Below are positions 1-64,000 of a stretch of 64,000 nt of DNA, in pieces. This stretch comes from an uncultured Candidatus Saccharibacteria bacterium. Lineage in GTDB: Bacteria; Patescibacteriota; Dojkabacteria; J137. The first letter of the stretch is position 1, and the number at the start of each line of letters is the position of its first letter. A program made the translations under genes and the position numbers. The notes under the pieces were generated by a model. That model saw only the letters and a program-made list of their open reading frames with translations. It did no database searches and had not been told where the DNA came from. The stretch lies in NCBI GenBank assembly GCA_964561155.1, contig CAZLOI010000001.1, positions 302,759 through 366,758 on the forward strand, given 5' to 3'.

Positions 1-1
1 A

Positions 2-1384
2 GATGCTGCAGGAGATGGAACTACAACAGCTGTAGTATTGGCGCAGGCAATTGTTGCAGAGGGATTTAAGAATGTAACAGCGGGTGCAAACCCAATGGAG
101 ATTAGAGTTGGAATTGAGAAGGGAGTAGATGCTGTAGTAGAAGCTTTAAAGAAGGCTGCTGTTCCTGTTAAAGGAAAAGAAGACTACGAAAGAGTAGCTA
201 CAATTTCTGCAAACGGAGATCAGGAAATCGGAAAGATATTAGCAAACATTATTAATAAGGTAGGAGCAGGAGGCGTTGTTACTGTTGAGGATGGACAGAC
301 TTTTGGATTAGTTGAGAAGTATGTTGAAGGAATGCAGTTTGATAAAGGATACCTATCGCCATACTTTGCAGTTAATGCAGATGATCAGACTGTTATTATC
401 GACAAACCAGCAATCCTAATCACAGACAAAAAGATCGGATTAGCGAAGGAGCTATTTACTGCACTAGAAAAGATTGTTGCAGCTGGAACAAGGGACGTTG
501 TTATCATTGCTGAAGATGTAGATGGGGACGCACTAGCGAACCTAATTATTAACAAGCTAAAGGGACACCTAAACGTTGTTGCAGTTAAAGCACCGGCTTT
601 CGGAGATAGAAGAAAAGCTATGCTTGAAGATATAGCTATTCTAACTGGAGGTTCTGTAATTACAGATGATCTAGGAAGAACTCTTGAGAATATGGAAGTT
701 TCTGATTTTGGTAGAGCAGACAAGGTTAAAGTTACAAAGGAAGAAACAACAATCATTCATGGAAATGGAGACAAGAAAACAATCGAAGCAAGAGTTGCAT
801 CAATTAAAAAAGAGATTGAATCAACATCTAGCGACTATGACAAGGAAAAGCTTGCTGAAAGATTGGCAAAGCTTTCTGGAGGTGTAGCAGTACTTGAAGT
901 TGGAGCTGCAAGTGAGATTGAACAAAAGGAAAGAAAGGATAGAATCGATGATGCCCTACAAGCAACAAGGGCAGCTATTGAAGAAGGTGTTGTTGCAGGA
1001 GGAGGAGTTGCTCTTCTAAATGCAAAGGTTGTTTTGGATAGTGTTAAGGTAAACAAGAACAATGATGAAATCATTGGATTAAATATCTTAAGAAATGCAC
1101 TAGAAGCCCCATTCAGACAGATAATGGCAAATGCAGGAAAGGAAGCAGCATCTTTCATAATGGATATGAAGGGAGGTAAAGGATACGATGCTAGAAATGA
1201 CAAAATTGTTGATATGATCGAAGCAGGAATCACAGACCCTGTTAAGGTTACAAGAACAGCTCTTGAGAATGCAGCATCTGTAGCTATGCTTCTATTAACT
1301 ACAGAAGCTATTGTTTCTGAGGTACCAGTAGCAGCTGAACCTAATGCTCATGCAGGACATGATCATGAGATGGATATGATGTAA
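2..1384 (+). CDS. groL: Chaperonin GroEL (Cpn60), C-terminal ~460 aa; 5' end lies outside the window
   Basis: Translation from position 2 gives DAAGDGTTTATVLAQAIVAEG..., the canonical GroEL equatorial/apical sequence. The protein ends in a Met-rich tail (HDHEMDMM) typical of GroEL. The ORF track starts at an internal Met (38), but the frame is open back to the window edge. Confidence 0.95.
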   Translation, partial: DAAGDGTTTAVVLAQAIVAEGFKNVTAGANPMEIRVGIEKGVDAVVEALKKAAVPVKGKEDYERVATISANGDQEIGKILANIINKVGAGGVVTVEDGQTFGLVEKYVEGMQFDKGYLSPYFAVNADDQTVIIDKPAILITDKKIGLAKELFTALEKIVAAGTRDVVIIAEDVDGDALANLIINKLKGHLNVVAVKAPAFGDRRKAMLEDIAILTGGSVITDDLGRTLENMEVSDFGRADKVKVTKEETTIIHGNGDKKTIEARVASIKKEIESTSSDYDKEKLAERLAKLSGGVAVLEVGAASEIEQKERKDRIDDALQATRAAIEEGVVAGGGVALLNAKVVLDSVKVNKNNDEIIGLNILRNALEAPFRQIMANAGKEAASFIMDMKGGKGYDARNDKIVDMIEAGITDPVKVTRTALENAASVAMLLLTTEAIVSEVPVAAEPNAHAGHDHEMDMM

Positions 1385-1406
1385 GGTTACTTATTAAATA
1401 TGATCT

Positions 1407-1979
1407 ATGAGAAGTTGGGCACATGTACAAATGATAAATACTAGAGCCTATAACTGTGCTTGTGGTGAGAAAGTAGCATCAGATAGAGGTTGGATTACAA
1501 ATGATAGTAAGTGGCATATTCACATATGCCCATCCTGTTCCAGGCCTACATTATTTGATGAATTTAGTAATGCTACTCCAGGTACACAATTTGGAGGTAG
1601 TGTAAGTAATATTTCCGATGAGAATGTGGAAAAGCTTTACGAGGAAAACAGAAGAAGTTACTCAGTTAATTCATTCACTAATGTAGTGCTTGGTTGTCGC
1701 AAATTATTAATGCATATTGCAGTCTCCAATGGCGCTCCAGCTGGGAAGAACTTCTTGGAGTATGTTGAGTTCCTTTCAAACAAGAATATAATACCTACTG
1801 GATCTAAGGGATGGGTTGACCACATTCGGAACAAAGGTAATGAGGCAAATCATGAGGTTGTTATCATGGAAAAAGAAGAGGCGGAAACTATGTTAATATT
1901 TTCCGAGATGCTTCTAAAAATGATTTATGAGTTTCCTGCAAGGTTACCTAAGCCACCAGTACCATTAACTATACCATAA
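1407..1979 (+). CDS. Hypothetical protein with an N-terminal Cys4 zinc-ribbon-like segment and a C-terminal DUF4145-like helical domain
   Basis: CACGEKV...HIHICPSCSRP gives a CxxC...CxxC spacing. The C-terminal part (GCRKLLMHIAVSNGAPAGKNFLEYVEFLSNKNIIP...WVDHIRNKGNEANHE) resembles the DUF4145 family by motif memory only; no search was run. Confidence 0.45.
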   Translation: MRSWAHVQMINTRAYNCACGEKVASDRGWITNDSKWHIHICPSCSRPTLFDEFSNATPGTQFGGSVSNISDENVEKLYEENRRSYSVNSFTNVVLGCRKLLMHIAVSNGAPAGKNFLEYVEFLSNKNIIPTGSKGWVDHIRNKGNEANHEVVIMEKEEAETMLIFSEMLLKMIYEFPARLPKPPVPLTIP

Positions 1980-2146
1980 TCGCAGTGGCACTCTGAATAT
2001 TGATAGAAGGGGGTGGAAACATCCCTTTTTCTATATCTGCTATAAACTTTTCGCTTGAATCTTATTTGGAATTATTGTGGTAGTTGTTACGGTTTGATAA
2101 AAATAAATAACAGGACAGACCTGTATTATTTTTTAAATCATACTAT

Positions 2147-2374
2147 ATGTTCACAAAAGAACGAAAACAAAATGCTGTTAGTTCAATAAAACTATTTCCG
2201 CTGGTTGGAAAAGGGAGTTATGAAATTGCTGAAGAAGAGAATAGAATTTACTTTATCAAATATATAGGTGTGAAGGATCCTATAATGCAATATTTTGAGT
2301 ATTCTAGTGAAGAGGAGAAGAATAGAGCTATCAGCACACTAAGAAGGGAAATCCCCCATAGTCTGGGAAAGTAA
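2147..2374 (+). CDS. Small hypothetical protein (75 aa)
   Basis: ORF in an otherwise empty intergenic space, same strand as its neighbours; no recognisable motif. Confidence 0.3.
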   Translation: MFTKERKQNAVSSIKLFPLVGKGSYEIAEEENRIYFIKYIGVKDPIMQYFEYSSEEEKNRAISTLRREIPHSLGK

Positions 2375-2452
2375 TACCAACATTGTTGTTTATTTGGATC
2401 AGTACATTCTTTTGATATGTTATTCATTTTCGCCTTTTGCTAAAATGAATCT

Positions 2453-2773
2453 ATGAAACGATATTTGATTGACCCAATCTACTGGTACTTTTTAATCTTT
2501 TTTAAAGATTTCGCTCAAAAGAACTTTCTTAACCAGTATGTATTCTTCTTGAACAAGAGCAATACAATTCCTATGGCTAGAAACCTCTTTATTCCACTAT
2601 ACCAAGATCAAAGTAGTACAGGAAAGAGCTTGGCATTCATCATTAGATCTATTTGGATAGTATATGGGTCAATTGTTTCCACTATTAGGATAATCCCAAA
2701 TCTATTGGTTGCTGTATTTGTGTTGATGCTTCCATTCATTGGAATATTCTTCATACTTAATGCTTTTATATAA
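2453..2773 (+). CDS. Small hydrophobic/membrane protein (106 aa)
   Basis: The ORF ends 11 nt before the ClpB-like gene and has a hydrophobic C-terminal half (IIPNLLVAVFVLMLPFIGIFFILNAFI), so it is probably co-transcribed. Confidence 0.45.
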   Translation: MKRYLIDPIYWYFLIFFKDFAQKNFLNQYVFFLNKSNTIPMARNLFIPLYQDQSSTGKSLAFIIRSIWIVYGSIVSTIRIIPNLLVAVFVLMLPFIGIFFILNAFI

Positions 2774-2784
2774 TTTCAGAAAGT

Positions 2785-5331
2785 ATGTCAAAGAACGTAA
2801 AGATAGGACAACACTACACAACAGATATCTTCTTTGATTTTAATAAGATAGATAATAAAACAGAAGGAGCTTTAGATAGCTTTGACTATAGCTTTGGAAA
2901 GATACTGAGGTACATATCATTTGGACTTGGAATAATACTTTCACTCCTTCTAGTTAGTGGCTACAGACTAAACGTATTGGTAGCATACAAACAAGATTTA
3001 CTTCTTTCTTTGCTAACAGGCATAGCAATCATGCTCTACATATACTCTTTGTACCTACTTAGAGACAAGGAATACTATACAAAGAAGAATAGTTTAGTAG
3101 CGCTAGATTTAAGAAGAGCTACCAAGGTACAGTTCGATGAATACTTTACATACGGAGTTACAAAGTTACTTAGAAACTCAGTTGAGGAGAAATCTACATT
3201 CTTGCTTAATGTGTTTAAGGAACTTGAGCACACTTCTGACTTTAAGAATGTTTTAGAATCAAGGCTAGGAGTACAGTGGGGTAGCTTTAAACAGAGATCT
3301 GAACTATATTTTTCATCAATTGATATAACGTTCAGAGGCAATATACTAAATCTTCTGAACAATCTATTTACAAACACTGTTCACTTTCAAGAAGAGCATA
3401 TAGATACAGACGTACTAATCTATACCTTTATAAAGATGCACTTAGGTAAGGTATTAGCAGAGTTTGGAGTAACCGATGTCGATTTAGAAGGTTTAAAACT
3501 ATATCAGCAGAACGTAATAAAGAAAAAAAGATACTACGAATCATGGAAGATACTTTCTCAGTTGAAACCTAAAGGAGATATCAATCGTTCATTCACATCC
3601 AGGGCAACACCTAGATTGGATGTATACGGGGAAGATCTAACAAGCAAATATTCAAAAGGAAACATTGAACTATCCATTGGTAGGGAAGAAGAGATTCGAA
3701 ACTTAATAAGAGTGCTAATGAAACCTGAAAATTCTAATGTATTGCTAGTTGGTGATCCAGGAACAGGTAAGACAAGATTCCTAAACTATCTTGCAACAAG
3801 AATGGTTGTTGAAGATATGCCTAAGAATTTGCAAGACTACAGACTAATTAAGCTGGACTTAAACAAAGTGTTTAATATGGCTCGTGGTGCTGATGAGTTT
3901 AAGATATTGCTTCAACAGTTATTCAAAGAAGTTGGTAGCTCTGGAAACATTATCCTAATTCTAGAAGAGATCACTTCAATACTAAACGTTAGAGAAGAAG
4001 CTAGGGTAGAAATTACAAATACGTTAATTGGATTAATCAAGAATTCTCAAATCAAGTTGATTGGTACTACGAATAGAAACAACTATAACAAGTTCATTAA
4101 GCCTAACAAGGCAATGGATAGTCAGTTCGAAGTTGTGAACTTTCCAGAACCAAGCAGGACAGTTACCGTTCAGATTCTCCTTGATGAAGCTAGTGATCTA
4201 GAAAAGAAATATGGAGTTACTGTTCAAGTTAACGTAATAAAACGAATAGTTGAGTTCTCTCCAAGAATTGATTCAGACAGATCGTTACCAGACAAGGCAA
4301 TTAGTCTACTGCAAGAAGGTTTGATACTTGCTCAAACACAGGATCTTAGAGTATTAAACGAAAGAACTATAGATGAACTTCTTTCTTCAAAGACTGGAGT
4401 TAAGGTAGGAGCTATATCTGAATCTGAAGTAGATAAGTTAAAGAAACTAGAAGAAGAGATGCATGGAAGAGTTGTTGGACAAGATGCAGCTATTAAGAGT
4501 ATCGCTATGGCTGTGAGACGTTCAAGAAGCGGGTTGAATGCAGATAATAGACCAACAGCATCATTCCTCTTTTTTGGTCCTACAGGAGTCGGTAAGACTG
4601 AATCTGCAAAAACTCTAGCAGATGTATATTTTGGGAACGAGAATCTACTTATAAGAGTTGATATGTCTGAATATCAGGAAGAAAGAAACCTAGAAAGGTT
4701 AATTGGTTACATTGATGAAAAAGGTAACTATCAAGGTGGTTTTCTAACTGAACGAGTTAGATCAAGACCATTTTCTTTGGTATTGCTAGATGAAATAGAC
4801 AAGGCAAACAAGAAGGTTCTAGATTTGTTTCTTCAAGTACTGGATGAAGGATACCTTACAGATGGTATGGGAAGAAAGACTGATTTTAGAAATACGATAA
4901 TCATCATGACAACCAATGCAGGTTCTTCGGAGATTGCTAAATCTACACAAAGTGGTGATGAGTATAAACAAACGTACGAGAAAGCATACGAAGTATTAAG
5001 AGATTCATTCAGAATAGAATTCTTGAATAGGCTTGATAAGATAATCATGTTTAAGTCATTAACGCTTATTGAAATTGAAAAAATTGTTGAGATAATGCTC
5101 TCTGAGTTTAGAGAGAAGTTATTAAGTAAAGGTATTGAACTAGAGTGGGATCAAGATACGTTACTTGGTTTAGCAAAGCTTGGTTACAACCCAGTGTTCG
5201 GAGCAAGAGAACTAAAGAGAGTTATTCAAGAAAATATTGAAGATCAGGTTGCTCAAGCAATCACAGAAGGTAAGATTCTTACAGGAGGCGATGTGAAGTT
5301 TGAAGGATTAAGCTTAGTTACAAAGGAATAG
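2785..5331 (+). CDS. Membrane-anchored Hsp100/Clp-family double AAA+ ATPase (ClpB/ClpV-like); no Clp_N domain, N-terminal 2-TM anchor instead
   Basis: D1 has Walker A LLVGDPGTGKT and an unusual Walker B LILEEIT (EE instead of DE). D2 has Walker A FLFFGPTGVGKT, Walker B LVLLDEIDKA and a sensor-2-like GARELKRVI. The N-terminal ~100 aa contain two hydrophobic helices (FGLGIILSLLLVSGY, LLTGIAIMLYIYSLYLL) in place of the Clp N-domain. No IGF/L ClpP-docking loop is obvious. Confidence 0.8.
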   Translation: MSKNVKIGQHYTTDIFFDFNKIDNKTEGALDSFDYSFGKILRYISFGLGIILSLLLVSGYRLNVLVAYKQDLLLSLLTGIAIMLYIYSLYLLRDKEYYTKKNSLVALDLRRATKVQFDEYFTYGVTKLLRNSVEEKSTFLLNVFKELEHTSDFKNVLESRLGVQWGSFKQRSELYFSSIDITFRGNILNLLNNLFTNTVHFQEEHIDTDVLIYTFIKMHLGKVLAEFGVTDVDLEGLKLYQQNVIKKKRYYESWKILSQLKPKGDINRSFTSRATPRLDVYGEDLTSKYSKGNIELSIGREEEIRNLIRVLMKPENSNVLLVGDPGTGKTRFLNYLATRMVVEDMPKNLQDYRLIKLDLNKVFNMARGADEFKILLQQLFKEVGSSGNIILILEEITSILNVREEARVEITNTLIGLIKNSQIKLIGTTNRNNYNKFIKPNKAMDSQFEVVNFPEPSRTVTVQILLDEASDLEKKYGVTVQVNVIKRIVEFSPRIDSDRSLPDKAISLLQEGLILAQTQDLRVLNERTIDELLSSKTGVKVGAISESEVDKLKKLEEEMHGRVVGQDAAIKSIAMAVRRSRSGLNADNRPTASFLFFGPTGVGKTESAKTLADVYFGNENLLIRVDMSEYQEERNLERLIGYIDEKGNYQGGFLTERVRSRPFSLVLLDEIDKANKKVLDLFLQVLDEGYLTDGMGRKTDFRNTIIIMTTNAGSSEIAKSTQSGDEYKQTYEKAYEVLRDSFRIEFLNRLDKIIMFKSLTLIEIEKIVEIMLSEFREKLLSKGIELEWDQDTLLGLAKLGYNPVFGARELKRVIQENIEDQVAQAITEGKILTGGDVKFEGLSLVTKE

Positions 5332-5344
5332 TTAAAACTAAATT

Positions 5345-5611
5345 ATGCTAGTACAAATACCAAACCTAAGTCAGATTGATACCTTACCTGAACTATTAAA
5401 CTTGTTGATTGGATTAACTCAAAGAGGTTTCTATCTAACATTTCTTTTGTTCCTAATGTATGGAGCATACATGTACATGGTATCAAGAGGTGATGAAGAG
5501 AAGGTTGTTAAGGCAAGAAACATTCTTGTATATGCAATTATAGGTTTTGTAATTGGAGTATTGGCAAACCCATTTTCACAAATTCTTCTTGGCATCTTGA
5601 ATCAAGGTTAA
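5345..5611 (+). CDS. Two-TM hairpin protein, paralog 1 of 7 (no signal peptide; starts directly with the mature-like VQIPN segment)
   Basis: The segment VQIPNLSQIDTLPELLNLL...SRGDEEKVVKARNILVYAIIGFVIGVLA aligns residue-for-residue with the mature part of the next ORF (VQIPNPTNIDSLEELINAV...AQGDDSKVEKAKKIIVTAIIGFVLAVLA). Confidence 0.6.
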   Translation: MLVQIPNLSQIDTLPELLNLLIGLTQRGFYLTFLLFLMYGAYMYMVSRGDEEKVVKARNILVYAIIGFVIGVLANPFSQILLGILNQG

Positions 5612-5698
5612 CTGCTACCGAACGAAGACACGTTAGAATATTCTAATATTGTTAACACTCCTTGCTCATTAGTATTTATTTGTATAGAATATCTTCAT

Positions 5699-6058
5699 AT
5701 GAAAAAATTCTATACAACTCTCGCAATATTATTCACTTACTTTTCAGCATTCGTTTCTCCTGTATTTGCTACAGGTGGTAGTTTTGTACAGATACCTAAT
5801 CCTACAAACATAGATTCACTAGAGGAATTAATTAATGCAGTAGCGAAGTTAATTGTTCCATTATTTATCCTAACTTTCCTTGCAATGCTTTTATTCGGAG
5901 CATTCACATACTTAACTGCACAAGGAGATGATTCAAAGGTTGAAAAAGCAAAGAAGATTATTGTTACAGCTATCATCGGTTTTGTATTAGCAGTCCTAGC
6001 TCCATCTATCGCTAACTTTGTTGCTAGTCTATTAGGAATCGAAGGGTTATCTTTCTAG
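5699..6058 (+). CDS. Secreted two-TM hairpin protein (VirB2/TrbC-pilin-like topology), paralog 2
   Basis: It has a signal peptide (MKKFYTTLAILFTYFSAFVSPVFATG), then TM1, a charged loop (QGDDSKVEKAKK) and TM2. It is homologous to ORFs 5345, 7263 and 7714. Confidence 0.7.
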   Translation: MKKFYTTLAILFTYFSAFVSPVFATGGSFVQIPNPTNIDSLEELINAVAKLIVPLFILTFLAMLLFGAFTYLTAQGDDSKVEKAKKIIVTAIIGFVLAVLAPSIANFVASLLGIEGLSF

Positions 6059-6059
6059 A

Positions 6060-6698
6060 ATGAAGAAAATATTTTTAGTCACTTTCTTGGTTATAGGATT
6101 CTTTGTAGCATTCCCTACAACAACGCATGCACTTACGGGAAATCCAAAAGCATGTGAGTCACCTGGTGATATACCCAATATCTGCAGAGACAACTATGCT
6201 CCTGATAATGCTTGTAATATTGCAAGAATTGCAAACCCTGAAATTGATTGCTGTATGAATTATTGTCCAGAGTTTCCGAGTACTAGGTACAATGCCGCTG
6301 GAGATTGTGCTTCAGGTAATGAAGCAGCCTGTGAAGCAGCAAGTGTATTCAGTAGCTTAAATATTTTTGGAACTAGGATTCAATATACTCCAGACAAGAT
6401 TCCTTCGTTAATTCAGTTAGCAATTTCCGCAGCGCTAGCAGTCGTTTCATTCTATGCATTATTTAGAGGAATGTTCCTATATGCAATTAAGAGACCTAAT
6501 ACAACAGATGCAGCAGAGGTTGCAAAGATTAATAAAGAGTTTGGAAACATTATTGTTGGGTTTGTACTAGCGTGGTCAGTGATATTTATAGTAGAGTTTG
6601 TTATGAGATTATTAGGGTTACCTTCATTGTCTCAGATTAATGTAAATACTTTAGATGATCCTGCAAATCCAGGTTCAAATGTAATTATTATTCAATAG
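6060..6698 (+). CDS. Secreted Cys-rich protein with a C-terminal two-TM hairpin, paralog 3 (divergent)
   Basis: It has a signal peptide, a ~70-aa ectodomain containing about 10 Cys (CESPGDIPNICRDNYAPDNACNIARIANPEIDCCMNYCPEF...), then two hydrophobic helices separated by the loop KRPNTTDAAEVAKINKEFGN. The topology matches its neighbours, but the GD[DE]xK motif is absent. Confidence 0.55.
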   Translation: MKKIFLVTFLVIGFFVAFPTTTHALTGNPKACESPGDIPNICRDNYAPDNACNIARIANPEIDCCMNYCPEFPSTRYNAAGDCASGNEAACEAASVFSSLNIFGTRIQYTPDKIPSLIQLAISAALAVVSFYALFRGMFLYAIKRPNTTDAAEVAKINKEFGNIIVGFVLAWSVIFIVEFVMRLLGLPSLSQINVNTLDDPANPGSNVIIIQ

Positions 6699-6699
6699 T

Positions 6700-7260
6700 A
6701 TGAAAAGATTAGGTCTAGGAATGATATTGGTATTGTTCTTGTACACCAAAGCAATGGCGCAGGGTATAGGAGATGTGGGAACAGAAGAGTGGGGATTACA
6801 AGCAATTAGGATTCCAATCTTTTCAACTTTGTTTACTGATCTTGCAAACTACAATACTGTTTTATCTTGGATTACATTCGCAGGAAGTATTATAGTTTCT
6901 GGTGTAGTTATCTACTGGATATACAAGATCTTAAGAGCTGGTATTCAAGCAATTCAAGCTGAAGGAGATGATGCAAAGATTACGGATGCTAGATTAAGAC
7001 TACAGGCAGCGTTGTCTGGAGTTGCATTCACTTTGTTGGTTCCAATAGTATTAAGCTTTGTAGGAGTTATATTTGGTTTTGGAACTATGTTCCAGTGGCC
7101 AAAGTCTTTCTCTGGATGTACGCAGCCTAATCAAGGAAATGAATTCTACCCACAATCAGAAGGAGGTTACCAGTATTATTTCCAAGCTTTTCTTCAGGAA
7201 GGAAGTGAAGAAGCTGCTACAGCTGTATGTAACCCAGTTGATGCAAACTTAGATAGATAA
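6700..7260 (+). CDS. Secreted two-TM hairpin protein, paralog 4
   Basis: It has a signal peptide (…KAMAQG), then TM1, the loop AIQAEGDDAKITDARLR, and TM2. The C-terminal tail contains two Cys. Confidence 0.65.
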   Translation: MKRLGLGMILVLFLYTKAMAQGIGDVGTEEWGLQAIRIPIFSTLFTDLANYNTVLSWITFAGSIIVSGVVIYWIYKILRAGIQAIQAEGDDAKITDARLRLQAALSGVAFTLLVPIVLSFVGVIFGFGTMFQWPKSFSGCTQPNQGNEFYPQSEGGYQYYFQAFLQEGSEEAATAVCNPVDANLDR

Positions 7261-7262
7261 AT

Positions 7263-7622
7263 ATGCAAGACGACTCACTATGCGGTATTGTTGGATGTGA
7301 TATTAATCAAGGAGAGAACTATCTTCTTAACTTGGATAATATTGTTCAGACAGGTCTAACTGTTTTGTTCTCTTTGATAATTATCTATGGAATATTCATG
7401 ATTATCAAAGCTGTTGTTAAGATTATTTCTAGTGAAGGAGATGAAGGGAAGCTTGAGTCTGGATTGAAAAGTATTCGTGGAGTTTATTACGGTGTTGTCA
7501 TTATATTCGTAGGATTAATAGGATTGGTAATAATCTTTGCTTTGTTTAATGTAACAGAGCTTCCTGATAATGTAGATCTTCCAGGAGGAGATGGCGGAGT
7601 AATAACCGACCCTTTCAACTAG
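7263..7622 (+). CDS. Two-TM hairpin protein, paralog 5
   Basis: TM1 (LTVLFSLIIIYGIFMII), the loop KIISSEGDEGKLESGLKSIRG, then TM2. It is about 50% identical to ORF 7714 across the hairpin. Confidence 0.65.
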   Translation: MQDDSLCGIVGCDINQGENYLLNLDNIVQTGLTVLFSLIIIYGIFMIIKAVVKIISSEGDEGKLESGLKSIRGVYYGVVIIFVGLIGLVIIFALFNVTELPDNVDLPGGDGGVITDPFN

Positions 7623-7713
7623 AGTAAATCTTCTAGCCTTATTGTCTTTTGGTCTTGTATCTTCTAATAATTTCTAATAGAATAGGTTAAATACATATTA
7701 AGAAAACTATATT

Positions 7714-8166
7714 ATGAAGAAATTCTTCGCAACGCTTTTTGTAATGTTCTTTGCTGTTACACCATTTATAGCTCCTGTAGCACATGGTCAAAATCTAATC
7801 TGTAGAGTATTTCCATTCATTGAACAAATTAAGGCTTTTGGAGTAGATGCTTTATGTGGAGGATTAACTTCAGAGGGACCAATCGATTCTGCTAGATCAC
7901 TAGTTCAAGTAGGATTAAACTTAGTATTTGTTGGTATTATCATCTTAGCAATCTTTATTATTGTTAAGGCTGCTATCAACTATATTAGATCAGAAGGAGA
8001 CGAGGACAAGATCAAGAGTGCAAACAAATCTATCAAAGCTGTATTTACTGGTATCATTGCATTATTCGTAGGAATTATCGGTATTATATTAGTTCTTGCT
8101 ATATTCAATGCTACAGAAGTAGTTCCAAATGAACTACCAGATGAGTTAGACGTACTTAATGAATAG
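7714..8166 (+). CDS. Secreted two-TM hairpin protein, paralog 6
   Basis: It has a signal peptide (…APVAHGQ) and two Cys in the N-terminal ectodomain, then TM1, the loop NYIRSEGDEDKIKSANKSIKA, and TM2. The acidic C-terminal tail matches that of ORF 7263. Confidence 0.7.
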   Translation: MKKFFATLFVMFFAVTPFIAPVAHGQNLICRVFPFIEQIKAFGVDALCGGLTSEGPIDSARSLVQVGLNLVFVGIIILAIFIIVKAAINYIRSEGDEDKIKSANKSIKAVFTGIIALFVGIIGIILVLAIFNATEVVPNELPDELDVLNE

Positions 8167-8172
8167 TAATGA

Positions 8173-8886
8173 ATGAAGATTTGTGCATTTCTAATAATAG
8201 GAATCATATTCCAATCTCTTACAAGTCCTGTTGTCGCACAAACACAGGACTTTGATTTTTCAGGCAATAATCCTGACTCCTACCAGTGCTTCGATGGAAG
8301 CGGACAACCAGATACCACATCAAATATTGTAAAAGATGAGTTACGGGGATTCTTTTTCTGCGATACGAATAATAATGGCTTCTATAATGCTGGTGAAGAA
8401 CAAGCAGTTTTAAGGCCTCCAAGGCTTCAGCAAATTGAAGTCTGGTTCGTAAGAATCATTTATGTGGTTTGGGCACTAGTTGGAGCATACTCGTTCTATC
8501 TTCTAGTAGTTCTTGGATATCAGGTAATGATCTCTCGAGGAGACCCAACATCCCTACCAAAGATTAGACAAAGAATTATTAACTACATGATTGGTTTTGC
8601 TTTAGTATTTCTAGCTATTCCAATATTAGATACGTTCTTTAGACTGCTTGGTATAAATAAAACAGTCAGCTGTTACGATGTTCAGATGCCTGGGTTCCAA
8701 TTCTTCTTTACAACACTATGTAGCGGTACAGATCCTTGTTCCTTCACTGCAGCTCAGCTAGCAGATGGTATTGTATGTCCGATCAGGAATGAAAGGAGAG
8801 CATGTGATACTGGTGCCCAAGGAGAATTTGAAATCTTCCTTTGTGACCCAGAAGCCCAGATTTGGACAAGTATAGGAACTCAATAG
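8173..8886 (+). CDS. Secreted Cys-rich protein with a central two-TM hairpin, paralog 7 (largest ectodomains)
   Basis: It has a signal peptide (…SPVVAQT) and an N-terminal ectodomain with two Cys, then TM1, the loop MISRGDPTSLPKIRQR, and TM2. The C-terminal ectodomain carries 7 Cys (SCYDVQMPG…LCSGTDPCSF…VCPIRNERRACDTG…FLCDPE). Confidence 0.6.
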   Translation: MKICAFLIIGIIFQSLTSPVVAQTQDFDFSGNNPDSYQCFDGSGQPDTTSNIVKDELRGFFFCDTNNNGFYNAGEEQAVLRPPRLQQIEVWFVRIIYVVWALVGAYSFYLLVVLGYQVMISRGDPTSLPKIRQRIINYMIGFALVFLAIPILDTFFRLLGINKTVSCYDVQMPGFQFFFTTLCSGTDPCSFTAAQLADGIVCPIRNERRACDTGAQGEFEIFLCDPEAQIWTSIGTQ

Positions 8887-8887
8887 T

Positions 8888-10390
8888 ATGAACCTAAAAC
8901 TAAAGTCATATAAAATTAATGACGATGTGTACATCGGTGACTATTCTGTATTAAAAACTTCAGACTCATTCATCGCATCCCTTAGAAACCTAGATACCTC
9001 AATATCAGATTCATCAACACATACAATTGAACTAGATATCAATGGCACTATCTGCACGATTACAAAACTTGATGAAACAATAACTGTAATATTCAATGAT
9101 GCTTCATACACTTCTTTAAACGAACTATTCCAGACTGAATTTAAAACTAACTTTAATTCAAATACTTGGAAAGAGCATTTCCTAGATATAAATGAATCAG
9201 GTATTTCTGATGTTGCTTCCTTTAATACATTCTTGTCTGGATTAACAAAGGAAGTTGTTGATACCAATGCACCAAAAAAAGAATTAGATAACCTAATATT
9301 ACAAAGCTTGGAGTCCGCAACAGATGAAAACAAGAAAGCATTGCAACGCTTTCAGGAGTTAACAGCAAAGATTTATACATCTGAAGAAAAAGTGGATGTA
9401 TACAACAACTATCAAAGTATTGTTAAAGCAAAGAAGGAGGAAAAGGATTCAATCCTGAGAGAGAAGGAACGATTGGTACAAGTACTATCTAGTTCAAAAG
9501 AGTTAATCGAATCAAAGGCGAGACTGGAGAATGAAGTTAACGTTGTATTGGAAGGGTCTGATCCTGAAGTACTTAAGAATACAATCACACAAGTTAAAGA
9601 TACTAGAATGAATCATCTTGTAAACTACATGCAAGAAGTGAAAGGTCAACACAAGTACGATGCTGAAGAGAAGGAAAGAGATTTGATGGTACCAAAAGCT
9701 TTTATAGTTATTCTACTAGTTCAATCGCTGGTATCCATTTCTTTGTTCTTTGTAACAGGGGATGTAATAGCGTTTATGTATTTGATTCTTGGTTGGATCC
9801 TAGCAATAGGTGGTGGGATTCTATTTCAAATCTATGCATACGATACAATAGCAGCTCAATTTGATAGCTCAGATGAATCTCAAGATACAGCTCCAAAGCC
9901 ACGAAGAGAATTCACGCTTAAGGTAGATGAGACACAAGACAAAGATTTAATAAAACATGCGTGGGTTGAAGCACTAAGAAGAGATCTACAAGAAGTTGTG
10001 AGTTCATTAAACCAAAGACTTGGCTCTATGACATACGAGGAACTTCAAGATAGGATGAAAGAGTTAGAAACAAAGGGAGTATTATTAGATGAAGAGATAA
10101 AAAAGCTTGATGGAGAGAAGATCGATCAAGATGATTACTATAAATTTAGAAGAGAATTAGATATCTATAGTATCGAAAGAGAGAATCTGCTGGTCAATTT
10201 GGAAGGAAAAGTAGACAATGGACTAATAGAGAATATAAAATATAGTATTAGCCGAATTTCTGACGCCAAGAAAGTTTCAGAAACAAAGCAAATAAAGTTG
10301 CCCTTTATTATTTTTAACCTTAAGGAAAAAGTAGCTTGGATAAAAGATTTACAGGTACAAAACAGTACTCAAGTATTGTTCTTCGAATAA
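8888..10390 (+). CDS. Coiled-coil membrane protein (500 aa) with a central 2-TM hairpin flanked by cytoplasmic coiled-coil domains
   Basis: Hydrophobic helices sit at about aa 272-320 (AFIVILLVQSLVSISLFFVTG / FMYLILGWILAIGGGILFQIYAY). The flanks are rich in heptad-like E/K/L repeats. No catalytic motif was found. Confidence 0.55.
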   Translation: MNLKLKSYKINDDVYIGDYSVLKTSDSFIASLRNLDTSISDSSTHTIELDINGTICTITKLDETITVIFNDASYTSLNELFQTEFKTNFNSNTWKEHFLDINESGISDVASFNTFLSGLTKEVVDTNAPKKELDNLILQSLESATDENKKALQRFQELTAKIYTSEEKVDVYNNYQSIVKAKKEEKDSILREKERLVQVLSSSKELIESKARLENEVNVVLEGSDPEVLKNTITQVKDTRMNHLVNYMQEVKGQHKYDAEEKERDLMVPKAFIVILLVQSLVSISLFFVTGDVIAFMYLILGWILAIGGGILFQIYAYDTIAAQFDSSDESQDTAPKPRREFTLKVDETQDKDLIKHAWVEALRRDLQEVVSSLNQRLGSMTYEELQDRMKELETKGVLLDEEIKKLDGEKIDQDDYYKFRRELDIYSIERENLLVNLEGKVDNGLIENIKYSISRISDAKKVSETKQIKLPFIIFNLKEKVAWIKDLQVQNSTQVLFFE

Positions 10391-12156
10391 CAGCAATATT
10401 CCTCATTGCTATCATTTCAGTTAGCCCTGTATGGGCTAGAAGTTCTACAGAAATTGGACAAGACATTATCAACAAACAAAGAGAGATTGAAGAGAACGAA
10501 CGAAGGCTAGCTGAATCTGCTGCTAATAGACAAAGATACGAAGCAGATGCAGCAAGTCTTCAGGAAGGTGTACCTCAACTAGAGGCTCAAATTAAACAAC
10601 TCGAAGAAGAGTTGAATGGTATTAAGCTTGAAATTAGTATTCTTGAACAGGAACAAGCTCTAAAGGAACTGGAAAGAGAACGAACTCAGTTTAATCAGAA
10701 TCAAACGATTAAGGGTTCATACATGGACTGGAAGAGTACAAGTCATGATGTGCGAATGTTTGTAGATGAAGATGTAGAGTTTAATAGGATACAGCAGTAT
10801 CAATCTGCAATTGCGGGAAACAATAAAGTAACTATAGATAACCTAACAGGGGAATTGATAAAGATAGATGGTCAAATGTCAGTATTAAGTCAAAAGAAAG
10901 CTGACTTAGAAGTTAAAGAAGCAGAAGTTCAGGAACAAAAAAGACAACTAGAAGAAACATTGGCTCGGTTAAGATGGGGAATAAGCTACGAAGCAGGAAA
11001 TCTTGCGGCTATAGATAACTCGATTAAGCAAGCTAGACAAGATATCGATCTACTATCCGCAGAGCAACAAGCTGCAATGGCAAGAGAGCAGGAGATCTTA
11101 CAGAATAACCCGGGTGTTGAAAACTCAGCTGGTTGCGATGGAGCAGTAGCTGGAAGCAATAGTTTCTACTTCTGTGGAAATGGACGAGATTTGTATCAAG
11201 GACACGGTGTAGGTATGAGTCAATATGGAGCTAAAGGTGCTGCAGAGCAGGGTGCGAGTGCTGTTTCGATAGTAGAGTTCTATTATCCTGGAGCGGTTGT
11301 TACAACAATAGCTGAACCTGCAGAAATCTCAATTAAATACTGCCAAGGAAACCCAGGTTTAGCTCCCTATCAAGAAAACTGTTATTACGGAGGTAACTAC
11401 TACGGTCCTGTTATAACTGAAAGAATTAGCTTTATCGACTACCTCGGTGGATTGGGTGAAATGCCATACAGTTGGCCAGTTGAGGCAAGAAAAGCTCAGA
11501 TGATTGCAGCTAGAACATACGCACTTAAAAGAACTAATAACGGAGATCCTAATTACCCAATCTGCCTAACATCATACTGTCAGGTATCGTATGTAAAAAA
11601 TGGTCAGACTCATGAAAGACAGTTAGCGATAGATACTCAAAACCAAGTTCTAATGTATGGCGGAGTTTTAATTGATGCTTTGTATTCTGCAGACAATAGT
11701 CAGAATAACGGTACAGCAGATTACGATACAAGATTTCAAAACGTATATGGTCAAGCAAACGGTAATTATCCATACCTAAGATCAGTAAATGATCAAGGTT
11801 GGGCATGGAATTCAAGAATGTACTATTTCCAGTATTGTGGTTCACATGCATGCGGACTATGGCCATGGAAAACAAGGACGTATTCATATGCAGAATTTGA
11901 TAATTTCTTAACGTGGGTTGGAAATAACTTGTATTGGGAGTTCGGTACTGCAAAAAATGCAGTAGGAAATACAAATTATATTAACTTCGAACGAGATGCA
12001 TCTGGTAGAATTAAGAAGATTTTAATATATGGTACAAATGGATCATATACTCTAGGAGGATGGTGGTTCAAGAACGCATGGATATCTTGGGTAGCATCGA
12101 CTGGAACATATGACTATATATACAGTCAGACTTTAAACGTAGTACAGAATAACTAA
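10336..12156 (+). CDS. Secreted/anchored coiled-coil protein with a C-terminal SpoIID/LytB-type cell-wall lytic domain
   Basis: N-terminal hydrophobic signal/anchor (ITAIFLIAIISVSPVWA), ~230 aa of coiled coil, then the SpoIID-family hallmarks GHGVGMSQYGAKGAA and ALYSADNSQNNGTADYDTRFQNVYG...YPYLRSVND. The annotated start overlaps the preceding ORF by 55 nt, so the true start may be downstream. Confidence 0.75.
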   Translation: MDKRFTGTKQYSSIVLRITAIFLIAIISVSPVWARSSTEIGQDIINKQREIEENERRLAESAANRQRYEADAASLQEGVPQLEAQIKQLEEELNGIKLEISILEQEQALKELERERTQFNQNQTIKGSYMDWKSTSHDVRMFVDEDVEFNRIQQYQSAIAGNNKVTIDNLTGELIKIDGQMSVLSQKKADLEVKEAEVQEQKRQLEETLARLRWGISYEAGNLAAIDNSIKQARQDIDLLSAEQQAAMAREQEILQNNPGVENSAGCDGAVAGSNSFYFCGNGRDLYQGHGVGMSQYGAKGAAEQGASAVSIVEFYYPGAVVTTIAEPAEISIKYCQGNPGLAPYQENCYYGGNYYGPVITERISFIDYLGGLGEMPYSWPVEARKAQMIAARTYALKRTNNGDPNYPICLTSYCQVSYVKNGQTHERQLAIDTQNQVLMYGGVLIDALYSADNSQNNGTADYDTRFQNVYGQANGNYPYLRSVNDQGWAWNSRMYYFQYCGSHACGLWPWKTRTYSYAEFDNFLTWVGNNLYWEFGTAKNAVGNTNYINFERDASGRIKKILIYGTNGSYTLGGWWFKNAWISWVASTGTYDYIYSQTLNVVQNN

Positions 12157-12794
12157 TGAATCCAAATACACCACAAGACAACAAGAAACTTGAGATGATC
12201 AAAAAGATGGATCAGATAGTGCCAAAAGCATCTGGAGGTTTCTTTGGTTCTGTTCAATACAGACCTAATATGAGTTTCGAAGGCCAGAACAGGAACGAGA
12301 AGGTCTATATTATGGCAAGAAGACACTGGTTAACAAATGTAGGGTGGATTATAAATAATGTCATTTATATAATGCTACCGCTTCTAGTTGGATTACTATT
12401 TAATGTATTCGATCCAAAGCTACCACCAGTAAATGGTCAAGTTTTCTCAGTTCTTGTACTTGGATATTATTCATTGGTATTTACAAATATCTTTAAGAAC
12501 TTTGTAGATTGGTATTTTGATATATATTTTGTAACTAACGAAAGAGTTATGGATGTTATCTTTAAGCCATTCGCTTCGTATCAAATTGAAGAGATTCCAT
12601 TGAATAGTATTGAAAGTGTTAGAGAGAAGACTCCTGGAGTTTTGGCTGCAATATTCAATTTTGGAAACATTACAATTACAACTGAAGCCCATGACAGATC
12701 AATGGTATTCCCTTATATTTCAAAACCTACAAAGGTTCGCGATATTATTTCAGACTTAGCATTTGTTGCTCGAACATTTAACAATGGAAATTAA
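12156..12794 (+). CDS. Membrane protein with 2 TM helices and a bacterial PH (bPH_2/YdbS-like, DUF304) domain
   Basis: Two hydrophobic helices (LTNVGWIINNVIYIMLPLLVGLLF; VFSVLVLGYYSLVFTNIF) are followed by DWYFDIYFVTNERVMDVIFKPFASYQIEEIPLNSIESV, which is typical of membrane-flanked bPH domains. Start codon overlaps the stop of the previous gene (ATGA). Confidence 0.55.
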   Translation: MNPNTPQDNKKLEMIKKMDQIVPKASGGFFGSVQYRPNMSFEGQNRNEKVYIMARRHWLTNVGWIINNVIYIMLPLLVGLLFNVFDPKLPPVNGQVFSVLVLGYYSLVFTNIFKNFVDWYFDIYFVTNERVMDVIFKPFASYQIEEIPLNSIESVREKTPGVLAAIFNFGNITITTEAHDRSMVFPYISKPTKVRDIISDLAFVARTFNNGN

Positions 12795-13002
12795 CACATC
12801 AACAGTATTCAGTTTCTTAAAAATATTTGCGATTGTAATCGCATTATTTCATTTGCTTGCTGGGTTATATGTTACTAGGCAAGTAACAAGAATGAATAAA
12901 ATAGTTAAGACTAGAAATGGACCTTTCATATTATTAGTAGCCCTAGCATACATAATCGTACTGCTGTTAGTACTTCTACTAATAATCTCGATACAGGTTT
13001 GA
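12763..13002 (+). CDS. Small 2-TM membrane protein (79 aa)
   Basis: Two strongly hydrophobic helices; overlaps the end of the bPH gene, suggesting operon coupling. Confidence 0.4.
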   Translation: MLLEHLTMEINTSTVFSFLKIFAIVIALFHLLAGLYVTRQVTRMNKIVKTRNGPFILLVALAYIIVLLLVLLLIISIQV

Positions 13003-13031
13003 GAAATTTTCAAAATTCTATATACTAAGGT

Positions 13032-15794
13032 ATGGCAATTAAAGCAGACTTTATAACAGGTAAGCAATCGTTCGGCAACTGGGCAGGGGTTTACGCCTTT
13101 GTACCTGAATCTGGAGAGAGCAAGGAAATGTTCGTTTCTATACGAATATCCGTAGAGAGTGACGAATTTAATTTAGAAAATGCAGGAAAACTTCTTTTAG
13201 ATGAACTTCAAGGTATATATTTCTCAGACAAAAAAGCATATTCAGATCAGGTGAATAGACTTGAGAATGCATTGTGGAAGATGAAGGGAAAGATGGACTA
13301 CATTCTTTCGAAGGAACAATCCTTAATGGAGAAAGGTTTAGATATAGAACTTGCTGTGTGTGTTTATGATGATGTCTTTGCATATACTGCGGTTATAGGT
13401 GAAAGCAAGATAAAGATCTATAGAGAAGAAAAGTTAATAGATATTTCAGACGCATTGTCAGACGCTGCTAATTCAGGTTTCTTTAAAACAGGAAGCCTAG
13501 AATTGGATCCAGAAGACAGAATATTCCTAATCACATCTAAAGCTGCTAGAGAATTCTCTGACAAAGAGATTGAAACAGGAGCTAGGTTACTTGATTTAGG
13601 TAGATTAAGAGCAAGCTATCCTGATTCATCAGAAGGTACTGCTGCTGTAATGATATACAAGGAAGGAGCTACTGCATTAGCTGTTGAAGAGAATATACAA
13701 GCTAATGATCAAGGTATGCAAGCTACGCAATCAGTGGATGGAGCATCAGAAGATAGGAAAATGGATGGTGGCACATATGGAGATCAGAATATTTCTTCAG
13801 GGGCAACAGAAGCTGTATCTCAAACAGTATCTGAAGTAACAACAATAGCTATGATGGGAGAAAAGGCTAAGCAGTTCTCAAGAGTTGCAAAGACTAATCT
13901 TGTTAAAGCAGGTAACTTTACAATAGGAAAACTAAAAGTATTTAGAAACAAAGTAGAGGATTATAGAAACAAGAGAAATGGAGTAGCAATGAATGATGAG
14001 TCAATTAACGATGAAGAAGTAATGTCAAATGATATGGGAGATGAGATTGAACCAGTTGCTCAGAGAGTAAGCAATACTGTTGCACCACAACTTTCAGATT
14101 CAAGATTCTATGACGAGTCAGAAGACGAGATGGAACAACCAGTTGTAGCACCTGTTCAGAATATGGAAACACCAGTGCAAGACTTTGAACCAGAATACGA
14201 TACAGAAGGCAATTTGATTCCACAGTACAAGCCATTCAAGGATGAAGAAGAAGATCTTTCTGTTAACGAAGTTAATTCGGACACAGAGGAAATATACGAT
14301 GATGTTTACGAAGAAGTGCAAGATGAACCAGTAGCTCAATTTGGAGCTAGTACTATGAGACAAAGCCAAAAGGCTCCACAAGGCAGTAGATTCGATAGTG
14401 TAAAGGGAAGCTTTAATAATGTAAACAAAGAGAAATTATCAGGAATAGTTGCCAAGGCTTTAGACTTACTAAAGAGACTTGGAAGTATGCTTTTGGAATT
14501 AACTCTTTGGTTAATTGAGTTATTCAAGAAAGAAATACTAGGTGTTGGTGAGAATAGACGCGATAGATTGTCTAGAGCAAAGAGAAGAAGAAGAAACAGA
14601 ATCATATTAGTTGCTGTAGTAATTATCTTGTTCTTAATAATAAGTAATTCGATTAGAACAGCACAGGATGCTAGATTCCAACAGGAACTATTAGATACAG
14701 CAAGAACAAAGGTATCTGAATTCCAGAATACACATACTTCACTAGATGCAAACATTCAAACAGCAAAGGCTTCGGGCGATGTAGCAATTCAGAATCTAAT
14801 TGCAGACTTTGATAGATTGAACGCAGAAGTTAATGTACAAAAGAGAGAAGGTTTATTAGAAGAAGAGTTCACAACAATTCAGAACGATATTCAATTCTCT
14901 AAAGATGAGCTACTAGATATTATCGCTATCCTAACACCTCAGGTATTGGTAGATGTTGGTAGAAGCTACCCAGACGCAAATCTTGCAGACATTGAATACT
15001 CAAATGGAGGTATCTTTATTAGTGACCAAGGAAGAAACGTTATCTACAGAGTAGGTACAGCATCTTTAAATGGTGTTGCTCAGAGCTTTGTTACTGGATT
15101 AACTCAACCATATGCTCTAGTTAGAAATGTAGATGGAGACATTGTTTTCTATGACAACGATACTACTTCAGCACTTGGTATTGTAGATTATGAATCTGCG
15201 GAAGTTTCTAGAATGCCAGGTTTAACTCCAAGTAGTATAGGAAGAGTTACTGAATCTGCGCTATATACAGGAAATGATTCTTTATATGAAGTTCGAAATT
15301 CTACTACTCAGATCTTTAAAAGAGACAAGAGTGGTTCTGGATATGTAAATGGCGGAGCAACTCAATCAGGAGACTTTAATTCAAACTGGAGAGTAGATTC
15401 TGATTTTGCTAACGCAGTAGACATAGCAGCACCTTACGAAATCTATATGCTGATCAAGGGTCAAGGTATCAAGAGATATTTTGCTAGAGAAGCAAACACA
15501 CTAACATCTGATCTATTCAGTAACATATCTCAAACAGATCTAGCTGCTGTACAGAATGCTAACTCGATGGATGCAGTCGATTCATTCGTAGCTGTTGGAG
15601 ATGCAGCAAACAAGAGAGTGCTACTATTTACAATAGACGATACTCCTCAGAAAGGATTAACTCTTTTCAAGCAATTCGTATATCGAGGATCTGAAAATGT
15701 ATTCAACGATCTAGATGAAGTTGTAATCGTTCCAAGCGAAAGTTCAATCTACGTTCTTGATAACCTAAAGGTTATCAAACTACCACTTCAATAA
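13032..15794 (+). CDS. Large single-pass membrane protein (920 aa): cytoplasmic N-domain (possibly PP2C-like), acidic linker, TM, extracytoplasmic beta-propeller-like C-domain
   Basis: The TM lies at about aa 525-545 (RIILVAVVIILFLIISNSI) after a basic RRRRNR stop-transfer. The C-terminal 380 aa carry repeated blade-like motifs (GIFISDQGRNVIYRV, DIVFYDND, SLYEVRNS, NKRVLLFTIDD, SSIYVLDNL). The N-terminal 230 aa (…ELAVCVYDDVFAYTAVIGESKIKIY…DRIFLITSKAAREFSD) weakly recall the PP2C/SpoIIE fold. Confidence 0.55.
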   Translation: MAIKADFITGKQSFGNWAGVYAFVPESGESKEMFVSIRISVESDEFNLENAGKLLLDELQGIYFSDKKAYSDQVNRLENALWKMKGKMDYILSKEQSLMEKGLDIELAVCVYDDVFAYTAVIGESKIKIYREEKLIDISDALSDAANSGFFKTGSLELDPEDRIFLITSKAAREFSDKEIETGARLLDLGRLRASYPDSSEGTAAVMIYKEGATALAVEENIQANDQGMQATQSVDGASEDRKMDGGTYGDQNISSGATEAVSQTVSEVTTIAMMGEKAKQFSRVAKTNLVKAGNFTIGKLKVFRNKVEDYRNKRNGVAMNDESINDEEVMSNDMGDEIEPVAQRVSNTVAPQLSDSRFYDESEDEMEQPVVAPVQNMETPVQDFEPEYDTEGNLIPQYKPFKDEEEDLSVNEVNSDTEEIYDDVYEEVQDEPVAQFGASTMRQSQKAPQGSRFDSVKGSFNNVNKEKLSGIVAKALDLLKRLGSMLLELTLWLIELFKKEILGVGENRRDRLSRAKRRRRNRIILVAVVIILFLIISNSIRTAQDARFQQELLDTARTKVSEFQNTHTSLDANIQTAKASGDVAIQNLIADFDRLNAEVNVQKREGLLEEEFTTIQNDIQFSKDELLDIIAILTPQVLVDVGRSYPDANLADIEYSNGGIFISDQGRNVIYRVGTASLNGVAQSFVTGLTQPYALVRNVDGDIVFYDNDTTSALGIVDYESAEVSRMPGLTPSSIGRVTESALYTGNDSLYEVRNSTTQIFKRDKSGSGYVNGGATQSGDFNSNWRVDSDFANAVDIAAPYEIYMLIKGQGIKRYFAREANTLTSDLFSNISQTDLAAVQNANSMDAVDSFVAVGDAANKRVLLFTIDDTPQKGLTLFKQFVYRGSENVFNDLDEVVIVPSESSIYVLDNLKVIKLPLQ

Positions 15795-15864
15795 GGCAGG
15801 CTAGCCAAATAGCGTATTCAATACCCTTTCTCTATGGTATTATATTGCTATTTAAATCAAAACA

Positions 15865-16320
15865 TTGAAAATTCTTTCATCAAATAAAAAAGCATACTAT
15901 GACTATGAGGTCCTCGATAAATATGAGGCAGGAATTTCATTGCTTGGTTGGGAAGTAAAATCAATTAAAAATACGAACTTCAATATAACAAATGGCTACA
16001 TAGTACCAAGGGACAATGAACTTCTAATGGTTGGAATGAGGGTAGGTTTATTGCAAGGTTCCTTTGAACAAGACAAGAACAGGGAAACTAGGGATAGAAA
16101 GCTTTTATTAAAGAAATCCGAGATCTTTACTATAATGCACAAGGTTAAGACTAAAGGACTAACAGTAGTTCCTTTGGAAGTATATTTAAATGATCGAGGT
16201 TTAATCAAAGTAGATATAGCGATTGTAAAAGGTAAGAAAAAATATCAGAAAAAGGATAAGATAAAGGAGAGGGATCAAATTAGATCAATCGAAATAGATA
16301 GAAAATCATACAGTATATGA
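15865..16320 (+). CDS. smpB: SsrA-binding protein SmpB
   Basis: NKKAYYDYEVLDKYEAGISLLGWEVKSIK…ELLMVGMRV…DRKLLLKKSEI…KGLTVVPLEVYLNDRGLIKVDIAIVKGKKKYQKKDK matches the SmpB family pattern. No tmRNA (ssrA) is visible next to it. Confidence 0.85.
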   Translation: MKILSSNKKAYYDYEVLDKYEAGISLLGWEVKSIKNTNFNITNGYIVPRDNELLMVGMRVGLLQGSFEQDKNRETRDRKLLLKKSEIFTIMHKVKTKGLTVVPLEVYLNDRGLIKVDIAIVKGKKKYQKKDKIKERDQIRSIEIDRKSYSI

Positions 16321-16883
16321 ACGACACACATCAAAGCCAAGCCATAAAGGATCTAATAATATATCTAGAGAAATTTGGATTTAAATATCTAGGACCTGGA
16401 GAAAACGGAGATGTATTATTCACAGCTCCAAATGGACAAGCAGTTTCTGGAGAAATAGCATACAGATTTGTAAAGACTCAGTTAGAAGATCCAGCAAAGA
16501 CATCTACAGGAGGTACTGAAGCGATGCCTGCAATGCCTAATGTAATACCGACTAACCTAGATTCAGGATTTGATTCAAAGATAGAAGTAGAGAAAAGTCT
16601 AGATGAAGCAAACAAGATTGAAAAGGCGAAGGAGCAAGCATCAGAAGATGCAAATTCTTTAAGCGATTTGAAAGTAAAGAACTCTTCACCAAGAATGAAG
16701 ATTGGAAATACAACAATTCCTCTTCCATTCGGAGATGGCTTTCTACCAAAATCTTTTAGACCAGACGACACAGATAGTATTCAAGATTTCATATCTAAGA
16801 AGGCTTCTGCAAGTCATAGTGATCCAGCCGCATGGCTTAGAGTACTATGGGAAAAGTTTTTGAAGGAATTGTCATCGAAATAA
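16317..16883 (+). CDS. Hypothetical protein (188 aa)
   Basis: Its ORF overlaps the smpB stop and sits directly upstream of the VirB4-like ATPase; no motif was recognised. Confidence 0.45.
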   Translation: MNDTHQSQAIKDLIIYLEKFGFKYLGPGENGDVLFTAPNGQAVSGEIAYRFVKTQLEDPAKTSTGGTEAMPAMPNVIPTNLDSGFDSKIEVEKSLDEANKIEKAKEQASEDANSLSDLKVKNSSPRMKIGNTTIPLPFGDGFLPKSFRPDDTDSIQDFISKKASASHSDPAAWLRVLWEKFLKELSSK

Positions 16884-16910
16884 ATATTTTTTTCCTGTAA
16901 AATAAGTCGT

Positions 16911-19358
16911 ATGTTTAGCTCAGCCGTAATCGGAAATATTCTTATTGTATTCTTAATACTAGTTCTAGCCGGTGTTATTATCTTCAGCTTGTATTCCTGG
17001 CTCTTGACCGAATTAAAAGAAAGAGTCTTAATGGACAAGTCTTTAAACCTAGTATTCTACGAAGTTAGACTAGCAAGAAACAGCGAAGTAGAGATAAAGG
17101 CTATGGAACAGTTGTTCTCAGGACTAACTGGATTCTCTGAAGATCTTAAAGGAATGAAAGGGTTCATAGGAGCTAGAACTTTTGTAAGTTTTGAACTCGT
17201 CGCATATTATCAAAGTATTAGATTCTACGTAGTTTGTCCTAAAAAGATATCAAGTGTTGTTGATAGATTAATCAACGGAACATACCCTAGTGCTGAGATA
17301 ATGAAAGTTAAAGAGTATAACTTGTTCCCTGATCAGGGAAGTGTTTCATACGCTAGTTTGGAAGTAGACAAGGATTGGAAGATACCATTTCAAACATATG
17401 AAGAACTACCAGTAGATAGTTTGGCTACCCTTACAGATGTAATGAGTAAGCTAGGACCAGGTGAAAGTGCTGCTTTCCAGATTGTAATTGCTCCAGCAGG
17501 AGGAGACTGGATTAAATCATCAAAGGAATATGCAAAGAAGATTAGAGAAGATGCGCAGCCAAAGACTGCAAAGGAAGGAGAGCCTGCACCTAAACCTGCA
17601 AAACAGAAGGTGCCAGATGAGACTCTTTCATTAATTGAACGTAAAGCTGAGAAGAATGGTTTCTATACAGATCTTCGTGTTGTAGTTTGTTCTCCGGACA
17701 AGTTTTCTGCAGACAATCATATGACCAATATATTAAGTACCTTCGATCAGTTCTCAAAGATTGGAGGAAGCAAGCTTAAGAAGACCAAAGACAAGAACAA
17801 ACTAAAGACGATATCTAGAGATTTTATATACAGGCTGCCAAGGAACAAGATGGTTTTGAATGCAACGGAGCTTGCAACACTGTACCATTTCCCAAGCAAG
17901 AGTATTCAGGCTCCACATATTAAATGGTTGTTGTCCAAGAAGCTACCTGCTCCTGACTTCACTACAAATCAGTGGGAGAAGGACTATATGTATATTGGAA
18001 AGAATACTTTCAGAGGATCGGAGAAAGAGATATTCTTAAAACCTGATTCAAGACTTAGACACTTCTATATAATCGGACAAACTGGTTCTGGTAAGTCTGG
18101 TTTCATGCTTTCCATGATGGTTAGAGATATTAAGATGGGACATGGTTGTGCATATATAGACCCACACGGATCAGATGCAGAGAAGATATTGCAGCAGATT
18201 CCACCAGAGAGAATAGAGGATGTGATTGTTTTTGATCCATCAGATATCGAAAGACCTATGGGTCTTAATATGTTGGAATTTAAAACTCCTGCACAGAAGA
18301 CTTTGGTTACCAATGAGATGCTTAATATCTTTGATAGTTTGTATAACCTAAAGGTTACTGGAGGACCTATGTTCGAGCAGTACTTTAGATATGGAATCAT
18401 GCTTTTAACAGAGGATGAGGAATCGGGATCAACTCTTCTAGAGATACCTAAGCTATTCGCGGATGAAGGCTACAGAAACTATAAACTATCTAAGTGTAAG
18501 GATCAGGAAGTTATAGACTTCTGGAGAAAGCAGGCAGAGGCAGCCGGAGGAGAAGCTTCCCTTAAGAATATTGTTCCATACGTTGTTTCAAAGCTTGCTC
18601 CTTTCTTAACTAACGCATATCTAAGACCTATTGTTGCTCAACAGAAATCTACTTTAGATTTCAGAGAGATTATGGACAACAAGAAGATTCTAATTGCAAA
18701 ACTTTCTAAAGGACGTATTGGAGAGATGAATGCAAATCTTCTAGGTATGATCTTAATTGGTAAGTTACTTGTTGGAGCGCTAGAGAGAGACGAGATTCCA
18801 GAGGATGACCGTATTCCTTTCTATCTATACATCGACGAGTTCCAGAACTTCTTAACAGATGGTATCCAGATTATTCTTTCTGAGGCTAGAAAATACAAGC
18901 TTTCCCTAACCATCGCTCACCAGTTCCTTGGTCAACTAACAAGACAGGGTGGAGATACAAAGATTAAGGATGCTGTTTTTGGTAACGTTGGTAACAAGGC
19001 TATTTTCAGAGTTGGAGAGGAGGATTCACCGTTCCTAAGGAAAGTATTGGATGGAGAATTGGAGGAATCAGATCTACAACAGATTGAAAACTTAATGGCT
19101 TTTGTAAAGATTCAGGTTGATGGGAAACCAACTCCTGCTTTTACGCTCACAGCGAGATATGGGGAGTCTCCATACGATATGATGTCAGAACCCAACCCAC
19201 AGCTTTCTAACCTCATTAAGCAGGTCTCTAGGCTCAAATATGGCAAGGATGCATCTCTTGTAGAGAATGAAGTTAAGTTAAGGGGTAGTTTCATTAAAGA
19301 GAAGACAGAGGAAACCAAGAAACCAGGAGGAATGTTTGGTGGGTTCCCAGGATTTTAA
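16911..19358 (+). CDS. T4SS-type P-loop ATPase, VirB4/TrbE/CagE-like (alternatively VirD4/TraG-like), with an N-terminal TM anchor
   Basis: An N-terminal 28-aa hydrophobic helix is followed by a Walker A at about 48% of the length (HFYIIGQTGSGKSG) and a Walker B with downstream Gln about 245 aa later (PFYLYIDEFQNFL…EARKYKLSLTIAHQFLGQL). The size (815 aa) and the Walker A position fit VirB4 better than VirD4. This is a motif-memory assignment; no search was run. Confidence 0.65.
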   Translation: MFSSAVIGNILIVFLILVLAGVIIFSLYSWLLTELKERVLMDKSLNLVFYEVRLARNSEVEIKAMEQLFSGLTGFSEDLKGMKGFIGARTFVSFELVAYYQSIRFYVVCPKKISSVVDRLINGTYPSAEIMKVKEYNLFPDQGSVSYASLEVDKDWKIPFQTYEELPVDSLATLTDVMSKLGPGESAAFQIVIAPAGGDWIKSSKEYAKKIREDAQPKTAKEGEPAPKPAKQKVPDETLSLIERKAEKNGFYTDLRVVVCSPDKFSADNHMTNILSTFDQFSKIGGSKLKKTKDKNKLKTISRDFIYRLPRNKMVLNATELATLYHFPSKSIQAPHIKWLLSKKLPAPDFTTNQWEKDYMYIGKNTFRGSEKEIFLKPDSRLRHFYIIGQTGSGKSGFMLSMMVRDIKMGHGCAYIDPHGSDAEKILQQIPPERIEDVIVFDPSDIERPMGLNMLEFKTPAQKTLVTNEMLNIFDSLYNLKVTGGPMFEQYFRYGIMLLTEDEESGSTLLEIPKLFADEGYRNYKLSKCKDQEVIDFWRKQAEAAGGEASLKNIVPYVVSKLAPFLTNAYLRPIVAQQKSTLDFREIMDNKKILIAKLSKGRIGEMNANLLGMILIGKLLVGALERDEIPEDDRIPFYLYIDEFQNFLTDGIQIILSEARKYKLSLTIAHQFLGQLTRQGGDTKIKDAVFGNVGNKAIFRVGEEDSPFLRKVLDGELEESDLQQIENLMAFVKIQVDGKPTPAFTLTARYGESPYDMMSEPNPQLSNLIKQVSRLKYGKDASLVENEVKLRGSFIKEKTEETKKPGGMFGGFPGF

Positions 19359-19374
19359 TACTTAATTCATACAT

Positions 19375-19950
19375 ATGAACCCCCCGCTAGAATCAACACA
19401 AGAGTTTGATGTTCGGAAAGAACATGAAGACTACAAGAAGTTTTTGCGAGAAGTTGTCTTGGACGCTATTAACAATAGGAAAAAGATTGATATGAGTTTT
19501 GATGAAAAGTTAAGTGAAGAGGATACGAATGAAAGAAAGTCAAAAGCAAGCAGCTTAAAGAACTTGGCTGATGAAGATTTTATTAATTTTGGTGATAGTT
19601 ATTCCTACCAGCCTCATCTTGTTTGTGTAAGAGATTCGCATAACTATGCAGTGCTTATAAAAATAGCAGTTGATATATTGCTTGAAAAAGGTGCTATTGA
19701 CACAAAAGAATTGAGAGATAGTATGGAATACAATCTTGAACATGAGTTCGAACATCATGTACAAGCTTTAGGTAAAGTTAAATTAGAATACTGTCTAGAG
19801 TTCTTTGAGGATATTAAGACACGTCGGTTTAGTATAAGGCCAGGAGTTAGACTGCTCGGGGTGACTACGCTAGGAGTGTATAAGGATATCTTAACTGCAC
19901 CATCAGAGCTTTCCCACGGTGATAAGGAGATAGGGGAAACCATAGGTTAA
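19375..19950 (+). CDS. Hypothetical protein (191 aa)
   Basis: Last ORF before the tRNA/integrase junction; acidic, with no recognisable motif. Confidence 0.45.
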   Translation: MNPPLESTQEFDVRKEHEDYKKFLREVVLDAINNRKKIDMSFDEKLSEEDTNERKSKASSLKNLADEDFINFGDSYSYQPHLVCVRDSHNYAVLIKIAVDILLEKGAIDTKELRDSMEYNLEHEFEHHVQALGKVKLEYCLEFFEDIKTRRFSIRPGVRLLGVTTLGVYKDILTAPSELSHGDKEIGETIG

Positions 19951-19957
19951 TGTTACA

Positions 19958-20031
19958 TAGGCCCAGGTGGACTCGAACCACCGACCCCAGCTTTATAAGA
20001 ACTGTGCTCTAACCACCTGAGCTATGGGCCT
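19958..20031 (-). tRNA. tRNA-Ile with anticodon UAU (decodes AUA)
   Basis: Reverse complement folds as AGGCCCA/TGGGCCT acceptor, D arm GCTC-AGGTGGTTA-GAGC, anticodon stem CAGTT/AGCTG, loop CUUAUAA, T arm GGTGG-TTCGAGT-CCACC, discriminator A; no encoded CCA. The D arm is identical to the ITS tRNA-Ile(GAU). Confidence 0.75.
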
Positions 20032-20082
20032 TTGTCCCGAAATTATATCAAATGGAAGGGGAATATTACATTAAGAAATATA

Positions 20083-20937
20083 TCAGATCTCCTTTAAACC
20101 TCTAAACTCTTTCTCTTTGTATTTCTTTGATAGTAGTTCTAGGTATCTTTCAGTTGTTCCTGGGGATTTGTGTCCTACGATGTGAGATAGGTCACTGATT
20201 GGTACACCGTTAGATAGTTGGAATACGATGAATGCATTCCTGAAATCATTTACAGATGCACTGGATACCTTTGCTCTCTGGAAATATCTGGATAGAGAAG
20301 CTCTAATGTTTCTAATCTCCATTCTTCGATTCTTCTTTGTACAGAACACATACTTCTCTGGATTATTCTCAACAATATATGCCTTAAGTATTCCGTAGAT
20401 CTTGTCACACATAGGAATATCTCTTGCTGGTATGGAATCCTGCTGATTGATGTGAATATTAGGATTCTTACGATCAAAAGTTATATCCAGAACCTGCAGA
20501 TTCGCAAGCTCAGATATCCTAATACCAGTTTGAATCAGTAATTCAAGCATCGTATAGATCTTATCGTTCTCCTTACAAACCTCTCTAATCTTATTAATCT
20601 CTAAAAGACTTAAAGTTCTTGGTTTAGACTGAATATATTTAGGGTGAACAATCTTACCTGAGAAGTCTTCTTCGATGATCTTTCTTTCAGCGAGGAACTT
20701 AACAAAGGTTCGGTATGTATTAATTTTTCTTGCAACGGTCTTAATGGCACTATAGGATTTTTTAATTTCTCGGTATATTTCGTTGTAGTCATCAAGCGAA
20801 AGGGTAACTACTTCTTTGTTTCCGGAGATACTGATTAACTGCTTAATATCAGCAATGTACGCGATGAGGGTTGACTTACTCTTCTTCTTTCTCTTAAGAT
20901 ATTCTTGGAACTGATTTAATGCTGTTTGGTTGTTCAT
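20083..20937 (-). CDS. Tyrosine site-specific recombinase (phage-integrase/Xer family)
   Basis: It has an N-terminal SAM-like core-binding domain. The catalytic motifs are box I RISELANL, …HIVGHKSPGTTERYLEL (the H-x-x-G-H…Y nucleophile region), and RNAFIVFQLSNGVPISDL. It lies immediately 5' of tRNA-Ile(UAU) on the same strand. Confidence 0.85.
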   Translation of the reverse strand: MNNQTALNQFQEYLKRKKKSKSTLIAYIADIKQLISISGNKEVVTLSLDDYNEIYREIKKSYSAIKTVARKINTYRTFVKFLAERKIIEEDFSGKIVHPKYIQSKPRTLSLLEINKIREVCKENDKIYTMLELLIQTGIRISELANLQVLDITFDRKNPNIHINQQDSIPARDIPMCDKIYGILKAYIVENNPEKYVFCTKKNRRMEIRNIRASLSRYFQRAKVSSASVNDFRNAFIVFQLSNGVPISDLSHIVGHKSPGTTERYLELLSKKYKEKEFRGLKEI

Positions 20938-20978
20938 CTTATAGTATTTGATCGGTTGATATTATCACATATAAAAAA

Positions 20979-21356
20979 ATGCGGTCAACAACAAAACAAG
21001 AGAATTCTGGGTCATTCATTGGAACCGCTTTGCTGGTAATGCTTTCTATGGTTCTAATAATTAACACTTTACGTGTTGTAGTGAACGGAAGAAATAATTA
21101 TTCCACATATTTGGAAGAACAAAAGAGTTTGGAGAAGATTCAGGATAGAAATTCAGATCTTCAAGAAGAGAAACAGTATGTAACGAGTGAAGAATATAAG
21201 TTAATTCTTTTAAGAGATGCTGCAAGGCTTGCACAGGGAGGTGAAACCCTTTATCAGATTAAGAGTTCTCCGGTATACCTAGATGAGGAGGTTACGTTAC
21301 TTGATATTACCGAGAAGGACAACTTCTTTGATTGGTGGTTAAAGTTAATATTCTAG
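20979..21356 (+). CDS. Septum-formation initiator family protein (FtsB/DivIC-like): TM plus coiled coil
   Basis: An N-terminal TM (IGTALLVMLSMVLIINTL) and a coiled coil are followed by EEYKLILLRDAARLAQGGETLYQI, which resembles the DivIC/FtsB C-terminal signature. Confidence 0.5.
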   Translation: MRSTTKQENSGSFIGTALLVMLSMVLIINTLRVVVNGRNNYSTYLEEQKSLEKIQDRNSDLQEEKQYVTSEEYKLILLRDAARLAQGGETLYQIKSSPVYLDEEVTLLDITEKDNFFDWWLKLIF

Positions 21357-21430
21357 TCCCCTATTTGAAGTACAGGATTGAAGAAGGTTGAAGTTTCACA
21401 CTTAAAATTATATAATACAACACAACTTAC

Positions 21431-21505
<75 letters not shown>

Positions 21506-21508
21506 AAA

Positions 21509-21536
21509 GCCCCTACACGTTTGCAGGGGCTTTTTT
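21509..21536 (+). terminator. Rho-independent terminator after tRNA-fMet
   Basis: GCCCCT-acacgtttgc-AGGGGC hairpin followed by TTTTTT. Confidence 0.65.
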
Positions 21537-21599
21537 GATTTAGATTGTTAGCAAAAAAACACCCCATCTGCTAAAATTGAGAAGCTAAAACGCTTATAT

Positions 21600-21673
21600 G
21601 TCAGAGTAGCTCAGTTGGCTAGAGCACAGGATTCATAAACCTGAGGTCGGCAGTTCGATCCTGCCCTCTGATA
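21600..21673 (+). tRNA. tRNA with CAU anticodon (elongator Met or lysidine-type Ile2)
   Basis: Acceptor GTCAGAG/CTCTGAT (G1:U72), D arm GCTC-AGTTGGCTA-GAGC, anticodon loop UUCAUAA, T arm GGCAG-TTCGATC-CTGCC; no encoded CCA. Confidence 0.8.
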
Positions 21674-21726
21674 TAAATATCACAATGGCTTAGAATATAA
21701 TTAAACCTAACTAACTTCATAAAAAT

Positions 21727-24108
21727 ATGGACAAAACTAAAACACCAGAGAAGAAGAAAGATATTGAGAAAGTAAGGGCAGAAATGTCTAGGAAAGTAAT
21801 GGAGATGAATAAGAAGAATGGTTCGAAAGGATCAACTGTGTTCTCATTTGGATTTGGAAGAAATCCACTAATTGTTTTAGTAGTCTCAATATTATTAATA
21901 TTCTTTATTCTTCAACTCTTCAATAGAGGTGTTGGAACTGGAAATATTGGTATTACAGATACTATCAATGGAATTAAGGAGAACAGATTCTCTCAATTCA
22001 TAGTTCAGAATGATGGAACTGTTCAGGTATATGGAAAGCAGTACTATGTTGTTGCTGACGCAGATACATTGGCTGACTCTCTAAAGGATTCAACTGAATA
22101 CAAGTTTACTGATTCAAGAGTTGGAGGTATTGAAGAGATTACTCTAGATAGACTTATAGAGGAATTAAACGACAACGATCTAATTGCACAGTTACGAAGT
22201 GCTTTAAGTAGAGGTGGAAGCGGTATATCGGAACTTGTTATAGCAGATAACTTTATCCTAGCTTTGAGAAGCGGTGCTCAGTTAGACTTCATTGTTAGAG
22301 GCGCTACAGAAGCAGATATAGAGGCAAAGCTACAGACAAAGAACCTATCTTTGGCTACAATCCCTCAGAAGGTTAGTAAATTAAAGTATCTAGCAAAGAG
22401 TGTAGATAATTCATTGTTTGTTGATACTCTAAATAGCAATGCATTCAGTAATGTAATCTATCTAGAAGAAAATGGACTTGCTTTAGCTAAGCTTAAGACA
22501 AGTACTACTTTCAGGGCAGCAATAGATTGGACTCCAGTTATTTCAACATTCACAACGCTACTACAGCAGGAAGATATTAATCTAAGTGCTACTAACTTCG
22601 AAATCATTACTCAAAATATAAGTGAAGGTATTTCATTTAGCGATATATTAACTCTACTAACTCTTGTTGGATTCGTTGTAATAGCATTCATGCTGTTCAG
22701 AGGTGTTCAGGGAGGAGGAGGAATGGGTATTGCTCAATTTGGTCAGAGTAAGGCAAAGCTTTTCTTTGGATCAAAGATTGATACTACATTTAAGGATGTA
22801 GCTGGTATTGATGAAGCTAGAGATGAGTTGAATGAAGTTGTAGATTTCTTAAGAAATCCTGCAAAGTTTAGAAAGCTAGGTGCAAGAATACCAAAGGGAA
22901 TCCTTATGGTTGGAGCTCCTGGAACTGGAAAAACATTGCTTGCAAGAGCTATTGCTGGAGAAGCAGGTGTTCCATTCTTTCATACATCAGGTTCAGAATT
23001 CGAAGAGATGCTTGTTGGAGCAGGTGCTTCTAGAGTTAGAGATCTATTTACCAAAGCAAAGAAAGCAGCTCCTGCATTAATCTTTATTGATGAAATAGAT
23101 GCTGTTGCAAGAAAGAGAGGTACAAAGGTTCAATCTGGAACTACAGAACAGACGTTGAATCAGATATTGGTTGAGATGGATGGTTTTGAAAAGAACGTTA
23201 ATGTAATAGTATTGGCGGCAACTAACAGACCTGATGTATTAGACCCAGCTATCTTAAGGCCTGGAAGATTCGACAGACAAATTAGAATTGAGCTTCCTGA
23301 TATGCAGGGTAGAAAAGAAATTCTTGCTGTACACGGAGCTAATAAGCCATTTGATGAAACTGTTGATTTGGAAAGAGTAGCTAAGAGAACTGTAGGGTTC
23401 ACTGGAGCAGATCTTGAGAATATCTTAAACGAAGCAGCCATTATTGCTGCAAGAGAAGGAAAGACAAAGGTTTCAGATGATGATATTGATGAAGCTATAT
23501 CTAAGGTTGTATTAGGCCCTGCAAAGAAGTCTAGAAAGAGAACAGAGGCAGAACTTAGCTTGGTTGCATACCACGAAGCAGGACACGCTGTCGTAGCAAA
23601 GATGATTCCTGAGGCTACTCCTGTTGATAGGATTTCTATCATTTCAAGAGGTTCATCTGGAGGAGTAACTATGTTCCTTCCTGAAAAGGATGAATATATT
23701 GTTTCAAAGAGAAAGCTTCTTGCTGAGATTGCAGTATCATTAGGAGGAAGAGCTGCGGAGGAGATTGCATTAGATGATATCTCAACAGGAGCATCTAGCG
23801 ATATTGAAAAGGCTACAAACGTTGCAAAGAGAATGATTCAAAGATTTGGTATGAGTGAAAAGATGGGATTGGTACAGTATGGAGACTTTGAAGAGAATGA
23901 CTATCTTGGATATGCATACTCAAACTCAAAGGAATATTCAGACAAGACAGCGCAGGATATCGATGCAGAAGTTAAGTTGCTGGTAACAGAAGCTTATGAA
24001 AGAGCAAAGAAGATTCTTAACGACAACAGAGAAAAATTGGATTCTGTAGCTAAGGAGTTATTGGAAAAGGAGGTTCTTGGAAAGGAAGACTTCGATAGAT
24101 TGTTCTAG
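21727..24108 (+). CDS. ftsH: ATP-dependent zinc metalloprotease FtsH with an extended ~300-aa extracytoplasmic domain
   Basis: It has two TMs flanking a long ectodomain. The AAA motifs are [27 protein letters not shown], Walker [11 protein letters not shown] and the SRH region. The zinc site is HEAGHAVVA. Confidence 0.95.
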
Positions 24109-24125
24109 TTAGTTTAGAAACTAAA

Positions 24126-24150
24126 AGGCTCTGGAAACAGAGCCTTTTTT
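24126..24150. terminator. Bidirectional rho-independent terminator between ftsH (+) and the 536-aa gene (-)
   Basis: AGGCTCTG-gaaa-CAGAGCCT hairpin with T-run on the + side and A-run (T on minus) on the other. Confidence 0.6.
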
Positions 24151-24151
24151 G

Positions 24152-25762
24152 TTATCCTTCAATCTCATCATCCTTCACTTCTATCACTTCTGGAGTTTTA
24201 TTTAGTGCAGCTAAGACTCTTGGTTTATAGATTTCAATTGCATGGACAGTATCAATCTCGAACCAACCTACGCTGTTGTATATAAAGTTGTTTATAGCAG
24301 TATGTAGAACTGCAGAGAGCAGTGCATCCATGCCTTCTGGGTCATCATTAAGGCTATAGGTAGAAGCAAGGTTTAGGTAGTTTTTTCTAGCTGCTGTAGC
24401 TAAGTGTGCAAACTCAGCACCAACTTGTTCCCCGTCTTTAAGCAAGTCCATAATGTAGATACCAAACCTAATTGCGGCAGGTACAATGTCTTGTTCTGAA
24501 GTAGGTGCAAATGTGCCTTCTCTAACTAGAAAATATGCAAGAAGATCAAATGATCCACCTATGTTGTGTCCTATCGATAGGTCTTGAATTGTATCTTTAA
24601 GCCGCACATTGTCATAGTTTAGTATTCTAGCCAATTCCTCTTCAGGCGATCCTGTTTGTGTTACTTCTGCCTCTGTTTCTGTAACTCCAAAACCTCTGCT
24701 TACAAATGATCGGTAGATTTTTCTTGCTATTTGTTCTAGAAGAATACGTTGTTGTTCTTCGGAGAGACTAACATACTTATTGTAGAAGGTATCTAGATAT
24801 GATCGGTTAGCTGATCTAACTGATCTTGTAGCAATCTTCCCTTGTGTAATATCGAGTAACATCCAAAGTAAATTTGTTAACTGTTCATTACTCATACTAG
24901 GAAGATCTATATTTGTTTTCAGAGTGGTAACTAGACCTACATATTCGGGAGTTACCTCAAATTGTTCTTGGTTTAGGACGTTGTATAGGTTATTGCCTAG
25001 TTCCTGTAGCATCTCTTGGCTAGCTTCTAGTAGCTCATCTTGGGTAGGAGATTTCTGAGCAAACTTATACGCAAGGAGGTTCAATATATCAAAAACTTTG
25101 ATAAAAAAGGTTGTGCTCTCTACACCAGGAGCAAAGGGAATTGTTCGAAGCTCAGGGAAGTTCAAGTAGTATCTCTCTATATCACTATTTGCTTGTACCC
25201 TTTGCATCTCAAGTATTCGTTGTTCACGAAGTTCATCAAGAACAACATCCTCACTAGCCCTTAATGCTATATTGTTAGCTTCCTTGTGTAATCGGGCTAG
25301 GAAATCCTGGGAATTTCTTTCCTCTGTGTATAGTTTTCCATAGAAATTAGCGTAGGGAAGATCTGCATATATTTTTGCTGCAGCTTTCATAATTATTTCG
25401 ATTAATTCCTGTCTTTGTGTCTCATCAAGGCTGTTTGTAGCTACGATGCTCACGAACAGTGTTTCAATTTCTCCAAGTTCGTTTGAGTCAGCAATGCTTG
25501 GATTTAAATTCAAAGCGCGTAGAGATTTAGCTAATCCCATAAAGAATTCTTTCCCACGTTCCTCATATTTTTCTTCAAGTGTGTCTGCTTTGTAGCGGCC
25601 AAACAAACTTCTTCTTTTATCCCATTCATCATTAGACATTAACTTGCTTTGGTGGAGATTAGCGATGATTGGAGTAATTTGCTTGGTAAAGATTCTAACA
25701 AAAGGTGATCTGTTTCCATCCGTAAATACTAGGCTTTCGATGGATATAGGAGTATCTGACAT
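24152..25762 (-). CDS. Hypothetical protein (536 aa), mostly alpha-helical by composition
   Basis: Long ORF with no paralog in the window and no recognisable catalytic motif. Confidence 0.55.
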   Translation of the reverse strand: MSDTPISIESLVFTDGNRSPFVRIFTKQITPIIANLHQSKLMSNDEWDKRRSLFGRYKADTLEEKYEERGKEFFMGLAKSLRALNLNPSIADSNELGEIETLFVSIVATNSLDETQRQELIEIIMKAAAKIYADLPYANFYGKLYTEERNSQDFLARLHKEANNIALRASEDVVLDELREQRILEMQRVQANSDIERYYLNFPELRTIPFAPGVESTTFFIKVFDILNLLAYKFAQKSPTQDELLEASQEMLQELGNNLYNVLNQEQFEVTPEYVGLVTTLKTNIDLPSMSNEQLTNLLWMLLDITQGKIATRSVRSANRSYLDTFYNKYVSLSEEQQRILLEQIARKIYRSFVSRGFGVTETEAEVTQTGSPEEELARILNYDNVRLKDTIQDLSIGHNIGGSFDLLAYFLVREGTFAPTSEQDIVPAAIRFGIYIMDLLKDGEQVGAEFAHLATAARKNYLNLASTYSLNDDPEGMDALLSAVLHTAINNFIYNSVGWFEIDTVHAIEIYKPRVLAALNKTPEVIEVKDDEIEG

Positions 25763-25904
25763 AAGAGTTAGATAACGTTAATTCTTGGATTATATTCGGA
25801 GGGTTTTCATTCTACAAGAGTGTGAATTATAAAAAGACTATAAGATTAAAACTCTAAAACTTTCGATTTAGCTCATGTTAAACTTACATAGTTAAAAAAA
25901 CAAA

Positions 25905-28442
25905 GTGTCCAAGAACAAACTACTAATAATCGATTCCTTTGCTTTAATATTCAGAGCCTATTACGCTTTTCCACCAACATTAACCAATGCACAAGGGGAA
26001 CCTGTTAATGCAGTCTTTGGTTTCTCAACACTTTTGCTTGATGTAATCCTTAAATTCAATCCAACACATATAGTTGCTGTAATGGATTCAGCAGGACCAA
26101 CCGTTAGGCAGACGGAGCATTCGTTCTATAAATCTAACCGAGATTCAGCAGATGACCTAATGACTGTCCAGATACCGCGCATCGTTGGAGTGTTAGATTC
26201 ACTAGGTATCCAATTGCTAAGAGCAGATGGGATAGAGGCGGATGACATAATTGGGACTGTAACAAAAAATATGTCCAAAAGCTGGGCGGATACAATCGTA
26301 GTAACAGGAGACCAAGATCTCTTTCAATTGATTGATGAAGACACTCAGATATATCTAGCTGCTAGAAAATTTTCGGACTCAAAATTATTCCAAAGAGAAG
26401 ATGTTAAGGACAAGCTTGGTGTGTATCCAGAGCAAGTGGCCGATTATAAAGCTATAGCAGGAGACTCATCGGACAATATACCAGGTGTGCGAGGAATAGG
26501 TCCGAAAGGAGCTGTTGACCTAATAACTAAGTTTGGTAGTCTTGAAAATATATATACAAAAATTGATGAAGTTGATAAGAAATATAAAGAAAAAATGATA
26601 GAAAATGTTGAGATCGCACAAACCTCAAAACATCTAGCTACTATTAATACAGATATTCCAATCTCCTACGATATAAACAATGCTAAATTCGAGAATCCAA
26701 ACCTTTCTCAGACAAGAGAGATATTCACAGAACTTGAATTCAAGAGCTTGTTAACAAAACTTGATAGACTCGCAAAGATGTATATGCCATCTGCTAGTAT
26801 TGGTTTGTTCTCGCAAGAGAATCTAATGCCAGAAGTGGCGATAGAATATTCAAAGAAAATTGAGGAGTTGAAGGATGAGCAAGAGCTTTACCTTTACAAG
26901 AACGGTAACAGTGATTATCTAATCTCTGGTAGCACAGACACAATCTATACTGGAGAACTATCAAAACTTCTAGAGATTGTTAAAGGAAAGAAATTGATCT
27001 CATTCAATCTTAAGGATCACAAGGAACTGTTAGCAGTAGCTAGCTCGTATATGGATTTAATGATATCTGGAGTTGTTGTAGGTGGAGGCAGAGTTACTCC
27101 TACTATAAACAGCGTCCTAAGATTCTTTGGTGCTACACCAAGTGAAGAGCCAGGTATTCTTCTACTTCAGATGAAGATTGCGTACAAGAATATGCTTGAA
27201 GAATACAAGGAGAATAAGGTAATAGCCTTAGAGAATGAGATCCTTCCTGTTGTTATCAGAATGGAAGAGAATGGTATTTCTTTAGATAAAAAACAGTTAG
27301 AGAAAGACTTGGCTACCCTTCAGAAGGAAAGAGAATCTGTTCAAGCAAAGATATTTGAACTAGCAGGACACGAAATCAATGTTAATTCACCAAAACAAAT
27401 AGGAGAGCTTCTTTTCGTTGAAAGGCAGTTGTCTGGAGCAAGAAAGACAAAGACTGGCGCATACAGTACAGATGAAAGAACTCTACGGGATCTTTTGGAT
27501 CAAGATCCAATTATTTCCTTAATTCTAGAATTCAGAGAGCTCGACAAGATTATCGGAACATATCTTTCACCATTACCTGATTATATATATCCGCTAGATG
27601 GAAGAGTTCATGGAACTTTTGATCAAATAGGAGCTGTTAGTGGTAGGTTTGCATCGCGTAATCCAAATATTCAAAATATTCCAAAGGGAGAATTCTACGG
27701 AGTTAATATTAGGAACTCGTTTAAGGCAGAGGAAGGGAGCGTTCTAATATCATTCGACTATTCTCAACAGGAGCTTAGAATACTTGCAGCACTTGCTGAG
27801 GAAGATAATATGCTCGAATATTACAATACTGGAAGAGACGTTCATATTCTCACAGCTTCTCAGTTATTTGAGGTAGATGAATCAGCTGTAACTAAACAGC
27901 AAAGAGATGTAGGCAAAACTGTCAATTTCAGTATCATATATGGTATATCAACATTCGGACTTTCGGACAGACTAAAGATTCCTAGAGAAACTGCTGATAC
28001 TTTTATTAAAAAATTCTACGAAGCATATCCAAAGATTAGAATTTTCATGGACCAAGTTTTGGAAGATGCAAAATCTTCGGGATTTACTGAAACTATTTTG
28101 GGTCGAAGAAGGTATAACGAGATGATTAAGTCCAACAACAGGAACTTAAGGGCTGCTGCAGAGAGAGAGCTATTCAACTTTATAATCCAGGGGAGTGCGG
28201 CAGATGTTATGAAGATGGTTTTAACAAAAATTGATGATGTTTGTGATGTAGAAAACAAGCTAGTAGCACAGATACATGATGAGTATCTTTTTGAGTGTAA
28301 AAATACTTCGGACAATATTGAAGTCTTTGTCCGAAAGATATATCATATTATGAAAGATGTTTACGATATGGGCGTCGAATTCAAGGTGGAAGCCAGTATC
28401 GGAGAACAATGGGGTAGCTTAATTAAATATGATATTAAATAA
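25905..28442 (+). CDS. polA: DNA polymerase I (5'-3' exonuclease plus polymerase domains; apparently no 3'-5' proofreading domain); GTG start
   Basis: The N-terminal FEN domain has LLIIDSFALIFRAYYAF and DNIPGVRGIGPKGA. The polymerase motifs are DYSQQELRILA, RDVGKTVNFSIIYG and FNFIIQGSAADVMK. Confidence 0.9.
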   Translation: MSKNKLLIIDSFALIFRAYYAFPPTLTNAQGEPVNAVFGFSTLLLDVILKFNPTHIVAVMDSAGPTVRQTEHSFYKSNRDSADDLMTVQIPRIVGVLDSLGIQLLRADGIEADDIIGTVTKNMSKSWADTIVVTGDQDLFQLIDEDTQIYLAARKFSDSKLFQREDVKDKLGVYPEQVADYKAIAGDSSDNIPGVRGIGPKGAVDLITKFGSLENIYTKIDEVDKKYKEKMIENVEIAQTSKHLATINTDIPISYDINNAKFENPNLSQTREIFTELEFKSLLTKLDRLAKMYMPSASIGLFSQENLMPEVAIEYSKKIEELKDEQELYLYKNGNSDYLISGSTDTIYTGELSKLLEIVKGKKLISFNLKDHKELLAVASSYMDLMISGVVVGGGRVTPTINSVLRFFGATPSEEPGILLLQMKIAYKNMLEEYKENKVIALENEILPVVIRMEENGISLDKKQLEKDLATLQKERESVQAKIFELAGHEINVNSPKQIGELLFVERQLSGARKTKTGAYSTDERTLRDLLDQDPIISLILEFRELDKIIGTYLSPLPDYIYPLDGRVHGTFDQIGAVSGRFASRNPNIQNIPKGEFYGVNIRNSFKAEEGSVLISFDYSQQELRILAALAEEDNMLEYYNTGRDVHILTASQLFEVDESAVTKQQRDVGKTVNFSIIYGISTFGLSDRLKIPRETADTFIKKFYEAYPKIRIFMDQVLEDAKSSGFTETILGRRRYNEMIKSNNRNLRAAAERELFNFIIQGSAADVMKMVLTKIDDVCDVENKLVAQIHDEYLFECKNTSDNIEVFVRKIYHIMKDVYDMGVEFKVEASIGEQWGSLIKYDIK

Positions 28443-28447
28443 ATAAT

Positions 28448-29017
28448 ATGAAATTCATCTATAAGTGGCTAGCTATTATTGGAATGTTATCTACAGCTTA
28501 CTTGTATGTAAGAAATACAAAGAGCGTAACTAAAGATATTAAAACAATCACTAATAAAGCTAATGGCTTATATGAGAAGTTTTCTGACACTATAGAGAAG
28601 AACAAGAAGAGTGTCATGGATGATGTTAAGGACTTTGAAAGAGAGATTTCTAAGAATAAAGAAATAATGAAGGTAAAAGAGAGTGTTCAGGAGTTTGTTA
28701 ATAATGTTCCAGAGAAGGTGGCAGAGGCTGTAGAGAAGTTCCAGTTAAGAGTAGAGGCTAAGAAATCTAATCCAGTAAAGAAAGCTGCAAAGAAAGTTGT
28801 TAAGAAGGCTACAAAAACACTTTCAACAGGTGTTGGAAGGATTGATCAGCTACATGGTTTCATTGGTAGCAAATCAGAAATTACTATCCCAGAAATCAGA
28901 AAGCATTTCTCATCTGTGTCTGAACGAACTCTAAGAAGAGACATGGACAAGCTTGAAAAGATGGGAGTAGTTAAGCAGGTTGGTAAAACTAAGAACTCTT
29001 TCTATAGAGTTTTATAA
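28448..29017 (+). CDS. Membrane-anchored protein with a C-terminal DeoR-type winged HTH
   Basis: It has an N-terminal TM (WLAIIGMLSTAYLYV) and a Lys-rich helical middle. The C-terminal IPEIRKHFSSVSERTLRRDMDKLEKMGVVKQVG matches the DeoR HTH signature. Confidence 0.5.
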   Translation: MKFIYKWLAIIGMLSTAYLYVRNTKSVTKDIKTITNKANGLYEKFSDTIEKNKKSVMDDVKDFEREISKNKEIMKVKESVQEFVNNVPEKVAEAVEKFQLRVEAKKSNPVKKAAKKVVKKATKTLSTGVGRIDQLHGFIGSKSEITIPEIRKHFSSVSERTLRRDMDKLEKMGVVKQVGKTKNSFYRVL

Positions 29018-29091
29018 AAAACTTTTAAATTCTTGCAAAATCTCTTCAAATAGGTAAGAATATACCTGCACTAATTAACTATTTTTACAGT

Positions 29092-30717
29092 ATGAGAAAG
29101 ATTTTTCTTTCTGCATGCATAACTTTTGCAGCTCTTGCTGCTTCAGTTGTCACTTCTTTCGTATTCGTCTTTATTATTTCCAGCGTTTTTTTTAATGTAA
29201 TAGACAAAGATAGAATTCTTCCTAATATATACCTTAAGGAAGCATACGTAGGGCTTGAAAGTATTCAGGATGTTCAGATTGAATATCAGGAAGAGGCTTT
29301 AGAGTTACTTCCTTCAACTATTACACTAACAATAGGTACCGAGACCAAAGAGTATCCAACTAGTGAGCTTTCCCCAGAACTATATCTAGAGGAAGTTAGA
29401 GATGTGGGAAGAAGTGGGAATATATTTGGAGCTATGGTTGAGTTGGCTAGTGTATCTAGTGCATTAAGCTTTGATTATGAATACAAATTTAATGTAGAAA
29501 AAATAATAAGCGAGTTTAGCTTGTTCGCAGATGATGATATTAAGTTCTTTGAAGAAGATGGTAGGGTAGTTGGTTGCACCAATGATTTAGTATCTTCTAA
29601 ATTAATAGATGTACAGAAGTTTAATAAGCAGCTATCAGTTAGCGCTCAATCAGATACAGAGATAAAGCTTGAGAAAGCAGAGATCCTATCAGAAGGTGTT
29701 TCTACAGATCTATTCTTGATATGTAATAAGTTCAAACATGATACAAAGACAATCCTTACCAAGTTTGAAAGATTTGGAGATGTGGATCCAGTAGAAGTTC
29801 TTGGCTTCATGGGTCTGTATATGTCTCCTGAAGGAACTCTTTCTTGGAAGATGTATAGCGATGAGAATCTAAGGAAGTTCCTAGACTCTTTGAAATTAAG
29901 AACTCAAATAGTACTAGATGAAGGAGAATATCAAGAGGTAGATGGTAAAGTGCGATTGTTTAGACAATATAAAGAAGGGAAAGAGGTAGATATAGAAGCA
30001 AGTTATCGGAATATGATTAAGTGGAGTCTAAATCCACTGTCTGAGAATATTAAAATGGTCTATAAGGTAACTGCTCCTTGGTATGTAAAGGAAGGAAAGG
30101 AGATCGTTGATTTTACATATGAATTGAGTAGAGGAGAAAGTAGGCTTAACTATAATATAGAGAATGGTAGGGTAGGTGTTCAGGAAATAGATGGTTATAT
30201 CTTAAATCCTGGGAGTGAGTACTCATTCTATAATATGCTTCAGCCTAGACTTCTTGATATCTGGAGAACAGCGAATGGTAGAGCAATAGAAATGGGGATA
30301 TGTAGTTCAAGTACTACTATATTTAGAGCAGCAATTCATGCAGGGTTCCCAATTACAGAAAGGTACAGTCATGGATGGAGTCTTCCTAAGTATGAGTGGC
30401 CATATGAGCAGAACGTTGTAGATGCAACTTACCTAACCAATCCAAAGGTAGACCTAAAGTTCGTAAACGATCTAGCTTACCCTGTTATCTTCAAATCAGA
30501 AATTTGGAGTGATGGAGGATGGGATTATCAGAGAGTTAGGATCATGACATCGCCAAAAGCTAAAGATAGGAGTGTAGAACTCACAAGATTTAGGAAATGG
30601 GATGAGCGCTTACCTGGGATTTACAAGGGTAGTTTTGACAGGATAATTAGAGAAAAAGGTGTAGTTACGAGGCAAGATTACTTCGAAAGTAACTACTATA
30701 TGTATGCTCCATACTAA
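29092..30717 (+). CDS. VanW-family protein (541 aa) with an N-terminal membrane anchor
   Basis: The C-terminal GICSSSTTIFRAAIHAGFPITERYSHGWSLPKYEWPYEQNVVDATY matches the VanW core (GxCQxSTTLYNA…ER.NHS…DATV). Confidence 0.55.
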   Translation: MRKIFLSACITFAALAASVVTSFVFVFIISSVFFNVIDKDRILPNIYLKEAYVGLESIQDVQIEYQEEALELLPSTITLTIGTETKEYPTSELSPELYLEEVRDVGRSGNIFGAMVELASVSSALSFDYEYKFNVEKIISEFSLFADDDIKFFEEDGRVVGCTNDLVSSKLIDVQKFNKQLSVSAQSDTEIKLEKAEILSEGVSTDLFLICNKFKHDTKTILTKFERFGDVDPVEVLGFMGLYMSPEGTLSWKMYSDENLRKFLDSLKLRTQIVLDEGEYQEVDGKVRLFRQYKEGKEVDIEASYRNMIKWSLNPLSENIKMVYKVTAPWYVKEGKEIVDFTYELSRGESRLNYNIENGRVGVQEIDGYILNPGSEYSFYNMLQPRLLDIWRTANGRAIEMGICSSSTTIFRAAIHAGFPITERYSHGWSLPKYEWPYEQNVVDATYLTNPKVDLKFVNDLAYPVIFKSEIWSDGGWDYQRVRIMTSPKAKDRSVELTRFRKWDERLPGIYKGSFDRIIREKGVVTRQDYFESNYYMYAPY

Positions 30718-30884
30718 GATAGCTTAGTAATTTCTTCGCCAGTAAGGATTCCGGGGGTTCATAGAACTTATCTTCAATCTTTCTATTATTATCACGAAAA
30801 TAGCGGTCAAATTTGGGTCAAAATGCACAAAACTCAATGTACTCCATAGCCCTATGTACCTTAAATTTTCTCTACTTTTTCTGC

Positions 30885-30914
30885 TTGACCAGATGTTACT
30901 TTCTTTGATACAAT
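30885..30914 (+). promoter_or_regulatory. Candidate sigma70-type promoter upstream of the rRNA operon
   Basis: TTGACC-N18-TACAAT lies ~250 nt upstream of the 16S 5' end. The spacer is 1 nt long of optimal, so the call is weak. Confidence 0.3.
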
Positions 30915-31160
30915 CACTTCACACTTATCTTAAAGCAATTTAAGAAGTGCTAAACAATTATCCCAAACAATAAATTGAACTTTTAAAAGTGATAAGGAAC
31001 GTCAAGTTTTCTTTGAGTTTAATCTAAACTCTTGTAAACGTTCTGTTTTGGAATCGACAGAATGTTATTCCAGAAATACTAAGCAATTAGTTATTTCTAA
31101 ATTATTCCGCTATTAAATTAGCAAACTTAAATATGGAATCTCGATTTATCGAGATGAAAT

Positions 31161-32684
<1,524 letters not shown>

Positions 32685-32841
32685 CAAAAGGAGTTTGATT
32701 ATAAGTAATTTATAATCTGACCCAAGTTTTAGATTTGCTCAAAGTACTTGACGTTTCCTTATCACTTTTTAAGAGTTTAAAAGAACCTTAAATCAAAATA
32801 TCACTAATGGTGAACTACCCATGGTAGCTAGCCTGCATCAC

Positions 32842-32915
32842 AGGCGATTAGCTCAGGTGGTTAGAGCGCTCCTCTGATAAGGGAGAGGTCCCAAGTTCGA
32901 GTCTTGGATCGCCTA
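32842..32915 (+). tRNA. tRNA-Ile (GAU) in 16S-23S spacer
   Basis: Acceptor AGGCGAT/ATCGCCT, anticodon loop CUGAUAA, T loop TTCGAGT. Confidence 0.9.
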
Positions 32916-32984
32916 TTTAATTATAGGAGGGGTCAAGTAAGGAACACGAGCAATTTGCTCGAAACGGCCTACTAGCCGTTTCTC

Positions 32985-33057
32985 GGGGTCTTAGCTTAGC
33001 TGGTAGAGCGCCTCATTTGCAATGAGGAGGTCATGGGTTCGAATCCCATAGACTCCA
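32985..33057 (+). tRNA. tRNA-Ala (UGC) in 16S-23S spacer
   Basis: Acceptor GGGGTCT/AGACTCC with the G3:U70 Ala identity pair, anticodon loop UUUGCAA. Confidence 0.9.
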
Positions 33058-33164
33058 TTTAATATTTAGTAATCTGCTTTCTCGCAAGAGAGAGTAGATA
33101 ACTGAAAGTTAAAACTTTTAGTGATTAATTGATCTTTAACAACTGAATAGAAGGTGAATAACCG

Positions 33165-36200
<3,036 letters not shown>

Positions 36201-36342
36201 CCGGTTATACACCCTTCTATTCAGTTTCTAGAGATTAATTAACGTATAGTGTAGTAAAATACACCATACGTTAGTATCTTAGAACTTTTAAAATTATGAC
36301 TTCTGTCACTAGATATCTGGGAAGCTCCAACTTCCTAGATAT

Positions 36343-36458
36343 CCGGTGATAGGATCGCTCTGGAACCACCCCATCCCATCCCGAACTGGGCAGTGAAACG
36401 GAGTTGAGCCGAAGATACTTATCCGCACCGCGGATTGGGAAAATAGGTAATCGCCGGT
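36343..36458 (+). rRNA. rrf: 5S rRNA
   Basis: A terminal helix CCGGTGAT…ATCGCCGG encloses CCCGAACTGGGCAGTGAAAC. The gene sits right after the 23S, preceded by a processing-stem-like inverted repeat. Confidence 0.75.
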
Positions 36459-36465
36459 ATAAAAA

Positions 36466-36493
36466 AGACTCTTAGAAATAGGAGTCTTTTTTT
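36466..36493 (+). terminator. Rho-independent terminator of the rRNA operon
   Basis: AGACTC-ttagaaata-GGAGTCT hairpin followed by TTTTTTT. Confidence 0.65.
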
Positions 36494-36568
36494 ATTGAGT
36501 TTTTTATGAAAACTGTTGAACACCTTAGGTAATTCTTAGCTATGAAGCTTGTGTGCTAGAATAGACTT

Positions 36569-37030
36569 ATGGATAGAAACAACGAAGTAATTACTGCAGC
36601 AGAATTAGGATTAAACATAGAAATGTTGTCTCAGAATGTTGAAGCAATGAGACTTGCTAGCGAATCAAATAGCAGAACCTCTTTAAGATTACACATAAGT
36701 AACTGTTTGAAATATGATTTACAACCAGTACTTAAGAGACATATTGAAACGAAGTACGGTGAAGGAACAGAAAACGCTGTAGGAAGTGATACTGCTGAAA
36801 TAGTATGGAAAGATATTGAAGATTATATTGAATATCTAAGACCACAAGGAAAACTTAGAGAAAAGGCAACTGATTTTACCTTTAGAGTGCTTAACGAAGT
36901 CTTCTCAGATCTACTTGGAAAGTTATCTCTAGATCTAAATCTTAGATTACTACTGTTGCAGTTTATTAAGTACAGCAGCAAAGATCTTATATACGAGGAT
37001 GAGTTACTAGCTCGAACCTCAGTAGTTTAA
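36569..37030 (+). CDS. Hypothetical protein (153 aa)
   Basis: ORF between the rRNA operon and rpsA; no motif recognised. Confidence 0.4.
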   Translation: MDRNNEVITAAELGLNIEMLSQNVEAMRLASESNSRTSLRLHISNCLKYDLQPVLKRHIETKYGEGTENAVGSDTAEIVWKDIEDYIEYLRPQGKLREKATDFTFRVLNEVFSDLLGKLSLDLNLRLLLLQFIKYSSKDLIYEDELLARTSVV

Positions 37031-37151
37031 CTCCCCATATTCCTATTTGTTTACAGAAGCCCCTTCTGATATAATCCGATCAAGGAATCTTAAGTCTATC
37101 TTCATTCGAAAGGGTGTTGGTAAAACAAAAACTTAGGACACACTTAAATAT

Positions 37152-38375
37152 ATGAGTAAAATCAAAAAACACTCAGAAGAAGAGATGAACGCTCTTCTAG
37201 AAGGGGTAGCAATCCCTAAAACTTTCAAGAAAGGAGATATCATCGAGGGAACAGTTGTTTCTATGAATGACTTTGGAATGATCGTCAATGTTGGCGGTAG
37301 AACTGAAGGAATCGTTGGTGGTAAGCACTTAAAGCTTGGAGGAAAAAAGGTTGTTAAAAAACCTGGAGATATAATTCTATCTTATGTTCTAAAAACAGAA
37401 TCTGAAGACGGACAAATTCAATTGTCTGTAAGCAAGACTGGACCTGAACTAAAATGGCACGAGCTTGAACTCGCTAAGAAGATGGATACTTCTATCAAAG
37501 TGAAAGTCATAGAGGCTAACACTGGAGGAGTAATCGTTGAAATTAACGAAGGATTAAGAGGATTCGTACCTAGTTCTCAGTTAAGGAACAATAGAATCTA
37601 TACTACAGAGACATACTCTGGAAAGGTTGATGCTGTTAAAGCACTTCAAACTAAACTAGCCGAGATGATCGGAGAGGAACTTGAAGTAGTTGTAATGGAG
37701 ATCAACAAAGACAAGAACAAGGTTATTCTTTCTGAAAAGAGAGCATTCAACGACGGCGTAGACGTTAAAGAAATGGAGGCAACTCTATTGAGTCTAAAGG
37801 TTGGAGATGCACTAGAAGGAGAGGTAACTGGAATTGCTCCATTCGGTCTATTTGTTAACGCAAAGGGATTGGAAGGATTGGTTCACTTATCTGAAATTTC
37901 TTGGGATAAAGTATCTAACCCTGCAGATTTCTACAAGGTTGGAGAAAAGGTTCAAGTACAGGTGTTAGGATTACAGGATAACGGTAAGAGAGTAGCATAC
38001 TCGATTAAACGACTTGTACCAGACCCATGGAAGAACATCGTAAAGAAATACAAGGTTAACCAAATTGTTGACGGAGTAGTAAAGAGCGTTGCTGACTACG
38101 GGGTATTCGTAAAGATTGAAGAAGGTCTAAATGGCTTAATTCACATCAGCGAATTATCTAACAAGTTAGTAAAGCACCCTTCACAGATAGTTGCAGCTGG
38201 AGACGCAATCAAAGTCATGATTATTTCTATCTCTAACGATGATAGACATCTAGGCTTGAGCTTAAAGAGAGTAACTGGTCCTGCGGAAGCAGAAACAGAA
38301 GCTCCTCAAGCAGCTAATTCAGAAGCTTCTAGAGAAATGGAAGGTTTAGATAAGTTATTAAACGATACAAAGTAA
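37152..38375 (+). CDS. rpsA: 30S ribosomal protein S1, short 4-domain form
   Basis: It contains four S1/OB repeats (GDIIEGTVVSMNDFGMIVNVGG; VKVIEANTGGVIVEINEGLRGFVPSSQL; GDALEGEVTGIAPFGLFVNAKGLEGLVHLSEIS; VDGVVKSVADYGVFVKIEEGLNGLIHISELS). Confidence 0.85.
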   Translation: MSKIKKHSEEEMNALLEGVAIPKTFKKGDIIEGTVVSMNDFGMIVNVGGRTEGIVGGKHLKLGGKKVVKKPGDIILSYVLKTESEDGQIQLSVSKTGPELKWHELELAKKMDTSIKVKVIEANTGGVIVEINEGLRGFVPSSQLRNNRIYTTETYSGKVDAVKALQTKLAEMIGEELEVVVMEINKDKNKVILSEKRAFNDGVDVKEMEATLLSLKVGDALEGEVTGIAPFGLFVNAKGLEGLVHLSEISWDKVSNPADFYKVGEKVQVQVLGLQDNGKRVAYSIKRLVPDPWKNIVKKYKVNQIVDGVVKSVADYGVFVKIEEGLNGLIHISELSNKLVKHPSQIVAAGDAIKVMIISISNDDRHLGLSLKRVTGPAEAETEAPQAANSEASREMEGLDKLLNDTK

Positions 38376-38511
38376 TTTGTATATTAATATTATCTTTGCT
38401 GGAAATAGATTAGCCCAATCGCAAGAAAGGGCTAATTTTTTATCCCAACTGTTAGCAGGTACTCACTTGACCTGCTATAATATGAGGCATAAACGTTAAT
38501 CAATTATAAAC

Positions 38512-40998
38512 ATGGCAGACTTGAAAGGCCTTAACAGACTTACAGATAATGCAAAGAGAGTACTCTCTCAAGGAGAAGAAATCGCACGACTAAATAACTC
38601 AAAAGAATACAAAGTTATTCACTTATTCTATTCAATTTTAAACGATCGTTCATCTATCATAAATGAGCTATTCGCTAAACTAGGTATAGAATATGATGAA
38701 ACAAAAGATAGAGTAGCAAACGAGATTAAGATCACATCGTTTAGAAATGAGAAGGTAAATAAAGTAGTATTCTCAGAAGAACTGAAGAAAGTAATCAACG
38801 ATTCAATAGTAATAGCACAGGAGCTAAGCACTGTGTATGTAGGTATTGAACACCTGTTCCTATCCATCTTCAAACAAACAGATATTGATTTTGTTAAATC
38901 AATAAATAACTCTGGAATACACTATCAACTTGTAAAGGATTCTTTAATGGGAATCGTTACATACCCAGCACTTTCAGTCCTAGGAAGAGGAGATGATTTC
39001 CAAGAATTTGAAGATGAAAAAGATGGAACATACTACAGCAGGAATATGAACGAAGCGAGTATCAATGGAGAGATTTCAAACATTACAGGAAGAGACAAAG
39101 AGATTCAAAGATTAATTCATATACTAGCAAGAAAGAGCAAGAATAACCCAATTCTTGTAGGAGAAGCAGGTGTTGGTAAGACTGCTATCGTTGAAGGATT
39201 TGTAAACATGATAGTTCAAAAGAAAGTACCCGCAAGCTTTATTAACAAGAAGGTTTTAAGTGTAGATATAGCAGGGATTGTTGCTGGAGCTAGGTTAAGA
39301 GGAGATGTAGAAGAAAGAATAACTTCAGTTATTAATGAAGCAATAGATGATGGTAATACAATTCTCTTTATTGATGAAATTCATATGATTGTAGGAGCAG
39401 GTTCTACAGGAGGAAAGGATTCACTAGATATAGCAAACATTCTAAAACCATACCTTACAAAACCAAACCTAAGTGTTATTGGAGCAACTACACACGATGA
39501 ATACACAAAATACTTCGAAGAAGACACAGCGCTATCTAGAAGATTTCAACCAATATTTATAGACGAGTTAAGTGAAGAAAGTGCCAAAGAGGTTATATAT
39601 CAACTAATTCCAGAGTTCGAAGCATTCCACAGCCTAAAGATACAAAAAGAAGCAGTGGATATGGCTGTAACTTTATCTGCAAAATTCATTCAAGACAGAT
39701 TTCTTCCAGACAAGGCCTTGGACATAATTGACGAGGCAGCAGCGAGTGTAAAGATAGGTCGAGAGTTCGCTATAGAGCCCGAATTAAGCGAGTTAGGTAA
39801 CAACCTGATGAAAATCCAGTCTCGAAAAAATAAGGCCCTTAAAGAGGCTAATTTTGAGTTGGCGTCCAAATATAAATTGGACGAAGAAAAAGTAATCGAC
39901 AATATCGAAGCAACAGTAGAAGGAAAGAAGAAAGTGAAGAAAAAATATGCGAAGGTAGTAACCGCTGACCTGATTAAGGACATTGTTGTTGAGATGACAA
40001 AGATTCCAATCGCTGCTAGCGATATCTCGAATAAGAATTTGAAGGATTTATCAGTAAATTTAAAAGCAAGGATAATTGGCCAAGACACGGTCATAGATAA
40101 TGTCTCTAAAGCTATACAAAGGTCTCACTTAGGATTGAATGGAGACAAGCGACCATTGTCTTCTTTCTTGTTCTTGGGTCCAACTGGTGTAGGTAAGACA
40201 GAGCTTGCAAAGAGTTTGGCACGTGAGGTATTTGGTTCTGAATCCTTAATGTATCAGATTAATATGAGTGAATTCATGGAAATGCACTCAGTTGCTAAGT
40301 TGGTTGGTGCTCCTCCTGGGTACATTGGATATCAAGAAGGTGGTCAACTAACATCGTTTGTTAATCGAAAACCATATTCAGTAGTGTTATTCGATGAAAT
40401 TGAGAAGGCGCATCCAGACACATTGAATATACTGCTTCAGATACTAGAAGAAGGATCATTAACAGACGGAAAGGGAGGCAAGGTAAGCTTCCGTAATACT
40501 ATAGTAATTCTAACCTCAAACATAGGCGCATCATACGTAAAGAACGATGCAAGAATGGGATTCGACATTTCTTTTGATAGTAGCGACAAGGCTGAATTTG
40601 ATAGGGCGTATGAAGATATGAAGGAAGTTATATTAGAAAAGCTTAAAGAAGATCTACGTCCAGAGCTAATTAACCGAATAGATTCTATCGATGTCTTTAG
40701 AGGTTTAAGTCGTGAAGATACTGACCAGATAGCGAGATTGATCGTTGATGAAACAAGGATTAAGCTACTTTCAAAGGGTATTAGGTTAAGTGTTTCCGAG
40801 GAAGTGATCTTAAAGATTAATGAACTTGGATATAGTAAAGAGTATGGTGCTAGGAATATTAGAAGACAGGCTATAGAATTCTTGGAAAATAGGCTCTCTG
40901 AGTTCCTTCTTACACTTAATATTGGAAAGAAGAGGACCGAAGTTCTGGAGCTTCAAGCTAAGCTAGTAAGTGGAAATGTTACGTTTACCGTGAAATAG
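38512..40998 (+). CDS. clpC: ATP-dependent Clp ATPase ClpC-like (canonical Hsp100 with Clp_N domain and short UVR-type middle domain)
   Basis: It has Clp_N repeats (NAKRVLSQGEEIARLNNSKEYKVIHLFYSIL). D1 has GEAGVGKTAIVEGF and ILFIDEIHMIVGAG. D2 has FLFLGPTGVGKTELAKSLA and VVLFDEIEKAHPD. The middle domain is short and contains ANFELASKYK. Confidence 0.9.
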   Translation: MADLKGLNRLTDNAKRVLSQGEEIARLNNSKEYKVIHLFYSILNDRSSIINELFAKLGIEYDETKDRVANEIKITSFRNEKVNKVVFSEELKKVINDSIVIAQELSTVYVGIEHLFLSIFKQTDIDFVKSINNSGIHYQLVKDSLMGIVTYPALSVLGRGDDFQEFEDEKDGTYYSRNMNEASINGEISNITGRDKEIQRLIHILARKSKNNPILVGEAGVGKTAIVEGFVNMIVQKKVPASFINKKVLSVDIAGIVAGARLRGDVEERITSVINEAIDDGNTILFIDEIHMIVGAGSTGGKDSLDIANILKPYLTKPNLSVIGATTHDEYTKYFEEDTALSRRFQPIFIDELSEESAKEVIYQLIPEFEAFHSLKIQKEAVDMAVTLSAKFIQDRFLPDKALDIIDEAAASVKIGREFAIEPELSELGNNLMKIQSRKNKALKEANFELASKYKLDEEKVIDNIEATVEGKKKVKKKYAKVVTADLIKDIVVEMTKIPIAASDISNKNLKDLSVNLKARIIGQDTVIDNVSKAIQRSHLGLNGDKRPLSSFLFLGPTGVGKTELAKSLAREVFGSESLMYQINMSEFMEMHSVAKLVGAPPGYIGYQEGGQLTSFVNRKPYSVVLFDEIEKAHPDTLNILLQILEEGSLTDGKGGKVSFRNTIVILTSNIGASYVKNDARMGFDISFDSSDKAEFDRAYEDMKEVILEKLKEDLRPELINRIDSIDVFRGLSREDTDQIARLIVDETRIKLLSKGIRLSVSEEVILKINELGYSKEYGARNIRRQAIEFLENRLSEFLLTLNIGKKRTEVLELQAKLVSGNVTFTVK

Positions 40999-41170
40999 GT
41001 GGATAACTTGCAAGAAACACGTAGTTTCTAGTAAAAATAGATGTTTTGCCATTGATTTTCCCAGAAAATACACAACTAAAATAAGTCACCGGAGTAGAGT
41101 GACGCTGAAATGCCCTACTCAATGGTGTCTTCGGAGGGGTAGGGTTACACCTACGAGTTTACTATAGGAC

Positions 41171-41198
41171 TTGACATGAAAAGATTATAGGGTATAAT
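41171..41198 (+). promoter_or_regulatory. Near-consensus sigma70 promoter (TTGACA-N16-TATAAT) driving the rho leader
   Basis: TTGACA at 41171-41176, TATAAT at 41193-41198. Confidence 0.5.
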
Positions 41199-41230
41199 AT
41201 TATTTGTAACTTAAAAATAGAAGCACTGAT

Positions 41231-41381
41231 GGTTAATCCCAAGATCTAGTTCGCGTGCACAATCATGTAAATGATTGACTTACTGGATTTTCGGATTAAC
41301 CCTCACAAGCTACTTAATCCCAGAGTCTGGTTCGCGTACACAATTGCGTAAGTAATTGACTTACTGGACTCTCGGATTAGG
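41231..41381 (+). repeat. Two tandem ~70-nt imperfect direct repeats, each a long stem-loop, in the rho 5' leader
   Basis: Unit 1 (41231-41302) is GGTTAATCCcaagatctag-TTCGCGTGCACAATCATGTAAATGATTGACTTACTGG-attttcGGATTAACC. Unit 2 (41314-41381) is TTAATCCcagagtctgg-TTCGCGTACACAATTGCGTAAGTAATTGACTTACTGG-actctcGGATTAgg. The outer 9-bp stem and the inner CAATCAT/ATGATTG hairpin are conserved. Confidence 0.6.
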
Positions 41382-41501
41382 TAGTTACCTTCTATTTTAT
41401 TTTCATTTATCCTTTCAACTGATATACTATTTTTAAATCCCAGCTATTTTCCCTACAACCGAACAACTATTCACTTATTTATACAAATTTACATTTAATT
41501 T

Positions 41502-42791
41502 ATGCCAACAAAGAAAGACGCAATCGCTAAATCTACTAGTATTCATGATCTAGAAGAGAAGACATTGGTAGATCTTAGAAAGATCGCAGAGGAACTTAAT
41601 ATTCCTAACCACTTAGATTTTCAGAAATCAGATTTAATACTAGCTATTGTAGCGGAGGAAACAAAGAGAGGAGGTAATATCTTCGCAGAAGGTTTCCTAG
41701 AAATTATAAAGGACTCACATGGAGTTTTAAGAAGTGGAACAATGCTTCCAGGAGAGAACGATGTATACATATCAGGTTCTCAAATAAAGAGGTTCAACTT
41801 AAGACAAGGAGACTTCATTTCTGGACAAGCTAGACCACCAAAAGAAGGAGAAAGATATTTAAGTCTTCTAAAGGTTGAAGCTATCAATAACATGAGTCCA
41901 GACAAGGCTTTAACTAGAGATGGATTTCAAAAGTTAACTCCAATTTTCCCAGATCAACAGATTAAACTAGAAACATCACAGCATGTTTTATCTACACGTC
42001 TAATCGACCTACTATGTCCAATTGGAAAAGGTCAAAGAGGTATGATTGTAGCTCCACCAAAGGCTGGTAAGACATGGTTACTAAAAGACATTGCTGCAGG
42101 TATTGCAGAAAACCATCCAGAGATTCATTTAATGGTTCTTTTGGTTGGAGAACGTCCAGAGGAAGTTACTGACTTACAAAGATTTGTTAAAGGAGAGGTT
42201 ATTGCTGCAAACTTTGATGAACAGCCAGAATATCATACAAAAATAGCTGAAATGGCCGTAGAACGAGCTAAGAGGCTTGTTGAATATGGAAAGGATGTTG
42301 TGATACTAATGGACAGTTTGACTAGGCTTGCAAGAGCTTATAACATCATAGCGCCACCATCAGGTAGAACATTGTCTGGAGGTTTTGACCCAGTTGCTAT
42401 ATTCCCACCAAAGAAGTTCTTCGGAGCTGCTAGGAACATGGAAAATGGAGGATCTTTAACAATCATTGCTACAGCTTTGGTTGATACTGGTTCAAAGATG
42501 GACGAAGTTATCTTCGAAGAGTTCAAGGGTACTGGAAACATGGAAGTTAAGTTAGATAGAAGACTTGCAGAGAAAAGAATATATCCTTCAATCGACGTTA
42601 CTCAGTCATATACTAGAAATGAAGACAAGTTATTGTCTCCAGAAGTTCTAGCACAGACTTGGAGAGTTGTAAGAATGTTGGATACTATCAAATCTGAAAC
42701 AAATTCAAATCCTGCTGAGATTTTAATCAGTAGAATTAAAAAGACTAAGACTAACGAGGAGTTCTTGGCAACCCTTCACGAGAGTTTCTAA
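41502..42791 (+). CDS. rho: Transcription termination factor Rho
   Basis: It has the N-terminal Rho_N domain (IHDLEEKTLVDLRKIAEELNIP), an OB/RNA-binding domain, the P-loop GKGQRGMIVAPPKAGKT, and the Q/R loops. Confidence 0.95.
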   Translation: MPTKKDAIAKSTSIHDLEEKTLVDLRKIAEELNIPNHLDFQKSDLILAIVAEETKRGGNIFAEGFLEIIKDSHGVLRSGTMLPGENDVYISGSQIKRFNLRQGDFISGQARPPKEGERYLSLLKVEAINNMSPDKALTRDGFQKLTPIFPDQQIKLETSQHVLSTRLIDLLCPIGKGQRGMIVAPPKAGKTWLLKDIAAGIAENHPEIHLMVLLVGERPEEVTDLQRFVKGEVIAANFDEQPEYHTKIAEMAVERAKRLVEYGKDVVILMDSLTRLARAYNIIAPPSGRTLSGGFDPVAIFPPKKFFGAARNMENGGSLTIIATALVDTGSKMDEVIFEEFKGTGNMEVKLDRRLAEKRIYPSIDVTQSYTRNEDKLLSPEVLAQTWRVVRMLDTIKSETNSNPAEILISRIKKTKTNEEFLATLHESF

Positions 42792-42866
42792 GCTAACTAT
42801 CTTAGGTGCCGGGCAACTGGTACCTAAGGGTAGCTTGAATACTTAAATTATCATATAATTGGTACT

Positions 42867-43982
42867 ATGGAATTTAAACAGAAAGATCCTGAACCTTCCA
42901 GTTTAAGGGAGAAGATGCTTTTGAATTTACAAATGCAACAGTCCAAGTTGATCGCAAGATCATATTGGGGTAGAAGTACTTTGTATAAACAGCTTATCCA
43001 TATCTCGATTATAGTTATAACAACTATTGTTTTAGCTACTGGTTTAAACGCTAGATCTACTTCAGCAAATACTCAAATAGCTTATCAAAATCCATCTGCT
43101 TATCAGAATGTAGATACATTGGAGCAGGGTGGTTTTGTTGTTACTGAGTTTATAGCTACAGACAACTTTAAGTTTAAAGTTAACTCATATACCGTTGTAG
43201 ATGGAGATAGTGTTCAGTCTGTTGCTGACAAGTTCGGTGTTACAAAGGAGACCGTTAAATGGTCAAATCCAGTTATCGATTATTACAGTGAAGACATAAG
43301 CCCAGGATCAACATTGTTCATACCTGAAATAAATGGTGTCCTTTGGGAGGTCAAGGATGGAGATACGATTGACTATGTTCTTTCGAAGACAAGTGGTGAT
43401 AGATTCTTGATGATTGAGATTAATGATTTGAATGAAGCTCAACAAAACCTAACTGCTGGAGCAAAGATATTTGTTCCTGGAGGAAACTTACCACCACCAC
43501 CTAAACCACAACCTGTATATTATGCTCCTGTTTATTCAGGTGTTCCTTGCGGACAGAGTGCACCAATTAATGCAGATGGAAGTATTAACGGTATTACTCT
43601 AACAAATCCTGTAGGAGACTCATGTTGTGGAGGATACATCGAGACTAGAGGTTTGTTCTATATCGATGGTTTCTTTCATGATGGTACAGACCTTTCAAAG
43701 GGAGGAGGTTGTCCTTTAAGAGCTTCTTCTGATGGTTATGTAGAATATGCAGGATGGGGACCATATGGAGAAGGTCTACACGTTAAGATTAGTCATGCAA
43801 ATGGTGTTAAAACATACTACTACCATATGAATGATGTATGGGTTTCTCAAGGTCAGCAGGTAACAATGGGACAAAACATTGGATATATGGGTTGTACAGG
43901 TAACTGTACTGGTACTCACTTACACTTCATTCTAAAGCTAGATGGAGGAGCAGTTAATCCTAGAAGTTATTTGAACTACTAA
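42867..43982 (+). CDS. LysM-LysM-M23 peptidoglycan endopeptidase with an N-terminal membrane anchor
   Basis: It has two LysM-like repeats (YTVVDGDSVQSVADKFGVTKETVKWSNP; WEVKDGDTIDYVLSKTSG), a PPPPKPQP linker, and the M23 motifs HDGTDL…GYMGCTGNCTGTHLHF. Confidence 0.8.
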   Translation: MEFKQKDPEPSSLREKMLLNLQMQQSKLIARSYWGRSTLYKQLIHISIIVITTIVLATGLNARSTSANTQIAYQNPSAYQNVDTLEQGGFVVTEFIATDNFKFKVNSYTVVDGDSVQSVADKFGVTKETVKWSNPVIDYYSEDISPGSTLFIPEINGVLWEVKDGDTIDYVLSKTSGDRFLMIEINDLNEAQQNLTAGAKIFVPGGNLPPPPKPQPVYYAPVYSGVPCGQSAPINADGSINGITLTNPVGDSCCGGYIETRGLFYIDGFFHDGTDLSKGGGCPLRASSDGYVEYAGWGPYGEGLHVKISHANGVKTYYYHMNDVWVSQGQQVTMGQNIGYMGCTGNCTGTHLHFILKLDGGAVNPRSYLNY

Positions 43983-44353
43983 CCTTCAACTGTAGTTTCT
44001 GAATGTTTTCTGAATAGCGTTACACTTGTCTCGAAAGCTTTGAATAATTCAATATCCTTACTTCGAATATACGCAGGTCTCCATTCATTGCTCTTTAAGA
44101 TTCGGACAAGTCTAGAAAGATTCTCGTAGAAACCATCATCCAGTAATGCTTTGGCAACGTATTCACTTTCTCCACCGTCATTTGCTGCTTCAATTAGCCC
44201 AGCTTTGAATTGTCTGTAATTAGGTTTTGATTCTAGGGGATTAAGTCGTAGCTTTGCTATTAGTTGAGATCGCTTTTCTGCTGTTTGTATGGCATCAACC
44301 GCAGCAAGATCCATTAGGTATCTAGAGTCACTTATATTTATCGTATCTGACAT
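43979..44353 (-). CDS. Hypothetical protein (124 aa)
   Basis: ORF convergent with the M23 peptidase gene; no motif. Confidence 0.45.
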   Translation of the reverse strand: MSDTINISDSRYLMDLAAVDAIQTAEKRSQLIAKLRLNPLESKPNYRQFKAGLIEAANDGGESEYVAKALLDDGFYENLSRLVRILKSNEWRPAYIRSKDIELFKAFETSVTLFRKHSETTVEG

Positions 44354-44401
44354 ATGTTTTTATTAATTAGGGGATTATATCATCTAGAAGTATTTAGTAA
44401 A

Positions 44402-44475
44402 TATCCTTGGTAGGAGTCGAACCTACAACCTCTCCCTTAGGACGGGAATGCTCTATCCAATTGAGCTACAAGGAC
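44402..44475 (-). tRNA. tRNA-Arg (CCU)
   Basis: Reverse complement: acceptor GTCCTTG/CAAGGAT (G1:U72), D arm GCTC-AATTGGATA-GAGC, anticodon loop GUCCUAA, T arm GTAGG-TTCGACT-CCTAC, discriminator A. Confidence 0.8.
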
Positions 44476-44487
44476 ATCTTCGTATTA

Positions 44488-44516
44488 TATCAAAAGACCC
44501 CAGATTAGGGGTCTTT
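44488..44516 (-). terminator. Rho-independent terminator downstream of ndk (minus strand)
   Basis: GACCCC-agatta-GGGGTC hairpin with a U-tract when read on the minus strand. Confidence 0.5.
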
Positions 44517-44540
44517 ATCATTGTATTAAGTTTTAATTTC

Positions 44541-45161
44541 CTAGTCTGATTCAACTAGCTTGTCTCTTGTAGCTTCCCATTCAACAGAGTAGAGGATCTT
44601 TTCAATAGCTAGATCGTAGTTATGAATCTCTTCTTCTGTAAACCATATACTGATCTCGTTGTTAGCTTCATCAACTGTTCCTGAAGCATGTACAAGGTTT
44701 CTAACTGCTCTTTCTGAGTCATCGGCTATGAAGTATGAGTCTATTGAAAGATCAGCTGTAATGGATCCCATATCAGCAGACAGAGGGTTTGTTGCACCTC
44801 TAATCTTTCTTACATGAGCGATTGCATGTGCTCCTTCAATGATAAATACAACAACAGGGCCTGCTGTGATGTATGTTAATAGTTTCTTCTGAATATTCTT
44901 TGCTATTTCAATTGGAGTCTTGTTCATTTCGATTCCCTTCTCTTTGTATGCAGCCAATGTTCTTTCTCCTAGAGTAATCATTGCTGACTCTGGTTGATCA
45001 TAGTGTCTCTTTGCTTGATCTATTGTAGGCCATACCATCTTCATAGCTACAATCTTAAGACCTTTCTTCTCAAATCTAGTTAATATCTCTCCAATCAAAC
45101 CTCTTTGTACTGAGTCTGGTTTAAGGATAACTAGGGATCTCTCGTGATGTTTGTTCAACAT
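44541..45161 (-). CDS. ndk: Nucleoside diphosphate kinase with an internal insertion (206 aa)
   Basis: LVILKPDSVQRGLIGEILTRFEKKGLKIVAMKM…GPVVVFIIEGAHAIAHVRKIRGATNP…NLVHASGTVDEANNEISIWF. The catalytic His context NxxHxS is retained. An extra ~25 aa sits before the active-site segment. Confidence 0.85.
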   Translation of the reverse strand: MLNKHHERSLVILKPDSVQRGLIGEILTRFEKKGLKIVAMKMVWPTIDQAKRHYDQPESAMITLGERTLAAYKEKGIEMNKTPIEIAKNIQKKLLTYITAGPVVVFIIEGAHAIAHVRKIRGATNPLSADMGSITADLSIDSYFIADDSERAVRNLVHASGTVDEANNEISIWFTEEEIHNYDLAIEKILYSVEWEATRDKLVESD

Positions 45162-45180
45162 AGTGTAAATTTAATAATTA

Positions 45181-45813
45181 TTAACCTAGAGTTACATTCT
45201 TTTTTACTACTTCTAGGATAGAGGATTTTACCTCTTCTATCGATCCATTTCCATCTATTTTGACCCAATCTCCGAACTCATGACGCGAAGCCATTAGCTT
45301 GTATATTTCTCTTAATCTCTTCTGCTTATCAATACTTCGTTCAAACATGTCTAAACCTTCATCATGTCCTTCTTCTATAGCTTTTCTTTTCATTGCTACT
45401 TCTGGATCTACATCGATAAAGATGTTTAGGTCTGGTTGAGGTATTCTAAAGTCTTTGGCGTAAGAGAGAAGTTTTTCATGAGCTATCTGACCCATCAAAT
45501 GAGACTGATATGCGATGGTGGTAGTGAAATATCCATCTGCAAGATAAAGGCTGGTATTTGTGCCAACGTAGGGCCAAATTTGATCTGTTTCAAGTGTCTT
45601 GTCTAGAAGGAATGCTAGTATCCAAGATTCGTTATTCATTTCTATCTCACCTTGAAGTGCTCTATGAGTTAATACATTGTAGAAATCGTTATGTAGTGGG
45701 AATCCTTGCGATCGTAGATTGAATTCAGCGTTATTTTCGAGGATTATATTCGTTATTTCCTCTCTCTGTTTACCTTTTCCTCCTCCATCAATTGATTCAA
45801 GAACTATGAACAT
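45181..45813 (-). CDS. tmk: Thymidylate kinase-like P-loop nucleotide kinase
   Basis: The N-terminal MFIVLESIDGGGKGKQ matches the Tmk P-loop (fIvfEGiDGsGKsT); the size (210 aa) fits. Confidence 0.55.
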   Translation of the reverse strand: MFIVLESIDGGGKGKQREEITNIILENNAEFNLRSQGFPLHNDFYNVLTHRALQGEIEMNNESWILAFLLDKTLETDQIWPYVGTNTSLYLADGYFTTTIAYQSHLMGQIAHEKLLSYAKDFRIPQPDLNIFIDVDPEVAMKRKAIEEGHDEGLDMFERSIDKQKRLREIYKLMASRHEFGDWVKIDGNGSIEEVKSSILEVVKKNVTLG

Positions 45814-45883
45814 ATGTGAGTGTTAACTAGTTCATATTATATTTTAATGATGCATATTGTCCAGGTAAACTTACTTTTTTGTG

Positions 45884-45915
45884 AATAAAAAAGAACCCAG
45901 ATTGCTCTGGGTTCT
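45884..45915 (-). terminator. Rho-independent terminator after rplL (minus strand)
   Basis: AGAACCCAG-agcaat-CTGGGTTCT hairpin followed by TTTTTTATT on the minus strand. Confidence 0.65.
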
Positions 45916-45936
45916 TAAAGAATAGGGTAGTGTAGA

Positions 45937-46323
45937 TTATTTAACTTCTACTTCTCCACCTTCAGCTTCGATCTGTTTCTTGATCTCTTCTGCTTCTTCT
46001 TTCTTTGCACCTTCCTTTACAGTCTTTGGTGCTCCATCAACAAGATCCTTAGCCTCTTTTAGACCTAATCCTGTGATGCCTTTAACTACTTTGATAACAC
46101 CAATCTTCTTGTCTGCAGGAACAGATTTTAGAATTACGTCGAATTCTGTCTTCTCTTCTACAGCTTCTGCTGGTGCACCTGCCATAGGCATTGCTGCCAT
46201 AGCCATTGGAGCTGATGCCTTAACATCAAAAGTTTCCTCTAGAGCTTTCTTTAATTCGAAAGCTTCTACTACAGAAAGCTCTTTGATTGCATCTACAATC
46301 TTTTGAACTTTGTCTGCTGCCAT
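45937..46323 (-). CDS. rplL: 50S ribosomal protein L7/L12
   Basis: [34 protein letters not shown], an Ala/Pro-rich hinge, and [44 protein letters not shown]. Confidence 0.95.
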
Positions 46324-46346
46324 AAAATAAAAATAATAAAGTAAAA

Positions 46347-46880
46347 TTACTTACCTTCGTAAGCTAGATCGATAATTGTTGCTAATGATCGTACTGGATC
46401 TTCAAGTACGTTCACTACAGAGCTCATTGCGTTATCAAGTACACCTAGGATCATTCCGACTGACGTCTTCTTGTCTGGCATATCTGCTAACTCTTTGACC
46501 TGTTCTGCACTTAAAAGTGAGTTCTCAAGGTAACCTGCAACGAGGCTAACTTTTGGCTCTTTATCTTTTGTCTTTGCTGCCTCAGAAAATTTCTTTAGCA
46601 TTTTTGATGGATCGATATAATTCGATTCCATGAACAATACTGCGTATTCTCCTGATGGTAACTCTAGACCTTCGATATTAGATTCCTTCAATGCAATCTT
46701 GAACAATGAGTTCTTGATAACACTAAAGTTTGCTCCAAAATCAAAGATATCCTTTCTAAATTGAGATACTTCGTTAGGTGTAAGCTTTGTAGGCTTTACA
46801 ATTACGAAAGATGTCGCCTTAGCAATTCTATCCTTGTAGATTGACACAACACTTTTCTTTTGGTCTTTTGTCTTTGCCAT
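46347..46880 (-). CDS. rplJ: 50S ribosomal protein L10
   Basis: Its position between rplA and rplL matches the conserved order; the N-terminal [38 protein letters not shown] fits L10. Confidence 0.9.
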
Positions 46881-46908
46881 AGTAGCAAATTAAATAAAAG
46901 TAAATATT

Positions 46909-46929
46909 AAAAAAACGCTCTTTCGAGCG
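46909..46929 (-). promoter_or_regulatory. Hairpin plus U-tract in the rplA-rplJ intergenic leader (candidate attenuator of the L10 leader)
   Basis: On the minus strand, CGCTC-GAAA-GAGCG is followed by UUUUUUU. It sits where the rplJ leader attenuator is found in other bacteria. Confidence 0.4.
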
Positions 46930-47048
46930 CTTTAATAATCAAGTTGAAATTCTATAGTTACCTATTAGAATTGATATTAAAGTCTCGGTAGGATTTACGA
47001 TTTCTCGACCCACTGTCTTTGACCTTCTAAAGTTTTTAAGGCTTTAGT

Positions 47049-47702
47049 TTATAAGTTTTTAATTATATCATTAACATCGATCTTAATGCTAGATCCCATT
47101 GTAGGTTTTACTAAAACCTGTTTGAATGGATTCGCAGCATACTTTCTTACTTCTGTCTGAACTGATTTAAAGAAAGCAATCATGTTCTCTTTAATCTGCT
47201 CTGGAGTCATATCAAGCTTAGCAATTCTAATTTTGATTACACCATGATCCTGAATAGACTTGAAATTTAGTTTTCCAGATTTGAAACTAGAAACTGCTTT
47301 TCCAACCTCCTGAGAGATTGTTCCATTCTTTGGGTTTGGCATTAATCCTTTTGGACCTAAGATCTTTCCAAGTTTTACAAGTTTTGGCATAGCTGATGCT
47401 GTTGCAACTACTATATCGAAATCTGAGAAACCTGCTTCTAATTCTTTTGCTAGATCATCCATTCCAGCTTTTGTAGCACCTGCATCTAAAGCCTCTTTTA
47501 CAAGGTTTTCTTCGCAGAATACAATAACTTTCTTGTCTTCACCGAAAGAGAAGGGTAGAGAAACTGATCCTCTTATTACCTCTTTCTTCTGTTTGTCTTT
47601 TAGATTTAATAAAACATCAACATCAACAGAACCAACAAACTTTGATTTGCTTACTTCTGGTAATAATTTGATTGCCTCATCTAATGATACTGGGTTGTTC
47701 AT
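47049..47702 (-). CDS. rplA: 50S ribosomal protein L1
   Basis: Conserved order plus family-typical sequence (…VDVDVLLNLKDKQKKEVIRGSVSLPFSFGEDKKVIVF…). Confidence 0.95.
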   Translation of the reverse strand: MNNPVSLDEAIKLLPEVSKSKFVGSVDVDVLLNLKDKQKKEVIRGSVSLPFSFGEDKKVIVFCEENLVKEALDAGATKAGMDDLAKELEAGFSDFDIVVATASAMPKLVKLGKILGPKGLMPNPKNGTISQEVGKAVSSFKSGKLNFKSIQDHGVIKIRIAKLDMTPEQIKENMIAFFKSVQTEVRKYAANPFKQVLVKPTMGSSIKIDVNDIIKNL

Positions 47703-47704
47703 AT

Positions 47705-48130
47705 TTATTCTGTAACTTCTATACCTAAGCTTTTTGCAACACCAACTACTGTATTCAGAGCTGATTCTACATTTTTAGTATTTAAATCAGGAAGCTTCTT
47801 CTCTGCGATTTCTCTAAGATCAGATTTCTTTACTGTTTTAACTTTGTCTTTGTTTGGTGTTCCAGATCCTTTCTCGATCTTGTACTTTGCCTTCAACATA
47901 CCTGCAACTGTAGGTTGCTTGTATTCCATTTTGAATGTTCTATCCTTGAATACTGTAACAATAACTGGGATTTCTAAGTTTCCTTCTCCAGCTGTTCTTG
48001 CGTTGAACTGAGAACAGAAGTCTTGAATGTTAATTCCATTTTGTCCTAGTACAGGTCCTAAAGGAGGAGCTGGATTAGCCTTTCCTGCCATGATCTGAAC
48101 CTTAAATGTGTTTGTTATTTCCTTTGCCAT
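47705..48130 (-). CDS. rplK: 50S ribosomal protein L11
   Basis: KVQIMAGKANPAPPLGPVLGQNGINIQDFCSQFNARTAG is the L11 N-terminal hallmark. Confidence 0.95.
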   Translation of the reverse strand: MAKEITNTFKVQIMAGKANPAPPLGPVLGQNGINIQDFCSQFNARTAGEGNLEIPVIVTVFKDRTFKMEYKQPTVAGMLKAKYKIEKGSGTPNKDKVKTVKKSDLREIAEKKLPDLNTKNVESALNTVVGVAKSLGIEVTE

Positions 48131-48140
48131 ATAATTTTAC

Positions 48141-48746
48141 TTAATTTGTCTCTGATAACTTAGATAACATCAAAATATCGATATCAACCTGTGTATCTCT
48201 ATCGAATAGAGATAATAACACTTTTGCCTTCCCTTTGTCTTCACTAATGCTTTCAATTGTTCCAATAAATTCTTTGAATGGACCTTCGATAACTTTAACA
48301 GCATCTCCGATATTGAATGCAACCTTGTATGTAGGTTCATTCCTTACTTCGATGAATCCTAACTGCTTATCATCTAGAGCAGTAGGGGACTTTGGCTTAG
48401 CAGTCATACCTAAGAAGCTTTGTACTCCTTCTGTATTTCTAACTAACTGTAAAGTATTGTCGTTAGCTATCATTCTTACGAATACGTAGCCTGGGTAGAT
48501 TCGTTCTTTTATTGTTACTTTCTTACCTCTACTAATAGCAATCTTCTCTTGTTCAGGTACTACAGCATCAATTATCTCGTTTTCAAGATTATTAGCTCTT
48601 GCTCTTTGTTTGATAAGTTTTGCAACGCTGTTCTCTTTTCCAGAAGCGCTAGCTAGTATATACCACTTCAAATTAGGATTACTCTCGATACTTGGATCAA
48701 GCTTAACCTCCTCATCTTTGATTTCATTCTTTGTTTCGTCTGCCAT
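48141..48746 (-). CDS. nusG: Transcription antiterminator NusG
   Basis: NGN domain (KWYILASASGKENSVAKLIKQRA) and C-terminal KOW (FNIGDAVKVIEGPFKEFIGTIESI). Confidence 0.95.
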   Translation of the reverse strand: MADETKNEIKDEEVKLDPSIESNPNLKWYILASASGKENSVAKLIKQRARANNLENEIIDAVVPEQEKIAISRGKKVTIKERIYPGYVFVRMIANDNTLQLVRNTEGVQSFLGMTAKPKSPTALDDKQLGFIEVRNEPTYKVAFNIGDAVKVIEGPFKEFIGTIESISEDKGKAKVLLSLFDRDTQVDIDILMLSKLSETN

Positions 48747-48747
48747 A

Positions 48748-48942
48748 TTAGAAAATGATTACGTCTCTTAACTTAATTATAACAACATCCAATAAGAATA
48801 TTACGAATACGCTTACAACAACAAATATAAACACAAAGAAGCCCCATCCAAAAGCTTTCTTTCCAGGGATATAGTCTACCTGCTTTATTTCAGATACTAC
48901 TTTACTGAAAAATTCTCTTGTATTTTTTATTATTCTAAACAT
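48748..48942 (-). CDS. secE: Preprotein translocase subunit SecE
   Basis: Single-TM 64-aa protein (KQVDYIPGKKAFGWGFFVFIFVVVSVFVIFLLDVVI) directly upstream of nusG. Confidence 0.8.
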   Translation of the reverse strand: MFRIIKNTREFFSKVVSEIKQVDYIPGKKAFGWGFFVFIFVVVSVFVIFLLDVVIIKLRDVIIF

Positions 48943-48958
48943 ATTATTTTTTTGTAAT

Positions 48959-49033
48959 TGGCAGGGCCGCCAGGATTTGAACCCGGGCGAAGGATTTTGG
49001 AGATCCTCATGCTACCAGCTACATCACAGCCCT
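48959..49033 (-). tRNA. tRNA-Trp (CCA) with encoded 3' CCA
   Basis: Acceptor AGGGCTG/CGGCCCT, anticodon loop CUCCAAA, T arm CCGGG-TTCAAAT-CCTGG; classic rpmG-tRNATrp-secE position. Confidence 0.9.
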
Positions 49034-49057
49034 ATAGGCCTTTATTTTAAATATCGA

Positions 49058-49240
49058 TTACTTAACTTTCTTACTTACTTTAAAAGCTGTATGTTTCCTA
49101 AGCTTCTTGCTGTATTTCATTACAACCTTGTCAGTTAGATCCTCTACAGATTTCTTAGATAGTTTCAAAGTATAGTGTTCTCCTGTTTCAGTATTGATGA
49201 ACCTAAAAGTATTAGCCTTTTTCTTCTTTGATGATGCCAT
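49058..49240 (-). CDS. rpmG: 50S ribosomal protein L33 (Cys-less form)
   Basis: 60-aa basic protein (RFINTETGEHYTLKLSKK…KYSKKLRKHTAFKVSKK) in the conserved position upstream of tRNA-Trp/secE. Confidence 0.8.
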   Translation of the reverse strand: MASSKKKKANTFRFINTETGEHYTLKLSKKSVEDLTDKVVMKYSKKLRKHTAFKVSKKVK

Positions 49241-49278
49241 AAGATATGTAATTAAACTTGAAGATTATATCGTTATAT

Positions 49279-50139
49279 CTAGATTTTTTCAATTCTATTT
49301 TGATATTTTACCCCTTCGTACTGAGTCTCTATTTCGTAGTGCTCCTGAAAGACTCGAATTCTAAGGTTCCCATGTAGGTCGGTTCTTAGTATTTCACTCC
49401 CAAAATGCTTTAGATTCTCAAGGATTATAGCTGAAGGGTGCCCGTAGGAGTTATTCTTTCCAGTAGAGATTAAGGATACTTCAGGTTTTATATTTTCTAA
49501 TAAATATCGAGAAGTGGAGGTGTTGCTACCGTGGTGGGAGACCTTAAGTACATCTATGTCTCCAAGGGCATTCGTAAGCTTGTCTTCAAAGGGAGTTGAA
49601 ATATCTCCTCCGAAGAATGATTTAAAGCTTCCTGAGTTAAGTACAAACGATATGGATGAATCGTTGCTAGAGATCTTGTTGTATTGAGCTACGTTTGGCC
49701 AAATGAATTCTAGTTTGGTTGCTTGGTCTACCTGTATTGAAGAACCTAGTTCTGGAGTCAATATCATTACGTTTTTATTGTTCAAGATTGATTTAAGAGT
49801 TTTGGTAGAATAGTTCTTTTTATAGTCAGGTGGGAGTATTAGAGTTTTAATATCGTATACTTTAAGTATCTCGTCTAGTTGTCCAAAGTGATCTGAGTCA
49901 AAATGGGTGATTATCATTAGATCTATAATCTTCCTTGGAAAGAGTAGGGTATCTAGCTCTTGAACTACAACATCCTTGTTCCCTGAATCTATAAGTATGC
50001 TCTTGTTATCCATAGTTTTAATTAGAGTTGCGTCCCCTTGATCTACATTAAGAACGGTTATTTCCAGATATTCGCTTAGCGAATAAGTGCTTAATTTATA
50101 GGAAAGAGAAAAGACTATCAGGATTAGTAACCACTTCAT
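49279..50139 (-). CDS. Secreted metallo-beta-lactamase-fold protein = ComEC/Rec2 C-terminal domain encoded as a separate gene
   Basis: It has a signal peptide, the MBL motif LMIITHFDSDHFGQL, and a later SHHGS. It overlaps the upstream ComEC membrane gene by 4 nt (ATGA). Confidence 0.7.
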   Translation of the reverse strand: MKWLLILIVFSLSYKLSTYSLSEYLEITVLNVDQGDATLIKTMDNKSILIDSGNKDVVVQELDTLLFPRKIIDLMIITHFDSDHFGQLDEILKVYDIKTLILPPDYKKNYSTKTLKSILNNKNVMILTPELGSSIQVDQATKLEFIWPNVAQYNKISSNDSSISFVLNSGSFKSFFGGDISTPFEDKLTNALGDIDVLKVSHHGSNTSTSRYLLENIKPEVSLISTGKNNSYGHPSAIILENLKHFGSEILRTDLHGNLRIRVFQEHYEIETQYEGVKYQNRIEKI

Positions 50140-51512
50140 ATTCTACTTATCTTAAATATTTTAGCTAACATAAACATTAGGAAGAGTAGGGTGAGCAGGA
50201 ATATTGCAGGGCTTATCATTACAGATATTTTAGATAGGTTTGATGTTAATTTAAGTACTAACCTAATAGCTGCATCACAAAGTGAAAGTAGTGGGGTTAG
50301 TATCTGAGCTATTACTAATACAAGCGAAAGAAGCGATACTAAAGGTGAAAGAACTATATTTATCAGTATACTTAGGAGGTTGAATGAGGTCGAGATTACA
50401 ACCAAAGATGGTAGGGTAAATAGAGCTACTGTTACTTGTTCAAGTAGTAGTTTCTTAATAACATTCCCCTTGAAGCTACTTGCTGTAATTATTCCAAGAT
50501 ATGCTGAATAGGATAGAACTAGGCTTAGACTGTAAACATTTAGTGGATTTAGAACTAAGAATATTACTAAGGTGATAAGAATGAGCTTTGCCTTACTTAC
50601 GTAGATCCCATGGTAGGTGAATACTGTGTTTAGAATAAAGAAAAGCAGTGCTCTTAATCCTGACATGTTTGTTATTCCAGCTATCAAAAGGTAAAGAATC
50701 CCAAAAGGGATTGATATAAGGCCTCTTTTTCTTACATCTATAAAAAAGAGACTAGAGTTTACAAGCCCCAGGATTAGAATGAAGTTGTAACCAGAGAGTG
50801 CAATTACATGAAGTATTCCAATTTCTCTAAAGTCTTCCTTCACATCCTTCTCAACTAAAGAGCTATCTCCGAATATGAGTGATTTAGCAAAATCTGCTGC
50901 ACTTTTAGTTAAAGAGTAATCTAGGTTTTGAGTTATGTAATCTTTAATATCGGTTATGAATGGAACACCATTCGTCAGTACATTTATTTCTTTCGGCGAA
51001 ATACTTAAGATTGAGTTCTTTGAGAGCGAGTAGTATGGGTTAGTTTTGCTAACTTTAAATTCACCTTCTACGTTAACTTCTGAAAACAAGTTTAAATCTT
51101 CTTCAGAATATATTCGGACAATCGTGTTGTTAGACATTGAATATCCTTCGTAGTAGTCGCGATACTGGGATATTATTACAAACTCATTGTCAATATTGTT
51201 TGTACCTATCTTAGCTATATTATTTATAAATATAAAGGAGTAGAGGATACCTATGATTGAAATTAGTATTACTTTAAAAGCTTGTTTCCCATCATGATTT
51301 ATTAGTATGCCTAAGCCGATAAGTACAATGGGTATTGAATATGAGGCTATTCCAATTATAAGAGCTAGGCAATACTTGCTTATATTGGAGTTGAGCAGGT
51401 ATCGAATAGATCTTGATAGTTTTCTTTTGACAGATAACAAATATCTGATGCTATTCCAGAAAAAGGTCCTCATAGAAGATTCCACTAAATGTGAATGTAG
51501 AGTAGTTTTCAA
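50136..51512 (-). CDS. ComEC/Rec2-like polytopic membrane protein (competence channel domain, lacking the MBL domain)
   Basis: It has ~8-10 TM helices, and its gene immediately precedes and overlaps the MBL gene. In other bacteria this architecture is a single ComEC polypeptide. Confidence 0.6.
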   Translation of the reverse strand: MKTTLHSHLVESSMRTFFWNSIRYLLSVKRKLSRSIRYLLNSNISKYCLALIIGIASYSIPIVLIGLGILINHDGKQAFKVILISIIGILYSFIFINNIAKIGTNNIDNEFVIISQYRDYYEGYSMSNNTIVRIYSEEDLNLFSEVNVEGEFKVSKTNPYYSLSKNSILSISPKEINVLTNGVPFITDIKDYITQNLDYSLTKSAADFAKSLIFGDSSLVEKDVKEDFREIGILHVIALSGYNFILILGLVNSSLFFIDVRKRGLISIPFGILYLLIAGITNMSGLRALLFFILNTVFTYHGIYVSKAKLILITLVIFLVLNPLNVYSLSLVLSYSAYLGIITASSFKGNVIKKLLLEQVTVALFTLPSLVVISTSFNLLSILINIVLSPLVSLLSLVLVIAQILTPLLSLCDAAIRLVLKLTSNLSKISVMISPAIFLLTLLFLMFMLAKIFKISRI

Positions 51513-51595
51513 GCATGAATAGCTTAAGTGCTAGTGCTATGCAAAGAAGAATTAGGAGTAAGTAGTTCCTTGGTTTCATTCAAGGATTGTAGCTC

Positions 51596-52357
51596 TTAGA
51601 GAGTTTGGATTACTATGTTCTGCAATACAATATCTTCTACAGGTCTTGAGAAGTTGGAATCTGCTTCGTCTACAGTTACGCTATTGATACTCTGTAGTGT
51701 ATCGGTACCGCTAGTCACTATGCCTATTGGTGTAAACTTCCCATTGAAGTAGTTGTGAATGTTGTTAGAACTATCCGCAAGAACGACGAAGAACTGTGTA
51801 GAAACTGTGTCATATCCGTCTGTGGCCATGAATACCGTATATTGAGTTGAAGCAGGTGTTGTTACTGAGAAGTTTTCTTCTAAACCTGAGTTAACTAGCT
51901 CTTGCTTGTATTCATCTGTTAAGGGAAGCAAGCTTAAGTTTATTTCATCTTTCATTACGTATCCCGCCCTACCTTGACCATCGTTTTGAAGATCATCGTC
52001 TAGTGTATTTCTATCACCTCCTTGAAGAAGTACATGAGGAACTAGCCTATGAAATATTGTATCTACATAGAAGTCACTGTTAGAGAGGTATATGAAGTTG
52101 TTTACATTCTGAGGGGCGGTCTTCTCGTATAAGTCTACTGTAAAGCTTCCTTTGCTTGTATTGAATATAGCAATGTAGTTATTGTCTGTATTGATTGTGT
52201 ACTCTGGAGCATCAGCAAACTCATCTGCTGGATTAAAAACGTTACCGAAGGATAGGATCTTACCTACCGAGATGTTCTGGCCTACCATTATGAATATTCC
52301 GAAGAATACTAGTATTCCAACCAGGTATAGAAAAATTTGATTTTCTTCTTTAAACAT
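51596..52357 (-). CDS. Cyclophilin-type peptidyl-prolyl cis-trans isomerase with an N-terminal membrane anchor
   Basis: DTIFHRLVPHVLLQGGD matches the cyclophilin core (FHRvI.gFMiQGGD). Confidence 0.75.
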   Translation of the reverse strand: MFKEENQIFLYLVGILVFFGIFIMVGQNISVGKILSFGNVFNPADEFADAPEYTINTDNNYIAIFNTSKGSFTVDLYEKTAPQNVNNFIYLSNSDFYVDTIFHRLVPHVLLQGGDRNTLDDDLQNDGQGRAGYVMKDEINLSLLPLTDEYKQELVNSGLEENFSVTTPASTQYTVFMATDGYDTVSTQFFVVLADSSNNIHNYFNGKFTPIGIVTSGTDTLQSINSVTVDEADSNFSRPVEDIVLQNIVIQTL

Positions 52358-53054
52358 TAGCGTTTTGTCTAACTACTTCAAACATTATTATAGAAGCAGC
52401 GACACTCATGTTCAATGAGTTTACTAGGCCAAATTGAGGAATTGTTAAAATTTCATCACATTTCTCTGTGACTTCGGCAGACAAACTCTTGTCTTCACCA
52501 CCGATAATGTATAACCCATTGTTGTTTAGAACTTTGTCTGTATATACATCACCACCTCTCTCAATTCCGTAAATAAAGTAACCTCGATCTTTAAAATCCT
52601 TAATTGTTTGGAATATAGATCCTTGTATTACATTTGTATGAAAAACAGCTCCTGTAGAGATCTTTGCCACTGTAGAGGTAACTTTAACATCTTTAGGGAC
52701 GATAACTCCACCAAAACCTGAGCATTCTACGGAACGAATTATAGCTCCTACATTCTGTTCGAATGTCGAATCGTATATGTAGATAAAGGGTTTCTCTTCG
52801 TAGAATAGTTCGCCGTTTAGTTCTGAATACGTATAATCAACATAACAGGCAACACCTTGGTGTTCCTTGTTATCAGTCATTCGACTTAATTCTTTTCGGG
52901 AGATTTCTTTAATAGCGGTTTTTGTTTTCTTCGCAAGGTTTCTAATTAGTGTGATCTTTTCAGAATCATCAATTCCTTGTTCTAGGAATAGAGTATCTAC
53001 GTTGAATTTAGATCTAAGGGATTCTAATACAGTGTTTCTTCCGTAAGCTAACAT
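52350..53054 (-). CDS. SpoU/TrmH-family RNA 2'-O-methyltransferase (RlmB-like)
   Basis: A SpoU_sub_bind-like N-terminus (YGRNTVLESL), and a C-terminal IIGGEDKSLSAEVTEKCDEILTIPQFGLVNSLNMSVAASIIMFE SPOUT knot. Confidence 0.75.
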   Translation of the reverse strand: MLAYGRNTVLESLRSKFNVDTLFLEQGIDDSEKITLIRNLAKKTKTAIKEISRKELSRMTDNKEHQGVACYVDYTYSELNGELFYEEKPFIYIYDSTFEQNVGAIIRSVECSGFGGVIVPKDVKVTSTVAKISTGAVFHTNVIQGSIFQTIKDFKDRGYFIYGIERGGDVYTDKVLNNNGLYIIGGEDKSLSAEVTEKCDEILTIPQFGLVNSLNMSVAASIIMFEVVRQNANV

Positions 53055-53080
53055 GGTTGTGTGTTAAAGAAGTAGTGGGA

Positions 53081-53323
53081 TTACTTAGTATGTTCAGCTT
53101 CAGCCATTTTTCGTAGCTTTTTGTAAGCCTTCATTGAAATCTTTACTCTTTTTACTGTACCGTTAACTTCCAATTTTACTTTTCGTAAGTTTGGTTTCCA
53201 AGTTCTTCTTGTGTTCTGTGCTTTGAACGACCATTTACCTCCTCCTCCTGAAGATCCTCGTCTATGTTTCTTGTTTCCACCAAAAGATGTTTTTTTGCCT
53301 AATATTTCGTCTACTCTTGCCAT
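53081..53323 (-). CDS. rpmB: 50S ribosomal protein L28 with a Gly-rich insertion
   Basis: MARVDEILGKK…GNKKH…NTRRTWKPNL…VKRVKISMKAYK matches the L28 pattern; it carries an extra RRGSSGGGGK. Confidence 0.75.
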   Translation of the reverse strand: MARVDEILGKKTSFGGNKKHRRGSSGGGGKWSFKAQNTRRTWKPNLRKVKLEVNGTVKRVKISMKAYKKLRKMAEAEHTK

Positions 53324-53459
53324 ATGATTTTTCTTTGAATAACGTCGAATTTTAAACGATTTTGGTTAACTTTACAACCCTAAAATGCTATACTTTCGAG
53401 AATTTCTGGATTGACAATGAATAAATATCATTTAAAATCACAGAGCCTTTAAAAATTAT

Positions 53460-53532
53460 GCCGCTTTAGCTCAGTTGGTAGAGCAACTGTTTTGTAAACA
53501 GTGGGTCCTGGGTTCGAGTCCCAGAAGCGGCT
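53460..53532 (+). tRNA. tRNA-Thr (UGU)
   Basis: Acceptor GCCGCTT/AAGCGGC, anticodon stem ACTGT/ACAGT, loop UUUGUAA. Confidence 0.9.
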
Positions 53533-53541
53533 TATTAATGT

Positions 53542-53625
53542 CCGAGAATGGCGGAGTGGTCAAACGCACCTGACTGTAAATCAGGCAGCCTACGGCTTTC
53601 GGAGGTTCGAATCCTTCTTCTCGGA
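53542..53625 (+). tRNA. tRNA-Tyr (GUA), type II with long variable arm
   Basis: Acceptor CCGAGAA/TTCTCGG, anticodon stem CCTGA/TCAGG, loop CUGUAAA, variable arm CAGCCTACGGCTTTC, T loop TTCGAAT. Confidence 0.85.
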
Positions 53626-53705
53626 TATTTACAAAAATACCCTCACTTTCCTATATTCAGGAATAATTTCCAATAATTATCTTTATATTGATATAATTCC
53701 AATGC

Positions 53706-53778
53706 GCTGAAATAGCTCAGTTGGTAGAGCACACCCATGGTAAGGGTGAGGTCTCGGGTTCGACTCCCGATTTCAGCT
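53706..53778 (+). tRNA. tRNA-Thr (GGU)
   Basis: Acceptor GCTGAAA/TTTCAGC, anticodon stem CACCC/GGGTG, loop AUGGUAA, T loop TTCGACT. Confidence 0.9.
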
Positions 53779-53836
53779 TTTTATTCTTCAAATCAATACT
53801 TCTCCAGTTTATAATGATCATATATTAAATAAAAAT

Positions 53837-54202
53837 ATGTCAGCAGCAAACCCAAAGTTCAAAGATATAGATGACTACGCAAGTAAATTCTCCCCTGAAA
53901 TCCAAGAAGTAATACAGAAATTGAGACATATAATTAAAGAAGTAGCGCCTGATTGTGATGAATCAATAAGCTACGATATGCCTGCTTTTAAACTCAATGG
54001 ACAATACCTTACATACTTTGCTGCTTGGAAGACTCATATTGGTTTCTATGGTACTTTTGGAATGGAATCCTTTAAAGAAGAGTTATCAGAGTATGAATCT
54101 TCAGGAAGAGGTACTGTTCAATTTCCTTTCGACAAACCTTTCCCTTACGATCTAATCAGAAGAATTATAGAGAAAAGGGTAGCTGAGATTAAAACAGCGT
54201 AA
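53837..54202 (+). CDS. DUF1801 (YdhG-like) domain protein
   Basis: KFKDIDDYASKFSPEIQEVIQKLRHIIKEVAPDCDESISYDMPAFKLNGQYLTYFAAWKTHIGFY fits the YdhG/DUF1801 pattern (from memory). Confidence 0.55.
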   Translation: MSAANPKFKDIDDYASKFSPEIQEVIQKLRHIIKEVAPDCDESISYDMPAFKLNGQYLTYFAAWKTHIGFYGTFGMESFKEELSEYESSGRGTVQFPFDKPFPYDLIRRIIEKRVAEIKTA

Positions 54203-54304
54203 CCTTCAATCAGTAATCTCTACAGACTTTCCCCCATTATTATTATAGGTGGTTCTCAATTTCCGATGACAAAGTTAGAATCCATGATAAGTTAAAAAAA
54301 TAAT

Positions 54305-55288
54305 ATGCCTAAAAGAAGAAACTATGATGGAATCGATGGAGAGAGGAAAATTGTTAGAGATAATTCATTAGATCAAGAGAAGATATCAAGAAGCGGAAGA
54401 CTTGTTGAAAGAGTTAAAAAGAGATACACCAGAGAACTGACCGAGAGAGAAAAGAAAGACAGGAGAACATTAATTAAGGTAGCCCTAGGTTTAGGTCTAA
54501 TGGCAGGTTCTGGAGCTGCTGGTCTTTACGCGCTACTTAACCCAAGCAAACCTAACCCTATTACAGGGGAAGCGGTTAAGCAACCAGTAGTTGAGAACAA
54601 GATAGCTGCAGAGTTAAGTCCTGAAGAACTTGAAATAGTTAATGCAGCAATTAATGATTTCTATAGAACATACGGAGTTGCTGGAGTATATCTAGAACTT
54701 TTGGATAATCAATTCGATGATGGAGTAGAAGTATACGCATCCCCAAGTGAGCTTATCCTAGATATAGAACAGATTAAACTATCCGCGTCTGAATCAAATC
54801 TAACTGTTGAGGAGTATTTGAGATTCATAATACTTGGAAACATGAGTGCTACATTACAAATACCAGGAAGTAGAGAGATAGAAGGTGAATTCTTCTTGAG
54901 AACAGGGTTTATGAAGGAATATAAAGGCTTTGGAGTTAATCTAGTAGATAGAGAAGGGGGATTATCATCTTTATCTAGTGTTGAAATTAGCTTTCGAGAT
55001 GCCTTTGCATCAGTTGTAGATGGAGAGTACTTAGATGTATCACAAAACGCTGAAGGTATCCTTCTAGCAGGAAAGTTACTTCAAAGTAGCGGTATTTCCA
55101 TTAACCAAGCATTGGAGCTTAACAAAAATCATTCCTTCTATGAGTTTCTAGGTGCAATTACTGGAGTTGATCAACCATTGGTTGAAGATGTTGACTTTGT
55201 AATTGGTCTATTTGATAGAGCATTGGTTGGTGAGAATGCAGATGCTTTGTTCGAAGAATTCCAAACAAAATTCAGCAAAGAATCATAA
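54305..55288 (+). CDS. Hypothetical single-pass membrane protein (327 aa)
   Basis: A basic N-terminus, then a TM (LIKVALGLGLMAGSGAAGLYALL), then a soluble domain of unknown function. Confidence 0.5.
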   Translation: MPKRRNYDGIDGERKIVRDNSLDQEKISRSGRLVERVKKRYTRELTEREKKDRRTLIKVALGLGLMAGSGAAGLYALLNPSKPNPITGEAVKQPVVENKIAAELSPEELEIVNAAINDFYRTYGVAGVYLELLDNQFDDGVEVYASPSELILDIEQIKLSASESNLTVEEYLRFIILGNMSATLQIPGSREIEGEFFLRTGFMKEYKGFGVNLVDREGGLSSLSSVEISFRDAFASVVDGEYLDVSQNAEGILLAGKLLQSSGISINQALELNKNHSFYEFLGAITGVDQPLVEDVDFVIGLFDRALVGENADALFEEFQTKFSKES

Positions 55289-55340
55289 ATTGTATTGCAA
55301 TACATAGTTCAGGTGGTCTCTTTCATGAGATAACATCTGA

Positions 55341-56165
55341 ATGAAAAATTTAGAATTTCAAATTAATCTTCTATTGCAAAAAGGTTTTGGTAATAGAAAT
55401 GTGAATAAGGTACTAAAGGATAGTCCTACAGCTAGCACTTTCGAGAAAAATATAGCTAACATATTTAAGAATGCTGGCAAAGAAATCAAACACTACTTTC
55501 TTCAGGTACAAAAGATGCTAACCAAAGCAGATCTAAGTGGGGTTAAACTCTTATCCTACTATGATAAAGAGTATCCAGAGTTACTAAGACAAATACCAGA
55601 TTCACCATTAGTAATCGCCTACAAGGGAGACATCTCATTACTGAAAAGTAATTGTATTAGTATCGTTGGAACTAGAAACCCAAGTCATTATGGAATTACT
55701 GTGACTAAAGAGTTATGTAATTACCTAAGCGGAAAAGGGCTTACTACAGTTAGCGGAATGGCGTTTGGTATAGATTCCTTGGTACATATTAACTCCACTA
55801 AGACTATTGCTGTTTTGCCTACATTCCCTTCGAAACCTATTCCTGTAAGCAACAAAGATATCTATGAAGACATTCTTAACAAGGGTGGACTTATTATTTC
55901 AGATAACTTATTCGATGAAGGTATTCAAAACTATATGTATGTAAGCAGGAATAGAATAATTGCAGGCTTATCAAGAAAGACTGTAGTAACAGAGGCTGGA
56001 GAGACAAGTGGTGCCTTAATTACCGCACAGTATGCTCTAGATTACGATCGAGATGCGTATGCAATTCCTGGTAGTATTTCTTCTAAAGAATCTTTGGGTT
56101 GCAACAAATTAATCGATACAAATGTTGCGAAGATTCTAACCAGTTTTGAAGATCTCATTGACTAG
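55341..56165 (+). CDS. dprA: DNA-processing protein DprA (Smf)
   Basis: Rossmann-fold core ISIVGTRNPSHYGITVTKELCNYLSGKGLTTVSGMAFGIDSLVH; classic dprA-topA gene order. Confidence 0.8.
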   Translation: MKNLEFQINLLLQKGFGNRNVNKVLKDSPTASTFEKNIANIFKNAGKEIKHYFLQVQKMLTKADLSGVKLLSYYDKEYPELLRQIPDSPLVIAYKGDISLLKSNCISIVGTRNPSHYGITVTKELCNYLSGKGLTTVSGMAFGIDSLVHINSTKTIAVLPTFPSKPIPVSNKDIYEDILNKGGLIISDNLFDEGIQNYMYVSRNRIIAGLSRKTVVTEAGETSGALITAQYALDYDRDAYAIPGSISSKESLGCNKLIDTNVAKILTSFEDLID

Positions 56166-56267
56166 AAACTTGACAGAAAGCTTAACTAGAACTAATATGC
56201 GTTTTCGTAAGGGCAATATGTTAGGATATATTTTGAAGGGCAAAACGTATTTAAATTAAGATTAATT

Positions 56268-58556
56268 ATGAAACTAGTTATTGTTGAGTCTCCGTCTAAG
56301 GCTTCTACTATAAAGAAGTATTTGGGAGAGGGCTACATTGTAAAGGCTTCGAAAGGTCATGTAATTGATCTTCCTAAGTCAGGTCTTGGTGTAGATGTTG
56401 AAAACAACTTTAAACCAGAGTACATAGTTACAAAGAAGGATTCTCTATCAGAACTAAAGAAAGCATACAAAGGTGCAGATAAACTAATACTGGCTGTCGA
56501 CTTGGACCGGGAGGGAGAAGCGATTGGATGGCATATAGCTCGTGAGCTAGGTGCTATTACAGATGATGGTAAAGCAAAGAAAGGAAAGAGTATTGAAAGA
56601 ATTGTATTCAGTGAAATTACTAAGGATGCTATTCAAGCAGCAATAAATTCTCCAAGAGAAATAGATGTGAATCTAGTTAACGCTCAACAAGCAAGAAGAG
56701 TTCTTGATAGATTGGTTGGTTACAAGCTTTCACCGCTACTTTGGAAGAAGATATCATTCGGACTTTCAGCGGGTAGAGTTCAATCAGTAGCACTAAGACT
56801 AGTTTGTGAACGAGAGGATGAAAGAGATGCATTTAAATCAGAAGAATATTGGAGCGTTGAATCATATACAGATTCTAAAAAAGGTGCAGTAAATTTTCAG
56901 TATCAGATTAAAGATTCAGAAGAGGAAGATGATGATTCAGAAGGAGGTGATACACACAAGGAAGTTGAAGAAAGCAAAGATCTATTAAAATTTGTCTTAT
57001 TCAAGATAAATGAAAAGGATCCAGAGATTAAGAACAAGGCACAAGCAGAGAAAATTATTGAATTTGTCACACCAAAGGATTGGATAATATCTGCAAATGA
57101 CAAGAATAGATCAAAAAGAGCAACGAAACCACCATTTATCACAAGTACATTCCAGCAAGCAGCAGTTAATATCTTAGGATATTCAGCAAAGAGAGCTATG
57201 AGTATTGCTCAGAAACTATACGAATCTGGAAACATTACTTACATGAGAACAGACTCTGTTTACATGGGTGAATCTGCTCAGAAGCAGGGAGAAGCATACA
57301 TTCTTAAGGAATTTGGAAAGGAATACCTTCCAGAAAAACGAAATTTCTTTAAATCAAGCAACAAGGCAGCACAAGAAGCACACGAATGTATTCGTCCAAC
57401 AGATCTTACTAGATCTGGAGATGCACTAGGATTGGAGATGGAATCAAAGAGAGTTTACGACTTAATTAGAAACAGAGCTTTGGCGTCTCTTATGGCACCA
57501 GCAGAGATTGAAGGCTTGGTAATTGATGTTGTTATTGGAGAATACAAGTTTAGAGCAAATGGAAAGAGAGTCATTTTCCCAGGATATTTGAGAGTGATGA
57601 AAGAGAAACTAGGTGAAGTCGAGTTACCAGATCTACAGATAGGGGACAAGGTATACCCAAGAGATGTTCTAGGAATACAGCACTTTACACAACCACCTGG
57701 AAGATATTCAGAAGCAACTTTAATTAAAAAGATGGAAGAACTAGGAATAGGTCGACCTTCTACATACGCATCGATAATTTCTACCTTAATGGATAGAAGA
57801 TATGCAGAGAATGTAAGTCGATATCTTGTTCCAACAGATGTAGGAAGATTAGTAAACAAGCTTTTGACAATGTATTTCATGGATATTGTTGACTATGAGT
57901 TCACAGCTCAAATGGAAGACAAGCTAGATATTATTGCTGAAGGAAAACTAGAATGGACCAAGATGTTAACAGAATTCTACTTCCCATTTGAGAAGGAGAT
58001 TGCCAAGCAGGATAAGAATATAGATAGAAACTTGTTCAAACAGCTAGGTACATCAGATGAGAAGTGTCCGGAGTGCGGAAAGCCTATGGTTATTAAGTTA
58101 GGCAAGTATGGCAAGTTCTTAAGTTGTAGCGATTACCCTACATGTAAAGGAATCATGGCTTTGGAGGAATCTGTCCAAGATATGAAACTGGATCCTGAGA
58201 AGTTTGAATCAGCACCATTGACTGAAGACAAGAGAGAGTTTCAACTAAAAAAAAGTAGGTTCGGAACATTCTGGGCTCACCCAGATTATCCTAAGGTTAA
58301 GGATGCTAGACCATTGCTACTAAAAGAGAAATGTCCTGAGTGCGGAAGTGCAACTGTAGAGAGAAAAGGAAAGTTTGGAAGAACATTTATCGGTTGTTCA
58401 AGTTATCCTGCATGTAAGTATATTAAGGGAGCAAAATTCAAGAAGGATGATGCAGAAGGAGACAAGGAAAAAGAGGGCGAAGTTAAAGCAAAGAGCGTAA
58501 AAAAGGCTATCAAGAAAACAAAATCTAAGACTAAAACAAAATCAAAGACAAAGTAG
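56268..58556 (+). CDS. topA: DNA topoisomerase I with C-terminal Zn-ribbon repeats and a Lys-rich tail
   Basis: It has a TOPRIM N-terminus (MKLVIVESPSKASTIKKYLG…AVDLDREGEAIGWHI) and the catalytic region ITYMRTDS. The C-terminus has three Cys4 ribbons (CPECGKPMV…CSDYPTCK and others) and a KTKSKTKTKSKTK tail. Confidence 0.95.
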   Translation: MKLVIVESPSKASTIKKYLGEGYIVKASKGHVIDLPKSGLGVDVENNFKPEYIVTKKDSLSELKKAYKGADKLILAVDLDREGEAIGWHIARELGAITDDGKAKKGKSIERIVFSEITKDAIQAAINSPREIDVNLVNAQQARRVLDRLVGYKLSPLLWKKISFGLSAGRVQSVALRLVCEREDERDAFKSEEYWSVESYTDSKKGAVNFQYQIKDSEEEDDDSEGGDTHKEVEESKDLLKFVLFKINEKDPEIKNKAQAEKIIEFVTPKDWIISANDKNRSKRATKPPFITSTFQQAAVNILGYSAKRAMSIAQKLYESGNITYMRTDSVYMGESAQKQGEAYILKEFGKEYLPEKRNFFKSSNKAAQEAHECIRPTDLTRSGDALGLEMESKRVYDLIRNRALASLMAPAEIEGLVIDVVIGEYKFRANGKRVIFPGYLRVMKEKLGEVELPDLQIGDKVYPRDVLGIQHFTQPPGRYSEATLIKKMEELGIGRPSTYASIISTLMDRRYAENVSRYLVPTDVGRLVNKLLTMYFMDIVDYEFTAQMEDKLDIIAEGKLEWTKMLTEFYFPFEKEIAKQDKNIDRNLFKQLGTSDEKCPECGKPMVIKLGKYGKFLSCSDYPTCKGIMALEESVQDMKLDPEKFESAPLTEDKREFQLKKSRFGTFWAHPDYPKVKDARPLLLKEKCPECGSATVERKGKFGRTFIGCSSYPACKYIKGAKFKKDDAEGDKEKEGEVKAKSVKKAIKKTKSKTKTKSKTK

Positions 58557-58677
58557 GTTAATTGATTTTGTGTATATAGTATTAGATGATATAATTACCC
58601 CCAAACCAACACTCATTCAAAATTCCACACCATACGGTGATGAATGGGGAAGTATATTTAATTATTAAATTTAAAAA

Positions 58678-59724
58678 ATGGAAGATAAGATGGAGGATGC
58701 AAATTTTTTCCCAACAGCTTCAGATCTACTTAAAGCAGGTGCTCAGTTTGGACACGAAAAGAGTAGATGGAACCCAAAAATGGCTAAATACATTTTCGGT
58801 GTGAAGAATGGAATACATGTTATTGATTCAACAAAGACTTTAGAGAACCTTGAAAAGGCTCATACCTTCTTGAAGGATGCAGCATCTAGAGGAAATATTC
58901 TATTTGTAGGTACCAAGATGCAAGCTTCTCAGATAATCAAAGATGAGGCTATCAGAGCAGGAGCATTCTTTGTAACTAACAGATGGGCTGGAGGTTTGTT
59001 TACAAACTTCAACATGATTAAACAGAGTCTTGCAAAACTACTTGATTTAGAGAAGCAGTTTGAAGAAGGAGTACAGGGAAGAACAAAGTATGAAGTTGCT
59101 CTAATGAAGAAAGAATGGCAGTCACTAACAAGATTGTACGGAGGAATCAAAGCATTAACTGCAAAGCCAACAGCAGTTGTTGTATTAGATACAAAATTTG
59201 AAAAAGCAGCTGTTAGAGAAGCAAGAAAGGTTGGAATTCCAGTAATTGGAATAGTAGATACAAACTGTGACCCAGAAGTAGCTGACTATGTAATTCCAGC
59301 AAATGATGATGCACTAAATGCAATTAAAATGATCTTTAGAACTCTAGGAAATGCAGTTATGTCTGGAAACGGAGGTAACGGTATCAAACATGAGTTGAAA
59401 GATTACGCTAAACAGGAAGTTAAGATTACAAAAGCTGAAGAGACTGATTCACTAGAAGTTGAAAGAGTATCTTTGGAAGGTGTTGTTGAAGAGGAAACTA
59501 GCAGAACTGTGAGAGCAGTTGCTGAGAAACCAGTTAAATCAACAAGCAAAGCTAAAGGAATCCTAGAGAGAGTAAAGGAAGAAGCTGAAGTAAAGAAAAC
59601 TAAAGTAGAGACAAAGGAAGTGGTTGCAAAGGCTGAAACTGTAAAAGAAAAAGCACCAAAAGCAGCAAAGAAAGTAGAAGAAAAGGATTCGAAGAAGATT
59701 GTAAAAGCAAAGGCAAAGAAGTAA
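58678..59724 (+). CDS. rpsB: 30S ribosomal protein S2 with a ~100-aa Lys/Glu-rich C-terminal extension
   Basis: LLKAGAQFGHEKSRWNPKMAKYIFGVKNGIHVIDSTKT…GTKMQASQII…VVVLDTKFEKAAVREARKVGIPVIGIVDTNCDP. Confidence 0.9.
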   Translation: MEDKMEDANFFPTASDLLKAGAQFGHEKSRWNPKMAKYIFGVKNGIHVIDSTKTLENLEKAHTFLKDAASRGNILFVGTKMQASQIIKDEAIRAGAFFVTNRWAGGLFTNFNMIKQSLAKLLDLEKQFEEGVQGRTKYEVALMKKEWQSLTRLYGGIKALTAKPTAVVVLDTKFEKAAVREARKVGIPVIGIVDTNCDPEVADYVIPANDDALNAIKMIFRTLGNAVMSGNGGNGIKHELKDYAKQEVKITKAEETDSLEVERVSLEGVVEEETSRTVRAVAEKPVKSTSKAKGILERVKEEAEVKKTKVETKEVVAKAETVKEKAPKAAKKVEEKDSKKIVKAKAKK

Positions 59725-59765
59725 GGTTTCTTTAGCCAATAATTTTAAATATTACGTTTAACAAA

Positions 59766-60380
59766 ATGATAAGTTTAGACCAAATCAAAGAGCTAAGAGC
59801 AATATCAGGAGTAGGTGTTAATAACGTTAGAGAAGCGTTAGAGGCAACAAACGGAGATATGGAAGCTGCAATGAGATACTTGAGAGAGAAGGGAATGGCA
59901 AAGGCTGACAAAAGAAAGGATAGAGTAGCTGTAAATGGAGTACTTGGTACTTACATTCACGCTAATCATAAAGTAGTTGTAGTTGTTGAAGTTGGATGTG
60001 AGTCTGATTTCGCTGCAAAGAGTCCTGACCTATTAGTTTTTGCTAATAAAGTTGCTTTGCACGTTGCTGCTATGAATCCAAGATATGTATCTGAAGGAGA
60101 TATCCCAGCAGACTATTTAGAGACAGAGAAGAAAGCAATGGAAGATGACCTACAAGGAAAACCAGATGAGGTTAAAACAAAGATTGTTGCAGGTAAATTA
60201 GAGAAGCTATACAAAGATATAGTTCTAGTTCACCAACCAATGTTTGGAGAAGATGGACTTACTGTTAACGATGCTTTAAATGGCTTGATTGCAAAGGTTG
60301 GAGAGAAGATTATTATCACTCAATTCCATAGATTTGCAGTTTCAGAAGCACCAGTTTCTGCATTACTAACAGCAGAATAA
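59766..60380 (+). CDS. tsf: Elongation factor Ts (short form)
   Basis: An N-terminal UBA-like segment (IKELRAISGVGVNNVREALEATNGDMEAAMRYLREKG) immediately downstream of rpsB. Confidence 0.85.
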   Translation: MISLDQIKELRAISGVGVNNVREALEATNGDMEAAMRYLREKGMAKADKRKDRVAVNGVLGTYIHANHKVVVVVEVGCESDFAAKSPDLLVFANKVALHVAAMNPRYVSEGDIPADYLETEKKAMEDDLQGKPDEVKTKIVAGKLEKLYKDIVLVHQPMFGEDGLTVNDALNGLIAKVGEKIIITQFHRFAVSEAPVSALLTAE

Positions 60381-60498
60381 TATTGTTTCGATCTTAAACC
60401 TGTAGATGTACTAAAATGCATCTGCAGGTTTTTTAGTTTCTGTATAAGCAAAGCTTAACCTTTGGTATAATCAACTTAATATATTTTACAAATACCTT

Positions 60499-61047
60499 AT
60501 GCTTTTTGATGAAGCAAAATACAAAGCAGGACTCGATAATGTCATTTCTAGATTCAAAGATGAGATTTCTACATTAAGAACAGGAAAAGCATCCAAGGAC
60601 ATGTTCGACAACATTATGGTTGAAGCCTACGGATCAAGTATGCCTGTAAGTAATCTAGCAAGCTTAGTTTTTGAAGGTGCTATTAGCGTTAGTGCAAAGG
60701 TATTTGATAAAAGCATAAGTCCAAAGGTAGTACAGGCTTTAACAGATGCTCTGCAAGGTGCAAGTGTTACTGACCAAGGTGAAGTTATTAGAATAAACTT
60801 TAGACCAATTACTCAGGAAGATAGAGATGCTAGAGTAAAGGAGCTAAAGAAAATGTTAGAAGATGCAAGAATAGCTGCAAGACTTGTAAGACAAGACTAC
60901 ATGCAGAAAGTTAAAGCATTGGAAGGCGTTTCAGAAGATGAACAGAAACTTGCCGAGAAAGATATTCAAGAAACCCTTGAAAAATATATCGAGCAACTAG
61001 AAGAAGTCTCTCTACAAAAGGAAATCGAATTGTCTCCAAATAAATAA
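60499..61047 (+). CDS. frr: Ribosome recycling factor
   Basis: LDNVISRFKDEISTLRTGKASKDMFDNIMVEAYGSSMPVSNLASL…RDARVKELKK…; no pyrH lies between tsf and frr. Confidence 0.9.
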   Translation: MLFDEAKYKAGLDNVISRFKDEISTLRTGKASKDMFDNIMVEAYGSSMPVSNLASLVFEGAISVSAKVFDKSISPKVVQALTDALQGASVTDQGEVIRINFRPITQEDRDARVKELKKMLEDARIAARLVRQDYMQKVKALEGVSEDEQKLAEKDIQETLEKYIEQLEEVSLQKEIELSPNK

Positions 61048-61088
61048 CAGAAATATCCCTTACAATTCACCTAGAATCTGTAGGGGAT

Positions 61089-62249
61089 ATGTTATATTTG
61101 AAAGGTATGTCAGCAATTATAACCATCGTCGCTTTATTATTACTAATCAGCATCTTAGTCTTTGTACATGAACTAGGGCACTTCCTAGCAGCTAAGTTAC
61201 AAGGAATACCAGTTAAGGAATTTGCTATTGGTTTTGGTAGGAAGTTATTTTCATTCGAAAGAGGAGAGACTACTTATGCTCTTAGAATATTCCCACTAGG
61301 TGGATTCGTTCAACTAGAAGGAGAGGAGACAGGTGAGTTTAGAAATAGACCAGCATATCAGAAACTGATCGTAATGCTTGCTGGAGTATTCATGAACATT
61401 ATCTTTGCAATGCTTCTTCTTGGTTTATACCTTCCAAAACTTGAATACATATTCTCGCTACCTGCAATTGTTGAATTTGATTTTACAAATGTAGATGTGC
61501 AAGAGAAAGCATTCCCATTAACAGCAGTTGAGATCCTTGATTACAGTGCTGCCAAGGGAGATATAGAAGTAGGTGAGACAATAATCGGAGTTAACGGAAC
61601 AAGATTCAATAGTTTTAATGAGTTCAAGGAACTTCTTGATAAGAATCAAGGAACAGATGCTGAGTTTGAATTAATCGATCTTAGTACTCTAGAAACTTCA
61701 ACCAAAGAAGTTACAATTGGAATTCCAGCGGAAGACAAAGGCACACTAGGAGTCGTATTCGATGGAGGATTTGCAGAGGTTGGTCAGGCAGGATACTTTA
61801 TAAAGTATAAGCCAACATTCCTTTCTGGTGTTTCGTTAACCTACGATATTGCTAGATTCCAACTTAAAGCTATTGGTAGTTTACTAAGCACATCATTCCA
61901 AAGTGGTGACTTTACAGAAGTAGGTGAAAATGTGGGCGGATTGCCTGCTATTTCCTCTCAAGTTAGTCAGGTAGTAAGTTTAGGCGACCTGAGCTTTTTA
62001 ATCCCTCTAGCGGCTATTATATCCATTTCTTTGGCTATATTTAATATACTACCTCTTCCTGCATTGGATGGAGGACAGTCATTGATAGTAGTAATCGAAA
62101 CTATTTTTAGAAGAAAAGTTCCTGATCACATTATCAGTAAGATTAATCTGGCAGGCTTCGTATTCTTAATATCTCTGGCATTGCTAATTAATGTCAAAGA
62201 TCTATTCCAATTTGGATGGATAGAAGGAATCCTAAATATCTTTAGATGA
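61089..62249 (+). CDS. rseP: Site-2 protease RseP-like (M50 zinc metalloprotease with PDZ)
   Basis: HELGHFLAAK HExxH in TM1, a central PDZ-like segment, and the C-terminal LDGG motif (ILPLPALDGGQ). Confidence 0.85.
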   Translation: MLYLKGMSAIITIVALLLLISILVFVHELGHFLAAKLQGIPVKEFAIGFGRKLFSFERGETTYALRIFPLGGFVQLEGEETGEFRNRPAYQKLIVMLAGVFMNIIFAMLLLGLYLPKLEYIFSLPAIVEFDFTNVDVQEKAFPLTAVEILDYSAAKGDIEVGETIIGVNGTRFNSFNEFKELLDKNQGTDAEFELIDLSTLETSTKEVTIGIPAEDKGTLGVVFDGGFAEVGQAGYFIKYKPTFLSGVSLTYDIARFQLKAIGSLLSTSFQSGDFTEVGENVGGLPAISSQVSQVVSLGDLSFLIPLAAIISISLAIFNILPLPALDGGQSLIVVIETIFRRKVPDHIISKINLAGFVFLISLALLINVKDLFQFGWIEGILNIFR

Positions 62250-62273
62250 TAAGTACTTTATAATCTAAGCTTC

Positions 62274-62975
62274 ATGAATAACGATTTTCCAACAACTAAA
62301 GAATCAACAAAGGTAGAAGAACTAAGAGAGATAATCTCGAAGATAAATCTAGCCTGTTCCCAAAGAGAAACTGTAGAGCATCTAGCAGATCTTTTTAGAC
62401 AGATACCGGTACCAGTATGTGTAGATTGGAACAATGTTATAGCTAATAATGAATCTTTATTAAGATTGAACCCAGGAGCAGTGAAGCTTTTAGCTGAGTT
62501 AAAGAAACTAGGAACTGTGATTATTGTTACTACCGCCTCTGATTACGAGGTACTTGTAGACTTCTTTAAAGTACATAATATATTCTCAGAAGACATGATC
62601 TTTCTTGCTAAACCAAACTACAAACCTTTGGCAACATACTTCCAAATAGATTCAGAAGGCGATTATGAAAAGATAAGGCAGTTAAGACTAGAATTTCTTC
62701 AAACACACCCTAGTTTCCAAGAATCGGATCTATATGGATCATCTTTTGAAAAGAAGTTAGGACCACTTTTTAACAAGCCTTGGGATGTTCCTATAATCGA
62801 TGATGCAAGAAAGGCAACGATGGGTAATCCAGGTATGTTTGGTGTTCACGTAATGCCTTGGACTGAACAAGGGTACGATCAAATGGAGAAAAGATTGTCA
62901 GATGGAGAGCTTACACTTGAGCTAGCTCTAGAGAAGGTAAAGACACATTTAAGATCCCAGGGAGTTGCAGAATAG
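62274..62975 (+). CDS. Hypothetical protein (233 aa), possibly HAD-like
   Basis: VPVCVDWNNVIAN…GTVIIVTTASDYEV loosely recalls a HAD core, but the catalytic DxD is not clear. Confidence 0.4.
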   Translation: MNNDFPTTKESTKVEELREIISKINLACSQRETVEHLADLFRQIPVPVCVDWNNVIANNESLLRLNPGAVKLLAELKKLGTVIIVTTASDYEVLVDFFKVHNIFSEDMIFLAKPNYKPLATYFQIDSEGDYEKIRQLRLEFLQTHPSFQESDLYGSSFEKKLGPLFNKPWDVPIIDDARKATMGNPGMFGVHVMPWTEQGYDQMEKRLSDGELTLELALEKVKTHLRSQGVAE

Positions 62976-63055
62976 ATTATCTGTGAGGCATCTTCAGATT
63001 TTGAGGTTTTCCTGTTATACTTGCTAAGCTATTTTATTTAAAACCAAGGAGAAAT

Positions 63056-63259
63056 ATGTCAGTAGTAGTACACGATGACATGCCAATTGATTTGGCTCTA
63101 AGACTTTTGTGGAGAGAGGCAACTAGAGAAGGTGTTCTTGAAAAGAGAGAAGCACTTCGATACTATGCACCTAAATCACAAGCAAAGCACCAGAAGAAAA
63201 AGGTGTGGGAAAAGATGAAGAGACGAAGCAGTGCAGCAAAACGAAAGAAACTAAAGTAA
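63056..63259 (+). CDS. rpsU: 30S ribosomal protein S21
   Basis: 67-aa basic protein (DLALRLLWREATREGVLEKREALRYYAPKSQ…AKRKKLK) matching the S21 pattern. Confidence 0.75.
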   Translation: MSVVVHDDMPIDLALRLLWREATREGVLEKREALRYYAPKSQAKHQKKKVWEKMKRRSSAAKRKKLK

Positions 63260-63428
63260 TATAAACGTGCTTTTAAAAACCCTGGATTCGAAATACAGTT
63301 CAGGGTTTTTGCATTCCTATAAATATAGTGAAAATGTCATAGACTATATTAACTTCCGTAGCTTATACTATCTTTAAATTAACTTTTTTAAGTTAGTATA
63401 TTCACCCAGAATTTTTCAAATCAAATCC

Positions 63429-64000
63429 TATGGCAGATGTTCTTTACAGGAAATACAGATCAAAAACTTTCGCTGAACTAGTAGGTCAAGAAACTACGGT
63501 ATCTATCCTTACAGAAGCAATTAAACAGAATAGAGTAGCTCATGCATATCTATTCTCAGGACCAAGAGGCACAGGAAAAACTTCAGCAGCAAGAATATTC
63601 AGTAAAGCAATAAATTGTGAGAGATTTTATGAAAATGGAGATGTATGCAATGAATGTCCTTACTGTATTGCGATAAATAATTCTCAGACACAGGATGTTC
63701 TAGAAATGGATGCAGCTTCAAATAGGAAAGTTGATGATATTCGAGATCTAAAGAATAATATCGACTATCTTCCTACAATGTTAAAGAGACGAATCATCAT
63801 TATCGATGAAGCTCATATGCTTACCAACGAGGCTTTTAATGCGTTACTTAAAACTCTTGAAGAGCCACCTGAGCATATAATCTTTATCTTCGCTACTACC
63901 GAGGCACACAAGATGCCAATAACAATTCTATCCAGAGTGCAGAGATTCGACTTTAGATTAGGCAACAAAGATGCAATTATAACTAAGTTAGCAAAGATAG
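63429..64000 (+). CDS. dnaX: DNA polymerase III subunit gamma/tau, N-terminal 190 aa; 3' end lies outside the window
   Basis: YRKYRSKTFAELVGQETTVSILTEAIKQNRVAHAYLFSGPRGTGKTSAARIFSKAINCE…CNECPYCIAI…; Walker B IIIIDEAHML. Confidence 0.9.

Follow-up and report, generated by a model that had tools for sequence, protein, structure and literature searches.

The window, by which we mean the whole stretch of 64,000 nucleotides that was analysed (positions in it carry the prefix w), comes from a bacterium of the Patescibacteria (CPR), in a Dojkabacteria/WS6-related lineage. One rRNA operon is visible within it, in the order 16S-tRNAIle-tRNAAla-23S-5S with the tRNAs identified by ARAGORN, and rpsU, the gene for bS21, lies near its end (Table 1). 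The identity of bS21 is also indicated by weak but consistent matches to solved bS21 chains.

Table 1. Positions of the RNA features, protein genes and start-region elements discussed in the text
Feature	Position	Strand	Basis and remarks
Initiator tRNA-Met	w21431-21505	+	ARAGORN; 5' CGCGGGG, anticodon loop CUCAUAA with A37
AGUUAAA element, -15 to -9 of polA	w25890-25896	+	Conserved in four genomes while -8 to -1 varies
16S rRNA gene	w31161-32684	+	Rfam RF00177, 1410.9 bits, model positions 1-1533; full-length bacterial SSU
Helix 45 region	w32647-32672	+	E. coli comparison; on folding, 8-bp hairpin with GGAA loop
16S 3' tail GGAUUAACUCCUUU	w32671-32684	+	U1533 = w32675, A1535 = w32677; CUCCUUU kept
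First 13 nt of 16S-23S spacer, AAGGAGUUUGAUU	w32688-32700	+	Complementary to tail G1530-U1541, 12-bp hairpin
rpsA (bS1), four S1 domains	w37152-38375	+	Pfam PF00575, 178 bits, 4 stretches
Putative -10 element TATACT of rpsU	w63016-63021	+	Shared by the two species of the clade; function inferred
rpsU SD, AAGGAG	w63046-63051	+	4 nt 5' of the ATG; complements 16S C1536-U1541
rpsU (bS21), 67 aa, very basic C-terminus	w63056-63259	+	Pfam PF01165, 30.6 bits (cutoff 27)

The 16S 3' tail and its precursor hairpin

The 16S 3' end reads GTCGTAACAAGGTAGCCGTAGGGGAATCTGCGGCTGGATTAACTCCTTT. In a base-by-base comparison with E. coli 16S 1494-1542, both tail changes of the original prediction (ACUCC in place of CCUCC, and a C to T change upstream) were recovered: C1535A (w32677) converts CCUCC into ACUCC (w32677-32681), and C1533U (w32675) is the second tail substitution. 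A1542U is a further difference. Within helix 45, A1508G (w32650) and U1527C (w32669) make a compensatory pair, and C1520U (w32662) results in a G1515.U1520 closing pair. The absence of the CCUCC core from the tail is a feature of the Shine-Dalgarno (SD)-scarce class iv (PMC10783764; PMC3457768).

The tail, together with CAAAAGGAGT, is identical in L120 (GCA_963169855), L124 (JGI 3300069043) and L126 (GCA_964650085), whose VanW proteins share only 59-74% identity with that of the window. The UAACUCC variant also occurs in L042, L082, L054 and L129, and is carried by three GTDB species representatives. Comparing the 16S tails of related CPR lineages, as had been proposed, gave CUCCUU in 119/119 loci selected by a pattern that itself fixes TCCTT, and in 6/6 tails that were anchored on PolA/VanW and obtained independently of the pattern; position 1535 was variable, being C, A or U. 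In this form ACUCCUUU is still a perfect complement of AAGGAG or AAAGGAG. As CUCCUU is invariant in the recovered tails, the tail does not appear to be simply decaying.

The spacer AAGGAGTT had been proposed to pair with the 16S tail in the precursor, and this pairing is real and, at 12 bp, longer than stated. RNAfold gave -22.8 kcal/mol for w32650-32705 (z = -4.63 against shuffled sequences), with 0/200 shuffles as stable. The core CUCCUU/AAGGAG pairing between tail and spacer was present in 24/24 relatives examined, and C1535A turns a C.U mismatch of the hairpin into an A-U pair. Since CTCCTTTCTAAGGAG also follows the 16S gene in WWE3, Planctomycetota and other loci, the hairpin is a generic feature. 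It is probably needed for 16S 3'-end maturation; in F. johnsoniae, ablation of the anti-SD impairs processing.

SD depletion at gene starts

For the analysis of start regions, positions -20 to -1 of the 57 window genes were compared with the regions upstream of internal ATGs. GGAG was found in 1/57 start regions (8.7% upstream of internal ATGs) and GAGG in 0/57 (4.3%), with a G content of 9% at -20 to -1 against 18.6% window-wide. Pairing with the real tail, which the original prediction had suggested computing, was weaker at starts than in the controls: the mean duplex energy was -2.17 kcal/mol compared to -3.52 kcal/mol, and the fraction below -4.4 kcal/mol was 0.11 compared to 0.27. The enrichment of AGGAG-like or GGAGU motifs upstream of starts that had been named as refuting the prediction was therefore not found, SD motifs being depleted instead, and a G-rich SD peak at -12 to -6 in most genes, as in canonical SD-led initiation, was not detected among the 57 window starts. 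The genes lack SD motifs, as had been claimed, and also abut or overlap as described: some neighbours are separated by 1-13 nt and others overlap (-1, -4 and -8 nt). Because nearly all genes are without SD motifs, SD-independent initiation is the rule in the window genes. The original prediction of SD-independent initiation genome-wide stands for nearly all genes, rpsU excepted, as it has a strong SD.

Dojkabacteria relatives with an intact CCUCC, in UACCUCC or CACCUCC tails, are equally SD-poor. In L128 an SD-like motif was seen in 0/14 genes, and no GGAG peak was found in the CACC-class loci, whose tail type is inferred from the rpsU SD extension rather than observed; for motif statistics per tail type, the 8-kb contig blocks contained too few genes. 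As relatives with an intact CCUCC are SD-poor too, the loss of SD usage came before the tail mutation, and C1535A is not its cause.

The rpsU SD in the window and across relatives

The SD of rpsU is the only strong one in the window, its start region ranking 1/57 with -7.9 kcal/mol; the runner-up, at -6.0 kcal/mol, is the arm of a hairpin. In the second species of the clade this SD is conserved as AAAGGAG although the flanking leader has diverged. In L192, a close relative that carries the gene order past the end of the window (~91% nucleotide identity over a shared 4 kb), it is the strongest of 23 genes. The statement that rpsU alone carries an SD covers ~74 kb of this genome, so SD-bearing genes may exist elsewhere in it. 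The base after GGAG in the rpsU SD of the window clade is A (GGAGA), which does not pair with A1535, and there is thus no compensatory change for C1535A.

Among 51 rpsU loci of relatives, 49 share the gene order rpsB-tsf-frr-M50-rpsU-dnaX-recR-rpsF-ssb-rpsR. By ORF calls, a duplex energy of -6 kcal/mol or lower was reached by rpsU in 36/51 loci and by 7/210 neighbouring genes (Fisher P = 3e-25). By ortholog, at -7 kcal/mol or lower, the figures were 34/51 for rpsU and 2/198 for the neighbours, with 0/23 for tsf, 0/25 for frr, 0/45 for dnaX, 0/10 for rpsF and 0/6 for rpsR. A strong rpsU SD is missing in 15/51 relatives, 8 of them among the 15 closest, so any circuit built on it is dispensable in some lineages.

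In many relatives the rpsU SD is extended to 8-11 contiguous nt, compared to 6-7 bp in the window clade. The extended classes are AAGGAGGTGAT (22 loci), the AAGGAGGTAAT type (6 loci) and GGAGA/GGAGT in a few. The extension classes GGAGGTGAT/GGAGGTAAT match the C1533/U1533 tails of the radiation, although outside the window clade the two come from different genomes: the tail loci (L001-L130) are without rpsU and the rpsU loci (L141-L191) without the 16S tail. A NusG homolog search gave 204 candidates, none of which was linked to a genome whose tail is known, and an exact-protein look-up with VanW returned no match.

Start context and leader length

Start regions carry a different signal. TTAA lies at exactly -13 in 13/57 genes (P = 6e-11), GTTA at -14 in 7 and AGTT at -15 in 5; T is found at -1 in 41/57 genes, and the start codon is ATG in 52/57. 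Upstream stop codons were rejected as the source of TAA at -13, with only three gaps of 10-13 nt, and TTAA as a generic feature of transcription starts was rejected as well because the seven tRNA promoters do not carry it.

The tRNA promoters are canonical TGnTATAAT. In the window genes, -10 hexamers occur in excess between -36 and -11; a match to TATAAT of at least 5/6 lies at -12 or -13 in 4/57 genes, and TAnnnT at -12 in 9/57. Distant relatives show a sharp -10 peak at -12 (7/48 genes against 0.24 expected). From these positions, most leaders are predicted to be 0-25 nt long, AU-rich and G-poor, and a subset of genes is probably leaderless. Operon-internal genes follow directly on, or overlap, their neighbour. 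For many genes the predicted length is 15-25 nt, as the better TATAAT lies 22-35 nt upstream. The rpsU leader, predicted from TATACT at ~30 nt, would be unusually long for this genome.

Discussion

Taken as a whole, the data are probably best explained by SD-less initiation with a 16S tail that is kept for the rpsU SD and for the precursor hairpin, and it is likewise probable, as part of this explanation, that the rRNA operon encodes a functional 16S with the lineage-fixed tail GGAUUAACUCCUUU. Starts would be marked by UUAA at -13 to -10, an A-rich stretch and U at -1, and their recognition is presumably helped by low secondary structure and by bS1. The latter is a candidate for binding mRNAs with AU-rich, SD-less leaders, a role suggested by established knowledge of bS1. 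The initiator tRNA-Met is relevant only to a putative contact between U(-1) and A37. By complementarity, CUCCUUU could pair with the SD of rpsU, which would be the only SD left. The invariant CUCCUUU would then be kept for two likely reasons, pairing with the rpsU SD and the pre-rRNA hairpin, while position 1535 could change because the AAGGAG:CUCCUU helix of the window clade's rpsU stops just short of it, which would leave this position free to vary.

Another explanation is that most genes, even operon-internal ones, are leaderless, with T(-12)A(-11)...T(-1)A(+1) representing a -10 element followed by a Y(-1)R(+1) transcription start. T-12/A-11 occurs in 22/57 genes against 8.4 expected, and both the T at -1 (41/57) and the preference for ATG (52/57) would fit. 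There are clear cases in the window, namely TGTGCTAGAAT-N6-ATG (w36569), TGCTAAAAT-N6-ATG (w2453) and TATAAT-N7-ATG (w42867), and distant relatives have a perfect TATAAT/TACAAT-N6-ATG before polA, ftsH and even genes with gaps of 2-7 nt. However, T is found at -7 in only 9 of the 22 T-12/A-11 genes, which is about background, whereas T is the last base in 7/7 tRNA promoters; strong hexamers in the window are scattered between -36 and -11 without a sharp peak, and many genes have the better upstream TATAAT. We consider it unlikely that leaderless transcription accounts for most genes, and the pure model was rejected as it fits only a subset of them. Leaderless transcription is one component of the best explanation and does not compete with it. 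Leaderless-rich bacteria such as Mycobacterium, Deinococcus and GeneMarkS-2 group C (PMC3898074, PMC4633059, PMC6028130) also have a -10 hexamer 6-7 nt before the ATG in a subset of genes and strongly prefer ATG as start. They differ from the window organism, for which mostly short leaders are predicted from sequence; their leadered genes use SDs (PMC3898074, PMC4633059, PMC6028130).

If the SD:anti-SD interaction had become dispensable, the tail could also be drifting, with C1535A as a neutral first step of loss. Genes without SDs, the variation at position 1535 (C, A, U) and the loss of the rpsU SD in some close relatives would agree with such decay, and loss of the anti-SD is documented in reduced genomes and in about half of Parcubacteria (PMC3457768, PMC9297842). 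Drift alone is nevertheless improbable. CUCCUU is invariant in all recovered tails, whereas endosymbionts decay at multiple sites; the identical tail persists across species with proteins 59-74% identical, and it is fully paired within the conserved precursor hairpin. The strong and specific conservation of the rpsU SD (34/51 against 2/198) already counts against pure decay.

It could further be supposed that the substitutions re-tuned the SD interaction, creating UUAA (1532-1535) to pair with UUAA/GUUAA at -14 to -10 of the mRNA. The fixed position of TTAA at -13, with GTTA and AGTT in register, its presence in operon-internal and first genes alike, its absence after tRNA promoters and the retention of the motif upstream of polA in four genomes would be expected from this, as would its frequency of 17-26% in lineages with observed or inferred U1533 compared to 9% in the inferred C1533 class. 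However, pairing with GGAUUAAC is no better than for shuffled sequence (z = 0.1), and start regions avoid GGAG, with which this tail would pair most strongly. Pairing with 1535 would also place the motif ~5 nt closer to the start codon than it is. Relatives with UACC tails, which lack UUAA, show the motif too (17%), CACC-class relatives are without a covarying TGAT/GTGA motif, and the frequency of the motif follows phylogenetic distance. GUUAA pairing with 1532-1536 was therefore rejected as the main explanation on the lack of an energetic signal, the avoidance of GGAG, the UACC-tail relatives and the CACC class, and re-tuning is very improbable. The start context (UUAA at -13, U at -1) does not follow the tail sequence.

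Finally, the reading of the tail as a sequencing or assembly error or a decaying 16S copy, which has little in its favour besides its prior probability and the single rRNA operon visible in the window, is refuted, since the identical tail in four independent assemblies rules out an error at the 16S 3' end, and the full-length, high-scoring Rfam match, the compensatory pair in helix 45 and the three GTDB species representatives with the variant also speak against it.

SD-less initiation with a tail kept for rpsU and the hairpin can be compared with other altered anti-SD systems. Anti-SD loss has been described in insect endosymbionts and haemotropic mycoplasmas (2012, PMC3457768), and about half of Parcubacteria are without an anti-SD, CCTCCT being missing (Tsurumaki 2022, PMC9297842). 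As portrayed there, these cases share with the window a small-genome bacterium (here CPR) whose anti-SD core is not CCUCC, a variant that is common to related species and no SD enrichment before genes. Here, one core position has changed and CUCCUUU is strictly kept, unlike the multi-site decay of endosymbionts, and uL1 is present, whereas in Parcubacteria anti-SD loss overlapped with uL1 loss. Dojkabacteria are not among the lineages named in the available excerpts of these papers. In Erythrobacter litoralis the same C-to-A change is found at the 5' C of the core (CCUCC to ACUCC; PMC10783764), but Erythrobacter is SD-abundant and the window organism SD-poor. Altered tails are known from other SD-poor CPR bacteria, and an altered anti-SD in such a bacterium is not new in kind; an SD confined to rpsU across a syntenic radiation appears to be new, and unreported, for CPR.

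The closest precedent is found in Bacteroidia, the only group from which a strong site kept at rpsU has been described to date, which combine a sequestered anti-SD with autoregulation of rpsU (bS21) (Jha 2021 PMC7797042; McNutt 2023 PMC9976891; further papers Naeem 2026 PMC13000453 and Arpin 2026 PMC13000457). Common to both are a genome that is essentially without SDs but keeps its 16S tail, a strong SD that only rpsU carries and that is complementary to the organism's own tail, and a suggested part of the tail in pre-rRNA processing. The extended rpsU SDs of relatives also form classes that correspond to tail variants seen across the radiation, which recalls ASD2/SD2 in Flavobacteriales. There are differences apart from the host phylum, here Patescibacteria. 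The rpsR gene is without an SD here (0/6), the anti-SD core is mutated at 1535 and uncompensated, and the rpsU SD of the window clade has no more than 6-7 bp and a 4-nt spacer, compared to 9-13 bp in Bacteroidia, where displacing bS21 is considered to require that length (PMC13000453).

The protein determinants differ as well. Bacteroidia bS21 is marked by a C-terminal domain that is less basic and by the signature residue Tyr54, which stacks on A1534. In the window bS21, such a less basic domain was not found; the C-terminal part QAKHQKKKVWEKMKRRSSAAKRKKLK is strongly basic, with a pI of 11.8. An aromatic W/F/Y is conserved at position 51 of the subfamily, numbered in its own alignment without the F. 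johnsoniae reference, and F. johnsoniae bS21 was not found among the solved-structure matches. The pocket in Bacteroidia is also formed by a C-terminal helical extension of bS6 (Trp100, Arg103, Lys107), which is absent from the clade bS6 of 96 aa ending in LRIKEDQL, and by bS18 residues Phe50, Asn56, Gln58 and Lys/Arg37; the clade bS18 has 81 aa. Given the very basic bS21 C-terminus and the unextended bS6, the anti-SD sequestering pocket of Bacteroidia is probably not reproduced here, and the tail of these ribosomes may be simply unused instead of 'blind' to SDs.

By analogy with Bacteroidia, ribosomes lacking bS21 would most likely translate rpsU preferentially, resulting in an autoregulatory circuit. 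We tentatively propose, as a possibility rather than a probability, that a specialised-ribosome circuit like that of Bacteroidia arose independently in Dojkabacteria-like CPR with other protein determinants. The tail (CUCCUUU and a lineage-specific 1531-1535 linker) would then be kept mainly for bS21-gated translation of rpsU, and the tail variants (C1533U, C1535A/U) would co-evolve with the rpsU leader. If this co-evolution is true, GGAGGUGAU should go with GAUCACC, GGAGGUAAU with GAUUACC, and GGAGAU/GGAGU with U1535/A1535. If the circuit is true, a last SD at rpsU could be a general end-state of bacterial SD loss beyond Bacteroidia, and the idea of bS21 autoregulation would reach into a phylum without the bS21/bS6 hallmarks of sequestration. 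The presence of an SD at rpsU only also suggests why conservation of the 16S tail outlasts the genome-wide loss of SDs.

For gene calling, SD-based start models are wrong for this clade and should be replaced by models built on UUAA at -13, an A-rich stretch, U at -1 and leaders that are short or absent. The favoured upstream positions are not those of Bacteroidia: they are A at -11, -10 and -5 together with U at -1 here, compared to A at -3, -6, -12 and -13 in Bacteroidia.

Features of the window discussed in this section
Feature	Window position	Strand	Details
T4SS_pilin-domain ORF	5345-5611	+	88 aa, PF18895
tRNA-Ile(UAU)	19958-20031	-	ARAGORN; extended -10
Initiator tRNA	21431-21505		
16S rRNA	31161-32684	+	complete bacterial SSU rRNA; Rfam, 1410.9 bits, model positions 1-1533
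tRNA-Ile(GAU), then tRNA-Ala(UGC)			between 16S and 23S
23S rRNA	33164-36204		downstream of tRNA-Ala(UGC)
5S rRNA	36342-36459		after 23S
rpsA	37152-38375		bS1, four S1 domains
tRNA	44401-44476	-	extended -10
uL1 gene	47049-47702	-	PF00687, 155 bits
tRNA	53706-53778	+	extended -10
Stem-loop	61057-61086		7 bp, upstream of M50 gene
M50 protease gene	61089-62249		
rpsU	63056-63259		bS21; PF01165, 30.6 bits (cutoff 27)

An altered 16S rRNA tail fixed in the lineage

The 16S rRNA of the window ends in ...GGGGAATCTGCGGCTGGATTAACTCCTTT. When compared base by base with E. coli positions 1494-1542, it carries C1533U (window position 32675) and C1535A (32677), the latter giving an anti-Shine-Dalgarno (anti-SD) core of ACUCC, so the core and the upstream C-to-T change originally predicted were both borne out. 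Further changes are A1542U, C1520U, which forms a G.U closing pair, and the compensatory A1508G and U1527C, which turn an A-U pair of helix 45 into G-C.

GTDB species representatives were scanned with the helix-45 sequence of the lineage fixed and the tail positions free, and the 119 loci returned had the tails CACCUCCUU (95), UACCUCCUU (20), UAACUCCUU (3) and UAUCUCCUU (1). The nearest relative, MAG KLAP211 (L042; 16S 96% identical), has the same tail as the window, and relatives at 84-87% identity, labelled Dojkabacteria (WS6), have UACCUCC in most cases. Further syntenic loci were found through homologs of the VanW-domain gene adjoining the 16S upstream. Three further assemblies (L120, GCA_963169855; L124, JGI 3300069043; L126, GCA_964650085), with VanW proteins 59-74% identical to that of the window, all carry exact GGATTAACTCCTTTCAAAAGGAGT, which excludes an assembly error or a decaying 16S copy.

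The 515F primer site (31651-31669) reads GTGCCAGAAGCATCGGTAA in place of GTGCCAGCAGCCGCGGTAA, and given this change the lineage is probably missed by universal primers. The 23S is 3041 nt long compared with the 2925-nt Rfam model, with insertions of ~65 nt and ~25 nt near model positions 290-312 (window ~33450-33570).

SD motifs were lost before the tail changed

From a non-overlapping set of 59 long ORFs, 57 start regions were scored. GGAG was found in 1/57 and GAGG in 0/57, compared with 8.7% and 4.3% before internal in-frame ATGs, and G makes up 9% of positions -20 to -1 compared with 18.6% window-wide. The mean duplex energy (dG) between the real tail (GAUUAACUCCUUU) and positions -20 to -1 was -2.17 kcal/mol, against -3.52 for internal-ATG controls, and the share of start regions below -4.4 kcal/mol was 0.11 against 0.27. 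In this test, which had been suggested with the original prediction, start regions pair more weakly than controls and show no enrichment of AGGAG-like motifs, favouring the SD-independent initiation originally predicted, with rpsU as a pointed exception.

The depletion is shared by relatives with an unaltered core. L128, a Dojkabacteria locus with the tail UACCUCC, has an SD-like motif in 0/14 genes, Dojkabacteria-like loci with UACCUCC or CACCUCC tails (UACC and CACC classes) are also SD-poor despite an intact CCUCC, and so are the inferred CACC-class neighbourhoods. SD usage was therefore gone before, and independently of, C1535A. The uL1 gene is present, which places this lineage outside the reported link of anti-SD loss with uL1 loss in Parcubacteria (PMC9297842).

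rpsU is the exception

When the start regions of the window were ranked by pairing to ACUCCUUU, that of rpsU, ccAAGGAGaaatATG, came top by far (-7.9 kcal/mol); the second (-6.0) is the 3' arm of a hairpin. An exact-sequence look-up found an identical 67-aa bS21 in two species of the clade, whose rpsU leaders differ but both retain an SD separated from the ATG by 4 nt: one reads AAGGAG, the other AAAGGAG. The neighbouring tsf, frr, M50, dnaX, recR, rpsF, ssb and rpsR have no SD in the window clade.

A bS21-subfamily profile search recovered 51 metagenomic loci (bS21 identity 41-83%), 49 of which share the gene order rpsB-tsf-frr-M50-rpsU-dnaX-recR-rpsF-ssb-rpsR. Scored against the invariant CUCCUUU, rpsU reached dG <= -6 kcal/mol in 36/51 loci, compared with 7/210 other ORFs of the same loci (Fisher P = 3e-25). 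By ortholog, a strong SD (dG <= -7 kcal/mol) precedes rpsU in 34/51 loci, rpsB in 1/13, tsf in 0/23, frr in 0/25, M50 in 1/32, dnaX in 0/45, recR in 0/27, rpsF in 0/10, ssb in 0/8 and rpsR in 0/6.

Extended SDs of 8-11 contiguous nt precede many of the rpsU genes and form discrete classes: an AAGGAGGTGAT type (22 loci), complementary to GAUCACCUCCUU, an AAGGAGGTAAT type (6 loci), complementary to GAUUACCUCCUU, and minor GGAGA(T) and GGAGT types in a few loci. These classes match the tail variants of the same radiation, which is suggestive of covariation between tail and rpsU leader, the tails and leaders outside the window clade coming from separate sets of loci.

The GGAGA(T) of L145, L150 and the window clade is the full complement of UAUCUCC, not of the UAACUCC of the window, and a UAUCUCC tail exists in L100 (Dojkabacteria KatS3mg085), hinting at U as a possible intermediate at position 1535 before the change to A. 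Five loci (L166, L167, L168, L174 and L183) form a separate leader class with AAAGGGGTG in place of AAGGAGGTG, which could point to another tail variant (CACCCCUUU) in that sublineage.

Taken together, the observation behind the original prediction stands and its interpretation stands in part. We propose that the 16S is functional and its tail fixed in the lineage, and that the clade gave up SD-led initiation before the tail mutation and uses AU-rich, short or absent leaders with a distinctive start context. The invariant CUCCUUU would survive by serving rpsU translation, probably its autoregulation, and pre-rRNA processing, leaving position 1535 free to change because it is outside the helix used by the rpsU of the clade. 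We are highly confident of the descriptive parts; functional SD pairing at rpsU is likely, and autoregulation gated by bS21 is a tentative suggestion.

Relation to known systems

Bacteria that are poor in SDs and whose tails depart from CCUCC form a well-known class, with several CPR phyla among them (Lim 2012, PMC3457768; PMC10783764, class iv; PMC9297842), and about half of Parcubacteria are without CCTCCT (Tsurumaki 2022, PMC9297842). CCUCC to ACUCC was also noted earlier in Erythrobacter (PMC10783764). The altered tail is therefore not new in kind.

In Bacteroidia, the anti-SD is sequestered by bS21, bS18 and bS6, and rpsU keeps an extended SD and is preferentially translated by ribosomes without bS21 (PMC7797042, PMC9976891, PMC13000453, PMC13000457); CCUCC exceptions are predominantly in Flavobacteriales (Naeem et al. 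2026, PMC13000453). The clade shares the rpsU-only SD and, in its sequence logic, resembles that system. However, the C-terminal part of its bS21 is very basic (pI 11.8), its bS6 has 96 aa and no C-terminal extension, its rpsR lacks an SD and the rpsU SD helix of the window clade is just 6-7 bp, so membership of the Bacteroidia mechanism is not established. Our literature search, which was incomplete, found no report of an rpsU-only SD in CPR, and this is absence of evidence only.

Start-codon context and leaders

TTAA lies exactly at -13 in 13/57 genes, other positions averaging 1.0 with a maximum of 4 (Poisson P = 6e-11), A is enriched at -11 (37/57) and -10 (35/57), as is T at -1 (41/57, background frequency 0.35, P = 1e-8). 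Operon-internal and first genes have TTAA at -13 in 6/25 and 7/32 cases, and T at -1 in 18/25 and 23/32.

C1533U and C1535A give the tail a 5'-UUAA-3' (1532-1535), and 1532-1536 has GUUAA as its complement. The UUAA at -13 as an SD for the new tail is nevertheless unsupported: start regions pair with GGAUUAAC no better than shuffled sequence (z = 0.1), start codons are not preceded by GGAG as often as expected, although no motif is a stronger complement of this tail, the -13 register is ~5 nt too far upstream for tail pairing, and the motif is not tail-linked. With tail class outside the window assigned by proxy from the rpsU SD extension, the share of genes with TTAA at -13/-14 is 26% in the window, 23% in close relatives, 17% in the UACC class and 9% in the CACC class, where neither TGAT nor GTGA was found. 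The motif thus becomes rarer in more distant relatives and does not follow the tail type.

The tRNA genes have the canonical promoter TGnTATAAT 7-10 nt upstream of the mature 5' end. These promoters lack TTAA, so this element is not general to transcription starts. The three tRNAs marked in the table have the extended -10 TGATATAAT at just this distance, and transcription would therefore begin at the mature end or no more than a few nt away, making these tRNAs nearly 'leaderless'. One of them is tRNA-Ile(UAU), an anticodon unusual in bacteria, where AUA is normally read by a lysidine-modified CAU tRNA.

Between -36 and -11 there is an excess of good -10 hexamers (1-3 per position vs 0.28 expected), predicting 5' leaders of 0-25 nt. 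A leaderless geometry is seen in some genes, such as TGTGCTAGAAT-N6-ATG at 36569. Among Dojkabacteria further removed from the window (L127-L130), polA and ftsH start with a perfect TATAAT or TACAAT-N6-ATG arrangement, and the peak of strong hexamers lies at -12 (7/48 genes vs 0.24 expected). T at -7 is not enriched among window genes with T-12/A-11 (9/22). We read the window genes as a mixture of leaderless genes and short AU-rich leaders. Recruitment is presumably by bS1 and low secondary structure, and a stacking or pairing contact between U(-1) and A37 of the initiator tRNA is possible.

Several leaders have features of their own. Upstream of the polA GTG start (25905), the similar elements TGTTAAACT and AGTTAAA lie 6 nt apart (25876-25896). 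Both are kept in four genomes, in contrast to the variable 8 nt next to the GTG; either could be the promoter, and polA may be leaderless. The rpsA leader CTTAGGACACACTTAAATAT (37132-37151) is near-identical in KLAP211 (L120 19032-19051), with diverged sequence farther upstream, and may serve to regulate the bS1 gene. The stem-loop before the M50 gene, ending 2 nt before the ATG, has compensatory changes in its arms between species (CCCTTAC/GTAGGGG in the window, CCCCTAC/GTAGGGG in L133, CCTCTAC/GTAGAGG in L131) and appears to be a conserved structure that would occlude the start region. The T4SS_pilin ORF is preceded by AGTTAAAA, which shares bases with the stop codon of the gene before it.

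The spacer hairpin

The predicted pairing of the spacer with the 16S tail in the precursor was also recovered, as a 12-bp hairpin between G1530-U1541 and 32688-32700 (fold of 32650-32705: -22.8 kcal/mol, z = -4.6). Its CUCCUU/AAGGAG core follows the 16S in 24/24 relatives examined and in unrelated phyla, and is therefore generic. In F. johnsoniae, anti-SD ablation impairs 16S maturation (PMC13000453). Within the longer tail/spacer helix, C1535 of UACC relatives is a C.U mismatch and A1535 of the window clade an A-U pair, making pre-rRNA processing a plausible explanation of C1535A.

What the first reader, a model, noticed from the sequence alone, without database searches (positions are those of the whole stretch)
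41040..41501. rho 5' leader: consensus promoter followed by two tandem homologous stem-loops (candidate cis-regulatory RNA)
About 500 nt separate clpC from rho. The region contains a near-perfect sigma70 promoter (TTGACA-N16-TATAAT at 41171-41198). It is followed by two ~70-nt direct repeats, each folding into a long hairpin with a 9-bp outer stem GGTTAATCC/GGATTAACC and a conserved inner hairpin and loop (TTCGCGTRCACAAT…TTGACTTACTGG).
Rho autoregulates through its leader in other bacteria. Duplicated structured modules here could be Rho-loading/attenuation elements or a protein-binding riboregulator.
The two units are only ~80% identical, with compensatory changes in the stems (caagatctag/ctggattttc vs cagagtctgg/ctggactctc). 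This argues for selection on structure rather than recent duplication.
Basis: seen in the sequence. Interest (0 to 1): 0.55.

Follow-up and report, generated by a model that had tools for sequence, protein, structure and literature searches.

The report
Conserved structured RNA upstream of rho
The two hairpins are real: they are two copies of an undescribed RNA structure that candidate-phylum Dojkabacteria keep behind a dedicated strong promoter just upstream of the termination-factor gene rho, probably to control how much transcription reaches rho.

Summary
Observation confirmed. A 12/12 sigma70 promoter (41171-41198) is followed by two 66-nt repeats (82% identical), each a long hairpin (z = -6.4).

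The hairpin is a conserved RNA module of Candidatus Dojkabacteria (CPR). It lay upstream of rho on the rho strand in 11 of 11 rho loci fetched through the protein alone. A sequence-pattern metagenome scan gave 23 further true loci. Covariation is strong: 22 of 32 pairs show double changes and 90% of cells are paired. Invariant G.U pairs and model scores (76-102 vs 18-44 bits) put it on the + strand. It matches no Rfam family and is not dispersed.

The "rho leader" reading is only partly right. rho has a second promoter (window 41400-41428) below the hairpins. Many relatives add a boxA at +1, a second hairpin with loop GGGCAGUG, and often a terminator before that promoter. One relative has the RNA but no rho at this locus.

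The window stretch 41391-41510 is the most C-rich, G-poor 120 nt of all 64 kb, so it looks like a Rho-loading site.

Best reading (0.4): a nut/put-like, protein-recognised module that gates transcription from the upstream promoter into rho. Main rival (0.3): a stand-alone small RNA. It is a new RNA family of a known general kind.

The parts
41161..41168 (+). ACTATAGG element abutting the -35. A second TATAGG lies at 41186-41191, abutting the -10.
   Evidence: It is present at the same place in all 25 related loci printed (1-nt variants: ACTATGGG, ACTATAAG). It is unique in the window. Function unknown; possibly a regulator site.
41171..41198 (+). Promoter P1: TTGACA-N16-TATAAT.
   Evidence: It scores 12/12. 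A near-consensus promoter sits at the same place in all relatives.
41206..41219 (+). 5' end of the P1 transcript, GTAACTTAAAAATA. This is a degenerate counterpart of the boxA found at +1 in relatives.
   Evidence: Relatives carry GTTCTTTAAAA or GTTCTTTAATA, exact matches to the published boxA consensus GYTCTTTAANA. The window version has 3-4 mismatches, so boxA function here is doubtful.
41227..41305 (+). Hairpin module, copy 1 (diverged paralogue). Outer stem 41231-41239/41293-41301. C mismatch at 41240/41292. Middle helix 41241-41250/41282-41291. Bulge TCGCGTGCA 41251-41259. Apical hairpin with GUAA loop.
   Evidence: It shares the G28A:C86U change with copy 1 of L001 and L091.
41308..41387 (+). 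Hairpin module, copy 2 (canonical). Outer stem 41308-41320/41375-41387. C mismatch at 41321/41374. Invariant helix AGAGTCTGGT/ACTGGACTCT. Bulge TCGCGTACA 41332-41340. Apical hairpin with GUAA loop.
   Evidence: It scores 85.6 bits on + against 22.7 bits on -. Its core is identical to that of L081 and L097.
41389..41398 (+). CTTCTATTTT, a perfect 10-nt complement of 41214-41223. It may form a helix closing both hairpins, and it begins a U-rich tract.
   Evidence: (repeat I8). It is conserved in L198 but not in L199 or L001, so support is weak.
41400..41428 (+). Candidate second promoter P2 for rho: TTTTCA-N17-TATACT, with TG before the -10.
   Evidence: It scores 9/12. The TATACT -10 is conserved in L198 (TTAACA-17-TATACT) and L001. 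In most relatives it appears as TTGACA-17-TATACT.
41391..41510 (+). C-rich, G-poor (26 C, 4 G) tract predicted to be unstructured, resembling a Rho-loading (rut) site.
   Evidence: It has the most extreme C>G skew of 6388 120-nt windows in the 64 kb. In 18 of 24 loci the region between the motif and the conserved part of rho (in a few loci including an N-terminal rho extension) holds a stretch in the lowest 0.5% of its locus for C>G skew.
41502..42791 (+). rho, 429 aa.
   Evidence: It matches NF006886 (E = 1.9e-183) and TIGR00767.

Best explanation
**What it is.** The two hairpins are two copies of an undescribed structured RNA module that is widespread in Dojkabacteria. Each module is about 100 nt and has these parts:
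- a variable outer stem;
- three pairs UCC/GGA;
- a C that is never paired;
- a 10-bp helix that is nearly invariant in sequence and contains tandem G.U pairs;
- a nearly invariant 9-nt bulge, UCGCGUACA, facing a variable 4-nt strand;
- a variable apical hairpin.

It is transcribed from its own invariant near-consensus promoter P1, immediately upstream of rho and on the rho strand.

**How I think it works.** The module acts in cis, as the recognition part of a termination-control region, in the way a nut or put site does. A protein of the termination machinery binds the nascent hairpin. That protein could be Rho itself or a Nus-type factor travelling with RNA polymerase. Binding sets how many polymerases that start at P1 pass the termination zone downstream. 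In the window that zone is the C-rich, G-poor Rho-loading-like tract. In many relatives it is an intrinsic terminator with a competing antiterminator. The module therefore tunes the rho mRNA made in addition to that from the basal promoter P2.

**Shown:** the structure, its strand, its conservation, its linkage to rho, both promoters, the terminators in relatives, and the C-rich tract.

**Inferred:** that a protein binds the hairpin, that the tract is a Rho site, and that P1 transcripts read into rho.
For: - **Structure.** Of the 32 model pairs, 22 show double changes and 90.4% of cells are paired. Sliding the partner gives 33-51% paired, and 0 of 500 shuffles reach the observed values. Every instance folds the same way.
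- **Strand.** U33.G81 is invariant and G34.U80 nearly so (27 of 31). The + strand scores 76-102 bits against 18-44 for the - strand.
- **Linkage to rho.** The motif was present in 11 of 11 rho loci fetched through the protein alone: L001, L081-L083 and L194-L200. Among 23 true hits of the pattern scan, 19 have rho downstream on the same strand and 3 are cut off. The upstream neighbour varies (clpC, radA or another ORF) while the downstream neighbour stays rho.
- **Specificity.** There were no hits in 79 rho loci of other phyla, in the rest of the window, or in 695 kb of viral DNA that matched the sequence pattern.
- **Signals that act in cis on polymerase.** Relatives carry a boxA matching GYTCTTTAANA at +1. 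This genome has similar boxes in its rRNA operon.
- **Regulated termination in relatives.** A terminator follows the RNA. An alternative, stronger pairing of its 5' half is predicted in 13 of 13 sequences, and its flanks covary. Spacer shuffles give z = -2.7 to -8.3 in 9 of 11.
- **Rho-loading-like tract.** It is the extreme of the whole window and recurs in 18 of 24 loci.
- **No terminator in the window.** None is predicted between P1 and rho on the + strand.
- **Geometry.** The unpaired C and the bulge are always 10 bp, one helical turn, apart. This suits a single protein surface (inference).
Against: - rho has its own promoter below the hairpins, so the hairpins are absent from P2 transcripts.
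- About a dozen lineages show the promoter-RNA-terminator-next promoter layout typical of an independent gene.
- ORFs are inserted between the RNA and rho in L098 and L106, and L095 keeps an intact RNA with no rho at the locus.
- The outer stem is too long and stable to act as a switch helix.
- Rho is known to bind single-stranded C-rich RNA, not hairpins (own knowledge).
- The boxA is degenerate in the window's own clade.
- No binding protein has been identified.
Confidence: 0.4

Rival explanations
1. It is a stand-alone small RNA gene that merely sits next to rho. P1 makes an abundant RNA of about 100-250 nt whose conserved bulge and helix bind a cellular partner in trans. Such an RNA could be a protein-sequestering RNA with one or two binding sites. 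It ends at its own terminator, or at the U-rich tract after the last hairpin in the window's clade.
For: - It has its own invariant strong promoter.
- An intrinsic terminator is followed by a separate rho promoter in L083, L086, L092, L094, L099, L103, L104 and L105.
- ORFs are inserted between the terminator and the rho promoter in L098 and L106.
- L095 keeps the RNA without rho.
- The 41-nt core is identical in lineages whose Rho proteins are only 64-86% identical, as expected for an RNA that docks on conserved machinery.
- The copy number is 1 or 2, with both old and recent duplications.
- A U-rich tract follows the last hairpin in 6 of 7 window-clade loci.
Against: - The RNA stays adjacent to and co-oriented with rho while the upstream neighbour changes.
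- The terminator has a stronger competing fold that would form first, which would be counterproductive for a simple gene end.
- Several lineages (L082, L087, L089, L194-L196) have no U-run after the second hairpin.
- The window has no predicted terminator before rho.
- A boxA is a co-transcriptional signal and has little use in a 200-nt RNA.
Confidence: 0.3
2. It is a riboswitch-like aptamer for a small molecule or ion, sometimes in tandem for cooperativity. The terminator/antiterminator of relatives would serve as its expression platform.
For: - An invariant internal loop is flanked by covarying helices.
- Tandem G.U pairs are common metal and ligand sites (own knowledge).
- Tandem copies exist in several lineages.
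- Relatives have a terminator with an alternative fold.
Against: - The aptamer would be closed by a very stable stem totalling 25-30 bp that does not overlap the antiterminator, so ligand binding has no evident route to the platform.
- The window's clade has no expression platform at all.
- A promoter lies between the platform and the gene.
- No metabolic logic links a ligand to rho.
- No Rfam riboswitch family matches.
Confidence: 0.08
3. It is an RNA processing and stability element. The near-continuous duplex of about 26-28 bp with an asymmetric internal loop would be an RNase III-type cleavage site, like T7 R1.1 or the rnc and pnp leaders, or a 5' stabiliser of the P1 transcript.
For: - It is a long duplex with an asymmetric internal loop.
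- It sits right after a boxA, as the RNase III stems of rRNA operons do (own knowledge).
Against: RNase III sites and 5' stabilisers need shape, not an invariant 9-nt bulge, invariant tandem G.U pairs and a never-paired C. This idea also does not explain the exclusive linkage to rho.
Confidence: 0.1
4. It is a generic repeated palindrome (REP or MITE-like), or a DNA-level operator, with no RNA function.
For: It is a palindromic repeat in an intergenic region, and it is tandemly duplicated.
Against: - There is one locus per contig and no other copy in 64 kb or in any related locus.
- Invariant G.U pairs would be A.C mismatches on the other strand.
- The strand asymmetry of the model scores argues for RNA.
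- Covariation keeps pairing, not sequence.
Confidence: 0.02

Closest known systems
Rho autoregulatory leaders of E. coli and B. subtilis (Rho-dependent attenuation in the rho 5' leader; own knowledge, and the review PMC12360218 listed)
   Same: An untranslated region precedes rho, and it contains a C-rich, G-poor tract of the kind Rho loads on. The logic of feedback on the termination factor's own gene is the same.
   Different: Those leaders have no conserved structured hairpin module, no dedicated upstream promoter with a boxA, and no intrinsic terminator/antiterminator. Rho dependence has not been tested here.
Lambda nutR/tR1 and rRNA-operon antitermination leaders (boxA plus hairpin; in lambda the rut sites flank boxB)
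   Same: The element is promoter-proximal. Relatives carry a boxA matching GYTCTTTAANA at +1, followed by a hairpin and then a termination zone. The same genome has boxA-like sequences in its rRNA operon.
   Different: The hairpin is about 100 nt with its conserved part in an internal bulge, not a 15-nt boxB with a conserved apical loop. No N-like protein is known. The boxA is degenerate in the window. The covariance model finds nothing like it in the rRNA leader.
HK022 put RNAs (cis-acting, RNA-only processive antiterminators made of two tandem stem-loops just downstream of a promoter; own knowledge)
   Same: One or two tandem stem-loops with conserved internal irregularities sit directly downstream of a strong promoter and upstream of terminators.
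   Different: Here one copy is the common state.
Autoregulatory leaders of genes for RNA-binding proteins, such as ribosomal-protein leaders
   Same: A lineage-specific structured RNA is strictly tied to the gene of one RNA-binding protein.
   Different: There is no resemblance to any rRNA segment. A promoter separates the structure from the gene. Rho is not known to recognise hairpins.
Tandem riboswitch architectures (glycine, NAD+-I, guanidine-II; own knowledge)
   Same: Two homologous structured modules lie in series in some lineages.
   Different: No Rfam match was found. The closing stems are very stable. The window has no overlapping expression platform.

Membership tests
Any Rfam 15 family | A match at the gathering score, or at least a suggestive E-value, to one of the 4227 covariance models. 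| tested here: not met
   Only rRNA and tRNA matched in the window. At E<=10 only chance miRNA and sRNA hits appeared (best E-values 5.4, 0.22), all far below their gathering scores. The fuller relatives also gave only tRNA.
REP / dispersed extragenic palindrome | Many copies scattered through the genome. | tested here: not met
   The repeat occurs at one locus only in the 64-kb window and in each related locus.
nut / rrn-type antitermination site | A boxA sequence (GYTCTTTAANA-like) near the 5' end of the transcript. | tested here: inconclusive
   The match is exact in L092, L094 and L100. It has one mismatch in L083, L086, L097, L099, L104, L105 and L197. The window's GTAACTTAAAAA has 3-4 mismatches.
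nut / rrn-type antitermination site | Binding of NusB/NusE (and N or other factors), and resistance to termination. | not testable with these tools
   This needs biochemistry or genetics.
Rho autoregulatory leader | A C-rich, G-poor, unstructured tract of about 80 nt or more upstream of or within the 5' end of rho. | tested here: met
   41391-41510 has 26 C and 4 G, the extreme of 6388 windows. 18 of 24 loci have a stretch in the lowest 0.5% for C>G skew between the motif and the conserved part of rho.
Rho autoregulatory leader | Rho-dependent premature termination that responds to the Rho level. | not testable with these tools
   This needs in vitro transcription or bicyclomycin experiments.
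Riboswitch (transcriptional) | An aptamer whose closing helix competes with the expression platform. | tested here: not met
   The closing stem totals 25-30 bp and does not overlap the antiterminator strand. The window has no terminator.
Intrinsic-terminator attenuator | A G+C-rich hairpin plus U-run between the promoter and the gene, with an alternative fold. | tested here: inconclusive
   This is met in L083, L086, L092, L094, L095, L098, L099 and L102-L105. There is no U-run in L082, L087, L089 and L194-L196. The feature is absent from the window.
Independent sRNA gene | Its own promoter and its own terminator, separate from neighbouring genes. | tested here: inconclusive
   The promoter is present in all loci. 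A terminator is present in about a dozen relatives but not in the window.
SRP (4.5S) RNA / 6S RNA | For SRP, a conserved apical GNAR tetraloop with symmetric and asymmetric loops next to it. For 6S, a rod of about 180 nt with a large central bubble. | tested here: not met
   The apical hairpin and its loop vary in sequence and length. The only internal loop is 9x4 nt. Neither Rfam model matches.
T-box leader | A match to the T-box family covariance model (Stem I specifier loop, conserved T-box sequence in the antiterminator), upstream of aminoacyl-tRNA-related genes. | tested here: not met
   No RF00230 hit appeared at E<=10. The downstream gene is rho.

The most novel reading that the evidence does not exclude
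The RNA may be a dedicated partner of the termination machinery in a candidate-phylum bacterium. One possibility is a chromosomal put-like RNA that makes polymerase resistant to termination on the way to the termination factor's own gene. Another is an abundant RNA that binds and titrates Rho or a Nus factor, through one or two copies of the invariant bulged helix. It would then be a global regulator of termination, comparable in spirit to 6S or CsrB.
Probability: 0.18. Interest if true: 0.8.

Novelty: new variant of a known kind. Interest (0 to 1): 0.6.

Why it matters
Rho is the main factor-dependent terminator of bacterial transcription, and its level is tightly self-controlled in model bacteria through unstructured leaders. 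This study finds a lineage-wide, strongly covarying RNA structure with its own consensus promoter tied to rho. The lineage is a reduced-genome, uncultivated phylum. Relatives add a boxA, a second conserved hairpin and a switchable terminator.

This gives a concrete and testable handle on how termination-factor homeostasis is organised outside model organisms. It also adds a well-supported new RNA family for CPR bacteria, whose non-coding RNA repertoire is largely uncharted.

If the hairpin proves to bind Rho, a Nus factor or RNA polymerase directly, it would be a new kind of RNA regulator of termination.

Tried and rejected
- **Rfam.** I searched at gathering and at E<=10 on the window, on L083 and on 12 fuller loci. 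Nothing relevant appeared.
- **Dispersed repeat.** Motif halves and the covariance model found no other copy.
- **Phage or virus origin.** A loosened pattern gave 84 matching loci in viral contigs. The covariance model, run on 80 of them, found none, so these matches are chance. This also serves as a negative control.
- **GC-rich metagenome matches.** L090 and L093 are chance matches with no hairpin and no model hit.
- **rRNA mimicry.** Only 7-9-nt matches to the rRNA operon turned up, all at E>=1.
- **The bulge as an antisense seed.** The complement TGTACGCGAAC has no convincing target. The best hit, at 20856, lies antisense inside a minus-strand ORF, and the 23S hit has two mismatches. The best duplexes with the rho leaders are not conserved in position.
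- **Leader-peptide attenuation.** A short ORF spans the terminator in L094, but L105 has no such ORF, so it is not conserved. I read this directly from the sequences printed.
- **Closing helix 41214-23/41389-98.** It is perfect in the window and in L198 but absent from L199 and L001. The same 5' segment also has a second perfect partner at 41427-36. I treat this as unproven.
- **Pairing of G41-U42 with the 3' side of the loop** (an RNAfold suggestion). The partner columns vary without compensation.
- **Region 40999-41170 upstream of P1.** It has no significant structure (z = -0.53).
- **Structure-aware alignment of the 3' domain.** This failed because MXSCARNA is missing. I replaced it with per-sequence folds and shuffles.

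Full report
**1.
A ClpC-like ATPase gene ends at 40998. rho (429 aa; NF006886, E = 1.9e-183) starts at 41502. Between them lies a perfect sigma70 promoter, TTGACA-N16-TATAAT, at 41171-41198 (12/12). Two 66-nt direct repeats follow, at 41233-41298 and 41314-41379. They are 82% identical and 81 nt apart. Each repeat unit with its flanking stem folds into a long hairpin. The energies are -31.5 and -37.1 kcal/mol, with z = -6.4 for both, and no shuffle of 200 did as well. The whole leader has z = -6.3. The differences between the copies are compensatory in both the middle helix and the apical hairpin, and both apical loops are GUAA.

**2. Organism.**
The closest genome hit for Rho is a Candidatus Dojkabacteria MAG (86% identity). 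All other genomes are at or below 59%. The protein database holds more than 100 Dojkabacteria Rho sequences at 72-100% identity. The window therefore comes from a member of this CPR/Patescibacteria lineage.

**3. The hairpin is a conserved RNA module tied to rho.**
- I fetched rho loci through the protein alone, so the sample is unbiased for the RNA. They are L001, L081, L082, L083, L194, L195, L196, L197, L198, L199 and L200, with Rho 72-93% identical. All 11 carry the module upstream of rho on the same strand.
- A metagenome scan with a sequence pattern gave 25 loci. Two are GC-rich chance matches. Of the 23 true ones, 19 have rho downstream on the same strand, 3 are cut off by the end of the stored sequence, and one (L095) has no rho in the locus.
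- The gene upstream varies between clpC, radA and other ORFs, while rho stays downstream.

**4. Anatomy of the module**.
- The outer stem has 10-15 bp of free sequence.
- Three pairs, UCC/GGA, come next.
- A 1x1 mismatch follows. Its 5' C is conserved and faces C, A or U, never G.
- The 10-bp helix AGAGUCUGGU/ACUGGRCUCU is nearly invariant in sequence. It contains the tandem wobble pairs U33.G81 (31 of 31) and G34.U80 (27 of 31).
- An asymmetric internal loop follows. Its 5' strand, UCGCGUACA, is nearly invariant (one position is A or G). Its 3' strand of 4 nt is variable.
- The apical hairpin has 7-11 bp, and its sequence and loop are free.
- Of 32 model pairs, 22 show changes on both sides and 90.4% of cells are paired. 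Sliding the partner gives 33-51% paired, and no shuffle of 500 reaches the observed values.
- The unpaired C and the bulge are always one helical turn apart.

**5. It is an RNA on the rho strand, unique and unclassified.**
- The invariant G.U pairs would be A.C mismatches on the other strand.
- The covariance model R1 scores 76-102 bits on + and 18-44 on -.
- R1 finds nothing in 79 rho loci from other phyla, nothing elsewhere in the 64-kb window, and nothing in 695 kb of viral DNA that matched a loosened sequence pattern.
- Rfam 15 has no matching family, either for the window or for the fuller versions in relatives.
- Literature searches found no description of it.

**6. The duplication.**
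Tandem pairs occur in the window, L001/L101, L091, L198, L199 and L200. Separately, L197 has two nearly identical copies. In the window, L001 and L091, copy 1 shares the compensatory change G28A:C86U and a relaxed middle helix, while copy 2 is canonical. This duplication is therefore old and both copies have been kept. The L197 pair is recent. Most other lineages have one copy.

**7. The surroundings change the interpretation.**
- **(a) Promoter P1.** P1 is remarkably conserved. All 25 related loci examined have ACTATAGG (rarely ACTATGGG or ACTATAAG) abutting TTGACA, and nearly all have TATAGG abutting the -10. This arrangement is unique in the window.
- **(b) A boxA at +1.** In most lineages the transcript starts with GUUCUUUAAAA or a close variant. 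L092 and L094 match the published boxA consensus GYTCTTTAANA exactly, and seven more loci have one mismatch (PMC5725501). The window's rRNA operon has similar boxes at 30977, 33131 and 36282. In the window's own clade the box is degenerate.
- **(c) A second conserved hairpin.** In lineages with Rho 80% identical or less, a second conserved hairpin follows 50-130 nt later. Its stem covaries (GGGGUCGG/CCGAUCCC, GGUCGACUC/GAGUCGAUC, GAUCGACC/GGUUGAUC, GCUGGUCGACC/GGUUGACCAGC). Its loop, GGGCAGUR, is conserved. It occurs once per locus.
- **(d) Terminator and competing fold.** In about a dozen loci the second hairpin is followed by a U-run and scores as an intrinsic terminator. In 13 of 13 such sequences its 5' half and loop can instead pair with the upstream spacer in a stronger hairpin. 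That hairpin has -20 to -47 kcal/mol, against about -15 for the terminator. The flanks covary, and spacer shuffles give z = -2.7 to -8.3 in 9 of 11.
- **(e) A second promoter.** After this element comes a second canonical promoter, TTGACA-N17-TATACT, and then rho. The window has the counterpart TTTTCA-N17-TATACT at 41400-41428. Its closest relative, L198, has TTAACA-N17-TATACT.
- **(f) Separation from rho.** L098 and L106 have one or two ORFs inserted between the RNA's terminator and the rho promoter. L095 keeps promoter, module, second hairpin and terminator, but a small ORF with a weak NikA-like (ribbon-helix-helix) match stands where rho should be.
- **(g) The window's clade.** The second hairpin and the terminator are missing here. 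No + strand terminator is predicted between P1 and rho, although a U-rich tract follows the last hairpin.

**8. A Rho-loading-like tract.**
Window 41391-41510 has 26 C and 4 G. This is the most extreme C>G skew of all 6388 120-nt windows in the 64 kb. In 18 of 24 loci the region between the motif and the conserved part of rho holds a stretch within the lowest 0.5% of its locus; in a few loci this region includes an N-terminal extension of rho. This composition is what Rho prefers for loading. It fits the Rho-dependent self-attenuation known for rho in E. coli and B. subtilis (own knowledge).

**9. Mechanism.**
I commit, at 0.4, to a cis-acting termination-control module. The conserved bulged helix would be a recognition site for a protein of the termination machinery, either Rho or a Nus-type factor on the polymerase. 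It would set how much P1-initiated transcription passes the downstream termination zone and adds to the P2-driven rho mRNA. That zone is the C-rich tract in the window and the terminator/antiterminator in relatives. In this respect the module works like a nut or put site placed before a rut site.
- Shown: the structure, the strand, the conservation, the linkage to rho, the promoters, the terminators and the tract.
- Inferred: protein binding, Rho dependence and read-through.
- Main rival (0.3): an independent small RNA gene next to rho. Points 7(d)-(f) support it directly.
- Lesser rivals: a riboswitch (0.08), an RNase III or stability element (0.1), and a REP or DNA operator (0.02).

**10. 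Verdict.**
The reading as a rho leader cis-regulator is partly supported, because the element is rho-linked and structured but lies upstream of a second rho promoter and often has its own terminator. It is a new RNA family of a known general kind.

Noticed in passing
window 30977-30988, 33131-33142, 36282-36293: boxA-like sequences occur in the rRNA operon: GAACTTTTAAAA in the 16S leader, GATCTTTAACAA 22 nt before the 23S start, and GAACTTTTAAAA between 23S and 5S. The rRNA promoter candidate is TTGACC-N17-TACAAT, at about 30887-30915.
   Followed up: partly
window 41161-41168 and 41186-41191; all related loci: P1 carries two TATAGG elements, as ACTATAGG before the -35 and TTATAGGG before the -10. 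The first is present (with rare 1-nt variants) in all 25 related loci and the second in nearly all, and they occur nowhere else in the window. ACTATAGG happens to equal the 3' end of the T7 promoter. They may be a regulator site.
   Followed up: partly
L083 2312-2340; L086, L092, L094, L095, L098, L099, L102-L105; variants in L082, L087, L089, L194-L196: A second conserved hairpin lies downstream of the module. Its stem covaries and its loop, GGGCAGUR, is invariant. It acts as a terminator in some lineages only, and it is absent from the window's clade. Short complementarity (4-5 bp) exists between this loop and ACUG, or GUAC, of the first hairpin.
   Followed up: partly
L095 2475-3355 (contig Ga0105047_10000195): This lineage keeps P1, the module, the second hairpin and the terminator after radA. 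A 137-aa ORF with a weak NikA-like (ribbon-helix-helix) match stands where rho, the M23 peptidase gene and ndk are found elsewhere.
   Followed up: partly
L098 3840-4800; L106 2670-3330: One or two small ORFs, one with a lipoprotein-like N-terminus, are inserted exactly between the RNA's terminator and the rho promoter.
   Followed up: no
L197 1100-1320: A recent tandem duplication of the module has produced two nearly identical copies, including the apical hairpin. It is independent of the old duplication seen in the window.
   Followed up: partly
window 41211-41223 versus 41389-41398 and 41427-41436: The 5' end of the P1 transcript has two perfect 10-nt complements downstream. One lies right after hairpin 2. 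The other overlaps the -10 and start site of the candidate P2. This could be an alternative pairing or an AT-rich coincidence.
   Followed up: partly
rho leaders of most loci, e.g. window 41454-41462: A recurrent UUCCCA-like box (TTTTCCCTAC, AATTCCCAAC, GTTTTCCCAAAT and similar) lies in the leader downstream of P2.
   Followed up: no
protein list; L096 4716-6362; L089; L083: Dojkabacteria Rho proteins range from 429 to 574 aa because of low-complexity N-terminal extensions. The window's Rho has none.
   Followed up: no
window 42867-43982 and related loci: A LysM + M23 peptidase gene follows rho in nearly all lineages and is sometimes duplicated. The clpC-(radA)-RNA-rho-M23 order is conserved.
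   Followed up: no
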